Origin: an uncultured Gemmatimonadaceae bacterium
GTDB taxonomy: Bacteria > Gemmatimonadota > Gemmatimonadetes > Longimicrobiales > Gaopeijiaceae
Direction of reading: 5' to 3'
Assembly (NCBI GenBank): GCA_963790115.1
Contig: CAWBNF010000001.1
Location: 3,446,436 to 3,510,435 of the forward strand
DNA: 64,000 bases
The notes under the pieces were generated by a model that saw only the letters and a list, made by a program, of their open reading frames with translations, did not search any database and was not told where the DNA came from. Made by a program: the position numbers and the translations under genes. This document shows positions 1-64,000 of this stretch, one piece after another (position 1 is the stretch's first letter; every line of letters starts with the position of its first letter).

Positions 1-1256
1 CGCATACCGCGGAGCGGGACGGCCGGAGGCGGCCTTCCTGCTCGAGCGCCTCGTCGACATCGCCGCGCGCGAGCTCGGAATCGACCGCGTGGAGATCCGG
101 CGCAAGAACTTCATCACAGATTTCCCCTACCAGACGCCGGTCGCGCTCGAGTACGACGCCGGTGACTACGTGGGCACGCTGGACACGGCCCTCGAGCTCG
201 CCGACTACGACGGCTTCGAGGCCCGCCGCGAAGACGCGAGGAAGCGTGGCAAGCTGCGCGGCATCGGCGTATCGACGTTCGTGGAAGCGTGCGGGATTGC
301 GCCTTCGGCGCTCGCCGGCGCGCTCGGCGCGCGCGCGGGGCTGTTCGAGTCCGGACAGGTTCGCGTGCACCCGACCGGGTCGGTCACGGTCTACACCGGA
401 TCGCACAGCCACGGACAGGGGCACGAGACCACGTTCGCCCAGCTCGTCTCGGAGTTTCTGGGCGTCGACGTCGATCAGGTGGACGTCGTGCACGGTGACA
501 CCGGGGAAGTCGCATTCGGGATGGGGACGTACGGATCGAGGTCGCTCGCGGTGGGCGGAAGCGCCATCTACATGGCCATGCAGAAGGTCATCGAGAAGGG
601 CACGAAGATCGCCGCCCATCTCATGGAGGCTTCACCCGCGGACGTCGAGTTCGACAAGGGCACGTTCCGCGTGGCGGGCACCGACAAGGAGCTCGGCCTG
701 GCCGACGTGTCCCTCGCGGCGTACGTCCCGCACAACTATCCGGAGGGGCTCGAGCCGGGCCTGGACGAGCAGGCGTTCTACGATCCTAAGAACTTCACCT
801 TCCCGGCGGGCGCGCACGTCGTGGAGGTGGAGATCGATCCGGAGACCGGGCGTCGTCGAGGTCGTTTCGGTCGCGTGCGCGGACGACGTCGGCACGATCA
901 TCAACCCGATGATCGTCGACGGACAGATGCACGGCGGCCTCGCCCAGGGGATCGGCCAGGCGCTGCTCGAGCGGGCCGTCTACGACGAGTCGGGTCAGCT
1001 CATGACCGGCTCGTACATGAACTACACGATGCCCCGGGCCGCGGACCTGCCTTCGTTCAAGCTCCGTAGCAACATCACGGCCTGCACGCACAACCCCCTC
1101 GGGGTGAAGGGGGTCGGCGAGGTCGGCTCGATCGGGGTTCCGCCCGCGGTGATCAACGCGGTCGTGGACGCGCTCGCGCACCTCGGCGTGACGCACGTGG
1201 AGATGCCCGCGACTCCCGAGCGCGTGTGGCGGACGATCAACGAGGCCCAGGCCTAG
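1..1256 (+). pseudogene. coxL: CoxL-type molybdopterin-binding large subunit (form II CoxL / xanthine dehydrogenase family); 5' end lies outside the window; one frameshift
   Basis: Frame 2 from nt 2 reads [45 protein letters not shown] is the form II CoxL active-site loop motif. The frame continues through ORF 89..1069 ([22 protein letters not shown]). After a +1 shift near 848 the homology continues in ORF 162..1256 ([39 protein letters not shown]). Confidence 0.85.
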
Positions 1257-1265
1257 GAGACGAGG

Positions 1266-2057
1266 ATGCAAAGCTTCGAGTACCACAGGCCGTCGTCGCT
1301 CGCCGAGGCGCTCTCGCTGCTCGGCAAGAGCGGAGGCTCGCTGCTGGCCGGCGGCCAGAGCCTGCTCCCGGCGATGAAGCTGGACCTCGCCGCCCCCTCG
1401 GTGCTCGTGTCGCTCCGCGACGTGGACGAGCTGAGAGGCATCGAGAAGGGGAAGGGAGAGATTGTCATCGGCGCGATGACCACACACGCCGAAGTCGGGG
1501 CGTCGGACGTGGTTCGTTCGGCGATCCCCGCGCTCTCCGATCTCGCCGGAAGGATCGGGGATCCGCAGGTGCGGAACCGAGGCACGCTCGGCGGCTCGAT
1601 CGCCCACGCCGATCCGGCTGCCGACTACCCGGCGGCGCTCGTGGGCCTCGGCGCCACCGTGGTCACGAACGCGCGGGAGATCGCCGCGGACGACTTCTTC
1701 AAAGGCATGTTCGCCACGGCCAAGGCCGCCGACGAGATCGTCACCGCCGTCCGGTTTCCCGTGCCCGAGTGCGCAGGCTACGCGAAGTTCGCGAGCCCCG
1801 CGTGCAAGTTCGCCCTGGTCGGCGTGATGGTCGCGAAGGCGACCGATGGCGTTCGCGTCGCGGTGACCGGGGCGGCGCTCTCGGTCTTCCGCCAGAAGGA
1901 CATGGAGGCGGCGCTCACGAAGGACTTCTCGGCCGCGGCCCTCGACGGGATCTCCCAGGACGCCGGTGGGCTCACGTCCGACCTCGAGGCGAGCGCGGAA
2001 TTCCGGGCCCACCTGGTCGGCGTGATGGCGCGCCGCGCCGTGGAGTCATGCCGGTAG
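1266..2057 (+). CDS. coxM: CoxM-type FAD-binding medium subunit of the molybdoenzyme
   Basis: ORF 1266..2057 is intact. It shows FAD-binding-5 family motifs: LLAGGQSLLPAMKL, GDPQVRNRGTLGGSIAHADPAADYP, ASAEFRAHL. It starts 10 nt after the coxL stop. Confidence 0.85.
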   Translation: MQSFEYHRPSSLAEALSLLGKSGGSLLAGGQSLLPAMKLDLAAPSVLVSLRDVDELRGIEKGKGEIVIGAMTTHAEVGASDVVRSAIPALSDLAGRIGDPQVRNRGTLGGSIAHADPAADYPAALVGLGATVVTNAREIAADDFFKGMFATAKAADEIVTAVRFPVPECAGYAKFASPACKFALVGVMVAKATDGVRVAVTGAALSVFRQKDMEAALTKDFSAAALDGISQDAGGLTSDLEASAEFRAHLVGVMARRAVESCR

Positions 2058-2968
2058 CGCTACCGAGCTCGGTCGACAGCACCGAGGCGCTTCTCGCCGG
2101 GGGCGACTACGTCGCCGACCGGGGGCTCGCCACGTCGCTCTACCTGTCGTTCGCGCTCGGCCGGCCGCTCTTCCTCGAAGGCGAGGCCGGAGTGGGCAAG
2201 ACGGAGGTCGCCAGGGTGCTCGCTTCCGCGCTCGGCCGCCGGCTGATCCGTCTGCAGTGCTACGAGGGCCTCGACGTCGCCTCGGCGGTCTATGAGTGGG
2301 ACTACGCCCGCCAGATGATCGAGATCCGGATCGCGGAGGCGTCGTCCGTCACCGATCCGGAGCGACTCGCTGCGGACGTGTTCGACCGCCGGTTCCTGAT
2401 CAAGCGTCCGCTCCTCGAGGCGCTCGAAGCGGGCATCGAGGGCCCACCCGTCCTGCTCATCGACGAGCTCGACCGGACCGACGAGCCGTTCGAGGCATTC
2501 CTGCTGGAGGTGCTCGCCGACTTCCAGATCACGATCCCCGAGATCGGCACCATCAAGGCCGACGAGCCGCCGCTCGTGGTGATCACCTCCAACCGGACCC
2601 GCGAGATCCACGACGCGCTCAAGCGCCGATGCATATACCACTGGATCGACTATCCCGACGCGGCGCGCGAGCTCGAGATCCTGCGCGTGCGCGTGCCCGG
2701 TGCGGGAGAGCGGCTCTCGCGCCAGGTCGTCGCGTTCGTGCAGAAGCTCCGCGAGGCGCCGCTCTTCAAGTCTCCGGGCGTCGCCGAGTCGATCGACTGG
2801 ACGCGCGCGCTTCTGGCTCTGGACCGCGGCGTGCTCGACGCCGAGACCGTCAACGACACGCTCGGGGTTCTGCTCAAATACCAGGACGACGTCGAGCGCA
2901 CACGGGGAGACGAGAGCGCGCGCATGCTCCGGGAAGTCGAGCGGGAGCTGGCCGCGACGCCCTCTTGA
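2048..2968 (+). CDS. coxD: MoxR/CoxD-like AAA+ ATPase
   Basis: ATG at 2048 lies inside long ORF 1226..2968 and overlaps the coxM stop. Walker A GEAGVGKTEVA, Walker B PVLLIDELDR, and TSNRTREIHDALKRRC are typical of MoxR/CoxD. Confidence 0.85.
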   Translation: MPVALPSSVDSTEALLAGGDYVADRGLATSLYLSFALGRPLFLEGEAGVGKTEVARVLASALGRRLIRLQCYEGLDVASAVYEWDYARQMIEIRIAEASSVTDPERLAADVFDRRFLIKRPLLEALEAGIEGPPVLLIDELDRTDEPFEAFLLEVLADFQITIPEIGTIKADEPPLVVITSNRTREIHDALKRRCIYHWIDYPDAARELEILRVRVPGAGERLSRQVVAFVQKLREAPLFKSPGVAESIDWTRALLALDRGVLDAETVNDTLGVLLKYQDDVERTRGDESARMLREVERELAATPS

Positions 2969-4141
2969 GCGGGGGGGCTCCCGCGCCGTCGGGCGCGCTC
3001 GTGGGCAACCTGGTCGGGTTCGTGCGCCTTCTGCGCCGCGCCGGCGTGCGCATCGGCCCCGGGGCCACGCTAGACGCGGTGCGGGCCGTCGAGGCGGTGG
3101 GCCTCAGCCGCCGGGCGGACCTCTTCTGGGCGCTGCACGGCGTGCTGGTGAAGCGTCGAGAGGAGCACGAGGTGTTCCGCCGGGCCTTCGACGCGTACTG
3201 GCGAGAGCCGGCCCGCGTGCCGCCGGAGCTCGCGGAGCTGCTGCCCCGAGTGGAGCGTCCGGGTGCGGAGCGGAAGGCGCCGGGGGCCCGGCGCCTGGAG
3301 GAAGCCGCCGGACCGCGACATCGGCCCGAGGATCGGGCGTTTCGTGGCGCGCTCGAGACCGTGGACCTGTTCCTCGCGTGGTCGGGCCAGGAAGCGCTCA
3401 GAACGCGCGATTTCGAGCAGATGAGCGCCGACGAGCTGGAAATCGCGCGCCGCGCCATCTCCGCCCTGAGCCCACATCTGGCGATGCGGCGGACTCGTCG
3501 CTGGCGGCCCCACCGCGCACGGCGAGCGCATCGATCTCAGGCGCACGCTTCGGGGCTCGGTGAGAGCCGGGCGGGGCGCGATTCCGCTCGCCTTGAGCCG
3601 AAGGCGGGAGCGAACGACGGAGCTGGTGCTGATGTGCGACGTCTCGGGCTCGATGGAACGTTACGCGCGCATGCTGCTCCACTTCGCGCACGCGCTCACG
3701 TCGGCCCGGACCGGAGTGCACACGTTCACGTTCGGAACACGGCTGACCAACGTGACCCGTGAGCTCCGTGCCAGGGACGTCGATCGGGCGTTGGCGGAGG
3801 CCGGAGGGGCCGTGACGGACTGGTCGGGAGGCACGCGCATCGGGGCGAGCCTCCAGGCGTTCAATCGGCTCTGGTCGAGGCGCGTGCTGAGTCGTGGGGG
3901 CGTGGTCCTCCTCGTCACCGACGGCCTCGACCGAGACGGTGCCGAGGGCATCGAGAAGGAAGCGGCGCGCCTGCACCGCTCCTGTCGGCGACTGATCTGG
4001 CTGAACCCGCTGCTGCGCTACGCGGCCTTCGAGCCGAAGGCGGCCGGGGTGCGCGCGCTCCTCGGCCACGTCGACGACTTCCGGCCCGTGCACAACCTGG
4101 AAAGCCTCGCGCAGCTCGCGGACGTGCTGTCGGAAGCCTGA
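2965..4141 (+). pseudogene. coxE: CoxE-like VWA-domain protein, one frameshift
   Basis: The N-terminal part is in the frame of ORF 2296..3762 (LVGFVRLLRRAGVRIGPGATLDA...MRRTRRWRP). The C-terminal part is ORF 3560..4141 (GERIDLRRTL...LVLMCDVSGSMERY, TDWSGGTRIG, LVTDGLDR). There is a +1 shift at the C-run near 3510. A TTG at 2965 overlaps the coxD stop; the start codon is uncertain. Confidence 0.8.
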
Positions 4142-4147
4142 GGGTCT

Positions 4148-4771
4148 TCAGCTCCCGCCCAGCACGCGCCTGAGCCAGCTCCGCAGCGCACGCCACAGGA
4201 GGGCCAGCCCGTTCACGGGGCGGACCTGGGCGGCAGCGCCGCTCGCGGGCGACGGGACCGCCCCCGCGCCGTCGCTCTTCTGCTCCCCATCGGCTTCCGG
4301 AGTGGCGGCGTCCGCCGACAGCTTGCCGGCAAGGCAGGCCGTGAACTCGTCGAGCACCTGCTCGGAGACGACCTGGATCATCCCGCGGCCGAGGGTCACG
4401 ATCCTGCCCGTGACGTCGACGCTCGCATCGAGCGTGACCTCGCTGTTTCCGCCGTCCGCGGGGAGCACCTGAGCGAGCATGCTCATGTCCGCGGAGCCGG
4501 CGCCCGTCTTTTCGCGACCCTTGGCGCGCACGGAGAGCCTGCGCGCGGCCTCATCCACTTCGGCGAGCTCGGCGGTGCCGCGATAGGAGACGCTCATCGC
4601 TCCGAGCTTCACCGTCACGTTTCCGTCGTGGCGGAGCCCGTCGGCGGACGAGGACTCGAGCGCGGCTCCAGGCAGGCAGGTGACCACCAGGGACGGGTCG
4701 ATGAGGTAGGCCCAGACACGCGCAGGGGGCGCGTCGACCCGAAAGCGGCGGCTGATGGTCAGCGAGGACAT
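4148..4771 (-). CDS. coxG: CoxG-like SRPBCC protein (carbon monoxide dehydrogenase subunit G family)
   Basis: Internal ATG at 4771 of ORF 4148..5059: MSSLTISRRFRVDAPPARVWAYLIDPSLVVTCLPGA...VTVKLGAMSVSYRGTAEL. The upstream part of that ORF has no protein-like content. Confidence 0.75.
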   Translation of the reverse strand: MSSLTISRRFRVDAPPARVWAYLIDPSLVVTCLPGAALESSSADGLRHDGNVTVKLGAMSVSYRGTAELAEVDEAARRLSVRAKGREKTGAGSADMSMLAQVLPADGGNSEVTLDASVDVTGRIVTLGRGMIQVVSEQVLDEFTACLAGKLSADAATPEADGEQKSDGAGAVPSPASGAAAQVRPVNGLALLWRALRSWLRRVLGGS

Positions 4772-4784
4772 GCCGGGGCCTCTG

Positions 4785-5363
4785 TCAGGGAGTCGGAAGC
4801 GCGGAGGGGGTGTCCACGTCCAGGAGCACGCCCGGTCCGGCAGGCACCTCGTGCACGGCCGCGGCGTGGCGCTCCAGGAGCCGGCGGGCGCCGCGGTCGC
4901 CCAGGACCCCCGAGAGCTGCCGGAAGAACCGGGAGGACCACAGAACCGGGTTGCCCCGGTGCCCGTCGTGCACGGGGACGCAGATCTCGCGTCCGGCCGC
5001 CGGGTCGCACGCGGCGACGAGATCCGCCACGTCGCGGGCCTCCACCCAGGGCATGTCACCCAGGAGCACGACCACGGCGAGGACGTCCTCGCCGAGCGCG
5101 TGGATCCCGGCCCGGAGCGACGAGCTGAGGCCGGCCGTCGGACGGGCGTTCACGACGAGCGACACGGGCATTCCTGCGAGCTTATCCCGTACCTTGTCCG
5201 CCTGGTATCCCAGGACCACCACCACGGGGTCGAGGCCAGCGGCCAACGCGGTCGAGACGACCCGACGGACGATGGCCGTCCCGTCCAGCTCGATCAGCAG
5301 TTTGTTCGCCTTGCCCATGCGTCGGGAGAGGCCGGCTGCGAGAACGATGCCCGCCGCCTTCAC
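4785..5363 (-). CDS. MocA/MobA-like nucleotidyltransferase (molybdenum cofactor cytidylyl/guanylyltransferase family)
   Basis: This is the C-terminal 192 codons of ORF 4785..7346: VKAAGIVLAAGLSRRMGKANKLL...LLGDMPWV...HRGNPVLW. A GTG start at 5363 overlaps the upstream stop (GTGA). Confidence 0.75.
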   Translation of the reverse strand: MKAAGIVLAAGLSRRMGKANKLLIELDGTAIVRRVVSTALAAGLDPVVVVLGYQADKVRDKLAGMPVSLVVNARPTAGLSSSLRAGIHALGEDVLAVVVLLGDMPWVEARDVADLVAACDPAAGREICVPVHDGHRGNPVLWSSRFFRQLSGVLGDRGARRLLERHAAAVHEVPAGPGVLLDVDTPSALPTP

Positions 5364-6391
5364 GACGTCCCCGCTCGCAGCGCCTTCACGATCTGGGCGA
5401 TGATCGAGACCGCGATCTCCTGCGGCGTGCGCGCGCCGATGTCGAGTCCGATGGGGGCGTGGATGCGCTCGAGCGCCTCGGGGCCGATGCCTTCGTCCGC
5501 GAGGCGCGCCAGCCGACTCGAGTGGGTGCGTCGGCTGCCCAGCGCGCCGACGTAGAACGGGTTGGACCGGAGCGCGGCGACGAGCGCGGGGTCGTCGAGC
5601 TTCGGATCGTGTGTGACCGTGACGATTGCCGTGCGGTGATCGATTCCGAGCTCCGCGAGCGCCTCGGCCGGCCACGAGCCCACGATCCGCACGCCCGGAA
5701 AGCGCTCCTCGGAAGCGAACGCGGCGCGTGGGTCCACCACGACCACGTCGAATCCCGCCGTCACGGCCAGGGGCACGAGCGCCTGAGTCACGTGAGCGGC
5801 GCCGACGATGACCACCCGCGCGGGCGGGTTGTGGGGCCGCAGAAACAGCTCGCCGGCTTCGGTCTCGACGAGCGTGGCCCGATCGCTTACCAGCGCCCGC
5901 TGGATGGCGTCGCCGTCGAGCGCGGGAGAGGCGCCTTCCTGCGGGACGGGTGCGGATCCGTCGTGCACGAGCTCGTGGGCGCCCGACCCGAGCCACGTGG
6001 CCAACACGGCCGCCTCGCCTGTCTCCCGGGCACGGACCAGCGCGGCCAGCGTGTCGTCCCCGAGCCCTCCCTCGCCCACCGGCACGACCCACACGCGCAC
6101 CTTCCCGCCGCACGCCAGGCCGACCATCCACGCGTCCTCGTCGGACACGCCGTAGGTGACGGATCGAGGGGTGCCTTCGGCCATCACGTTCTGGGCCTCG
6201 TCCACGACGGCCGCCTCGACGCAGCCGCCGGACACGGAGCCCACGAACGCGCCCGTCTCGCAGACGGCCATGTAACCGCCCACCGCACGGGGAGCCGAGC
6301 CCCACGTCGCGACGACGGTGGCGAGCGCGACACGATGACCCTCGCCCCGCCACGCCTGGATCTGCCGCAGGATGTCCGTGGTGCCACTCAT
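5360..6391 (-). CDS. XdhC/CoxI-family molybdoenzyme maturation factor
   Basis: ATG at 6391 inside ORF 5360..6820: MSGTTDILRQIQAWRGEGHRVALATVVATWGSAPRAVG...VSGGCVE...VVIVGAAHVTQALVPLA...THDPKLDDPAL...YVGALGSRRTH...IHAPIGLDIGARTPQEIAVSI. Confidence 0.85.
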   Translation of the reverse strand: MSGTTDILRQIQAWRGEGHRVALATVVATWGSAPRAVGGYMAVCETGAFVGSVSGGCVEAAVVDEAQNVMAEGTPRSVTYGVSDEDAWMVGLACGGKVRVWVVPVGEGGLGDDTLAALVRARETGEAAVLATWLGSGAHELVHDGSAPVPQEGASPALDGDAIQRALVSDRATLVETEAGELFLRPHNPPARVVIVGAAHVTQALVPLAVTAGFDVVVVDPRAAFASEERFPGVRIVGSWPAEALAELGIDHRTAIVTVTHDPKLDDPALVAALRSNPFYVGALGSRRTHSSRLARLADEGIGPEALERIHAPIGLDIGARTPQEIAVSIIAQIVKALRAGTS

Positions 6392-6503
6392 GCATGCAGC
6401 ATGGAGCGGGCGCAGACGCCCTGCAAGGCGGGGAAGCCCTTCCGGCCGCCAGAGAGACGAGTAGCTTGCGAGGCCAGCACCGGCGACTCGTAGGGACGTT
6501 CCC

Positions 6504-8556
6504 ATGCCAGCAGAAAACCCACTCTTCGTCGACAGCGACCTTCCGCTCGGGATGCCCCGCTTCGACCTCATCCGGGACGAGCACTTCGGTCCGGCCTTCG
6601 ACCGCGGCATGGCCGAGCAGCGTGAGGAGATCCGGGCGATCGCCGACGGCACGGACGCGCCCACGTTCGAGAACACGATCGTCGCCATGGAGCGCTCGGG
6701 CCGCCTGCTGGGACGCGTCAGGGCGATCTTCGACAACCTCACCGCGGCGCACACGAACGACACGCTGGAGGCCCTCCGGAGTGATTTGGCTCCCAAGCTC
6801 GCCGCCCACCGGGACGCCATCGCGCTGGATGCCGGCCTCTTCGCGAGGATCGACGCGGTGTACGGCGAGCGGGGGCGGCTCGAGCTCGACGAGGAGTCGA
6901 TGCGCCTGGTCGATCGCTACCACAAGGACTTCGTCCGCTCGGGCGCGCGGCTGTCCGCCGCGGACAAGAAGCGGCTGAGGCAGATCAACGCCGAGCTGGC
7001 CGAGCTCGCGACCACGTTCAGCCAGAACGTTCGGAACGAGGTCAACGCGTCCGGGATCGTGGTGGCCTCCCGCGAGGACCTCGCGGGGCTGTCGGAAGCC
7101 GCGATCGCCACCGCGAGCCGCGCCGCGGAGTCGCGCGGACTCGACGGCAAGTACCTCATCCCGTTGATGAACACCACGGGCCAGCCCGTGCTCGCGCACC
7201 TCGAGAGCAGGCCCCTCCGCCGACGGATCTTCGAGGCGTCCGTCGCGCGCGGCAGTCGAGGTGGCGAATTCGACAACCGCGAAGTGGCGAGCCGCATGCT
7301 GAAGCTGAGGGCGGAGCGCGCGCGCATGCTGGGATACGAGAACCACGCGACGTACGTGCTCGCAGACGAGACGGCACGCACGCCGGAGGCCGTAAGCCAG
7401 AGGTTGGCCGAGCTCGCCCCGCCTGCGATTGCCAATGCCCGCCGCGAGTCGGATACGCTACAGGACATGATCTCGGCCGAGGGCGGGGACTTCCGGCTCG
7501 AGCCCTGGGATTGGGCTTACTACACGGAGAAGGTGCGGCGGGCCGAGTACGATTTCGACGAGAACGAGCTGCGTCCCTACCTCGAGATGGGCAACGTTCT
7601 CGAGAGAGGGGTCTTCTACGCGGCGCAGCGCCTTTTCGGGTTGAGCTTCCACGAGCGTCACGACCTGCCGACGTATCATCCCACGGTGCGCGTGTTCGAG
7701 GTCCACGACGCCGACGGCGAGCTCATCGCGATCTTTCTGGCCGACCTGTATGCGCGTCCCTCGAAGCGGGGCGGTGCGTGGGAGGACACCTACGTGTCGC
7801 AGTCACGCCTTCTCGGCGACAAGGTCGTGGCCGCGAACCACCTCAACGTGCCCGAGCCCAAGGAGGGCGACCCGACGCTCCTCACGTTCGACGAGGTCGT
7901 CACGCTGTTCCACGAGTTCGGCCACGCGCTGCACGCGATGCTGTCGGACGTGACCTATCCGCGTTTCTCCGGTACGTCGGTCCCGGACGACTTCGTGGAG
8001 TTTCCGTCCCAGGCCAACGAGATGTGGGCAATCTGGCCGGAGGTCGTGGAGAGCTACGCGGTTCATCACGAGACCGGCGAGCCGATGCCCCGGGAGCTGG
8101 TCGACAAGGTGCTGGCTCTGCGGAGCTTCAACCAGGGCTTCAAGACGAGCGAGTATCTGCGAGGCGGCCCTGGTGGATCAGGCGCTTCATCAGCTCGGGC
8201 CGGAAGAGGTGCCCGACGCGGAGACGATCATGCAGTTCGAGGCCGACGCGCTGGAGAGGGCGGGGGCCGCGTTCCGCCCGGTCCCGCCTCGGTATCGGAT
8301 CCCCTACTTTTCCCACGCCTTCAGCAGCTACTCGGCGGCATACTACTCCTACATCTGGGCTGAGGTGCTGGACGCGGACGCCGTCGAGTGGTTCCGCGAC
8401 AGCGGCGGGCTCGATAGGGCCAACGGGGACCACTACCGGAGGACGGTTCTCTCGATGGGCGGAAGCCGCGACGAGATGGCGCTCTACCGCAATTTCCGCG
8501 GCCGTGACGCGTCGGTCGAGCCGCTGCTCGAGCGCAGGGGGCTCATGGTGCGCTGA
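6504..8556 (+). pseudogene. dcp: Peptidyl-dipeptidase Dcp (M3 metallopeptidase), one frameshift
   Basis: ORF 6504..8363 carries the HExxH site (TLFHEFGHALH) and M3-family sequence as far as SEYL. The rest is ORF 8173..8556 (DQALHQL...YSYIWAEVLDAD). The +1 shift is near 8163; removing one G restores SEYLRAALVDQALH. Confidence 0.85.
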
Positions 8557-8580
8557 GCCCGGGGCCGGGCTCCTCGCTCT

Positions 8581-9454
8581 TCACGCCGCGGTTCCCGTGC
8601 CCTGATGGATCGTGAGGGGCTCGATGCGGAACGTCTCGAACGGCATCACGACCCCTGCTTCGGTCAAGGCGTTGAAGACCGCTTCGCGCAGTGCCGTGCG
8701 CGCCTCGATGTGGTCGCGCTCATCCTCGAGCCAGGCGCGCAGCTCGACCCGGACGTTGTAGTCGTTGAGCTGCGTCACGACCACCACCGGCTTCGGCAGC
8801 TTCATGAAGTCGGCGCGACCGGCCACCAGCGCGAGCAGCACCGCTCGCACACGCTCCAGGTTCTCGATCGACCGCGACGGTCACGGGAATGTCGATGCGG
8901 AGGTGGGGGAAGTTGGTGTAGGAGGCGACGATCGTGTTGATGATCTCCGTGTTCGGCACGGCGAGCATCCGGCCGTCCGGCGTGACGACCCGGGTCGAGC
9001 GGAGGGTGATGCGGTCGACCTGCCCGTACGAGTTGCCGACCTCGACCAGATCTCCGATCACGAACGGGCGGTCCCAGTAGATGAGGAGGCCCGAGATCAG
9101 GTTCGACAGGGCGTCTCGGGCGGCGAAGCCCAGCGTCAGACCGGCGATTCCGAGGGACGTGAGCAGCGACGCCGTATTCACGCCCACGGCGGACAGGGCG
9201 TTCACGGTCGCGAACGCCAGCACGCCGAACTTGAGCACGGTGAGAGTGAAGTCGCGACTGGTGGCGTCGACCTGCAGCCTGTTGGTGACCATCCGCGCGA
9301 CGCGGTCCAGCACGCGCCACGCGACGTAGTAGGCCAGGAAGGTGATCGCGCCGATCAGGAGGTTGGCCACGGCGTCGGCCGCCGCCACGCCGAGCGTCTG
9401 GGGATCGAACAGCGTCGTAAGTCGATCGATGATGCTCTGGAAGAACCGAATCAT
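8581..9454 (-). pseudogene. MscS-family mechanosensitive channel, one frameshift
   Basis: ORF 8720..9454 (LLTSLGIAGLTLGFAARDALSNLISGLLIYWDRPFVIGDLVEVG..GQVDRITLRSTRV) is followed by ORF 8581..8850 (IENLERVRAVLLAL...VELRAWL). The shift is near 8868. Confidence 0.8.
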
Positions 9455-9518
9455 GGGTGCCCTCCTGGGATGGGGCCTGCGTCTGCCGTGGCGCCTGTTC
9501 GTGCCTTATGCTAAGCGA

Positions 9519-9951
9519 ATGCACGCCATCGACGAGAGCAGGGAATCGCGGGTCTTCGTGTACGGAACCCTCCGCAAGGACGCGCGCGGACAGGTGCTCT
9601 CACCCCTGTGTCGAGGTTGGACCTTCGAGGGATACGGCACGGTGCAGGCCGAGCTCTACGACTTCGGGGCGTATCCGGGCGCCGTCCCGAGCCGCCTCCT
9701 CCTCCGACCGCGTGCGCGGGGAGGTCTACGCGCTGCCCGACACCGGCCAGACGCTCCGCTTGGTGGACCACTACGAGGGGTGCGGCCCCGAGGACCTGCC
9801 GCCCTACGAGTTCGAGCGCGAGATCGTGGAGGTCGAGCTCGAGCGTGGAGGTACGACGCCCGCCTGGATCTACTGGTACCGGCCCGATCCCCGAGGCCGG
9901 CGCCTCGCGTCCGGGGACTATCTGGAGAGGACGGAGCCGCGGAGCCCCTAA
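9519..9951 (+). pseudogene. Gamma-glutamylcyclotransferase (GGCT/AIG2-like) family protein, one frameshift
   Basis: From ATG 9519: MHAIDESRESRVFVYGTLRKD...GTVQAELYDFGAYPGAV (frame of ORF 9342..10019). It continues as RVRGEVYALPD...YEFEREIVEVE (ORF 9457..9951). The shift is near 9690. Confidence 0.65.
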
Positions 9952-11191
9952 GCCCAGGCGAACAAGAGCGCGATCGCCGACCGCGATCGCGAGCGCGAAC
10001 AGGCCGGCGAGCCGCTTGAGCATCGCACGGCTACCGAGGAAGACCACGAGACCCAGCTTGAAGACCATGTTGGACATGCTGGCGAGCAGGATGAGGCGCC
10101 ATCCGGTGTGGGCTCCGATGACGTTCGTCGCGACCAGGCGCGACGTCGAGAGCGTGATCGCGTCGATGTCGGTGAGCCCGGACACGGCCGCGGTGGCAAA
10201 GAGCCCGGGGCTTCCCAGCAGGCGCTCGGCCGCGGCAACCGCGAAGAGGATCGTCGCGTAGAGCGCTCCGAAGAAGATCGCCGAGCGGAGCTCCGTCGGG
10301 TTCGCCGGGCTCGAGCGGGCTCTCGGGCGCCATCGTCGCGGACTTCCAGATCGCCGCCGCGGTGATGAGGAACACGAGCAACATGACCGCCACGGGTCCG
10401 GCCGCGGTCGGCAGGAAGCCGGGGGCGACGGTGCCGATCTCGATGAGCATGCGAACGAACACGACCCCCGACGCGATCCACACGACGGCAGTCGCCTCGG
10501 GCGTCACGGCCGCGCTCGTCTTGGTGAGCCTGGCGTAGCTCATCGTCGTCGCGGTGCTGGAGACCACGCCTCCCAGGAGGCCCCCGAGAAGCGTGCCACC
10601 GCGCGCGCCCATCAGTCGGAACGTGGCGTAGCCGGCGAGGTTGATCCCGACGATCAGCACGACCATCCACCAGATCTGGCGCGGGTTGAGCACGTCGAAC
10701 GGGCCGAAGGTGCGATTCGGGAGCACCGGCAGGACGACGAGCGAGATCACGACGAACTGCATGATCGCGCGGACGTCTCGGTCGCTGAGTCGTGCGACCC
10801 ATCCCTTGAGGCGTGCTCCGGAGGTGGAGGAGCATCGCCGTCGAGGCTCCCACGACGATCGCGACCTCGCGCTGGCCGTAGACGGTGAGCGCGCCGACGA
10901 GGTACGTGAGCACGACCGCGACCTCGGTGGTCTGGCCGGGGTCGACGTCGCCGCGCTTCAGCATCAGGACGTTCCCCATGACCATGAGGGCGGTGACGGC
11001 GAGGACTCCGGCCACGATCACCCAGCCGCCGCTCTCGGTTGCCAGACAGCGCCGACGACGGCCCCCAGGACCGAGACCAGGGCGAACGTCCTCAGGCCGG
11101 CCAGCGGCGAATCCATGCGCTCCTTCTGCAGGCCCACGAGGAGCCCGAGGCCGAGCGCGATCAGCAGGTCGAGGAAGACGTCGCTCAGCAT
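9948..11191 (-). pseudogene. MgtC/SapB-DUF4010 family integral membrane protein, at least four frameshifts
   Basis: ATG 11191 gives [43 protein letters not shown]. Homology then continues across ORFs 9948..11231, 10031..10762 (VVISLVVLPVLPNRTFGPFDVLNPRQIWWMVVLIVGINLAGY) and 9511..10185, and ends IALLFAWA* at 9948. Confidence 0.6.
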
Positions 11192-11265
11192 GGGTTCTTC
11201 CGGTGATGTGGGGGGCGCTCAAGAAAGCCAACGGAGGTGGGGATACGCAACGCGTCCGACGCGGG

Positions 11266-11295
11266 TTGACCTCTCAGGACCGGCTCGTGTAATTT
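11266..11295 (+). promoter_or_regulatory. Candidate sigma70-type promoter of the tRNA array
   Basis: TTGACC (11266-11271), an 18-nt spacer, then TAATTT (11290-11295). The first tRNA starts at 11308. Pattern match only. Confidence 0.4.
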
Positions 11296-11307
11296 CACTG
11301 TCTCTGT

Positions 11308-11381
<74 letters not shown>

Positions 11382-11389
11382 TCGCCGAC

Positions 11390-19643: not shown

Positions 19644-20978
19644 TTGGCGAAGCTCACCCAGCGCTCGGTCTTCTCCTTCTGGGCTCCGCTCGCCGCTACG
19701 TGGATCATGATGGCGGCGGAGGGTCCGTTCCTTGCCGCGATCATCGCGCGCCTTCCGAACCCGACGTACAACCTGGCGGCTCACGGCGTCTCGTGGGCGA
19801 TCGCGATCCTCACCGAGGCTCCGGTCATCATGCTCATGAGCGCGGCGACGTCGCTCGTGCGCGACCGAACGAGCTTCGTGAGGCTCCGCACGTTCTCGCG
19901 AGCCCTGGCGGCCGCGACGACCGTCGGACTGGGGGTGATGATGCTACCTCCGGTGTACGGGTGGCTGACCGGCACGCTCATGGGGTTGCCACCGCAGGTT
20001 GCCCGCGTCACACGCGGCGCCCTGTGGTTCTTCCTGCCGTGGCCCGGAGCGATCGCGTACCGGCGCTTCCTCCAGGGGGTGCTGATCCGCGTGGGCAAGA
20101 CGAGGCTCGTTGCCTACGGGACCGTGCTGCGGCTCCTGACGATGTCGACGGTCGCGCTCCTCGGCTTTCTCTTCCTGGACCTGCCCGGTGCGTGGATCGG
20201 GGCGATGGCGCTCGGAGCGGGCGTCACCGCGGAGGCGATCGTGGCGCGCGTCATGGCCGCGTCCACCGTGCGCGCCCTCCTCGCGGGCGAGCTCGACACG
20301 CCCGCGGCGCGCGACCTCACCTACGGGGAGATCGCCACGTTCTACGTGCCGCTGGCCCTGACGTCCCTCATCGGCCTAACGGTTCAGCCGATCCTCACGT
20401 TCTTCATGGGCCGCGCCGCGTTTCCCGTGGAGTCGCTGGCGGTGTTCCCGGTCGTCTACTCGCTCGGCTTCTTCTTCCGCTCGATGGGACTCGCCTTCCA
20501 GGACGCTTCGATCGCACTCATGGGAGAGCGCTTCGAGCATCTGCGTGTGCTGGCCCGATTCGGCGTCGGCCTGGGCCTCGCGACCTCGGCGGCGGTCGCG
20601 CTCGTCGCCTTCACGCCGTTGTCGCACTTCTACTTCGTGACCGTGTCGGGGCTGACCGAGGATCTCGCCGCGTTCGCGGTCACGCCCACGCGGATCCTGG
20701 TGCCGCATCCGGCGCTCAGCGTTCTGCTCGCTGTGCAACGTGCGATCCTCGTGGAAGGAAAGCGGCCCCGCCACATCACGATCGCGAGCGCCGTCGAGGT
20801 CGGCGCCATCGCGCTGATATTCGTGGCTCTCGCGTGGGGTCTGGACGTGGCTGGTGTCACCGCGGCGTTCGCGGCGTTCGTGACCGCGAGGGTCCTGAGC
20901 AACGGATACCTGCTGAAGGCGTGTCGTCGGGCCGTGGGCCCACCGCGCCCGCGGCCGGCCGGAGCGATCACGGCGTGA
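19644..20978 (+). CDS. MATE/Wzx-like multipass membrane exporter family protein
   Basis: ORF 19644..20978 is intact (TTG start, uncertain). It has about 12 hydrophobic segments, with no soluble-domain motifs. Family assignment rests on general resemblance only. Confidence 0.55.
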   Translation: MAKLTQRSVFSFWAPLAATWIMMAAEGPFLAAIIARLPNPTYNLAAHGVSWAIAILTEAPVIMLMSAATSLVRDRTSFVRLRTFSRALAAATTVGLGVMMLPPVYGWLTGTLMGLPPQVARVTRGALWFFLPWPGAIAYRRFLQGVLIRVGKTRLVAYGTVLRLLTMSTVALLGFLFLDLPGAWIGAMALGAGVTAEAIVARVMAASTVRALLAGELDTPAARDLTYGEIATFYVPLALTSLIGLTVQPILTFFMGRAAFPVESLAVFPVVYSLGFFFRSMGLAFQDASIALMGERFEHLRVLARFGVGLGLATSAAVALVAFTPLSHFYFVTVSGLTEDLAAFAVTPTRILVPHPALSVLLAVQRAILVEGKRPRHITIASAVEVGAIALIFVALAWGLDVAGVTAAFAAFVTARVLSNGYLLKACRRAVGPPRPRPAGAITA

Positions 20979-21892
20979 GGCGGCGGAGCCCCTGGTTGTC
21001 GGGCCTCACGGCGAATCCGACGCACTCGGGGTCGCCGGTTCCTGCGTCGAAGACGACCTGCATCGCGCGCGCGACCTCCTCGGCCTTCCCCGGCACGCAC
21101 ATCGCGATGAGCCCGGAGCCCGCGCCGGAGATCGTCACGGCCCACGCGCCGGCGTCCAGGCCTGCCATCATCGCGGTAGCCGCGCTGGGGATCATGGGTA
21201 GCCTGTGCGGCACGTGCAGATCGTCCTTGACCCCGATCTGGATCAGCTCCGGGTTGCCCTCCGCCAGCCCGCGGATGAGCGCCGCGACCCGCCCGAGCGC
21301 TGCGGCCGCGGTCCTGTGCGGCACCGACTTGGGGAGCGCGCCGCGGGCCGCCTCGGTGGTGAGCTGGGCCGCGGGCGCCGCGTAGGCGAAGCCGACCGAG
21401 TCCGAGAGGTTCAGGCGAAAGACCACGGGTCCGTCCGCCGTCTTCGCCACGGCGCGCAAGCCGCCGTAGAGGCAGGGGGCCGCGTTGTCTCCGTGCCCCT
21501 CGTAGCTGAGCGCGGCCGCGAACGCCTCGCTGTCCGCACGGTCCTTGCCGCGGACCGCCCGCGCGAGATCGAAGCCGGCGAGCACGGCGGCGGACGAGGA
21601 GCCGAGTCCGCGCGCGATCGGGATCGTGGAGGAGAGGCGAAGGACGCCATGGGGCTCGATGCCGTCCCGGGCGAGGGCCTGCGTGAACGTGCCGGCCACG
21701 AGATCGGGCTTGTCATCGTCGGACAGGCTGGCGAGCGTGCCCTCCCGCTCGAGCGCCAGCCCGCTCACCGCCAGGCTCGAAGGACACCTCCAGATAGCGA
21801 TCGAGGGCCAGACCGATCGTGTCGTAGCCCGAGCCGAGGTTGGAGGTCGAGCAGGGCACGCGGACGCGTGCTTTCTGGAGCGGCGGGGTCAA
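20968..21892 (-). pseudogene. thrB: Homoserine kinase, one frameshift
   Basis: The N-terminus reads from TTG 21892 (or an internal GTG): RVRVPCSTSNLGSGYDTIGLALDRYLEVSFEP. After a shift near 21772 comes ORF 20968..21768 (IPIARGLGSSSAAVLAG...EGHGDNAAPCLYGG...ISGAGSGLIAM). It overlaps the thrC stop. Confidence 0.85.
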
Positions 21893-23169
21893 CTCGCGTC
21901 CAATGCGGCGCCCAGGGCGCCGAGCTCTGCCGATATCTCGTCCATGTGCTCCTCTGCGTCCATGACCGACGCGATGCCCTCGGGGAGCGCCACCGGTCCT
22001 CCGATCGCTCGCTCCACGACCTCGGGAAACTTGGCGGGGTGAGCCGTGGACAGCACCACCGCCGGTCCCTGGGAGCCATCATCGTAACCCGTGCGGGCTC
22101 GAACCCCTACGGCCGTGTGCGGATCGAGCACGTACCCCGTCCGCTCGTAGACCTCGGCGATGCACGCGCTGGTCTCCTCGTCGCTGACGGAGAAGCCGGT
22201 CACGTCCGCACGCAGCCTCCCGGGGTCATCGCGATAGAGCCAGCGGATCCGCTCGAGGTTGCTGGGATCTCCCACGTCCATGGCGCTGGAAAAGGTGGGC
22301 GTCGACGGCCGCGGCTCGAACCGCCCCTCGCACAGGAAATCGACGAACGCCCTGTTGGCGTTCACGGCCGCCACGAAGCCCCGATTGGGCATTCCCGCGA
22401 GGTGCGCGACGAGGCCGCCGCACAGGTTGCCGAGGTTTCCCGACGGGACGACGAAGCGCGCCCTCTGGCTCCCCCATCCGAGAAGCGTCGCGGCGTGGAC
22501 GTAGTAGAAGCTCTGAGGGATCAGGCGACCGATGTTGATCGAGTTTGCGGACGTGAGTCGATGACGCGCGCGGAGCGTCTCGTCGCGAAACGCCTCCTTC
22601 GCCATGCGCTGGCAGTCGTCGAAGGTGCCGGTCACGGCCAGAGCGTGGACGTTGCCTCCGAGCGTCGTCATCTGCCGTCGCTGCCTCTCGCTCACCTTCC
22701 CCTCGGGGAAGAGAATCACGACGCGGTACCCCTCGAGACCGTGGAACGCGTGCGCGACCGCGCTTCCCGTGTCGCCCGACGTGGCGACGAGAACCGTGCG
22801 CCTTCCGCCGCCGGGATCGAGCGCCGCCATGAGGCGCGCCATGAAGCGTGCGCCGATGTCCTTGAAGGCGTGCGTCGGCCCGTGGAAGAGCTCCAGCACG
22901 TGGAGGCCGGGCTCCACCTCGATCAGCGGCACCGGGAAGTCGAGGGCGCCCCGTACCACGCGCTCCAGGACATCGGGATCGATGTCTCCCAGCAGGAGGG
23001 GGGCCAGCCACGCACCCGTGTCGGCGAGCTCGTGCACGCCGCTCGGTGGGTCGGGCAGCCGGGGGAGCTCGGTCGGAACGTAGAGGCCCCCGTCCGGTGC
23101 GAGACCGTCGAAGAGCGCGTCGGCGAGCGAGACGGGCCCGCTTCCGCGCGTGCTCACGAAGCCGCTCAT
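21889..23169 (-). CDS. thrC: Threonine synthase
   Basis: ORF 21889..23169 is intact: MSGFVSTRG...GGLYVP, the PLP-lysine motif GPTHAFKDIG, SGDTGSA, SANSINIGRLIPQ. Confidence 0.92.
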   Translation of the reverse strand: MSGFVSTRGSGPVSLADALFDGLAPDGGLYVPTELPRLPDPPSGVHELADTGAWLAPLLLGDIDPDVLERVVRGALDFPVPLIEVEPGLHVLELFHGPTHAFKDIGARFMARLMAALDPGGGRRTVLVATSGDTGSAVAHAFHGLEGYRVVILFPEGKVSERQRRQMTTLGGNVHALAVTGTFDDCQRMAKEAFRDETLRARHRLTSANSINIGRLIPQSFYYVHAATLLGWGSQRARFVVPSGNLGNLCGGLVAHLAGMPNRGFVAAVNANRAFVDFLCEGRFEPRPSTPTFSSAMDVGDPSNLERIRWLYRDDPGRLRADVTGFSVSDEETSACIAEVYERTGYVLDPHTAVGVRARTGYDDGSQGPAVVLSTAHPAKFPEVVERAIGGPVALPEGIASVMDAEEHMDEISAELGALGAALDAS

Positions 23170-25175
23170 GCGGAGACCGTCTGAGGCACGCCGATGCGCT
23201 CGAGAAGAGCGGCGAAGGCGGGATCGGAGCGCGCGGCGCGGAACGCGGAGAAGCCTCCCAACAGCACGACTGTGCCCATGCGGCGCTCCACCGCCCGGGA
23301 CAGGCGCTCGATCGCCTGTGCGCGGTCACCCAGGCCTTCGTAGACGAGCGCGAAGTCGACGTCGAGCGTGAGGTCGGGTCGCTCCTGGACGCGCCCTTCG
23401 AGGAGCGACAGCATCCGCTCCGCGTCGGCGGTGCGCCCGGCCTTCGCGTACGCGAAGCCCCGTGCGCCCAGGGCGGCCTGCTCGTTTCCGGCCTTCACCG
23501 GCAGCTCCTCGAACGTCCGAACGGCGGCCTCGTAGTCGCCGTCCAGCACCTGGAGCCAGCCGAGGCTCTCGGTCGCGGATCGGAAGTCCGGGTCGAGCTC
23601 CAGCGCGCGGGCCACGTGGCTCTTCGCCTCGTCGCTGTCGCCGACGGCGCCGAGCGTGTGGGCCAACGCGTCGTGGTAGACGGGAGAGAGAGGGTCGAGC
23701 TGTACCGCGGTTCGCGAGGCTTCCACGGCCTCGTCGAGCTCGCCCACTGCTTCGAGATACATCGAATAGACGTGATGGGCCTCGGCCGAGCCGGGCGTGA
23801 CCGTGAGCGCCTTCTGGATCGAGCGGTAGGCTCCCTCGAAGTCCCAGTCGAAGAACAGCCGCACCGCGGCCAGCGCCACGTGGGACTCACCGGCATCGGG
23901 CTCGAGCTCGAGCGCCTTGAGCGCCGCGATCTCGGCGCGAGGGAAGGCCTCGGCCGACGCGACGTGGCCGACGGCGCCCAGGAACACGTAGGCGGTCGCC
24001 AAGCCGGTGTAGGGGAGCGCGCACGCCGAGTCCATCTCGATCGAGCGCTCGTAGTACCGGATCGCGCGGCGAGCGCCGTCGGGTGTGTAGCGGGCCCACT
24101 CGTGACGCCCCTTCAGGTACTCGGCGTAAGCCTCGGTATCGTGAGAGTGGCCGCCCTCGATATGGCGCTCGGATCGAGATCTTCCCGGCGGGGCGAGCTG
24201 GTCGGCGAGGCGGTCGACGATCGCGCGTGCGATCTCGTCCTGAACGGCGAAGATGTCCTCCAGCGAGCGGTCGTAGCTCTCGGAGAACATGTGGTAGCCG
24301 TCCGCGGCGCAGATGAGCTGGGTGGTCACCCGCACGCGGTTGCCCGCGCGCCGAACCGAGCCCTCCACCACGTGCGTGACGGCGAGCTGCTCCGCGATCC
24401 GCCTGATGTCCGTGCTCTGGTTCTTGAACGCGAACGACGACGTGCGGGCCGTCACCTTCAGCCCGTTCACTCGCGTGAGCGCGTTGATGATCTCCTCGGT
24501 GATGCCGTCGCTGAAGTACTCGTTCTCGGGGTCGGCGCTGAGGTTGAGGAACGGGAGCACCGCCACGCTGCGGCTCGCGTGCGCGCGTGCCGGAGCGAGG
24601 TACGACTCGTCGGGCACGGAGAGGCCGTCGTTCGTCACCGCGAAGACGGTCATGGGGTGCTTCACGTGCTTGAGGTTGAACGCGCCGAGGCTGCGCGTGC
24701 GAATCTCCGGATGGTTCTTCACCTCGTCGAAGACCTTGCCGGAGATCAGGATGCCGCCCGGCACCGACATCCCCTGGATTCTGGAGGCGACGTTCACCCC
24801 GTCACCGAACACGCCGTCCTCGTCGTGCACGACGTCACCGGTGTGAATCCCGATCCTGAGGGGGATCGGCGGCTCCGCCCTCAAGGTCTCCTGGATCTCG
24901 AGCGCGCTTCGCACCGAGGCGATCGCGCTCTGGAACACCGAGAGCGTCCCGTCGCCGTAGCGCTGCAGGACCTTGCCCCCGTGTCGGGCGATCGACTCGT
25001 CCAGCACCTTCCGCTGACGGTCGCGGTCGGCCTTGGCCTGACGCTCGTCCTCCTGCATCAGGGCCGTGTAGCCGGCCATGTCCGTGAACATGATGGCGGT
25101 GAGCTGACGTACCATGGAGACTCGGATCGGCGTGGCGGGTCGACGCTGTCGAAGCACTGCGAGCGAGGGCTCCAT
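23166..25175 (-). CDS. Class III adenylate/guanylate cyclase fused to a TolB-N-like segment and TPR repeats
   Basis: ORF 23166..25175 is intact. Cyclase core: AIMFTDMAGYTALM...GDGTLSVF...IGIHTGDVV...GDGVNVASR. This is followed by VAVLPFLNLSADPENEYFSDGITEEII and TPR-like repeats. The stop overlaps the thrC ATG. The start may be MVRQL at 25115. Confidence 0.85.
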   Translation of the reverse strand: MEPSLAVLRQRRPATPIRVSMVRQLTAIMFTDMAGYTALMQEDERQAKADRDRQRKVLDESIARHGGKVLQRYGDGTLSVFQSAIASVRSALEIQETLRAEPPIPLRIGIHTGDVVHDEDGVFGDGVNVASRIQGMSVPGGILISGKVFDEVKNHPEIRTRSLGAFNLKHVKHPMTVFAVTNDGLSVPDESYLAPARAHASRSVAVLPFLNLSADPENEYFSDGITEEIINALTRVNGLKVTARTSSFAFKNQSTDIRRIAEQLAVTHVVEGSVRRAGNRVRVTTQLICAADGYHMFSESYDRSLEDIFAVQDEIARAIVDRLADQLAPPGRSRSERHIEGGHSHDTEAYAEYLKGRHEWARYTPDGARRAIRYYERSIEMDSACALPYTGLATAYVFLGAVGHVASAEAFPRAEIAALKALELEPDAGESHVALAAVRLFFDWDFEGAYRSIQKALTVTPGSAEAHHVYSMYLEAVGELDEAVEASRTAVQLDPLSPVYHDALAHTLGAVGDSDEAKSHVARALELDPDFRSATESLGWLQVLDGDYEAAVRTFEELPVKAGNEQAALGARGFAYAKAGRTADAERMLSLLEGRVQERPDLTLDVDFALVYEGLGDRAQAIERLSRAVERRMGTVVLLGGFSAFRAARSDPAFAALLERIGVPQTVSA

Positions 25176-25223
25176 TCAACACCTGAGTACGCCGAATCGT
25201 GCCCTCAGCACTTGCTACGGAGC

Positions 25224-25254
25224 AAAAAAAGCTGGCGCCCCTAGGGGCGCCAGC
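25224..25254 (-). terminator. Rho-independent terminator of the H1-like gene
   Basis: The minus strand reads GCTGGCGCCCC-TA-GGGGCGCCAGC followed by TTTTTTT, 30 nt after the stop at 25284. Confidence 0.85.
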
Positions 25255-25283
25255 GCTTTCCCACCCGTAGGAGGGGTGCCGCA

Positions 25284-25568
25284 CTACTTCTTCTTGGCGG
25301 CGGCCTTCTTCCGGGGAGCCTTCTTCTTCGGCGCAGCCTTCTTCTTCGCGGCGGCCTTCTTCCGCGGAGCCTTCTTCTTGGCAGCGGCCTTCTTCCGAGG
25401 AGCCTTCTTCTTCGCAGCCTTCTTCTTCGGCGCAGCCTTCTTCTTAGCCGCAGCCTTCTTCTTGGGCGCGGCCTTGCGAGAGGGCCGCTTCTTGGCGCCC
25501 GCCGCTTTCTTGGTGGCCGGCTTCCTTGCTGCCTTCTTCTTCGCTGTCTTCTTCTTCGCTGTCGCCAC
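25284..25568 (-). CDS. Lys/Ala-rich histone H1-like nucleoid-associated protein
   Basis: GTG 25568 lies 7 nt after GGAGG. The sequence VATAKKKTAKKKAARKPATKKAAGAKK...(KKAPRKKAAAKKKA)n is low-complexity and repetitive, like bacterial H1/Hc1/AlgP-tail proteins. Confidence 0.75.
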   Translation of the reverse strand: MATAKKKTAKKKAARKPATKKAAGAKKRPSRKAAPKKKAAAKKKAAPKKKAAKKKAPRKKAAAKKKAPRKKAAAKKKAAPKKKAPRKKAAAKKK

Positions 25569-25760
25569 TGGAATGCCTCCGAGCGCTGAGGGTGCCACGA
25601 AAAATCAGCGAGTGCGATCGCATTTATCTAGCAGCATCAGGATCGGGTGCGCAATAGGCATGCGACGCGTCGACACAAGATGTAGTATATGCGACGTGCC
25701 CACATACGTGATGTGGTAGCAGCGCTCCCGCTGGTCCGGAGGTCGGCCGAGGACTCTCCC

Positions 25761-26510
25761 ATGTTGACCGCCACAGAATTCTTGAACGAGCTGCATCGCC
25801 GCGGTGCTAAGCGGCTAAGCCGCGTATCGTTCCGGAGAAACCGGAGCATTCTCTGGTCGCTCACGCAGAATGGCCGGGTTCTCAACGTCCACGCGGCGTA
25901 CGGGTCGGCGTCCGCCGAGCTCCTGGACGCGTTCGCCACGCTCGTCAGGGAGGGCGGCATCCGCTCCCGCGCCGGCCGCGGGGCCGCGGCCCTCATCGGC
26001 GAATGGCCGGACGTCAAGCAAGCCTTGCAGGAGGCCCGGCACGCCCACAGAAATGGCGTCGTTGCTGGATGTTGCGCCACTCCCGAGCAGAGCCGCTACC
26101 TGCGGGCGCTCTACCGCTACTTCAACCACACGCGGTTCGGGGGGTGCCTCCCGGACACCATCCCGATCCGGCTGAGCAACCGCATGCGGTCCGGGTTGGG
26201 CCACATGCTGCCGGGCGACGAATCCGACGCGGGCCGTTGGGTGGCCGAGGTCGCCCTCAACGTGGATCTGATGCTTCCGGGCAACGGGGCCGAGCGACTC
26301 GACACGCTCTTGCACGAGATGGCACATGTGGCGGATTACCTGCAGACGGGAGGCCGCGACCACGGCGAGTCGTGGAAGGAGTGGGCGGTGAAGGTCGGCT
26401 GTCGACCCGTCCGCCTCTACGACCGACCGGTGCGCAGGCGGGCGCGGCGGCGGACGCGAGTGACGCGAGTGCCGCCGCTGCCGGCGCCGCTGCGCTCCTT
26501 GTCGGGCTGA
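25761..26510 (+). CDS. SprT-like zinc metalloprotease domain protein
   Basis: ATG 25761 inside ORF 25689..26510. YFNHTRFGGCLP...IRLSNRMRSGLG...LLHEMAHV (HExxH)...HGESWKEW is the SprT-like pattern. Confidence 0.7.
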   Translation: MLTATEFLNELHRRGAKRLSRVSFRRNRSILWSLTQNGRVLNVHAAYGSASAELLDAFATLVREGGIRSRAGRGAAALIGEWPDVKQALQEARHAHRNGVVAGCCATPEQSRYLRALYRYFNHTRFGGCLPDTIPIRLSNRMRSGLGHMLPGDESDAGRWVAEVALNVDLMLPGNGAERLDTLLHEMAHVADYLQTGGRDHGESWKEWAVKVGCRPVRLYDRPVRRRARRRTRVTRVPPLPAPLRSLSG

Positions 26511-26531
26511 TGTCGCCGGAGCCGGCGCAGC

Positions 26532-27077
26532 TCAGTCGAACGCGCCGAGCTGCCTCTCCTTCTCGTGCGCGGACTGCATGAACGCGGCCATCACGACTCC
26601 CGTGATCGCGTTCCCCGCCAGCACGGGCGTGATCCCCATGGCGGCTACGATGCCGGGCATGAAGAGCACGTCGCCGACGAGAATCGCCGCAGTCAGAACG
26701 AGGAACACGGCCCCGGCCATGACCAGGAGATGCTGGTCGATCAACCGGAAGCGATGGCTCAACCGCGAGACGAACGCGCCGAGCAGCCCGAACGCCGCGA
26801 AGTGGACAATGGTGAAGTACGCCACCATATCGTAGCGCACGACCGTGATCGTATGGGGATCGGCTCCCGTGAACAGAGCGGTCCCGACGAGGGACGGGGT
26901 GAAGAGCGGTTGTCCCCGGAAGAAATCGACGATCAGGAAGAAGACTGCGACGACCGTTCCGCCGAAGGCGCCTCCGTAGAAGGCCTCGTAGAGAAGGTTG
27001 GCGGTCGGGCCCGGGATCGGCTCCTGTGCCGCGCGCGGCGCGCTCGCGCGGCCGGGGGCTGTGGTAAGGTTGGACAT
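26532..27077 (-). CDS. Hypothetical integral membrane protein
   Basis: ORF 26532..27077 follows GGAGG and has 4-5 hydrophobic segments. I recognise no family. Confidence 0.6.
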   Translation of the reverse strand: MSNLTTAPGRASAPRAAQEPIPGPTANLLYEAFYGGAFGGTVVAVFFLIVDFFRGQPLFTPSLVGTALFTGADPHTITVVRYDMVAYFTIVHFAAFGLLGAFVSRLSHRFRLIDQHLLVMAGAVFLVLTAAILVGDVLFMPGIVAAMGITPVLAGNAITGVVMAAFMQSAHEKERQLGAFD

Positions 27078-27102
27078 GGCACCTCCATTGGCTGACTGCT
27101 AA

Positions 27103-29127
27103 TCAACCAATGAATACACCAGCGGTCAGAGTTCCCTTCGCGGCTTCGACGACCGCGTCCACGGTAAAGCCGAACTTCTCGAAAAGGACCTCGGCCGGAG
27201 CCGACGCGCCGAAGTGGTCGAGTCCCACGGCTCGGCCCGACGGGCCGAGCCAGCGGTCCCATCCGAACGTGGCTGCCGCCTCGATGGAGACGCGCGCGGG
27301 CACGTGCGGCGGCAGGACCTGGTCGCGGTACTCGCGCGTCCTGTCGTGCGAACAGGTGCCAGCTCGGCAGGCTGACCACGCGGGTCGCCTTGCCCTCGGC
27401 CTCGAGCTTCTCCCTGGCCTCGAGCGCCAGCCCCACCTCGCTGCCGCTGGCGATGAGAATCACCGACGGCTCGCTTCCCGATGCCTCCGCGAGCACGTAA
27501 CCGCCGCGCCGCAGCCCCTCGGCGGAAGCGAGCGGACCGGAGCGGTCGAGCGTCGCCACCTTCTGCCGGCTGAGCGCGAGGAAGGTCGGTCCGTCGGAGC
27601 GCTCCATGGCCACCCGCCACGCGACCTCGGTCTCGGCAGCGTCCGCGGGGCGAAGGTCCATCGAGGTTGGGAACGGCCCTCAGCGCCGCGAGCTGCTCGA
27701 CGGGCTGGTGCGTCGGCCCGTCCTCGCCCAGGCCGATCGAGTCGTGACTGAAGACGTAGACGACAGGCTGGCCCATGAGCGCGGCGAGCCGGATCGCCGG
27801 GCGCATGTAGTCGGAAAAGATCAGGAACGTGCCGCCGAAAGGCCGCACGCCCCCGTGCAGCGACATGCCGTTCATGACGGCGCCCATCGCGTGCTCGCGA
27901 ATCCCGTAGCGGACGTTCCGGCCGCACGGCGTGTCCGGTAGGAGATCGTCGGCGCCGTCGATGTCGGTCTTGTTCGATCCCGCCAGGTCGGCCGACCCGC
28001 CCACCAGGTTCGGCACGCGCGCGGCCAGCCCCTGGATCACCTTGCCCGACCAGTTGCGCGTCGCGTCCGCCTTCTCCACCGAGGACAGGTCGGGAAGGTC
28101 GGCGTCCCATTCCTCAGGGAGGTCGCCGGCCATCATCCTCAGGAACTCGGCCGCGAGGTCGGGATGCTCGGCCTGGTACGCCTCGAAGCGCTCGTGCCAT
28201 GCGGATTCGAGGCCCTCGCCGCGCTCGATGCACTCGGCCCAGTGCGCGCGCGCCTCCGGATCCACCCAGAACGGCTCGAGCGACGGATAGCCGAGGTTCT
28301 TCTTCGTGGCCTCGACCTCGTCCTCGCCCAGAGCGGAGCCGTGGGCGGCCGACGTGCCCGCCTTGTGAGGGCTCCCCCAGGCGATCGTCGTGCGAAGCAC
28401 GATGAAGCTCGGGCGCTCGGTCTCGGCCTTCGCCGCCTCGATCGCGGCGTCGATGGCGTCGAGATCGTTGCCGTCGGCCACGTGCTGCACGTGCCACCCG
28501 TACGCACGGAAGCGCTCGGCGTGATCGGTCGAGGTCGACAGGTCGGTGGCGCCGTCGATGGTGATCCGGTTGTCGTCGAAGATCCAGGTCAGCTTGCCGA
28601 GCTTCTGATGCCCGGCCAGCGCTGCCGCTTCGTGGGAGATGCCCTCCATCATGTCGCCGTCCGAGCACAGCGCGTACGTGCGGTGGTCGACGATCTCGTG
28701 GCCGGGCCGGTTGAAGCGCGCGGCGAGCCAGCGCTCGGCGAGCGCCATCCCCACGGAGTTCGCGACCCCCTGTCCGAGGGGGCCGGTGGTCGTCTCGACG
28801 CCGGGGGCGTGGCCGTACTCCGGATGGCCCGCGGTGGGCGAGCCCCATTGGCGGAAGTTGCGGATGTCCTCCGTCGTAGATGTCGTACCCGCTCAGGTGC
28901 AGGGCCGAGTAGAGGAGCATCGACGCGTGTCCGCACGACAGGACGAAGCGGTCGCGGTCCAGCCAGTCGGGGTCCTTGGGGTTGTGGCGGAGGTGACGGT
29001 GGAAGAGCAGGTAGCCGACCGGGGCGAGCGCCATGGGCGTGCCCGGGTGGCCGGAGTTTGCCTTCTGGACCGCGTCCATGGAGAGGACGCGGATCGCGTC
29101 GATCGAGAGGCGCTGGAGGTCGTTCAT
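27103..29127 (-). pseudogene. tkt: Transketolase, at least three frameshifts
   Basis: The fragments are ORFs 28114..29127 ([12 protein letters not shown]), 27126..28754 ([14 protein letters not shown]...[14 protein letters not shown]...GIREHAMG), 26933..27661 and 27103..27303 ([13 protein letters not shown]...GASAP). The +1 shifts are near 28880, 27660 and 27335. Confidence 0.9.
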
Positions 29128-31582
29128 CCGACGACGAAGTTCACGAGACGGTCCTTTACGTAGATCACGCGGCGCTCCTCGGCGCCTTCCAGATGCCGTG
29201 CGACGTTCTCGTCCGCGCGTGCGGCCCCGACCACGGCGGCCTCGGGGGCGCCCTTGGCCACGTCGATCGACGCGCGCAGCTTGCCGTTCACCTGCACGGC
29301 GACGGTGACGGTGCTCTCGACGGTCTTGGCCGGATCGTAGGACGGCCAGTTGGCGTCGGCAAAGATGCTCTCACGGTGACCGAGCCGCTCCCAGAGCTCT
29401 TCGGCGACGTGGGGCGCGAACGGTGCCACGAGCGGCACGAGGGGCTCGACCTCCGCCCGCACCGCGGATCGTCCGCCCGCCCGCACGGCGTTCAGGTACT
29501 CCATGAGCGCCGCGATCGCGGTGTTGTACTGAAGCGTGGGGATCTGCTCGGTCACCTGACGGATCGTCTGGTGCAGCTTCCGCTCGACGTCCTCGTCGAT
29601 CTCGCCCTCGGTCGCGGCCACGACCGAGTCCCAGAGCCGGTGCAGGAAGCCGAACGGCCCCTGGATGCCGTCGTAGCGATAGTCTCCGCCCTCCTCGAAG
29701 GGCCCCATGAACATGAGGTACGTGCGCAGCGTGTCCGCACCGTACTCCTCGATCACCGGATCCGGGACGATCACGTTGCCTTTGCTCTTCGACATCTTGG
29801 CGCCCTCGGCGATGATGAGGCCGTGCGCGCGGAAGACCGTGAACGGCTCCTCGAAGGCCAGGTGGCCGAGGTCGTGGAGCACCATCGTCAGGAAGCGCGA
29901 GTAGAGCAGGTGGAGCACCGCGTGCTCCTGGCCGCCGATGTACATGTCGACCGGGAGCCACTTGCTTGGTGATCTCCGGATCGAACGGGCGGTCGTCGAA
30001 GTCCGTGGACGGATAGCGCAGGAAGTACCAGCCCGAGTCCAGGAACGTGTCGGAGACGTCCGTCTCGCGACGCGCCGGGCCGCCGCACTTCGGGCACGTC
30101 GTGACGTACCACTCCTCGATGCGGGCCAGCGGGCTCACGCCCGAGTCGTCCGGCTTGAAGTCCTCGACCCGCGGCAGCACCACCGGGAGATCGTTCTCGG
30201 GCACCGGCACCGCTCCGCACGCCTCGCAGTGGACGATCGGGATCGGCGGGCCCCAATAGCGCTGGCGCGAGATGCACCAGTCGTGCAGCCGGTAGTTCAC
30301 CTGGGCCTCGCCCCACCCGTTCTCGGCGGCCCACGCGGTGACCATCGCGGACCGACTCGGACACGTCCGTGCCGTCGAAGGGTCCGGAGTTCACGAGCGT
30401 GCCCGGTCCCGACGTAGGCCTCCTCGAGCGGCGTATCGGGCGCCGTCGCCGGGACCGGCGACGACCCGCACGATCGGCAGCTCGAACTGCTTGGCGAACT
30501 CGAAGTCGCGCTGGTCGTGTGCCGGGCACCGCCATGATGGCGCCCGTGCCGTATCCCATGAGGACGTAGTCGGCGACCCAGATCGGAATCGTGTCGCCGG
30601 TGGCCGGGTTGCGGCAGTACCCGCCCGTCGACACGCCGGTCTTCGTCTTGTCGACCTTCTGCCGGGCGACGAGGTCCTTCTGGCGTGCCTTGTCCTGGTA
30701 CGCGTACACGGGCGCCCGCAGGCCCGGCTCGGTCACCGTCTCCACCAGAGGATGCTCGGGCGACAGGACCATGTAGGTCGCGCCGAAGACGGTGTCCGGG
30801 CGGGTCGTGTAGACCTCGATGATCGTGCTCGTGTCCTTTCCGTCGGCGTCCACCACGGGGAACTCGAGGCGAGCGCCCTCGCTGCGGCCGATCCAGTTCG
30901 CCTGGGCCTTCTTGGTCTTCTCCGACCAGTCGATGCGATCGAGGTTCTCGAGCAGGCGCTCGGCGTACTTCGTGATCTTGAAGAACCACTGCGCGATGCG
31001 TCGTTGCTCGACCGCCGTGCCGCACCGCTCGCACGCTCCGCCGATGACCTGCTCGTTGGCGAGCACCGTCTTGCACGAGGGGCACCAGTTGACCGGCGCT
31101 TCCTTCCGCTCGGCGAGTCCCGCCTCGAAGAGCTGCAGGAAGACCCACTGCGTCCACTTGTAGTAGGCCGGATCGGTCGTGTCGACGGAGTGCTCCCAGT
31201 CGAACATGCCGCCGATCCGCTTCAGCTGCCGCGTGAAGTTCGCGACGTTCGACGGGATCAGGTCCATCGGGTTCCTGCCGACCTTCAGCGCGAAGTTCTC
31301 CGAGTGGATCCCGAAGGCGTCGAAGCCCATCGGCTCGAATACGGTCCGTCCCCGGAGCCGCTGATAGCGGCCGTGCACGTCCGCGCCCGTGAACGCGTAG
31401 ATGTTGCCCACGTGGAGCCCCTCTGCGGAGGGGTAGGGAAACATCATGAGGTTGTAGAACGGCGCTTCCGGCGAGATCAGCTGCTCGACGGTAAACGAGT
31501 TCGTGTGGCGCTCCTCCCAGAGGCGCTGCCACTTCCTTTCTACGGTCGACGGGTCGTAACCGTCCCTGTCTTCGTTTACCAT
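29124..31582 (-). pseudogene. leuS: Leucyl-tRNA synthetase, several frameshifts
   Basis: The fragments are ORFs 29888..31582 (FYNLMMFPYPSAEGLHVGN, WCPSCKTVLANEQV), 29371..30345 ([16 protein letters not shown]) and 29124..29945 (KMSKSKGN). The shifts are near 30535, 30420-30350 and 29950. Confidence 0.92.
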
Positions 31583-31694
31583 TCCTCGGCGGTGCCTTCC
31601 CGGATCGACGTCTCTTTCATGGGTCGGGTGGGCAAAGACTGGCTAACCTAAGCGGGGGAGCAAGGGGCCCCAAGGGGTCCCGACGTGGCACTCC

Positions 31695-33451
31695 ATGGCG
31701 AATACGAGATCGAAGAAGATATCGGGCGCTAGCCTCAGGCACGCGTTTCAGGAGATCATCTGGCCACGCAGGAAGCTCGTCGCCCTGGGCCTGGTCCTGA
31801 TCCTCATCAACCGCCTGGCGAGCCTGGTCCTGCCGTACTCCAGCCGCTACGTCATCGACGACGTGATCGGCAACGGCGACGTCCACCTGCTCTATACGCT
31901 GGTCGGGCTCGTGGGCGGAGCGATCGCCGTCCAGGCCGCCACGTCCTATTCGCTCGTGCTCCTGCTCAGCGTGGAGGCCCAGAACCTCATCGCGCAGCTC
32001 CGCTCGGAGGTGCAGCGCCACGTGCTCCACCTGCCGGTGCGGGTCTTCGACAACACCAAGTCGGGCGAGCTCGTGTCGCGCATCATGGATGACGTCGAGG
32101 GCGTCCGGAACCTCGTCGGCACCGGGCTGGTGCAGCTGGTGGGCGGCGTGCGTCACCGCGATCGTCGTGCTGTTCATCCTGATCCGCGTCGACGCGATCA
32201 TGACCGCGCTGGTCCTGGTCCCGCTCGCCGGCTTCGGGTTCGTGTCGACGAAGGCGTTCGCGAGGCTGCGGCCGGCGTTCAGGGAGCGTGGGCAGATCCG
32301 CGCCGAGGTGACCGGCCGGCTGACCGAGGCGCTCGGAGGCATCCGGGTCATCAAGGGGTTCCACGCCCTCGAGAAGGAGGGCGAGATCTTCCACACCGGC
32401 GTCATGCGCATCTTCGAGAACGTGAAGACGACGCTCACGACGTCGAGCCTGGTCACGAGCCTCGGAACCTTCTTCATGGGGCTCGCCGGCGTGCTCATCC
32501 TCGGATACGGCGGCTGGGGCATCCTGCACGGCCGACCTCACCGTGGGCGAGCTGGTGTCGTTCACGCTCTTCCTCGGCTTCCTGATCGCGCCCGTGGTGC
32601 AGATGGCGAACATCGGGACGCAGATGACCGAGGCGTTCGCCGGACTCGACCGGACGGCCGAGGTGCTCTCGTGGCCGGAGGAGGACGACGACCCGCTCCG
32701 CATCGAGACGATGCCGCGAATCGAGGGCCACATGCGCTTCGAGGACGTGTACTTCGCCTACGAGGAGGACAAGCCGGTCCTGAAAGGCATCGACTTCGAG
32801 GCGCCGCCCGGGACGGTGATCGCGCTGGTCGGGAGCTCGGGGTCGGGCAAGTCGACGATCGCCGGACTCGCCGCCACCTTCCTCGAACCCGATGAAGGTC
32901 GGGTGCTCGTGGACGGCGTCGACCTCCGCACGGTCAAGCTCGCGACGTACCGGGAGCAGCTCGGCCTGGTCTTCCAGGACGACTTCCTCTTCGACGGCAC
33001 GATCCGCGAGAACCTGCGCTTCGCGCGCCCGAGCGCGACGGACGCCGAGATCGAGGAGGCGGCGGACAAGGCCTACGTGTCGGAGTTCACGAAGCGCTTC
33101 CCCGACGGCCTCGACACGATCATCGGCGAGCGAGGAGTGAAGCTCTCGGGTGGGCAGCGGCAACGTGTGACGATCGCGCGAGCGCTGCTCGCGAACCCGC
33201 GGATCCTGCTGCTCGACGAGGCGACCTCCAGCCTGGACACGCAGAGCGAGGCGCTCATCCAGAAGAGCTTGAGCGATCTGCTGCGCGGGCGGACGACGGT
33301 CGTGATCGCGCACCGGCTGTCCACCATCCAGCGGGCCGACCTGATCCTGGTGATCGAGGACGGGCGCATCGTGGAGCGGGGACGTCACGAGGAGCTGATG
33401 GAGAAGCACGGCCGTTACCACGAGCTCTACACGGTGCAGGCGAGGATCTAG
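31695..33451 (+). pseudogene. ABC exporter, fused permease/ATPase (MsbA-like family), two frameshifts
   Basis: The fragments are ORFs 31695..32585, 32089..32895 and 32543..33451, with +1 shifts near 32150 and 32530. Walker A GSSGSGKST, signature LSGGQRQR, Walker B ILLLDEATS. Confidence 0.85.
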
Positions 33452-33475
33452 TCGCCGCGACCCGCCAGGGCAGGG

Positions 33476-34027
33476 TCAGGCGCTGTCCAGCTCGCCGAAC
33501 ACCTTCTGCTCGCACTCGGGGCACATGCCGTGCGTGATGCGGCTCTGACTCGTGTTTTCCAGGTAGGCCTCGAGCGGCTGCCACTCGCCGTCCTCCGTGC
33601 GGACCTTCTTGCACCAGGCGCACACGGGAAGGAGGCTGCGCAGCATGTCGAGCTCCTGCTCGGCGAGCTGCCGCTCCGTCACGTTCCGCGTCACGATGGC
33701 GACGGCGGTGGTGCGGCCGCCGCGAACGAGGGGGATCATCGAGCCCTCGTACCAGAGCGCCTCGCCGTTGGGGCCGACGACCTCGGTCAGGACGGACGCC
33801 GGCTCCATGGTCTCGAAGACCTGGTCGAGGAGCCGCACGTGCTCCTCGCGCTCGCTCTCCGCGATGAACTGGGACACGTGCGCTCCAGTGACCTCGTCGA
33901 TGTCGTAGCCCGGCTCCACGCGGCTGATGAACTGGATCGTCCGGTCCGGTCCGACCAGGAGCACGATGTCGGGCAGCGCGGCGAAGAGCTCCCGCAGGAT
34001 GTCCGCATCAGGGCGCACCGGGGTCAT
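33476..34027 (-). CDS. PAS-domain protein with a C-terminal CxxC...HGxCPxC cysteine motif
   Basis: ORF 33476..34027 is intact. It has a PAS-like core followed by LPVCAWCKKVRTEDGEWQPLEAYLENTSQSRITHGMCPECEQKV. Confidence 0.7.
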   Translation of the reverse strand: MTPVRPDADILRELFAALPDIVLLVGPDRTIQFISRVEPGYDIDEVTGAHVSQFIAESEREEHVRLLDQVFETMEPASVLTEVVGPNGEALWYEGSMIPLVRGGRTTAVAIVTRNVTERQLAEQELDMLRSLLPVCAWCKKVRTEDGEWQPLEAYLENTSQSRITHGMCPECEQKVFGELDSA

Positions 34028-35127
34028 CCTTCGCTCCTGGGCAGCATGTCGAACGGATCCTGAACGTCCTTCGCGCGACGCTTGAGATCCTCGAGCGTGG
34101 CCATCAGGCTTCCGTCATGCCGTTCCAGCAGCGCCTCGAAGTCGGCCAGGCGATTGTAGTATCGGATGCGCGAGAGGAGCGTCGCGTTGTTCAGGGGCGT
34201 GTCCCGAAAGCCCGTGAAGCCGATCTGCTCGAACGTCGGAGCGACGTCGGAGTCGAAGCGCGCGAGCGCCTCGGTGAAGATCTCCTCTCGGCGCTCGACC
34301 TTCTGGTCGGACGAGAGATCCGGCCGCGCGTAGAGGCGCTCGAGGGTCGGCACCCAGCTGTCCATGAACTCGCTGAAGCGTTGGTAGTCGCGCCACCGTG
34401 CACGTGCCCTCAGACACTTCACCGAATCGGGCCCGCTTCCGGGTCGCGTGCAGAAGAACTGGATGGCGCCCACGCGCCCCGCGAACGTCGCGAAGCTCTC
34501 GTTGAAGTCGACGTGCCCGGGCACGAACAGGTACTGATGGGACAGCTCGTGAAGCACGGACTGCACCACCTCGACGTCGTCGCCCTCGAGCAGCGTCGAC
34601 AGCACCGGGTCGTTGAACCATCCGAGCGTGCTGAACGCCGAGGTCGGGCGCACGTACGTGTCGTAGCCCTCCTCTTGCAGATCGGCGGCCGCCGAGAGGG
34701 CGTCGTCCTTGGAGAAGAACCCCCGGTACGGCACCCGGCCCACGATCGGGAACCACCAGGTGACCGGGGCCAGGACGTCCTTGGGCGCCGCGGAGACGAC
34801 GAGCGCCAGCGTGTCGCGGTCCAGCTGCGTGTACATCGTGTACGAATCACCCACGTCGATTCCAAGGGAATCCGCCGCGAAGCGACGGGCCTCGACGATG
34901 TACGCGAGCTTGCCCCGCGTGTCCGGGTCGGTGGTCGAGTCGTTGAGAACCTGCGGGATGGGGCGTCGGGCGCGGAGGATGTGCGCCTCGGCGAAGCCCG
35001 CCTTGATCACGTACACGGGTGAGCAGGCCGTGCAGCTGGTGACGAGGCCGACCACGGCGACCGCGAGGAGCGCGGCGATCCAGCGCGGGCGACGCCGTCG
35101 ACCGGGACGCGACTCTTCTGTGTCCAT
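34024..35127 (-). CDS. Predicted aminopeptidase (DUF2265/PF10023-like), lipoprotein
   Basis: ORF 34024..35127 has a lipobox-like LVTSCTAC, then WWFPIVGRVPYRGFF and the zinc-site-like HELSHQ. It overlaps the start of the downstream PAS gene. Confidence 0.65.
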   Translation of the reverse strand: MDTEESRPGRRRRPRWIAALLAVAVVGLVTSCTACSPVYVIKAGFAEAHILRARRPIPQVLNDSTTDPDTRGKLAYIVEARRFAADSLGIDVGDSYTMYTQLDRDTLALVVSAAPKDVLAPVTWWFPIVGRVPYRGFFSKDDALSAAADLQEEGYDTYVRPTSAFSTLGWFNDPVLSTLLEGDDVEVVQSVLHELSHQYLFVPGHVDFNESFATFAGRVGAIQFFCTRPGSGPDSVKCLRARARWRDYQRFSEFMDSWVPTLERLYARPDLSSDQKVERREEIFTEALARFDSDVAPTFEQIGFTGFRDTPLNNATLLSRIRYYNRLADFEALLERHDGSLMATLEDLKRRAKDVQDPFDMLPRSEG

Positions 35128-35130
35128 CGC

Positions 35131-35325
35131 CTACTCCCCTACGTACACGCGGTCGTCCGGATCGACCGCGAGCCTGACCTCGACCAGATCGGCGTTGCCG
35201 GCGATCTCCGTGGGCATCAGCGAGGCGGCCGTCTCCAACGCCGACCGGGCGTCGTCGGCGTCGAGCGCGTACGTGTGGTAGCGCTGCGCTCGCGCCCCGT
35301 ATCGAACGGTGACCTGAAACCTCAT
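35131..35325 (-). CDS. Small hypothetical protein (64 aa)
   Basis: ORF 35131..35325 ends 4 nt before the aminopeptidase start, on the same strand. I recognise no family. Confidence 0.45.
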   Translation of the reverse strand: MRFQVTVRYGARAQRYHTYALDADDARSALETAASLMPTEIAGNADLVEVRLAVDPDDRVYVGE

Positions 35326-35370
35326 ACCATCAATCTACCGAGCGGCTCCCTACGTACCTATGCTGGCTCG

Positions 35371-36673
35371 ATGAGCTCGGTTCCCATCGTATATCGGCTG
35401 GCGGTCGCCACCACCCGCCTCGCGTCGCCTCTGGTGTCGCGGGGCGGGGGCAAGCTGGCGCGCGGCGTGCGGGGGAGGAGGCACGCCCACGAGACGCTGG
35501 CGTCGTGGGGAGCAAGCCGGAGCGCGGGCGCTCCGGCGGCGTGGTTCCACGCGCCGAGCGTGGGCGAGGGGCTGCAGGCGGGGGCGGTGGTCGCGGCCCT
35601 CCGGGAGCGTCGGCCGGACCTCCAGGTGGTCTTCACGCACTTCTCGCCCTCGGCCGAAGGCCTCGGCGCGCGCATCGGCGCGGACGTCGAGGCGTACCTG
35701 CCGTGGGACGTCCCGTCCCTCGTCAAGCAGGCGCTCGACGGGGTGCGCCCGGACCTGCTCGCGTTCACCAAGACCGAGGTATGGCCCGTGCTCGTCGACG
35801 AGTCCGTGCGCCGCGACGTGCCGGTCGTCATGGTCGGCGGCTCGGTGCCGCCCGGGGCGGGACGGGCGCGGTGGCCGGCGCGCGCCGCGCTCCGGCGCAC
35901 GTGGGCCCGGCTCACGCTCGTCTGCGCGATCGCCGACGCGGACGCGGAGGGCTTCGTGGAGCTGGGGGTCCCCCGGGAGCGTGTGCGGACGACCGGAGAC
36001 CCTGCGATCGACTCCGCGATTCGCCGTCTCGGAGGAGGTAGACCCTTCGGCGCCGTATCTGGCGCCCTTCCACCGCGAGCCCCGTCCGACGGTGGTCGCC
36101 GGGTCGACGTGGCCCGCCGACGAGACGGTGCTGATGCCGGCGATGGCAAAGGTGCGCCGGCGGATTCCCGACGTGCGCATGGTCATCGCTCCGCACGAGC
36201 CGCGGGCGGAAGTCGTCTCCGGCCTGATCGACCGCCTGCGCTCGCTCGAGTGGAAGGCCCGGCCCTTGTCGGCCGTGGAGGCGAGGGGCTCGCCCGGCGA
36301 CGCGGGCGCGATCGTCGTGGACTCCGTGGGCCAGCTCGCACATTTGTACTCGGTGGGAGACGTCGCGTACGTCGGCGGCGGCTTCGGTAGGGCGGGGCTG
36401 CACTCCGTCCTGGAGCCGGCGGCGGCGGGGGTTCCGTGCGTGTTCGGGCCCCGCCACCGCAGCGCGCGTGCGGCTGCAGGGCTCGTGGCGGCCGGTGGCG
36501 CACGAATTGCAGCGAATGCGGAGGCCCTGACCGACGCGCTGACGAGCTGGCTCGCCGACGCCGATACACGTAACCGCGCTTCGGAACGCGCGTTACACTA
36601 TATTGACGCCCATCGCGGTGCCGCCTCGAGGACGGCGGAATTGCTCGACCCCCTGATGAAGCGCGACGCATGA
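35371..36673 (+). pseudogene. waaA: 3-deoxy-D-manno-octulosonic-acid (Kdo) transferase, one frameshift
   Basis: From ATG 35371: IVYRLAV...WFHAPSVGEGLQA...VFTHFSPSA (ORF 35275..36390). After a +1 shift near 36030 it continues in ORF 35981..36673 (VVAGSTWPADE...IAPHEP...VGGGFGRAGLHSVLEPAA.GVP). Confidence 0.8.
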
Positions 36674-37002
36674 GCCGAGTGCCCGAAATCACGCCCACCG
36701 AGCTGAAATCCCGCATCGACGCCGGGGACGTTCCCGTGCTGGTCGATGTCCGGGAGTACTACGAGGCCGACATTGCCGACTTGCCGGAGCTCGGGCAGCT
36801 GCGAATCCCGACGGCGGAGTTCGTCGCGCGGATGGAGGAGCTGGATCCGGGGAGCGAGATCGTCATCTATTGCCGGAGTGGGCGTCGTAGCGAGTGGGCC
36901 GCCCGCATTTTGATGGACCGGGGCTACGAGCACGTGATCAACCTGAAGGACGGCGTTCTCGGCTGGCGCGAGGAAGTCGATCCGGACCTTCCGAAGTACT
37001 GA
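36670..37002 (+). CDS. Rhodanese-domain sulfurtransferase
   Basis: ORF 36670..37002 has the active-site loop IYCRSGRRS. Its ATG overlaps the waaA stop. Confidence 0.8.
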   Translation: MSRVPEITPTELKSRIDAGDVPVLVDVREYYEADIADLPELGQLRIPTAEFVARMEELDPGSEIVIYCRSGRRSEWAARILMDRGYEHVINLKDGVLGWREEVDPDLPKY

Positions 37003-37018
37003 CGGGGAGAGCCCTCGA

Positions 37019-38488
37019 ATGCCAATGCGCATCGCAGGCGCTGCGATTGCGTCGCTGCTCGCGGCCTCCGCGGCTTGTGACGCCGGACCCCGCGCGGGGG
37101 CCGGAGGATCGCTGGCCCAAAGCGTGACCCCGGTGGCTGCCCACGCGTCCGCGGTGGAGACCCCTGCCACCGCTCCGGGCACCGAGCCCGGGAGCCGCGC
37201 GGCGCGCGCCGAGCCGGCCCAGTCCGCCGGCGAGCGGTCGAGCGACGCCGCAGACGCAGCCGTGGCCGCTCCACCGCCCGCCGCGACCACGCCGCCGCCG
37301 GCGGACCGTCGCGATTCTGCCGATGCCGAGCTTCCGGCCCCGCGCTTTCCGAGGCCGAAGAACGTGCGCGGGCTGTACGTGAACGCCTGGGCGGCCGGAT
37401 CCGCCAAGCGGATGCAGACGCTCCTGGGCATCGCGCGGCGCACGGAAGTGAACTCGTTCGTGATCGACATCAAGGACGCCAGCGGCTACGTCAGCCACCG
37501 CACGGAGGTGCCGCTCGCACACGAGATCGGCGCGTCGGACGACGTTCGCATCGACGACTTGCCGGCGCTGCTCGACACGCTTCAGGCCGAGGGCATCTAT
37601 CCGATCGCCCGCATCGTGATCGTCCGGGATCCGATCCTCGCGACGTATCGGCCCGAGCTGGCGGTCAACGACACGGCGGGCGGCGTATGGATCGACGGAA
37701 AGGGGCTCACCTGGCTGAACCTGAACGCGAAAGGCGTCTGGGACTACCACGTCGCTCTCGCGCGCGAGGTGGCGAAGCTGGGCTTCCCCGAGATCCAGTT
37801 CGACTACGTGCGCTTCCCCGACGCTCCGCCGGAGGACCTGGACCGCGCGGTGTTCCCGGGAGCCGACGGACGCCCTAAGACCGAGGTGATCCGGGGCTTC
37901 CTGCAGTACGCGAAGAGCCAGCTCGCCGACCTCGGCGTGCAGCTGACCGCCGACGTGTTCGGGGTGACCACCTCGGCCACGCGCGACGTCGGGATCGGTC
38001 AGAAGTGGGAGTCGTTCATCGACGTCGTGGACGTGGCGCAGCCGATGGTGTATCCCAGCCACTACTGGCAGGGCAGCTTCGGCTACGAGGTTCCGAACGC
38101 GCACCCGTACGAGATCGTGCGACGGGCGCTCCGCGACGCCATGCGCCGCTCGGCCGAGGTGCCGGGCGCGGGCCGAACCCGGCCCTGGCTCCAGGACTTC
38201 AGCCTCGGCAAGCCCATCTACGCCGCGGCGGAGGTGCGGGCTCAGATCCAGGCGACCTACGACGCCGGGATCACGGAGTGGATCCTCTGGAACCCGGGCA
38301 GCCGCTACACCGAGGCCGCGCTCGAGCCCGTCGACGGCTTCGAGCGAGAGCCGTACATCCGCGTCGCGGGTGTCCTTACGCCCGTGTCGCGCCGGCTCAT
38401 CGTGCTCGACTCGGTGGCTGCGCTTCCGCCCCCGCCGCCGAGCCCCGCCGCCGACTCGCTGGTCGCGGAGCCGGCGGACAACCAGTAG
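37019..38488 (+). CDS. Putative glycoside hydrolase (GHL/DUF4015-like), secreted or lipoprotein
   Basis: ORF 37019..38488 is intact, with a signal/lipobox-like LLAASAAC and an Ala/Pro-rich linker. Then VRGLYVNAWAAGS...NSFVIDIKD..G...EIQFDYVRFP...VYPSHY resembles the COG1306 family. Confidence 0.6.
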   Translation: MPMRIAGAAIASLLAASAACDAGPRAGAGGSLAQSVTPVAAHASAVETPATAPGTEPGSRAARAEPAQSAGERSSDAADAAVAAPPPAATTPPPADRRDSADAELPAPRFPRPKNVRGLYVNAWAAGSAKRMQTLLGIARRTEVNSFVIDIKDASGYVSHRTEVPLAHEIGASDDVRIDDLPALLDTLQAEGIYPIARIVIVRDPILATYRPELAVNDTAGGVWIDGKGLTWLNLNAKGVWDYHVALAREVAKLGFPEIQFDYVRFPDAPPEDLDRAVFPGADGRPKTEVIRGFLQYAKSQLADLGVQLTADVFGVTTSATRDVGIGQKWESFIDVVDVAQPMVYPSHYWQGSFGYEVPNAHPYEIVRRALRDAMRRSAEVPGAGRTRPWLQDFSLGKPIYAAAEVRAQIQATYDAGITEWILWNPGSRYTEAALEPVDGFEREPYIRVAGVLTPVSRRLIVLDSVAALPPPPPSPAADSLVAEPADNQ

Positions 38489-38503
38489 GCGTCTTCCCCG
38501 TCG

Positions 38504-40313
38504 TCAGGCCCGCTGTGCCACGGCGGGCGCGAACTGCAGCTCGTAGAGCCGAGCGTACAGACCGTTCGCTTCGAGAAGCTGCTCGTGCGTTCCTTGCTCC
38601 CGCACCGCGCCGTGATGGAGCACCACGATCCGATCTGCGTTCTGCACCGTGGAGAGACGGTGCGCGATGACGAGCGACGTGCGACCGTGGAGCAGCTCGT
38701 CGGTGGCCGCCTCGATACGCTCCTCGATCTCCGAATCGACCGAGCTGGTCGCCTCGTCCAGAACGAGGACGTCGGGGTCGAACGCCAGCGCGCGCGCGAA
38801 GCTGACGAGTTGGCGCTCGCCTACGGAGAGCGTCGCGCCGCGCTCGCCCAGCGGGTGCTCGTACCCGTCCGAGAAGCGCTCGATGAACGACGACGCGCCG
38901 ACCCGCTCCGCCGCGGCACGCACCTGCTCGGGGGCGATGTCCGGAGAGCCCAGGCGAACGTTGTAGCCGATGTCCTGGCTGAAGAGGAACACATCCTGAA
39001 GGACGAGGCCGATACGCGAGCGGAGGTCGTGGACGCGCACGCGGTCGATAGGGATCCCGTCGACCACGACACGTCCGCGCGTGGGGTCGTAGAACCGCAT
39101 CAAGAGGTTGATGAGCGTGGTCTTGCCCGCCCCGGTGTGCCCGACGATCGCGACCTTCTCGCCGGGCTCGACGTTCAGGCTGACGTCGCGCAGCACCCAG
39201 TCCGGCTCGCCGTGCTCGTCTGAGCCGTACGCGAACCAGACGCCCTCGAACGCGATCCGCCCCTGCGTGGGGACCGGCATGGGCACGGGGTCCGGCAGGG
39301 TCCGTGATGGCGATCGGATGATCGAGCAGCCTGAACACGCGCTCGGATGAGGCCATCGCCGCCTGCAGCAGGTTGTACTTCTCGGACAGATCCTGGATCG
39401 GCTGGAAGAATCGGCGCGCGTACTGCAGGAACGCCGCGATCACGCCCACCGAGATCGCCCCCTCGAGGCTCCTGACGCCGCCGTACCAGATGATCAGCGC
39501 CAGCGCCAACGACGTGAAGAGCTGGATGATCGGGAAGAAGAGCGCGTAGTAGGTGATCGACCTGAGATGCGCCTGCAGGTGGTCCTCGTTCAGCGCCGCC
39601 AGGCGAGCCGCGTCGGCCTTCTCCCTGTTGAAGAGCTGGACGATGCGGATGCCCGTGAAGCGCTCGTGCATGTACGCGTTCACGCGCGCGATCCGGACAC
39701 GGATGTCGCGGTACGCCGTGCGGATCCTGGCACGGAACAGGAAGGCCGCGACGAAGACCAGCGGGAGCACGCTGAACGTGACCAGCGCGAGCTGCCAGTT
39801 CATCCGCAGCATCGCGGCGACGATGAAGACGAGCGTGAACACGTCTCCGAACACCGTGACCACGCCCGAGCTGAAGAGCTCGTTGAGCGTCTCCACGTCG
39901 TTGGTGATGCGGGTCATCAGGCGTCCGATCGGGTTCTTGTCGTAGAACTTGAGATCGGTGCGCTGAAGCTTGGTGAAGATCTCCCTGCGGAGGTCGTACA
40001 TCACCGACTGGCCCAGCCAGGTGGTGATGATCGCCTGTGCGTAATCGAAGACGAACCCCAGGACCACGGTCCCGAAGAAGGCGGCGGCGAGGATGCCGAT
40101 GTAATGGACGTCGCCCGAAGGGATCGCGTCGTCGATCACCACCTGCGTGATCCACGGCCCGACGACTTGCATCCCCGCCGCCAGCAGCAGGACCACGAGC
40201 GCGAGCGCGACCTGCCTCCAATAGGGGCGGAGATACTGGAGCAGGCGACGCATGAGGCGGGCGTCGTACGCCTTTCCCAGCGCCTCCTCTTCGTGGAACC
40301 CGACTTCGCTCAT
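38504..40313 (-). pseudogene. ABC exporter, fused permease/ATPase, one frameshift
   Basis: ORF 38397..40313 holds the permease half. After a +1 shift near 39290, ORF 38504..39286 holds the ATPase half: Walker A GHTGAGKTT, signature LSVGERQL, Walker B VLVLDEATS. The ATG overlaps the hisIE stop (ATGA). Confidence 0.85.
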
Positions 40314-40933
40314 GCGCGCTCTTCCAGCTCCTCGAGCAAGGCGGTCACGTCCAGACCCTCGGCGCGGAGCGCCACCAGGAGATGGTACAGCAGATCCGCG
40401 GCCTCCTCCACCGAGCGGACCGTGTCGCCCTTGGCGAGCGCGGCCACGAGCTCCGCGGTCTCCTCGCCCAGCTTCTTGAGCCTCAGGTTCTCGTCGTCCA
40501 GCAGACGCACCGTGTACGAGCCCTCGGGACGCTCCGCCGCCCTGGAGGCGAGCGTCTCCGCGAGGCGCGGCAGGACCGAAAACGGCGAGGACGTCCCCTC
40601 GCCGAAGCAGGACCGCTCGCCGGTGTGGCAGGTCGGGCCGGCGGGGGTGACGCGCGCCAGGACCGTGTCACCGTCGCAGTCCGCGTGCAGCGACTCGAGC
40701 GCGAGCGTGTGGCCGCTCGTCTCTCCCTTTCGCCAGAGCTGCTCGCGGGAACGGGACCAGAAGTGCACCTGCCGCGTCTCGAGCGTCTTCTGCAGGGCGA
40801 GCCGGTTGGCGTACCCGAGCATGAGCACGTCTCCGGTCCGTGCGTCCTGCGCGACGAGAGGCAGCAGTCCGCCACCACGCTCGAAGTCGAGCGCGTCCAG
40901 CGCCGCGACCGTGGAAAGCGATCGGTCTGTCAT
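40310..40933 (-). CDS. hisIE: Bifunctional phosphoribosyl-AMP cyclohydrolase / phosphoribosyl-ATP pyrophosphatase
   Basis: ATG 40933 inside ORF 40310..41335. [18 protein letters not shown]...HFWSRSR..LW.KGETSGH...DCDGD is the HisI part. [12 protein letters not shown]...[11 protein letters not shown] is the HisE part. Confidence 0.9.
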
Positions 40934-41703
40934 GGGCCCACTCCCTGAGTCTTGCGTACGTCGACGCCCCATCCGCTCAGCGCGGCTTTGAGCTCGCCCA
41001 CCGTGGTGAGCGCGTCGTGCAGAATGCCCGCGACCAGCGCGGCCGACGCGTGGCCTTCCCGGAACGCGTCGCGAAGGTGCTCCGCCCGCCCCGCGCCGCC
41101 GGAGGCGATGACGGGCACGGGAACGCTGTCCGCGACCGCCCGCGTGAGGTCGAGCTGGTAGCCGCTGCGGGCGCCGTCCTGGTCGATCGAGGTCAGGAGG
41201 ATCTCGCCCGCGCCGCGCTGCTCGCACTCCGCCGCCCACTCGACGGCGTCGAGCTCGGTCGGCTCGGTGCCCCCGTGCGTATAGCACCGCCACCGGCCGT
41301 CCTCGCGAGCCGCGTCGATGCTCGCGACCACGCACTGGCTGCCGAAGCGCTCCGCCCCGATCGAGAGGAGCTCGGGATCGCGCACCGCCGCGGTGTTCAC
41401 GCTGATCTTGTCGGCGCCGGCACGGAGCAGCGGGCCGATGTCGTCAGCGGAGCGCACGCCGCCTCCGACGGTGAGCGGCACGAAGAGCCGCTCGGCCGTG
41501 CGCCGCACGACGTCGAGCAGCGTGCCGCGCTCTTCCTTGGACGCCGACACGTCCAGGAACACGACCTCGTCGGCCCCCTCGGCCTCGTAGCGCGCGGCGA
41601 GCTCCACCGGGTCGCCCACGTCGCGAAGGTTCTTGAACTGGGTGCCCTTCACGACGCGCCCGTCTTTCACGTCCAGGCACACGATCACGCGCGGATGGAG
41701 CAT
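40930..41703 (-). CDS. hisF: Imidazole glycerol phosphate synthase cyclase subunit
   Basis: ORF 40930..41703 is intact: [39 protein letters not shown]. Confidence 0.93.
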
Positions 41704-41793
41704 CAGCCGGCCGCCGAAGAATGGGAGCGCCGCCGCAACCCGGGACTCATCAGATTATCTCCACAGTGTAGTTGGGCGCAGCGGCGTCGCCTG

Positions 41794-42336
41794 CTAGTCG
41801 AGCCGCTCGATGTTCACCGAGCCCTTGGTGCTGAACACGGCGTCGCCCTCGGCGAGCGCCTGCCTGAGCGCCATGCCCGTGGCCTTGATGGCCGCTTCGA
41901 CCATATGGTGGCGGTCCTTTCCGCGCAGCACGCGCACGTGGAGGGTCGCGCCCAGGTTGGTCGCGAAGGAGTGCAGGAAGTGCGCGTAGAGCTTCGACGG
42001 CAGCTTGCCCACGTAGTAGGGTCGCCCTCCGACGTCGATCGCCGCCTCGACGAGCGCCTCGTCCATGGGGATCTGCGCCCAGCCGTAGCGGGTGGCCTTG
42101 GCGGGCACCTCGTCGGCCAGCGCGAGCCCGAGCACGATCGCCACGTCCTCGATCAGGTGGTGGCGCAGGTCGCCCGTCGCCTCGATCGTCGACGTCCACG
42201 CCCGCATAGCGCGCGAGCGTCTCGACCATGTGCGCGAGGAAGCGGTCGTCGATGTCGACCTTCGCCACGCCCGGTCGCCGACGCGCACGTCCGCGACGAT
42301 CTGCGTCTCCTTGGTCTCCCTCTTCAGCTTGCTCAT
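41794..42336 (-). pseudogene. hisB: Imidazoleglycerol-phosphate dehydratase, two frameshifts
   Basis: ATG 42336: MSKLKRETKETQIVADVRVGD. It then switches to the frame of ORF 41750..42268 (AKVDIDDRFLAHMVETLARYAGVDVD), and back to ORF 41794..42429 (EATGDLRHHLIEDVAIVLG...RHHMVEAAIKA). Confidence 0.88.
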
Positions 42337-43074
42337 GGGGTCTTCGCCGTGTTTGCGCCGCCGCCCCAACGGGCGGCGACGTCGCTCGGGTTCAAGCGTC
42401 TCGGTGTAGAGCGCCATCCCCAGGACCACGCCGGCGGCGCCGGCCTCGTCCAGGTACTCCAGCTCGTCGCGGCGTCGTCACGCCGCCCGACGCCCAGACG
42501 GGGTGCGGGCTGAGCGTGATGACGCGGCCGGCCGCCTCGCGGTCGATGCCCTCGAGGCGGCCCTCCCGCCCCACGTTGGTCGAGAGGATTCCGGCCAGCG
42601 GGAGGGGCTCGAGGCCGGGCAGGTAGGTCGCGAGCTCGAGCGGAGACTCCTCGGTCCATCCCTTGCGCAGGATGCGCCCGTCCTTGGTGTCGAGCGCGAC
42701 CATGACGCGTCCGGGGTGGGCGCGCGCCAGCTGCTGCCAGCCACTCGGGGTCGTCCAGCGCGCGCGTGCCCACGACCATGCGGTCTGCACCCGCGTCGAG
42801 GAGCGCGTCGGCTCTCGCTTCGTCGCGTACGCCGCCCCCGACCTGCGTCTCGGCCGGCGTCGCGCGGATCACGTCGAGGATCACATCGAGATTGTCGCCG
42901 GTTCCCAGCGCCGCGTCGAGATCCACGACGTGCAGGGTGCCGAAGCCGGCTGGCGTGCCAGCGCTCCGCCACGGCGACGGGGTCGGGAAGCGAGACGGCG
43001 ACGTCGTCGGGGCGCCCGCCCACGAGCTGCACGCAGCGGCCGCCCTTCAGGTCGACGGCGGGGGCCGCGATCAC
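42333..43074 (-). pseudogene. hisA: ProFAR isomerase, at least three frameshifts
   Basis: GTG 43074 overlaps the hisH stop: VIAAPAVDLKGGRCVQLVGG. The other pieces are in ORFs 42333..42926 (DLDAALGTGDN...VGGGVR) and 42392..42790 (VALDTKDGRILRKGW...ILSTNVGREG). Confidence 0.85.
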
Positions 43075-43676
43075 AGGGCCTCCTCTGCGGCCGCGACGAA
43101 GTTCGAGATGATGCGGCGGCCGGGGTCGGAGCTCTTCTCCGGGTGGAACTGGAGGCCCCACGTGTTCGCGCGCCGCGCACCGGCGGCGAAGCGGATGCCG
43201 TCGTACTCGGACCAGGCGATCGCGTCCGCGTCGTCGTCGGGGACGCATACGTAGGAGTTGGCGTAGTACGCGACCAGATCGCGCACGCCGTCGGAAGAGG
43301 GGATCGTTCCCCGTCTCCACGTCGTTCCACCCCATCTGCGGCACGATGCGCGCGTCGAGCAGCTCCACCTTTCCAGGCAGGAGGCCGATGCCGGAGCCCT
43401 CGGACTCCTCGGACTCCTCGAAGAGGAGCTGCATGCCGAGGCAGATTCCCAGGCAGGGCATTCCGGCCGCGAGCGCGGCGCGAATCGGCGCACGGTCGGC
43501 GAGGAAGCGCCGCCGCCGCGGCGCCGAACGCTCCGACGCCCGGCAGCACGAGCGCGTCCTGGGCGAGGGCTTCGCTCCAATCGGCGGTCACGCGTGACCC
43601 GCGCGCCGGCGCCCTCGAGCGCCTTGCCCAGGGAGTGCAGGTTGCCGGCCCCGTAGTCGAAGAGCGCGACTCTCAT
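43071..43676 (-). pseudogene. hisH: Imidazole glycerol phosphate synthase glutaminase subunit, at least four frameshifts
   Basis: MRVALFDYGAGNLHSLGKAL (ORF 43071..43676), LVLPGVGAFG (ORF 42881..43591), PCLGICLGMQLLFE (ORF 42478..43461), and a C-terminal GLQFHPEKS. Confidence 0.85.
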
Positions 43677-44752
43677 CGCGTGCCACCTCCTTCAGCGCCG
43701 CGAGGCGGCGATCCAGGGCTTCGAGGAACGTGTCGAGGAGCGGCCACGGCCCCACCGTCACGCGAAGGCCCTCCCCGATCCCCGGAATCCGCGTGAACGG
43801 CCTCACCTGGACGCCGTCTTCGCGGAGCGCTCCCGCGTCTTCCGCGGCCGAGCCCGAAGGCGCGCGAAAGAGGATGAAGTTGGCGCGCGAGGGGAGGGGC
43901 TCGAGGCCGCGCGCACCGAGCGCGTCCTGAAGGCGCGTCCGGTTCTCGACGCACTCGGCCACCCGGTCCGTCCACCCAGCCCTGCTCGTCGCGCATGGCC
44001 GCGACCACGACCTCCGCGGTGAGTCGGGAGACCTTGTACGGTCCGCGCGACTTCTCGACCTCGAGCACGGTCTCGGGCCGTCCGATCGCGAAGCCGCAGC
44101 GCAGGCCGGCGAGCCCGTAGGCCTTCGAGCACGTCCGCGCCACGAGGACCTTGGGCTCGCTGGTCGCGAGGTCGATCAGGGTCTCGCCCGCGAAGTCGGC
44201 GTAGGCCTCGTCGATGATGACGAGCGGGCCGTCGGCGGGGCGGGCGTCCAGGAGGCTCGCAACCCAATCCGCGGGGGCGGAGCCTCCGGTCGGGTTGTTG
44301 GGGCGGCACACGTAGACGACGGCCGGATCGTCCTGGAGGAGGGCGCCCGGGATCGCGCAGGGCGTCGGCCCTGGTCGACCGCGTGGGGCTCCATCCCGTT
44401 CATGCGCGCGAAGTCGCCCACCATGGAGAACGTGGGCGTCGGCGTACGCGACGACGGCGCCGGGCGCGGCGGCGGCCCGAAAGGCCGAGTCGAGGATGTC
44501 GTCGGAGCCGGCGCCGGTCGTGACGCATGCGACGTCGACGCCGAAGCGGTCGGCCGCGGCGGAGCGCAGCGTATTCGCGTAGACCTCGGGGTAGCACCGG
44601 AGGTCGTCCGGCGTCGCTGCGCGCATCCGCTCGAGCGCCGCCGGGTGCGGGCCCCACAGGTTGGTGTTGTCGCTCAGGTCGACGGGGACCGGGCGTCTGC
44701 CCGGGTCGTAGTGGCGGAGCGATGCGTAGTCCGGCGCGGGGAAGGGGGTCAC
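43673..44752 (-). pseudogene. hisC: Histidinol-phosphate aminotransferase, at least three frameshifts
   Basis: GTG 44752 lies 5 nt after GGAGG and overlaps the hisD stop. The pieces are LSDNTNLWGPHP..., VYVCRPNNPTG, IIDEAYADF and the PLP-lysine motif TCSKAYGLAGLRCG. The C-terminal piece is in ORF 43588..43962. The exact stop is uncertain. Confidence 0.8.
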
Positions 44753-46010
44753 GAGGACCTCCTGGCGGCCGCCGCGGCCGCGTGCGCCGGCAGGCCTTCG
44801 GCGCCGGCGAGCGACTTCGACGTCGGACGCCAGCGCTCCGGCGCCCGCGGCGCTGATCTCCTGGATCGTGTAGCTGCGCAGGTAGTGCGCGGTGGACAGC
44901 CCCGAGAAGCTGTGGGCCCGTCCTCCGGTGGGGAGCACGTGGTTGGCGCCGGTCAGGTAGTCCCCGAACGCCACGGAGGCGAACGGCCCGACGAACGTCG
45001 TGCCGGCGGTGCGCACGCGACGGGCGTCGGCGTGCCGCGTCGGCCGTCATGACGCTCAGGTGCTCGGGCGCGTAGCGGTTCACGAAGGCGATCGCCTCGT
45101 CGAGCGAGTCGGCCAGGAGGATCGCGCCGGCGCCCTCGAGCGCGGCGGCGCAGATCCCGGAGCGGGGGGTGGACGCGAGCTGCTCGGCCAGCGCGCGCCT
45201 CGGCGGCGCGGGCCAGCGTCGTCGGACGTGGTCACCAGCACGCACGCGGCGTCCGGATCGTGCTCGGCCTGGGCGAGGATCTCGGTGGCGACCAGGCGAG
45301 GATCCGCCCCGCCGTCGGCGAGAACCAGCACCTCGGAGGGGCCCGCCGGCGAGTCGATGAGCACCTGGCCGGCGACCTGGCGCTTGGCCTCGGTGACCCA
45401 GCGGTTGCCGGGTCCCACGACCGCGTCGGCGGCGGGGCACGACTCGGTGCCGTAGGCCAGCGCGGCGACCGCGCCGGCCCCGCCCACCGCGAAGAGCCGG
45501 TCCGCTCCGCCGATCACGCTGGCGGCGAGCACCTCCTTGGGTGGGAGCCCCGACGGCCCGGGCGGCGAGCAGACGATGACGTCCGCCACGCCCGCGGCCT
45601 TGGCCGGCACCACGCCCATGAGCACCGAGCTCGGGTAGGCGGCCCTCCCGCCGGGGGCGTACACGCCGACCCGGTCGAGGGGCGCCCAGGTGCGGGTCAC
45701 GCGCACGCCCGCCTCGACCTCGAGGGTGACGTCGGCGGGGACCTGGGCCTCGTGGAAGCGGCGGATGTTGTGGGCGGCGCGCTCGAGCGCGGTGCGGATT
45801 TGGGGCGACAGCTCGGCCACGGCGGCCTCGCGGATGCGGGCCGGGACCTCGAGCTGCCTCGAGGCGCACGCGGTCGAATCGCTCGGCCATCTCGAGGAGC
45901 GCCGCGTCACCCCGCTCCCGCACGTCCGCGATCAGACGGGCGACCGACTCGGCGAGCCGGGGATCGTCCCGGGGCGTCCGGTCGAGCAGCCGCTCGACCG
46001 TGGCGTGCAT
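44749..46010 (-). pseudogene. hisD: Histidinol dehydrogenase, at least four frameshifts
   Basis: The pieces are in ORFs 44400..46010 (MHATVERLL...DVRERGDAALLEMAERFD), 45080..45910 (VGVYAPGGRAAYPSSVLM...[12 protein letters not shown]...[11 protein letters not shown]...QAEHDP) and 43673..45016 ([23 protein letters not shown]). Confidence 0.85.
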
Positions 46011-46052
46011 CCAGGTCGGCGAGGCGCCCCCGGGCGAAGAGGCTCACCGCGC

Positions 46053-46935
46053 TCACGGCATCAGCCTCTCGATCCGGGTGACGAGGATGCCCTGCGCGCC
46101 GAGCTCCTTGAGCCGCGCGATCGTCTGGTAGACCAGCGTCGGCGTCGACCACCGCGTGCGCCGCCACCCACGAGCCCGAGTCGAGCACCTCGACGATGGT
46201 CGGCCCCGAGAGGCCGGGGATGACGTCGCGCACCTCGTCCAGCTTGGTCCCGCGGCACGTTGGCCATGAGGTACCGCTTCTCGGAAGCCCGCAGCACCGA
46301 CTCGAGCGCGGTGGTCGAGGTCGCCGATGAGCTGGCCGTTCTCGCCGGGTCCGCGACCGCCGTGCGGATTGCCGATGAGCCGCGCCGTGGACTCCAGCAC
46401 CGTGCCGATCTCGCGCAGCCCGTTCACGCGGAGCGTCGAGCCGGTCGAGGTGAGGTCGACGATCGCGTCGGCAACGCCGAGGTGCGGCGCGATCTCGGTG
46501 GCGCCGCTCACCGGGGCGATCGAGATCCGGATCCCGAGCGACTTGAAGAAGTCGGTGGCGCAGCGCGGAAACGACGTGGCGACCCGGGTGCCCGGCCGGA
46601 AGCTCGGACGCCGACGTGACAGTCGATTCCTCGCGCGCCGCGACCACGAGCCGGCACCGACCGAAGCCCAGATCGAGGAGCTCCGTGACGTCCCGGCCGC
46701 TCTCGGCGACGCAGTCCGCGCCGGTGACGCCGATCTCGGCCGCGCCGTCGGCGACGTACTCGGGGATGTCCTGCGCGCGCACGAAGATCGCCTGGAAGTC
46801 GTCTCCCAGCGACGCCACCAGCGCGCGGTCCGCTGCGAACGCCGGATGCAGCCCCGCGAGCTCGAAGAGCTCGAGGGCCCGCTCCGACAGCCGCCCCTTG
46901 CTGGGCAGCGCGACACGCATCGGTCTATTCGTCAT
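46053..46935 (-). pseudogene. hisG: ATP phosphoribosyltransferase (long form), at least four frameshifts
   Basis: MRVALPSKGRLSERALELF...FVRAQDIPEYV (ORF 45907..46935), PVSGATEIAPHLGVADAIVDLTSTGSTLR (ORF 46053..46916), and the C-terminal regulatory-domain pieces KRYLMANVP and LKELGAQGILVTRIERLM. Confidence 0.85.
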
Positions 46936-46970
46936 CAGCTCCGTTCCAATCGTCGAAAGAAATCGTCCCG

Positions 46971-47006
46971 AAAAAAAACCGCGACCCGTTCTCGACGGGC
47001 CGCGGT
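46971..47006 (-). terminator. Intrinsic terminator of the his leader (attenuator)
   Basis: The minus strand reads ACCGCGGCCCG-UCGAGAA-CGGGUCGCGGU (11 bp, one G:U) followed by eight U. It starts 24 nt after the leader stop and ends ~36 nt before the hisG start. Confidence 0.8.
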
Positions 47007-47030
47007 GGGTGCTCTGCTCGGATCTACGTC

Positions 47031-47108
47031 CTACGCGCGCACGACCTTCCCGCCACCCGTGTGGGCCGCGTGATGATGATGGTGCCGGACGTGGATCATC
47101 GTGTTCAT
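47031..47108 (-). CDS. hisL: His-rich leader peptide of the his operon (25 aa)
   Basis: The minus strand reads ATG AAC ACG ATG ATC CAC GTC CGG CAC CAT CAT CAT CAC GCG GCC CAC ACG GGT GGC GGG AAG GTC GTG CGC GCG TAG = MNTMIHVRHHHHHAAHTGGGKVVRA. That is 7 His, 5 of them consecutive. It is too short for the ORF track. Confidence 0.7.
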   Translation of the reverse strand: MNTMIHVRHHHHHAAHTGGGKVVRA

Positions 47109-47179
47109 GGGACGCCCAAGTTGTCTCGGGGCGGAGGGAGCGTCAAGGCTGGTGGGTCTTCGGACCATGGCAGTGACAC

Positions 47180-47208
47180 TTGCGTGGATAGCGCGTCAGT
47201 TATATAAC
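47180..47208 (+). promoter_or_regulatory. Candidate promoter plus palindromic operator of the arsR operon
   Basis: TTGCGT (47180-85), a 17-nt spacer, then TATAAC (47203-08). The -10 region lies within the perfect palindrome GTTATATAAC (47199-47208), 10 nt before the arsR ATG. This is an AT-rich island in GC-rich DNA. Confidence 0.45.
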
Positions 47209-47217
47209 TAGTACGTT

Positions 47218-47556
47218 ATGATAATCCCACACTCCTCCGACCGACTCGACGCCACCTTCTTCGCGCTGGCCGATCCGACCCGGCGCGCCATCCTCGCGCG
47301 CCTCGCGGAGGGGGAGGCCTCGGTGGCCGAGCTCGGCGAGCCGTTCGCGATGAGCCAGCCCGCGATCTCGCGGCACCTCAAGGTGTTGGAGCGCGCCGGG
47401 CTGGTGTCCGTCGGGCAAGACGGCCAGCGTCGCCCGCGGCGTCTCGAGCCCGAGGCGCTGGAGGCCGCGAGCGAGTGGATCGAGCGCTACCGCGAGATCT
47501 GGGAGGCCAACTTCCAGCGGCTGGATGCGGTGCTCGAGGAGCTGAAGAGGCGCTGA
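47218..47556 (+). CDS. ArsR/SmtB-family transcriptional regulator
   Basis: ORF 47218..47556: FFALADPTRRAILARLAEGEASVAELGEPFAMSQPAISRHLKVLERAGLV is a canonical ArsR wHTH. Confidence 0.9.
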   Translation: MIIPHSSDRLDATFFALADPTRRAILARLAEGEASVAELGEPFAMSQPAISRHLKVLERAGLVSVGQDGQRRPRRLEPEALEAASEWIERYREIWEANFQRLDAVLEELKRR

Positions 47557-47573
47557 GCGCCCAGGAGACGACG

Positions 47574-48014
47574 ATGCCGAAAATCACGCCATTTCTCTGG
47601 TTCAAGGTCCCGATGGAGGAGCCCCTCGCCTACTACGAGTCGATCTTCCGCGACTTCCGTGTGATCCAGCAGTCCCCGATGGGCGCCACGTTCGAGATCG
47701 AGGGCCAACGATTCCTGGCTTTCAACGGGGGGCCGCACTTCGACTTCAACGAGGCCGTCTCGTTCTTCATCGACTGCGAGGATCAGGCCGAGGTCGACTA
47801 CTACTGGGAGCGTCTCACCGCCGAAGGCGGACAGGAGAGCCGGTGCGGCTGGCTGAAGGACAAGTACGGGCTCTCGTGGCAGGTCATCCCGAAGGCGCTC
47901 AGCCGCTATCTCGGGGACCCCGACCGGGAGAAGGCCGGTCGCGTCCAGCAGGCGATGCTGCAGATGAAGAAGATCGACGTAGCCGCGCTGGAGCGTGCTG
48001 CCGACGCCGATTGA
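47574..48014 (+). CDS. VOC/PhnB-like (3-demethylubiquinone-9 3-methyltransferase domain) protein
   Basis: ATG 47574 follows AGGAGA: MPKITPFLWF...FEIEGQRFLAFNGGPHFDFNEAVSFFIDCEDQAEVDYYWERL...CGWLKDKYGLSWQV. Confidence 0.8.
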   Translation: MPKITPFLWFKVPMEEPLAYYESIFRDFRVIQQSPMGATFEIEGQRFLAFNGGPHFDFNEAVSFFIDCEDQAEVDYYWERLTAEGGQESRCGWLKDKYGLSWQVIPKALSRYLGDPDREKAGRVQQAMLQMKKIDVAALERAADAD

Positions 48015-48043
48015 ACAGACCTGTTTCCTGAAGGAGAGCATCG

Positions 48044-48556
48044 ATGGTCATGCACCTGGAGAAGGCGAAAGTGTCGCTCCCGAGCGACCGGGAGGTCAGC
48101 GTCACGCGGCAGTTCAACGCGCCGCGCGATCTGGTCTGGGAGGCCTACACCACGGCGGAGATCGTGCAGCGCTGGCTCCTCGGCCCGCCGGGTTGGACGA
48201 TGCCGGTCTGCGAGATGGACGTCAGGGTCGGCGGAGCGTACCGATGGGTATGGCGCTCCGACGACGAGGGGAGCGAGTTCGGCTTCCACGGCGCGTTCCG
48301 GGAGGTCGAGGCCCCGTCGAAGATCGTCCACACCCAGACGCATGACGCCGGCGACGTCGGCGCCGGCGCGGGTGAGTCCGACGAGGCGCTGATCACGGTC
48401 ACGCTGTCGGAGTCCGGCGGCATCACGACGTTGACCACGCTCATGGACTTCGGCTCGAAGGAAGCTCGGGACGCGGCGGTGTCGACCGGAATGACCGACG
48501 GGATGGAGATGAGCTATCAGGTGCTGGATGGGGTGCTGGCGGAGCGGGTGGGCTGA
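48044..48556 (+). CDS. SRPBCC/AHSA1-family (Activator of Hsp90 ATPase homolog 1-like) protein
   Basis: ORF 48044..48556 follows AAGGAGA: VTRQFNAPRDLVWEAYT..EIVQRWL...GGAYRWVW. This family is a typical partner of ArsR regulators. Confidence 0.8.
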   Translation: MVMHLEKAKVSLPSDREVSVTRQFNAPRDLVWEAYTTAEIVQRWLLGPPGWTMPVCEMDVRVGGAYRWVWRSDDEGSEFGFHGAFREVEAPSKIVHTQTHDAGDVGAGAGESDEALITVTLSESGGITTLTTLMDFGSKEARDAAVSTGMTDGMEMSYQVLDGVLAERVG

Positions 48557-48681
48557 AGGACCGTTGGGGTTTTTCACCCCTCCCACATGCCCGGAGCGTC
48601 TCGGTCTATCCGGAGGAGCGTGGGGCGTACGAGGGCCCACCCGACGTTCTCGCTCGCCGCGAGCGGTCCGGTCGCGGGCTC

Positions 48682-49125
48682 CTAAGAGACGTTCTGCTGC
48701 GTGTACTGCTCCACCCGTCGGATCCCCGGTCGGTAGCTGGCGAGCACGCGCACGGTGCCGTGCACGGGACGGGACGCCTCCTGGGTGGCCGCGAACAACA
48801 GCTCCACCGGCTGCTTGTCTTCGATCCGAAGACGCCCCTCGGCCAGCAGCCACCGGCTGTTCATCGACAGACCGAGCCCATCCGGAATGCGCAGCCCGAG
48901 CTCATCGGCCAGCTCGCGACTCACGCCGACGGATCGGACGATCACACCCTTGGTGAGCGGCAGGCGCTCCAGCCGCACCCGAACGCCCTCTGGCGCGCGC
49001 CGCGCGGTCACCTCGACGGCCCCGGAGTGGTCTCTTCCCGCCTCGTAGATCGGCACGAGGATCGCCGCCAGCACGAAGATCACGAAGACGATTCCGAGCA
49101 CGATGTCGAACGTTCCGGGCGGCAT
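48682..49125 (-). CDS. Hypothetical membrane-anchored protein
   Basis: ORF 48682..49125 has one N-terminal TM segment (IVLGIVFVIFVLAAILVPI). I recognise no family. Confidence 0.5.
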   Translation of the reverse strand: MPPGTFDIVLGIVFVIFVLAAILVPIYEAGRDHSGAVEVTARRAPEGVRVRLERLPLTKGVIVRSVGVSRELADELGLRIPDGLGLSMNSRWLLAEGRLRIEDKQPVELLFAATQEASRPVHGTVRVLASYRPGIRRVEQYTQQNVS

Positions 49126-49204
49126 GGCTCGCGGCCTCCTGGCGGTCGTCTGTGAGCGGGGTGGACGCGCCGTGCTCGACGCCCTTTAGCATTATCATCC
49201 ATCC

Positions 49205-52054
49205 ATGGACGACGCCATCCGCATCCGGGGGGCCCGGCAGCACAACCTGAAAGGCTTCGACCTGGATTTGCCCAGGCGGCGCCTGACGGTGATCACGGGG
49301 CCGTCGGGTTCGGGCAAGAGCTCGCTCGCGCTCGACACGCTCTTCGCCGAAGGGCAGCGGCGCTACATCGAGTCGCTCTCGACGTACGCGAAGCAGTTCC
49401 TGGAGCGGATGGAGAAGCCGGACGTCGACTCGGTCGAGGGGATCTCGCCCGCGGTCGCGATCGAGCAGAAGAATCCGACCAAGTCGAGCCGCTCCACCGT
49501 CGGCACCGCCACGGAGGTCTACGACTACCTGCGGCTGCTCTGGTCGCGCGTGGGCCACACGCACTGTCCGGAATGCGGGCGGCGCGTGCAGCCGGACACC
49601 GTCACGTCGGCCGTCGATCGCGTGCTCGAGCTGCCGGCGGGCACCCGGATCCAGGTGACGTTTCCGCTTCCCCGGAGCGGACGGGTCACCCACGAGCTGG
49701 TGGTCTCCAACCTGCGCGCGATGGGCTTCGTGCGGGCCCTGGCCGACGGCGAGACGGTCGATCTCTCGGGGCCCGGACGCGGACACGCCGGAAGGGCTCG
49801 GCGTCGACCTGACGCACGTCGGGGATCTGCTCGTGATCGTCGACAGGCTCAAGGTGGATCCGGCCACGCGAGACCGGCTCGCCGACTCTCTGGGGACGTG
49901 CTTCGTCGAGGGAGACGGCGAGGCGGCGGTGGTCGCGGCCGCCGTGCGGTGAGGGCGTGCCCGGCCGGCTGCGCTTCACCGAGCGCTTCCGCTGCCCGGA
50001 GCACCCCGAGATCGCGTTCCTCGATCCGCGCCCGCAGCTCTTCTCGTTCAACAACCCTTACGGGACGTGCAAGCTCTGCACGGGCTTCGGTGCAACGCTC
50101 GACTACGACCCCGAGCTCATCGTCCCGAACCCGAGCGCGTCGCTCGCCGACGGCGCGGTCGACCCGTGGACCAAGCCCCGCTACCGGCGCGAGCGCGAGA
50201 AGCTCAAGAGCGTTCGCGCAGGAGAAGAAGGTCTCGCTCTACGACCCGTGGGAGGCGCTGCCCGAGAAGTTCCGGGAGGGGGTGCTGTACGGAGCGAAGG
50301 GATTCAAGGGCGTGATCCCGTTCCTCGTCTCGCGCGAGCCCAAGCGGTACAAGCAGTACATCCGCGTCTTCCTGCGTCAGTACCAGAGCCCCACGGTCTG
50401 CCGCGAGTGCGGCGGCGCGCGCATCCGTCCCGAGGCGCTCTGGGTGAAGGTCGGCGGACGCACGATCGCGGAGGTGTCGGAGCTCCCGCTCGAGGAGCTC
50501 CAGCCGTGGGTCGACGGCCTCGAGCTCACGCCGATGGAGGAACAGATCGCCGAGACGCTCCTGCGGGAGCTGCGGTCGCGGGTGGGCTTTCTCGTGGACG
50601 TGGGGCTCGGCTACCTGTCGCTGAGCCGGCAGATGCGCACGCTATCGGGCGGGGAGGCGCAGCGCATCAAGCCTCGCGAACTCGCTCGGGTGCGTCGCTC
50701 GTCGACACGCTGTACGTGCTGGACGAGCCCACCGTGGGGCTGCACCCGCAAGGACACCGGTGCGCTCCTCTCCCTCCTCACCAAGCTCCGCTCCGCGGGA
50801 AACACCGTCGTCGTGGTCGAGCACGACCCGCAGGCGATCGCGACGGCGGACCACGTCGTGGAGCTCGGTCCTGCCTCGGGCGAGCACGGCGGCGAGGTCG
50901 TCTTCGAGGGAACGCCGGAGGCACTCGAGTCGGTCGACACCGCGACGGGGCGCTACCTGGCAGGCCGGAGCGCCACGCTTCGAGCCCCGGCAGGGGCCGA
51001 GACGTCGACGGGCACTCGCCTGACCCTCCGGGGGGCGCGTCAGCACAACCTGCAAGGGATCGACGTGGAGATCCCGCTCGGGACGCTCACGGTGGTCACC
51101 GGCGTGTCCGGCTCGGGAAAGTCGACGCTGGTGCACGACGTGCTCTACCGCGCCGCCGAGCGGGAGCTGGGCGGCCAGACCACCGCCAAGGAGCACCTGG
51201 GCGAGGCGGTCGGGGAGTACGAGGCGCTGGAGGGGCTCTCGCACCTCGAGGAGGTCGTGCTCGTCGATCAGTCGCCGATCGGCCGCACGCCGCGCTCGAA
51301 CCCGGTCACGTACATCAAGGCGTGGGACGAGGTGCGGAAGATCTTCGCGGACCAGCCCCTCGCGCAGCGAGCGCGGGTACGGGCCCGGGCCACTTCAGCT
51401 TCAACGTCGCGGGCGGGCGCTGCGAGGAGTGCAAGGGCGCGGGCCAGGTCGAGATCGAGATGATCTTCATGGCCGACGTCTTCGTGCCGTGCGACGCGTG
51501 CGGCGGCAGGCGCTACCAGCCGCGACGTGCTCGACGTGAAGGTGCGCGGGAAGAACATCGCGGAGGTCCTGGACCTCACCGTCGACGAGGCGATCCGCTT
51601 CTTCATCCGGGAGCGGAAGCTCGGCCGGACGCTCTGGCACCTGCAGCAGGTCGGGCTCGGCTACCTGCGGCTCGGTCAGCCCGCGCCGACGCTCTCGGGC
51701 GGCGAGTCGCAGCGCCTCAAGATCGCGCGGGAGCTCGCGAGCGCGGCCGGCAAGAAGGGCCGCAAGCTCTACATCCTCGACGAGCCCACGACGGGGCTCT
51801 CCGGCGAGGACGTGGAGAAGCTGCTCGACGTTCTCGACCGCCTGGTGGACGCGGGCAACACGGTGCTCGTCATCGAGCACAACCTGGACGTGATCAAGGT
51901 CGCCGACTGGGTGATCGACCTGGGGCCGGGAGCGGGGCATCGGGGCGGCGAGATCGTGGCGATGGGCCGCCCGGAGACGGTGGCGAGCGTGCCGGAGAGC
52001 GCGACCGGCCGCTATCTGGCGGAGCTCTTCAGCGGCGCGGCTGCGAAGGTCTGA
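49205..52054 (+). pseudogene. uvrA: Excinuclease ABC subunit A, many frameshifts (about 8-9)
   Basis: The pieces alternate among ORFs 49205..51463, 49957..52617 and 51527..52054: [70 protein letters not shown]. Two single-base insertions are resolvable at ~50676 and ~50694. Confidence 0.92.
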
Positions 52055-52070
52055 GGTCCAGCGCCGCGGC

Positions 52071-53087
52071 GTGCCCGTCCCCGAGAGTCTCCGTTCTGCT
52101 GCCCGTCCGTGACGGCGAGGCCGGCACCTCGCCGAGGCGATCGGCGTCGCTCGAGGCCCAGACCCTCCAGGACTTCGAGGTCCTCGCCGTCGACGACGGC
52201 TCGTCGGACGCCACCCCGGCCCTGCTCGCCGAGTGGGCCGCCCGCGACGCCCGCGTCCGCCTGATCCGGCAGCCCGCCTCGGGCATCGTGGCCGCCCTCG
52301 AGCGAGCCCGCGTCCGCGGCGCGGGCCCCCTACCTGGCCCGCATGGACGCCGACGACGTCTGCGAGCCGCCGCGGCTCGCCGCCCAGCTCGCCCTCATGG
52401 ACGCCGACCCGACGCTGGCCGCGTGCGGGTGCGGCGTGAGCTACTTCCCCGGGCGGCGGGTGCGGGCCGGCGCTCGGCGCTACGAGTCGTGGCTGAACGC
52501 GCCGGTCGCGCCCGACGAGATCGCGCGGGAGATCTTCGTCGAGTGCCCGCTCGCGCATCCCGACGTTCTTCCTGCGGCGGGCGGCGGTGGACGCCGTCGG
52601 CGGCTACGGGGACGTAGGCTGGCCGGAGGACTACGACCTCCTGCTGCGCCTGTGGGGGGCCGGAGGCCGCTTCGGCAAGGTGCCGGAGCGCTGCTCCGTT
52701 GGCGGGAGGGCCCGGAGCGGCTGTCCCGCACCGCATCCGCGCTACGCGCCCGAGGCGTTCCTGGCCTGCAAGGTCCACCACCTCGGACGGACCCTGCTTC
52801 GAGACCGCGTCGGCGTGGTCGTCTGGGGCGCGGGCCCGGTCGGAAAGGCCGCCGCTCGGGCGCTGCTGGCCTCCGGCACGCGCGTTCTCGCCTTCGTCGA
52901 GGTCGACCCCCGCAAGATCGGGCAGGAGATCCACGCGGCGCCCGTCCTGGACCCCGAGGCCGGCCTCCGGATCGGCGGCGCGCTCCACCTTGCGGCGGTC
53001 GGACAGCCGGGCGCGAGGGACCGACTGAGGAAGACCCTCGCGGGCGCCGGGCTCGAGGAGCTGGCGGACTTCGTCGCCATCGCCTGA
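52071..53087 (+). pseudogene. Family 2 glycosyltransferase with a C-terminal Rossmann-like extension, several frameshifts
   Basis: [11 protein letters not shown]...[20 protein letters not shown] (ORF 49957..52617 tail), RMDADDV (ORF 52343..53134), [17 protein letters not shown]...VVVWGAGPVGKAAA (ORF 52587..53087). The start at GTG 52071 is tentative. Confidence 0.7.
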
Positions 53088-53333
53088 AAGTCGTTGTCCG
53101 AAGCGGCTTTTCCGGGGTTCAACCGGGGGGCTGATATGGTTATTTTTTCAGGTGTCCAAAACCCCTCCAGAACGCGCCCGCGCGGCATCCCCGCAGATCC
53201 TCCGGTGTCACCGCACGAGGACATGCCCGCGCGCCCCGTGGAGGCGACGGCACGGCTCCCCCGAACGACGGCCGTGACGCTCTTGGCCGGTCAATGAGCG
53301 GCCGGAACCCAACTCGATCGCGAGGACGCAGGA

Positions 53334-55880
53334 ATGAGTGACGAGCTCGAGCTCCCAGGCGGCGAGCGGAGGCGGCCAGAAGGTCCTGGCCCGCCTGCTC
53401 GAAGACGAGATGCGCGAGTCGTTCATCGACTACTCGATGAGCGTCATCGTGCAGCGGGCCCTCCCCGACGTCCGGGACGGCCTGAAGCCGGTTCACCGGC
53501 GGATCCTCTACGCGATGATGGAGGCCGGCCTCAGCCCGGGACGGGCCTACAAGAAGAGCGCGACGGTGGTCGGTGACGTGCTCGGCAAGTACCACCCGCA
53601 CGGCGACATCGCGGTCTACGACTCGATGGTGCGCATGGTGCAGAGCTTCTCGCTGCGCTACCCGCTCGTCGACGGACAGGGGAACTTCGGCTCGGTCGAC
53701 GGCGACCCGGCGGCCGCGTACCGGTACACCGAGGCGAGGCTGACCAACCTCGCGATGGAGCTGCTCGCCGACATCGACAAGGAGACCGTCAACTTCATGC
53801 CCAACTTCGACGGGAGTCGTCGACGAGCCGACCGTCCTTCCGTCGAAGGCGCCGAACCTGCTCATCAACGGCTCGTCGGGCATCGCCGTCGGCATGGCGA
53901 CGAACATTCCGCCACACAACCTCCGCGAGGTGGTCGATGCCACGGTCGCACTGATCGACGATCCCCGCCTCCCACAGGAGGAGCTCGAGGCGATCGTGCG
54001 AGGGCCGGACTTTCCGACCGGCGGCTTCGTCTGCGGCACGGAGGGGATCCGCGACGCGTACCGCACCGGCCGCGGCAGGATCGTCATGCGCGCCCGGGCC
54101 GAGATCGAGAGCGTGGACGCGAACTCCGAGCGGATCGTCGTGACCGAGATCCCGTTCATGGTGAACAAGTCGCGCCTCATCGAGCAGATCGCCCAGCTCG
54201 TGCGGGACAAGAAGCTCACCGACATCCGCGACATGCGAGACGAGTCGGACCGCGACGGCATGCGCATCGTGATCGAGCTCAAGCGCGACGCGGTGCCGGA
54301 GATCGTGCTGAACCGGCTGTACAAGCACACGCAGATGCAGTCGACGTTCGGCACGATCCTGCTGGCGCTGGTCGACGGCCAGCCGCAGATCATGTCGCTG
54401 CGGGAGATCATCCAGCACTTCATCGATCACCGTCTGGTGGTGATCGTGCGGCGCTCGGAGTACGACCTCGAGAAGGCGCTCGAGCGGGAGCACATCCTCG
54501 AGGGCCTCAAGATCGCCGTCGACAACATCGACGAGGTCATCAAGATCATCCGCGGCTCGGCGGACACGGACGCCGCGTCCCTGGAGCTGCAGGAGACCTT
54601 CGAGCTCACCGAGCGCCAGGCGAAGGCGATCCTGGACATGCGGCTCGCCCGCCTCACCGGCCTCGAGATCGACAAGCTGGAGGAGGAGCTCGACCAGGTC
54701 CGCGCGCTCATCGCCGAGCTGCGCCGGATCCTGGCCTCCGAGGAAGTCCGCATGGGCATCCTCAAGGACGAGCTGCGGGAGATCGCCGACAAGTACGGCG
54801 ACGATCGGCGCACGGAGATCACCGCCGCCGCGGGCGACTTCGACGTCGAGGACCTGATCGTCGAAGAGGACATGGTCGTCACGGTCTCGCACCAGGGATA
54901 CGTCAAGCGCCTGTCCATCGACACCTACCGCGCCCAGCGCCGGGGCGGTCGCGGGCTCCGCGGGATGGACACGAAGGAGGAGGACTGGGTCGAGCACCTC
55001 TTCGTGGCCTCGACGCACGACTACCTGATGATCTTCACCCGCCGCGGGCAGTGCTACTGGAAGAAGGTCTGGGAGCTGCCGGTCAGCGGGCGGGCGTCGC
55101 GCGGCAAGCCGATCGTGAACCTGCTCAACGTGTCCGACGACGAGCAGATCGCGGCGGTGGTCCCGATCCGCGAGTTCGACGACGACCACTACCTGCTCTT
55201 CGGAACCCGGCGCGGCGTGGTCAAGAAGACCGTGCTCTCGGCGTACGGCAACGTTCGCAACGTCGGGCTCAACGCGATCAACATCCGCGAGGACGACGAG
55301 CTCATCGACGTCCAGATCACGTCGGGCGACGACGAGATCATCCTCGCCAGCCGAGGCGGCATGGCGATCCGGTTCCACGAGTCGGACGTCCGGCCCATGG
55401 GGCGCGCCGCCGAGGGGGTGCGGGGGCTGCGCCTGAAGGGCGACGACATCGTCGTGGGAATGGTCGTCGTGCGGCCGGACTCCACGCTCCTCGTCGTGTC
55501 CGAGAACGGACAGGGCAAGCGCACCGAGGTCGACGCCTACCGGCTCCAGAAGCGGGGCGGATACGGCGTCATCAATCTCAAGACCACGGCCAAGACCGGC
55601 CAGGTCGTCGCGGTCAAGTCGGTCACCGAGGACGATCAGCTGATGGTGATCACCCGAGCCGGGGTGGTGAACCGACAGCGGGTGTCCGAGATCTCCGTGA
55701 TCGGGCGCGCCACGCAGGGCGTGCGAGCTCGTCAATCTGGACGAGGGCGACACCGTCGTGGACGTGGCGCGCGTCGTGACCGAGGAGGAAGAGGAGGCCG
55801 GCGAGGTCGCGGAGGTCGGAGAGGTCGAAGAGGGCGATGCCGAGGCCGTCGAGCCCGTGGAGGGCGGAGCGCCGGAGTGA
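53334..55880 (+). pseudogene. gyrA: DNA gyrase subunit A, two or three frameshifts
   Basis: ORF 53338..55779 holds the N-terminal part ([26 protein letters not shown], active-site [11 protein letters not shown]). After a +1 shift near 53815 comes ORF 53894..56851 ([14 protein letters not shown]...). A further +1 shift near 55727 leads to an acidic tail ending at TGA 55878-80. The start is ATG 53334 or GTG 53338. Confidence 0.92.
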
Positions 55881-56851
55881 GCCGGCCGGTTCAGGGAGAG
55901 GGCCTCGTCGGGCTGCCGGAGATCGAGTCCGCGGCACGTCGCCTGGCGGGCATCGCGATCCCGACGCCGCTCATCTATGCCGACTCCGTCGCGGAGGCCG
56001 TCGACGCCAAGGTGCGCATCAAGTGCGAGAGCCTGCAGCGCGCCGGGTCGTTCAAGATCCGTGGGGCCCACAACTTCGTTTCGCAGCTCTCGGACGACCA
56101 GGCCGCGAACGGCATCGTCACGTACTCGTCGGGCAATCACGGGCAGGCGGTCGCGCTCGCCGGCAAGCTTCGCGGCGTGCGGGTGATCGTCGTCATGCCC
56201 ACGACCGCCCCGAAGGTGAAGCGCGACGGCGCCGCGCGCCTGGGTGCCGAGCTCGTCTTCGAGGGGACGACGTCCGTGGAGAGGAAGGCCCGCGCCGAGG
56301 AGATCGCGGAAGAGGAGGGGGCGGTCGTCGTGCCGCCCTTCGACCATCGCCACATCATCGCGGGGCAGGGCACCGTCGGGCTCGAGATCGCCCGGGACTG
56401 GCCGGACGTGGACGTCGTGCTGGTGCCGATCGGGGGCGGCGGCCTGGCAAGCGGGGTCGCGGCCGCCGTGAAGCGCCTCGTGCCCGCCGCCAAGGTGATC
56501 GGCGTCGAGCCGGAGGGTGCGGCCTCCATGCGTCTCGCGCTCGACAACGGGGCGCCGACGCTGCTCGGCGAGACCAGCACGATCGCCGATGGGCTCGCGC
56601 CCGTGATGGTCAGCCAGCTCACGTTCGAGCACGCCCGGGATCTGATGGACGACGTGGTGCTGGTCGACGACGACGCGATCCGAGCGGCGACGCGTCAGCT
56701 GGTCGAGCGGCAGAAGCTGATCGTGGAGTACAGCGGTGCCGCGACCACCGCGGCCGTGCTCTCGGGGAAGGTGGCCGTCGAAGGCCTCCGGGTCGCTGTC
56801 GTGGTGAGCGGAGGCAACCTCGACCCGTCGCTCCTCCTCGAGCTCCTCTGA
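55877..56851 (+). CDS. Threonine ammonia-lyase / serine dehydratase-like PLP enzyme (short form)
   Basis: GTG 55877 overlaps the gyrA stop (GTGA). It is the tail of ORF 53894..56851: TPLIYA...[14 protein letters not shown] (PLP lysine), [20 protein letters not shown]. Confidence 0.82.
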
Positions 56852-56869
56852 CGGCTGGAGCGCGCGACC

Positions 56870-57553
56870 GTGCGGCGGCTGATCCTCTTCGACATCGACG
56901 GCACATTGGTCTCCGGAGGGCCGGCCAAGTCCGCGTTCGAGGCCGCGATGATGGAGACGTTCGGCACCACGGGCGACGTGGCCGGGGTGAGCTTCGCGGG
57001 CAAGACCGACCCGCAGATCGCGCGGGAGCTCCTGTCCGGCGCGGGCCTCACGCACGAGGCGATCGATGCGGGGCTTTCCGCGCTGTGGATGCGCTACCTG
57101 GTCCACCTCGAGACGGGGCTGCGCACGCGCCCCGTGACCGTGCTGCCGGGCGTGCCGGAGCTGTTGGACGCGCTCGCGCTGGTGGAGGGCGTCGCGCTCG
57201 GGCTCCTCACGGGCAACATCGCCGACGGCGCCAGGCTCAAGCTGGCCTCCGCCGGGCTGTGGGGGCGGTTCGGGATCGGCGGGTTCGGGTCGGACCACGA
57301 GGTGAGGGACCATCTGCCCGCGATCGCCCTCGAGCGGGCGAGGCTCCACTGGGGACATCCCCTACGCCCCGAAGACACGATCGTCGTCGGGGACACCCCC
57401 AGGGACGTGGGATGCGGGCGCGCGGGAGGGACGCGGACGCTCGCCGTGGCGACGGGCCACTTCAGCGCCGCTGACCTCGAGAAGGCGGGTGCCGACCACG
57501 TTCTGGACGACCTGGCGGCTACCGAGCGGGCGTTGGAGCTCCTGACCGGGTGA
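56870..57553 (+). CDS. HAD-superfamily hydrolase (phosphoglycolate phosphatase-like)
   Basis: ORF 56870..57553 has motif I (LILFDIDGTLV), motif II (LLTGN) and motif IV (VVGDTPRDV). Confidence 0.8.
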   Translation: MRRLILFDIDGTLVSGGPAKSAFEAAMMETFGTTGDVAGVSFAGKTDPQIARELLSGAGLTHEAIDAGLSALWMRYLVHLETGLRTRPVTVLPGVPELLDALALVEGVALGLLTGNIADGARLKLASAGLWGRFGIGGFGSDHEVRDHLPAIALERARLHWGHPLRPEDTIVVGDTPRDVGCGRAGGTRTLAVATGHFSAADLEKAGADHVLDDLAATERALELLTG

Positions 57554-57742
57554 CGGGCGCCGCGCGCACGCTCGCTTGATCGGTCAGCGCCTACGGAACA
57601 TTTTGCACCGCTCAGGCGTCTCCACAGCGGGGTCGCCGGGGTGTGTGGCCACTGCAGTTCATGCGAAGGGACCGTCGGGTCCGGGGAGTCGAGAGTGTCC
57701 AGAGGCGAGCAGCGCAGGCAGGCCCGCGAGGGCGGCTCGGAT

Positions 57743-58444
57743 ATGAGGAAGCTCTACATGCTGTTGGCCGGCATCGCGGTCATCGGCATCGGAGCGGTCG
57801 GCTACTCGGTCGGCACGTCGCGCGGTGGCCAGGCCGTGTCGGCGCCCGTGGCGCTCGACGGGATGGAGGATCTGGAGAAGCTGGTCGCGCTGGCCCAGGG
57901 TATCACGAAGGGAGAGGAGTCGGCGCCGATCACGATCATCGAGTTCGGCGACTACCAGTGCCCCGGCTGTGGCGCGTTCGCGACCCAGGTGGAGCCCCAG
58001 ATCGACCTCACGTTCGTCACCCCGGGGGACGCCAAGTTCGTGTTCTACGACTGGCCCATCACGACCCTCCACCAGCACGCCTTTCTCGCGGCGCGCGCCG
58101 CGCGGTGCGCGGGGGATCAGGGGAAGTACTGGGACTACCACGACATGCTCTACCGCGAGCAGGCGCGCTGGTCCGTCCTGCCCGACGCGATCGACACCTT
58201 CGTCAGCTACGCCAAGACGCTGGGGCTCGACGAAGGGGCGTTCGCGTCCTGCGTGAACAGCGACAAGTTCGCCGACGTGGTCACGGCGAACATGGAGCTC
58301 GGCGAGCAGCTCGGCGTGAACGGAACGCCCACGATCCTCATCGAGGAGAACGGCGCGGTGCGCCGCGTGGGCGCCGACATGCAGTCGATCCAATCGTACA
58401 TGAAGACGCTGGAGGGAGAGGGCGAGGGCTCGGACGGCGCGTAG
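57743..58444 (+). CDS. DsbA-family thiol:disulfide oxidoreductase, membrane-anchored
   Basis: ATG 57743 inside ORF 57641..58444. It has an N-terminal TM segment, FGDYQCPGCGAF (CPGC active site), and VNGTPT. Confidence 0.82.
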   Translation: MRKLYMLLAGIAVIGIGAVGYSVGTSRGGQAVSAPVALDGMEDLEKLVALAQGITKGEESAPITIIEFGDYQCPGCGAFATQVEPQIDLTFVTPGDAKFVFYDWPITTLHQHAFLAARAARCAGDQGKYWDYHDMLYREQARWSVLPDAIDTFVSYAKTLGLDEGAFASCVNSDKFADVVTANMELGEQLGVNGTPTILIEENGAVRRVGADMQSIQSYMKTLEGEGEGSDGA

Positions 58445-58465
58445 CCGCCGCTCTCATCCCGGCGC

Positions 58466-58954
58466 ATGACTGAAACCGAGCAGACGGTGTCGGACGAAAC
58501 ACCCTCCGGCACCGAGGCCGGCGGCCCGCCGATGAGCCGCATGACGGTCAGCGTCCTCTCGCTCGTCGGGTTCTTCGACGCGCTCTATCTGTGGGCGCAC
58601 AACGCGGGGCTCATGGGGCCGATCGTATGCGGCCTGGGTGACTGCGAGGCGGTTCAGTCGAGCGTGTACTCGAAGCTCGGCCCGATCCCCGTGTCGGCCC
58701 TCGGAGTCGCCGGGTACGTCGCGCTGCTCGTGCTGGCCCTGGTGGGCGTCCAGCCGGCGCAGCGGCGGTCGCGCCTGATCGGGGGGCTGCTCCTGGCCTG
58801 TGCGACGGTGGGCGTGGCGTTCTCCGGATACCTCACGTACCTGGAGGCCAGGGTCATCCACGCCTGGTGCCAGTACTGCGTGGCGTCCGCGATCATCATG
58901 ACCTTGATCTTCCTCACCACCCTGGCCGAGATCCCTCGGCTCAAGCGCACATGA
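58466..58954 (+). CDS. Vitamin K epoxide reductase (VKOR) family protein
   Basis: ORF 58466..58954 has four hydrophobic segments, loop cysteines VCGLGDC, and CQYC in the last TM segment. It is adjacent to the DsbA-like gene. Confidence 0.8.
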   Translation: MTETEQTVSDETPSGTEAGGPPMSRMTVSVLSLVGFFDALYLWAHNAGLMGPIVCGLGDCEAVQSSVYSKLGPIPVSALGVAGYVALLVLALVGVQPAQRRSRLIGGLLLACATVGVAFSGYLTYLEARVIHAWCQYCVASAIIMTLIFLTTLAEIPRLKRT

Positions 58955-59151
58955 GCGATGAAGGAGTGAACGTCCGGCTGGTCTTCGTCGACCGCGGGGC
59001 CTACCACGTCGTGGACGTGGCGCTTCCGAGCGCGTCCGTGGACGCGTACGACCGCCTGATCGACTGCGTGCGCGAGGACCCGGTGGTCCTCAAGCAGCTC
59101 CACGTGGACGTGGAGCGGCTCTGTGCGGCCTACGTGGTGAAGGCCAGCTAG
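58951..59151 (+). CDS. Small hypothetical protein (66 aa)
   Basis: ATG 58951 overlaps the VKOR stop (ATGA): MSDEGVNVRLVFVDRGAYHVVDVALPSASVDAYDRLIDCVRED... I recognise no family. Confidence 0.45.
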   Translation: MSDEGVNVRLVFVDRGAYHVVDVALPSASVDAYDRLIDCVREDPVVLKQLHVDVERLCAAYVVKAS

Positions 59152-59691
59152 CGAGACGCTTCCTGCTCGGCGACGATCCGCTCGAGCGTCCACTCCCGTA
59201 CGACCGCCGGGGGCCAGCCTCCGGCCTCGGCCCTCCGCAGCAGCGAGCGCGCCTCCTCACGAGCCCTGTGCTGCGGTCTCCACGTCGATGTGCGCGTGCT
59301 CGAGCGCTTCTTCCAGCTCGTCCTCGTCGAGCAGCTCGGGCCGCCTCCGGCCGGCAGCCAGACGTCGAGGAAGAGGTCCGTCGTGTGCCACACGCTCCCG
59401 TCGATGCGCGGGGGCGTGAGGATGTTGGCGTAGATCCCGTGAACGTCCCGTCGGCGCGGTGGAAGCGACCGATGTCGTGCCACGCGCCTGGGAAGGTGAA
59501 CCAGACGACGCGCGATCCGGACTCGAGCATCACGCGGCCGTCCGCGCTCCGCATCGGGGCCCGGGAGCGTCAGCGGATCGGTGAGCGTCACGATCACGTC
59601 GTCGCGCTCGAGCACGACCCGCTGATCGAAGATCTGCTCGTTGTCGGGGAGGCGCCGGTAGTGGATCCTGACCCGGTCGCCGCGCGCTCAC
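59148..59691 (-). pseudogene. DUF402 (FomD-like nucleoside-diphosphatase) family protein, frameshifted
   Basis: The pieces are in ORFs 59148..59615 and 59090..59554: RVRIHYRRLPDNEQIF, WFTFPGAWHDIGRFH..DG.FTG, IYANILTPP...WHTTDLFLDVWL. The GTG 59691 start is tentative. Confidence 0.65.
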
Positions 59692-60037
59692 TCTCCGCGT
59701 CGGCCGACCTCGGCGACACGGGCTCCACGAAGACGTCCATGACGCCGCCGCACACGGCGGGACTCCACGAGAGCAGGTCGTCCGTGAGGTCGACGCGCAC
59801 CCGCTCGGGCCGCCCGCTGTCGAGGACGCGTGCGCGGACTCGATGACCTCGGCCTCGCCGCAGCCCCCGCCGACGGTTCCCACGAGGCCCGTTTCCGGGT
59901 CGACGAGCATGCGCGCGCCCACCTTCCGGGGCGTCGAGCCCTTGGTGGCGACGATCGTCGCGAGCACGCAGCGGCGGCCCGCGTCGCGGGCCGCCACCAG
60001 CGCCTCGCTCGAGCGTGCGGTCGTCCTCGTGGGTCAC
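59689..60037 (-). pseudogene. XdhC/CoxI N-terminal-domain protein, frameshifted
   Basis: GTG 60037 overlaps the upstream stop. ARDAGRRCVLATIVATKGSTPRKVGARMLVDPETGLVGTVGGGCGEAEVI is in ORF 59530..59997. RPERVRVDLTDD...VCGGVMDVFVEP is in ORF 59594..60868. Confidence 0.7.
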
Positions 60038-60868
60038 TGTCTTCTCCTCCACGGCTTCCCGGCGAAGAACCGCTCGGCGACCCGCTCCACGTCCTTGAGC
60101 GGCAGGCCCGTCCCGCCGCGCTGACCATGACGAGCTCGGCCGCGACGGCCACCGCGATCTCCTCGGGCGTCTCCGGCGCCGACGTCGAGCCCCACCGGCG
60201 CGTGGATGCGCTCGATCAGCTCCCGGTCGATCCCCTCCTCGACGAGCTGCACGTAGGTCGCCCGCACCCGTCTCCGGCTCCCGATCATACCGATGTAGGC
60301 CGGCGGCGGGTCCGTGCGCAGCGCGCGCAGAGGACACTCGTAGTCGTACTTGTGTCCGCGGGTCACGAGCAGGATGTGCGAGCGCTCGTGAATGGGCACG
60401 TCGGCGAACGGATCGCGAGAAGTCGGCCCGGATGAGCCGGTCCGCGTCGGGAAATCGCTCCCGCGTGGCGAAGTCCGGCCGGTCGTCGAGCACCGTGACC
60501 CGGAAGCCGAGGAGGGCGCCGAGGTGGGCCATCGGCTGGGCCACGTGGCCGGCACCGACCACGACCAGCTCCTGGACGGGCCGGCGGAGCTCCAGATAGA
60601 GCTCGACGGCTCCGCCCGTCGACCGAGACGGTCCGGCAGCCCGTCCCGGGCGCGCGGGTCGGCCATGGCCTCGCGCATCGACGTCGCGCGCCGCCGCGTC
60701 CAGCGCCGGCGAGCCGAGGCCGCCCGTGCTCGGCTCGTGTCGCCGCTCGCCGAGCGCGTCGAGGGCGAGCCGCCGCCCGCCGAGCTCCGGCAGGTCCCCA
60801 CCGACCACGACGACCGCGGCGGCGGTGCCGCCCTCTTCGGCGGTCGCGAGCAGGAGCTCGGCCGACAT
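60034..60868 (-). pseudogene. XdhC Rossmann-domain (XdhC_C) protein, frameshifted
   Basis: ELVVVGAGHVAQPMAHLGALLGFRVTVLDDRPDF is in ORF 59594..60868. ILLVTRGHKYDYECL..YIGMIGSRRRV...IHAPVGLDVGA is in ORF 60034..61296. Confidence 0.7.
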
Positions 60869-60869
60869 C

Positions 60870-61484
60870 GGCGGCGCGGAGCGTCATCGGCGCGCCCCCT
60901 CGTCCCGTCTCGGCCAGGACGGACTCGTAGGCGTCGGGCGTATCGATGTCGATCAGGACGCCCGGGTCGTCGACCTCGACCAGAAGCGCGTCCGCGAGGT
61001 GGCGGTGGACGACCGTCTGCGCGCCTCCCTCGAGCGATCGGGTCGCGGAGCTCCGCGAAGAGCGCTGGCCCGGAAGACGCGCCGGATGGCCGCGCTCTCC
61101 CTCGTGCGTCGGCAGCGTGAGCGGCGCGCCCGAGCCCGGGCCGCGTCCAGGAGCCGGCGCGACCGTGTCCGGCCGCGACCAGAGGGTGGTCGACCGGGAG
61201 GTAGGCGACGCCGTCGACCGACCCGTCGAGCGCGGCGAGCGCCGAGCGCGGAGCGAGGTGATCGGGCCCTCTCCCGGGGTCGGGGTTGAGCAGCACGACG
61301 CGCGCCGGCCGCGGCGGCCTCGTCGGCGAGGGCGTCGCTCGCCCTCGGCCACCACGACGAGCACGGGCTCGCAGCCGCCTCTCGCAGCGCCTCGACGGTG
61401 CGGCGCAGGAACGATCGCGCCCTCGATCGGCAGCAGCCCCTTGGGCCGGCCCATGCGCATCGACGCGCCGGCGCTCGGAATCAC
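60870..61484 (-). pseudogene. Second MocA/MobA-like nucleotidyltransferase, frameshifted
   Basis: GTG 61484 overlaps the fadB-like stop: VIPSAGASMRMGRPKGLLPIEG (ORF 60363..61484), LNPDPGRGP...AYLPVDHPLV (ORF 60034..61296), HEGERGHP...VDDPGVLIDIDTPDAY. The 3' end is approximate. Confidence 0.65.
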
Positions 61485-63738
61485 GCCGGCGAAGCGCGGC
61501 GCCCGGCGGAGGCGTGCCCGGCGGGATCAGGCATGGAGCGCCCGCCGGGAAAGGCCTCGTAGAAGGCGCGGTCGCTCGCGGCGAGCTCGGCGAGCAGCGC
61601 GGGCGGGCTCGAAGCGGTCGCCGTGCGCGGCCTGGAGCTCGCCTGGCGTTCTCGAGGAGCGCGCGCGCGTGGATGCGTGTCGGCGAAGCGGAGCAGTCCG
61701 CCCCGGAACGGCGGGAAGCCGGTGCCCATGATCATCGCCGAGATCGACGTCCGCGGCGGTGCGCACCACGCCCTCGCTCGAGCAGCGCGCGCCGCCTCGT
61801 TGATCATCGAGATCAAGAGCCGCTGGCGGATCTCGTGTCTCGTCCAGATCCCGTGGCCGGCGGAATGACGGAGCCGAGCTCGGTCGTAGATCGCGTCGTC
61901 GACGCCCTTCTCCCTGCCCTTCTCGTACCGGTAGAAGCCGAGCCCGCCCTTCTTGCCCAGGCGGTCCGTGCCGCCGAGCGCCACGAGGGCCGGCGAGGGA
62001 GCGAGGCGGTCCCCGAGCGCCTCGTGCAGCGCGGCGCCGGCGTGCGCGGAGACGTCGATTCCGACCTCGTCGATGAGGCGGAGCGGGCCCATCGGCATCC
62101 CGAACTCCTTGGCGACCTCGTCGATGCGCTCGATGCTGGCGCCGTCGCCCAGCAGGAAGCCGGCCTCGTTCAGGTAGGGCCCCAGGATCCGGTTCACCAG
62201 GAAGCCGGGGCCGTCCGCCGACGACGACCGGCACCTTCCCCAGGCGCGAGCGCGAAGGCGTAGACGGTCGCGACGGCCTCGTCGGAGGTCGCGGCTCCGC
62301 GCACGACCTCGACGAGCGGCATCCGGTGGACCGGATTGAAGAAGTGCATGCCGCAGAAGCGCTCGGGACGCGCGAGCGCCTCGGCCATCGCGTCGACGGA
62401 CAGCGACGACGTGTTCGTGGCGAGGATGCAGTGGCTCGCGACGTGGCGCTCCGTCTCGGCGAGCACCTGGCGCTTCACGTCCAGGCGCTCGACGACGGCC
62501 TCGACCACCAGGTCGGACGAGGCGATGCCGTGGTACTCGAGCCCGCCGCCGATGAGCTCCATCTTCTGGGCGGCCTCCCTGCGTGTCAGACGTCCGCGCT
62601 CTCGACCGCGATCGATCGAAGAGCGCGCGCGCGTGCTGCAGGCCCGCCGGTCACCGCGTCGTGCCGGATGTCCTTCATGTAGACGCGCACGCCTTTGTCG
62701 GCGGCGAGCTGCGCGATCCCGCCGCCCATGACCCCGGCGCCGAGCACGCCGAGCGCGTCGACCGGCCGGGGCGCGACGTCGGCGTTCGCGACGCCCGTGC
62801 CCTTCCGCGCCGCCTCCCGCATGTAGTAGACGTGCAGGAGGTTCTTGCACACCGGCGACACGATCGAGCTCGGCCGCCGCGTGCGCCTCGGCGGCCAGGC
62901 TGTCCTCGACGCTCCCGCCGAGGTGATCGTCCAGGATCTCCAGGATGCGCAGCGGGGCGGGATAGTGTCCGCCGGTGCTCGCGATGACCTTCCGGCGGGC
63001 GATGCCGAGGATCGACCTTGCGCGCCGGGCGCCGAGTCCTCGGACGCGGCGGAGCAGCGATCGAGCGGGCTCGTCGTGCCGCGTCGGGCTCGCGCCCCGC
63101 CAGGCCCTGGGCGAAGCTCCGGGCTCCTTCCTCGAACAGATCCGGCGGGCAGGACCTCGTCCGCGAGCCCGATCCGCTTCGCCTTGCGGGCGTTCGTGCT
63201 GCTGCCGCGTCAGCAGCATGTCGAGCGAAGCCTGGAGGCCCGACCCGTCGCGGCAGGCGCGTCGTGCCGCCCCACGCCGGGAGGATTCCGAGCATGACCT
63301 CCGGGAACTGGAAGGTCGTCTTCGGCGAGTCCGACGCGAGCCGGTAGTCGCAGGCGAGCGCGAGCTCGAGCCCGCCGCCGAGACAGGCCCCGTCGACCGC
63401 GGCGACCGTGGGCACGGCTGAGCGCGGCCACGTCGTCGAAGACGGCCTGGCCCAGGCGGATCTTCGCCTCGGCCTCCGCCGGATCCTCGATCCGGGCGAT
63501 GGCGTCGATGTCGGCGCCCGCGATGAACGAGCCCGTCTTGCCGCTCGCACATGACGAGCGCGCCGATGCGGCCTTCTCGCGCGGCGGCGCGCGCGCGGTC
63601 CAGCGCTTCGCCGAGCCGGCGCATCACGCGGCTCGCTGAAGCACGTTGAGCGGGCGGTCCGGGTCGTCGAAGGTGATCCAGCCGGTTCCGGCTGTCGTCG
63701 ACTCGGAACGAAGGGCTCAGCTCTGGAGAATCCGACAC
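61481..63738 (-). pseudogene. Fused enoyl-CoA hydratase / 3-hydroxyacyl-CoA dehydrogenase (FadB/FadJ type), many frameshifts
   Basis: The crotonase pieces are SFIAGADI and [24 protein letters not shown] (ORFs 62194..63738, 62675..63550). The dehydrogenase pieces are [14 protein letters not shown] (ORF 62586..62861) and PGFLVNRILGPYLNEA...GMPMGPLRLIDEVGIDV (ORF 61481..62197). Confidence 0.8.
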
Positions 63739-63802
63739 AAGCGTCAGGTCAGGTGCGGGTGCGGGAACGCCTCACAATACGCCTCATGACGCGCGAAAGG
63801 AA

Positions 63803-63832
63803 GCCGCCCGGGCGATTCCTCGCCCGGGCGGC
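63803..63832 (-). terminator. Hairpin downstream of the partial minus-strand CDS
   Basis: GCCGCCCGGGCG-ATTCCT-CGCCCGGGCGGC is a 12-bp perfect stem, followed on the minus strand by TTCCTTTC. It lies 35 nt after the TAA at 63867-69. Confidence 0.5.
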
Positions 63833-63866
63833 TCGCGTTCCGGCGGCGTCTTGCGGCGTCGGCCGA

Positions 63867-64000
63867 TTACAGGACCGGGCGCTCCTCGCGCGTTGCTCCG
63901 ATCGAGCTGCACCTCGATCGGGTCTCCTCGCGTCGACCGTGATCGGGACGTTCCAGTAGAGCTCCGTGTACGTCGGCGGTAACGGGCGTACACCCAGTAG
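63867..64000 (-). CDS. 3' end of an unidentified CDS running off the window (probably frameshifted)
   Basis: Minus-strand frames read GVRPLPPTYTELYWNVPITVDA, then GDPIEVQLDRSNA, and a TAA at 63867-69 is reachable after a further shift. There is too little sequence to name it. Confidence 0.3.
   Translation of the reverse strand, partial: TGCTPVTADVHGALLERPDHGRREETRSRCSSIGATREERPVL

Follow-up and report, generated by a model that had tools for sequence, protein, structure and literature searches.

The window, by which we mean the whole 64,000-nucleotide stretch of DNA that was analysed, carries on its minus strand a long-form hisG gene (46935-46053; Pfam HisG and HisG_C), the first gene of a his operon that runs to about 40310. 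The Pfam matches that follow HisG/HisG_C are, in order, Histidinol_dh, Aminotran_1_2, GATase/His_biosynth, IGPD, His_biosynth, and PRA-CH/PRA-PH, and a whole his operon therefore lies downstream of the leader region described here. The host belongs to the order Longimicrobiales of the phylum Gemmatimonadota, in agreement with a preliminary description of this DNA, which had supposed a GC-rich, non-proteobacterial genome. A divergently transcribed gene of the ArsR family is located 110 nt from the leader.

The leader ORF, on the minus strand at 47108-47031, comprises 25 codons followed by UAG and encodes the peptide MNTMIHVRHHHHHAAHTGGGKVVRA; re-reading of the coordinates and translation confirmed the seven His codons, five of them consecutive, that had been reported for it. 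Its codons are ATG AAC ACG ATG ATC CAC GTC CGG CAC CAT CAT CAT CAC GCG GCC CAC ACG GGT GGC GGG AAG GTC GTG CGC GCG TAG. The five-His run, CAC CAU CAU CAU CAC (47084-47070), is the proposed stalling site, and the two further His codons are at 47093-47091 and 47063-47061. The start codon and reading frame are kept in all relatives. A longer, 45-codon version of the ORF, beginning at an in-frame ATG at 47168, was rejected, as this start is upstream of the conserved -35 hexamer described below, where relatives show no alignable sequence. A Pfam search with the leader peptide at E <= 10 matched no family, including the His_leader peptide family PF08047.

Among 63 leaders, the number of His codons ranges from 4 to 9, with a median of 6, and nearly all of the changes at His positions in relatives are swaps between CAC and CAU, in contrast to the freely varying N-terminal residues. 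Of the 407 leader His codons, 55% are CAU, as compared to 18.5% in long ORFs of the window's genome (GC3 of the remaining leader codons is 0.86), although the leaders in this comparison are related sequences and the excess of CAU is no formal test. The synonymous CAC/CAU variation and the CAU enrichment may be taken as signs that the leader ORF is read as codons, and the enrichment would be compatible with selection that favours slower decoding or, alternatively, a weaker local structure. Outside the His codons, what is conserved of the peptide, (G)PTGRG or AAHTGGG, coincides with the nucleotides of two of the pairing regions (regions 1 and 2) discussed below. Only four loci in the 4.07-Mb genome, both strands considered, have at least five CAY codons in succession, as compared to about 0.1 expected from base composition, and only one of the four, the hisG leader, is a short ORF ahead of a his gene. 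The other three loci, considered as further leaders, were discarded, since they appear to arise from GC-rich coding sequence read off-frame or in antisense.

Between the leader ORF and hisG lies an intrinsic terminator. A pattern scan identified the hairpin ACCGCGGCCCGU-CGAGA-ACGGGUCGCGGU at 47006-46978 (also written ACCGCGGCCCGT-CGAGA-ACGGGTCGCGGT at 47006-46978 of the minus strand, before T8), with 12 pairs, 9 of which are G-C. The preliminary description had placed a hairpin and U8 at 47006-46971, 24 nt after the stop codon, which holds; the stem, given there as 11 bp, has 12 pairs when the closing A-U pair is counted. The 5' arm of the terminator, ACCGCGGCCCGU (region 3; 47006-46995), is supported by the terminator scan, the alignment of type A sequences (see below), and constrained folds, and the 3' arm, ACGGGUCGCGGU (region 4; 46989-46978), by the terminator scan and by its pairing in the alignments. 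The U8 tract occupies 46978-46971, and in 65 relatives the hairpin is likewise followed by a T-rich stretch. The start of hisG was likewise correctly expected shortly after the U-tract, with the distance, estimated as roughly 36-50 nt, measuring 35 nt (ATG at 46935); this ATG is preceded by GGAG at 46942-46939. Because the hairpin has a U8 tail and is 35 nt from hisG, clear of the GGAG, we read it as a transcription terminator rather than as a structure that sequesters the ribosome-binding site.

Canonical intrinsic terminators are rare in this high-GC genome; a stringent scan found only 69 terminator-like sites genome-wide, at least 4 of which belong to leader switches for amino acids (His, Cys, Cys, and Thr). 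Switches of this type are thus not confined to hisG in the genome, as leader ORFs rich in Cys, Cys, and Thr codons, with terminators, are found ahead of cysH-like, cysG-like, and thrS genes, respectively.

The assembly consists of 3 contigs with 69.7% completeness and contains single-base indels; the hisG frame is broken four times in it and hisD is likewise in pieces. In contigs assembled from short metagenome reads of close strains, one letter is missing at about 46140, 46245, 46365, and 46597, exactly at the hisG frame changes, and since these contigs lack the extra letters we regard the frame changes as assembly errors and not as biology. Programmed frameshifting and a hisG pseudogene were considered and rejected on the absence of the extra letters from short reads, the split in hisD, the completeness of 69.7%, and the open hisG frames of relatives. 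As the assembly has indel errors elsewhere in the operon, a short-read check of the leader matters; a short-read contig from a near-identical strain spans 47000-47192 with 2 mismatches and 0 gaps.

Upstream of the leader ORF, a predicted -35 hexamer, TTGACG (47146-47141), and a predicted -10 hexamer, CAACTT (47123-47118; TAGCTT in most relatives), are separated by a spacer of 17 nt. TTGAC is invariant in all 10 genus sequences, and the -10 hexamer, which is also invariant in the genus, lies 9 nt before the ATG. Across three phyla, 56 of 61 distinct upstream regions have a TTGACN-17/18-nAnnnT pair that ends 5-10 nt before the start codon. From this spacing, transcription is predicted to start at about 47111-47108, which would give a 5' UTR of about 0-3 nt. 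No Shine-Dalgarno-like sequence was seen between the -10 hexamer and the leader start codon, and since the -10 hexamer lies so close to the start codon, the leader mRNA is probably leaderless or nearly so. RNA-seq assemblies give an experimental hint on this point in another carrier, Myxococcus xanthus; in three independent low-depth assemblies a contig of higher depth starts at L070:393-404, with the leader ATG at 394, and in the low-depth RNA-seq the depth is 3-5x lower upstream of the leader start. Deeper M. xanthus assemblies give contigs of tens of kb and are uninformative; a break near the leader start is seen only in the low-depth runs, and because the M. xanthus contigs are unbroken through the terminator into hisG they carry no evidence on premature termination. 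For the lineage of the window itself, two metatranscriptomes with related sequence contributed only read-length contigs at 2-3x depth, which are uninformative about RNA ends; one of these reaches upstream of the -35 hexamer.

With regard to conservation, near-identical DNA was found in salt-marsh, mangrove, and marine-sediment metagenomes, and the closest hisG loci are from Gemmatimonadota (Longimicrobiales or "Gemmatimonadales" MAGs). A comparison of the regions upstream of hisG in related genomes, which had been proposed as a check on the His run, found the element in all nine genus relatives (9/9). The genus alignment is near-invariant between the TTGAC of the -35 hexamer and the U-tract, the ORF included, and its flanks do not align. 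Most genomes of the family and the order have a recognisable copy of the element; it is absent from some close relatives (e.g., G015 of genus g6, a genus of which no listed genome matches the covariance model R1 introduced below). Among 80 public hisG loci, nearly every bacterial one has a His-rich short ORF, and both the ORF and the terminator are present at 65 of about 70 bacterial hisG loci, a count that combines loci from public collections with relatives from the genome search; the element was found ahead of hisG at 0 of 34 haloarchaeal loci. Named carriers are Gemmatimonas, Archangium, Cystobacter, Pyxidicoccus, Myxococcus xanthus, and Candidatus Eisenbacteria.

A single MAFFT alignment of 59 sequences placed the terminators of two lineages in different registers, and the sequences were split into type A (Longimicrobiales, including the window) and type B (Gemmatimonadales, Myxococcota, and Eisenbacteria), each with its own covariance model (R1 for type A and R2 for type B). 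In the window, R1 scores the leader element at 154.9 bits and has no other substantial match, and the element is single-copy in the window's own genome. In a survey of 301 Gemmatimonadota genomes drawn from across the phylum, R1 matched 40 and R2 matched 97, with a union of at least 117; of 251 Myxococcota genomes, R2 matched 65. An exact-pattern scan for the type B core matched mainly Gemmatimonadaceae and Eisenbacteria, with three stray matches (in Hyphomicrobium, Actinomadura, and Methylobacterium). Leaders with Tyr codons in Gemmatimonadaceae gave weak matches to the same covariance model. A cmscan of 46600-47500 on both strands against Rfam 15 at E <= 10 returned neither His_leader (RF00514) nor a T-box; the only match, to CC3513 on the opposite strand, was dismissed as spurious (17.4 bits as compared to a gathering score of 40).

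Folding of the minus-strand leader for terminator and antiterminator alternatives, as the preliminary description had recommended, yielded three mutually exclusive pairings, all of them conserved. Region 1, GCGGCCC (47069-47063), is the 5' strand of an anti-antiterminator and pairs with GGGUGGC at 47058-47052, forming a small 1:2 hairpin (47069-47052) beside the His codons. Region 2, ACGGGUGGCGG (47060-47050; codons 17-20), has approximately the same sequence as the right arm of the terminator, and region 1 resembles the left arm; as regions 1 and 2 thus mirror the terminator arms, region 2 can pair either with region 1, in the ground state, or with region 3, as an antiterminator. In the window, the antiterminator helix 2:3 joins 47060-47050 with 47005-46995 and contains one G.G mismatch (47054 with 47001). 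The third pairing, 3:4, is the terminator itself.

Each of these pairings is borne out by the alignments. The proportion of paired cells is 96.5% (type A) and 87.8% (type B) for the 1:2 hairpin, and 94.7% (type A) and 99% (type B, with three pairs changed on both sides) for the 3:4 terminator. For the 2:3 antiterminator, 90.9% of cells are paired in 19 type A sequences and 90.7% in 23 type B sequences, as compared to at most 57% and 48%, respectively, in a slide control in which one strand was shifted by 1-3 columns in the alignment. Compensatory change in 2:3 is limited to a single type A cell, with type B showing none; this near-absence of covariation arises because the core, GACGGG/CCCGUC, is almost invariant across three phyla, as would be anticipated for a strand constrained by two different partners. 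The homologous region-2 segment, located 4-11 nt past the His codons, is the segment that pairs best with the terminator left arm in about 55 of 63 sequences. Compared with shuffled sequences, the left-arm duplex has a mean z of -1.62, with p <= 0.05 in 28 of 63 sequences; a first version of the test, whose start 9 nt past an over-extended His cluster excluded region 2 from many of the sequences, had given a mean z of -0.83 and was rerun from the end of the cluster. The z-scores of individual sequences are modest because shuffled GC-rich RNA pairs well too.

Energy calculations add a picture of what a ribosome might change. The 166-nt leader folds at -70.1 kcal/mol (z = -2.57), an energy matched by 1 of 200 shuffled sequences. 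In minimum-energy folds without a ribosome, a long imperfect hairpin (47097-47021) encloses the His codons, regions 1 and 2, and the stop codon, holding region 2 and leaving the left arm of the terminator almost free; the outer part of this hairpin, whose role is a presumed one, is conserved only within the genus. When a ribosome is masked at His11 or His13 and the transcript is cut at the terminator loop, region 2 pairs with 10 of the 12 nucleotides of the left arm. Once the full leader is transcribed, the terminator persists in the minimum-energy fold even with a ribosome on the His run (-43 to -45 kcal/mol), and it is the minimum-energy state of the full transcript in every masking case. 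Antitermination must therefore be kinetic, decided by the pairing that forms first; the accepted view of classical attenuators, including that of E. coli trp, is the same.

The preliminary description had put forward a different antiterminator, formed by GCGGCCC (codons 14-15) with the right arm of the terminator. This proposal does not stand, as the segment lies 1-7 nt past the last codon of the run and hence would be inside a stalled ribosome, and its complementarity to the right arm exists only because region 1 resembles region 3. The conserved alternative is instead the pairing of ACGGGUGGCGG with the left arm, with GCGGCCC serving as anti-antiterminator in its pairing with GGGUGGC.

Set against the parts of a Yanofsky-type attenuator, the locus has a leader ORF upstream of hisG that is enriched in codons for the end product, His; an anti-antiterminator whose region 1 begins 1 nt past the five-His run; an antiterminator, 2:3, that uses the 5' arm of the terminator and so excludes the terminator; and an intrinsic terminator, with a 12-bp stem and U8, between the leader ORF and hisG. 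The ribosome footprint extends about 12 nt downstream of the A site (PMC4833913); on the basis of this usual footprint, a ribosome stalled on the His run would cover region 1 and leave region 2 exposed. Anatomy, conservation, and the analysis of alternative structures thus all support the enterobacterial-style, ribosome-mediated His attenuator that had been proposed for this locus, and we conclude that the element is very probably a histidine-responsive, ribosome-mediated transcription attenuator of the his operon.

In the mechanism that we infer for this attenuator, transcription would start at the leader AUG or no more than about 3 nt from it, and a ribosome would translate the 25-codon leader as RNA polymerase proceeds. 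With His-tRNA plentiful, the ribosome would clear the five His codons, and the 1:2 pairing of GCGGCCC with GGGUGGC as well as the longer hairpin would re-form behind it; region 3 would then be free for region 4, and the 12-bp hairpin with U8 would end transcription 35 nt before hisG. With His-tRNA scarce, the ribosome would stall at codons 9-13 with its footprint over region 1, so that region 2, remaining single-stranded, would pair with the left arm of the terminator once this arm is transcribed; the terminator would be blocked, and polymerase would read into hisG-D-C-H-A-B-F-IE. If the leader were not translated at all, the long hairpin would be expected to sequester region 2 and transcription to terminate (superattenuation). 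We know of no study of transcription-translation coupling in Gemmatimonadota.

Several other explanations of the same features have to be weighed against this attenuator. A His run that stands beside a hairpin by chance, or as an assembly artefact, might be suspected in an assembly with many single-base indels, split hisG and hisD genes, and 69.7% completeness in 3 contigs; with a gap-free short-read contig of a close strain that confirms the leader, an element that recurs in hundreds of genomes, and an expectation of about 0.1 (CAY)5 runs per genome, we assign this explanation next to no probability and consider it already refuted by conservation. It is also very improbable that the ORF encodes a functional small His-rich (e.g., metal-binding) peptide, with the hairpin as its own terminator and the adjacency to hisG either incidental or tied to the divergent ArsR-family gene. 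The ORF is indeed conserved, His-rich peptides are able to bind metals, and the ArsR-family gene is only 110 nt away, but across three phyla the ORF is always found ahead of hisG, with upstream flanks that do not align, its peptide has no Pfam match, and the conserved part of the peptide outside the His codons coincides with regions 1 and 2, whose sequences mirror those of the terminator arms, while the N-terminus varies freely.

Somewhat less improbable, yet still unlikely, is regulation of the his operon by the leader and hairpin without ribosome stalling, whether through an RNA that binds histidine or tRNA, an antiterminator protein, or control at the level of hisG translation. In other phyla, his genes are under the control of T-box and protein systems (PMC9413887), and for the window leader stalling is predicted from sequence; by contrast, neither a T-box nor any other Rfam family matched at E <= 10, the U8-tailed hairpin sits 35 nt before hisG and clear of the GGAG, and the sole feature conserved at the level of codons is the His run with its synonymous CAC/CAU variation. 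A little more weight, though still a low one, can be given to the idea that the terminated leader RNA of about 140 nt, or its peptide, acts in trans besides its action in cis, for which rnTrpL/peTrpL of Sinorhizobium provide a precedent (PMC6614838, PMC7298713). Conservation within the genus is very high, beyond what pairing alone needs, which would favour a function in trans, but one segment that has to pair with two partners can explain such conservation as well.

Attenuators with a His leader are textbook examples of regulation in Gammaproteobacteria. Like the element described here, hisL of E. coli and Salmonella is a short ORF with consecutive His codons directly upstream of hisG, and it shares the mutually exclusive anti-antiterminator, antiterminator, and terminator pairings, the terminator with a U-tract, and the predicted logic of stalling at scarce His-tRNA. 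The likeness to the enterobacterial element is one of logic only; there is no detectable homology to the Rfam His_leader, and gammaproteobacterial hisL (RF00514, PF08047) and the window element have no sequence or structure homology at E <= 10. The hisL ORF of E. coli has 16 codons, as compared to 25 in the window leader, which further differs from hisL in having no Shine-Dalgarno sequence and a promoter 9 nt before the AUG, and which is probably leaderless. The hosts differ too, being Gemmatimonadota, Myxococcota, and Eisenbacteria for the family of the window element and Gammaproteobacteria for hisL.

Parallels to a probably leaderless leader ORF come from two other groups, as 14 leaderless leader-peptide attenuators have been predicted in Deinococcus deserti (PMC4007540), and polycysteine leaderless short ORFs have been described, with reporter experiments, in mycobacteria (bioRxiv 10.1101/834739). 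In these systems, a mini-ORF at or near the transcription start controls amino-acid or tRNA-synthetase genes by attenuation; the starts in Deinococcus and mycobacteria were mapped, whereas the start in the window is predicted from promoter spacing, with a hint from the M. xanthus RNA-seq contigs. The portion of the Deinococcus deserti paper that could be searched as text contains no mention of histidine (PMC4007540). His-leader attenuators have also been predicted in the Bacillus cereus group, Peptostreptococcaceae, and Erysipelotrichales (PMC9413887; PMC2965389; PMC4833913). These leaders of the Firmicutes are likewise lineage-specific, unmatched by RF00514, and found by comparative genomics, and they combine 3-5 consecutive His codons with a terminator and antiterminator; they differ in belonging to other phyla with low GC and in sometimes having other targets (hisZ, hisS, or transporters). 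A full-text literature search, largely of journals outside subscription, found no description of a His attenuator in Gemmatimonadota or Myxococcota. The mechanism is a known one of the classical kind, and the element belongs to an uncatalogued RNA family.

A broader reading, which we consider plausible though somewhat short of an even chance, is that all of these leaders form one uncatalogued His-leader RNA family that is leaderlessly translated and travels with one long-form hisG lineage across Gemmatimonadota, Myxococcota, and Eisenbacteria, that its GGCCCG...CGGGCC scaffold is re-used with other codons, and that its CAU enrichment is tuned. If this were true, attenuator evolution in these phyla would be modular, with a common cassette kept and no more than the sensed codons exchanged, and the approximately threefold excess of the rarer CAU codon would represent a tuned sensitivity device. 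The element documents probable control of histidine biosynthesis in Gemmatimonadota, a phylum with almost no experimental data on gene regulation. A curated Rfam family built from R1 and R2 would annotate hundreds of genomes with leaders that the His_leader model misses, and since the carriers include cultured species, Myxococcus xanthus as well as Gemmatimonas, the prediction is directly testable.

Immediately downstream of the His leader, both hisG (46053-46935, minus strand), with four reading-frame changes, and hisD (43673-46010, minus strand), which is divided among separate ORFs, are broken in the assembled sequence. In the hisG region, short-read contigs of close strains carry one letter fewer at approximately 46140, 46245, 46365, and 46597; the frame breaks thus look like single-base insertion errors from long-read assembly rather than signs of pseudogenes or of recoding. 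The assembly of the genome consists of 3 contigs, with a completeness of 69.7%. On the other side of the leader, a gene of the ArsR family of HTH proteins (47218-47556, plus strand) is transcribed divergently; 110 nt separate its start from the leader ATG, and a short AT-rich island holds both promoters, back to back. Because the upstream flanks differ among relatives, a link between this gene and the His leader was not seen.

Among 63 leader ORFs, taken from alignments A1 and A2 together with loci L031-L110, CAU accounts for 55% of His codons as compared to 18.5% in the long ORFs of the window's genome, which amounts to an approximately threefold enrichment of the rarer His codon in leaders; GC3 is 0.86 for leader codons other than His. 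At the locus of Myxococcus xanthus AM003 (L070), three independent low-depth RNA-seq assemblies of M. xanthus include a contig of approximately 12x depth that starts no more than 10 nt from the leader ATG (contig starts at L070:393-404; ATG at 394), with a depth of 2.5-5x just before it; this is consistent with transcription beginning at the leader AUG.

Three further leaders were found in the window's own genome, all on the plus strand of the same contig (G000:C1) and outside the window, with the genes that follow them judged by eye. The ORF VNATPTPTMLSSSSCCCCCCRPATGERSVLPSG (3893976-3894134), with six Cys codons in a row, is followed by a GC hairpin and T7 and, immediately 3', by a cysH-like gene (PAPS/APS reductase), and is a candidate attenuator responding to cysteine. 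Another leader ORF, MIRLEACLCCCCRPTLPREGRLRACCA (3896651-3896788), likewise Cys-rich and with a terminator, lies 2.6 kb beyond and precedes a siroheme synthase (cysG)-like gene. Finally, the Thr-rich ORF MRALIGTTATTTTTRTTGRGPARAE (857795-857929), which has its own ribosome-binding site (AGGAG) and a terminator, lies immediately 5' of thrS (threonyl-tRNA synthetase) and is a candidate threonine attenuator controlling an aminoacyl-tRNA synthetase. In Gemmatimonadaceae genomes, the type B His-leader covariance model (R2) also gives weak second matches, in which the leader ORFs carry many Tyr codons (..SYAYYYR.., ..YACRFYY..), at L208:1556-1687 (minus), L209:148-292 (plus), L204:1598-1746 (minus), and L207:149-252 (plus). 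Their scaffold, a GGCCCG...CGGGCC hairpin and a terminator, is similar to that of the His leader, which suggests related attenuators that would sense a different amino acid.

The His leader itself is not found throughout the relatives. In genus g18 (same order, large genomes), where hisG identity is only approximately 45% over the N-terminal query, a His-codon run is absent just upstream of hisG. In some close relatives (locus L020 of genome G015, genus g6, and several genomes of that genus and of genus g28, both in the same family as the window's organism), hisG is present with neither a recognizable upstream His leader nor a model match; parts of this family have therefore lost the attenuator or replaced it.
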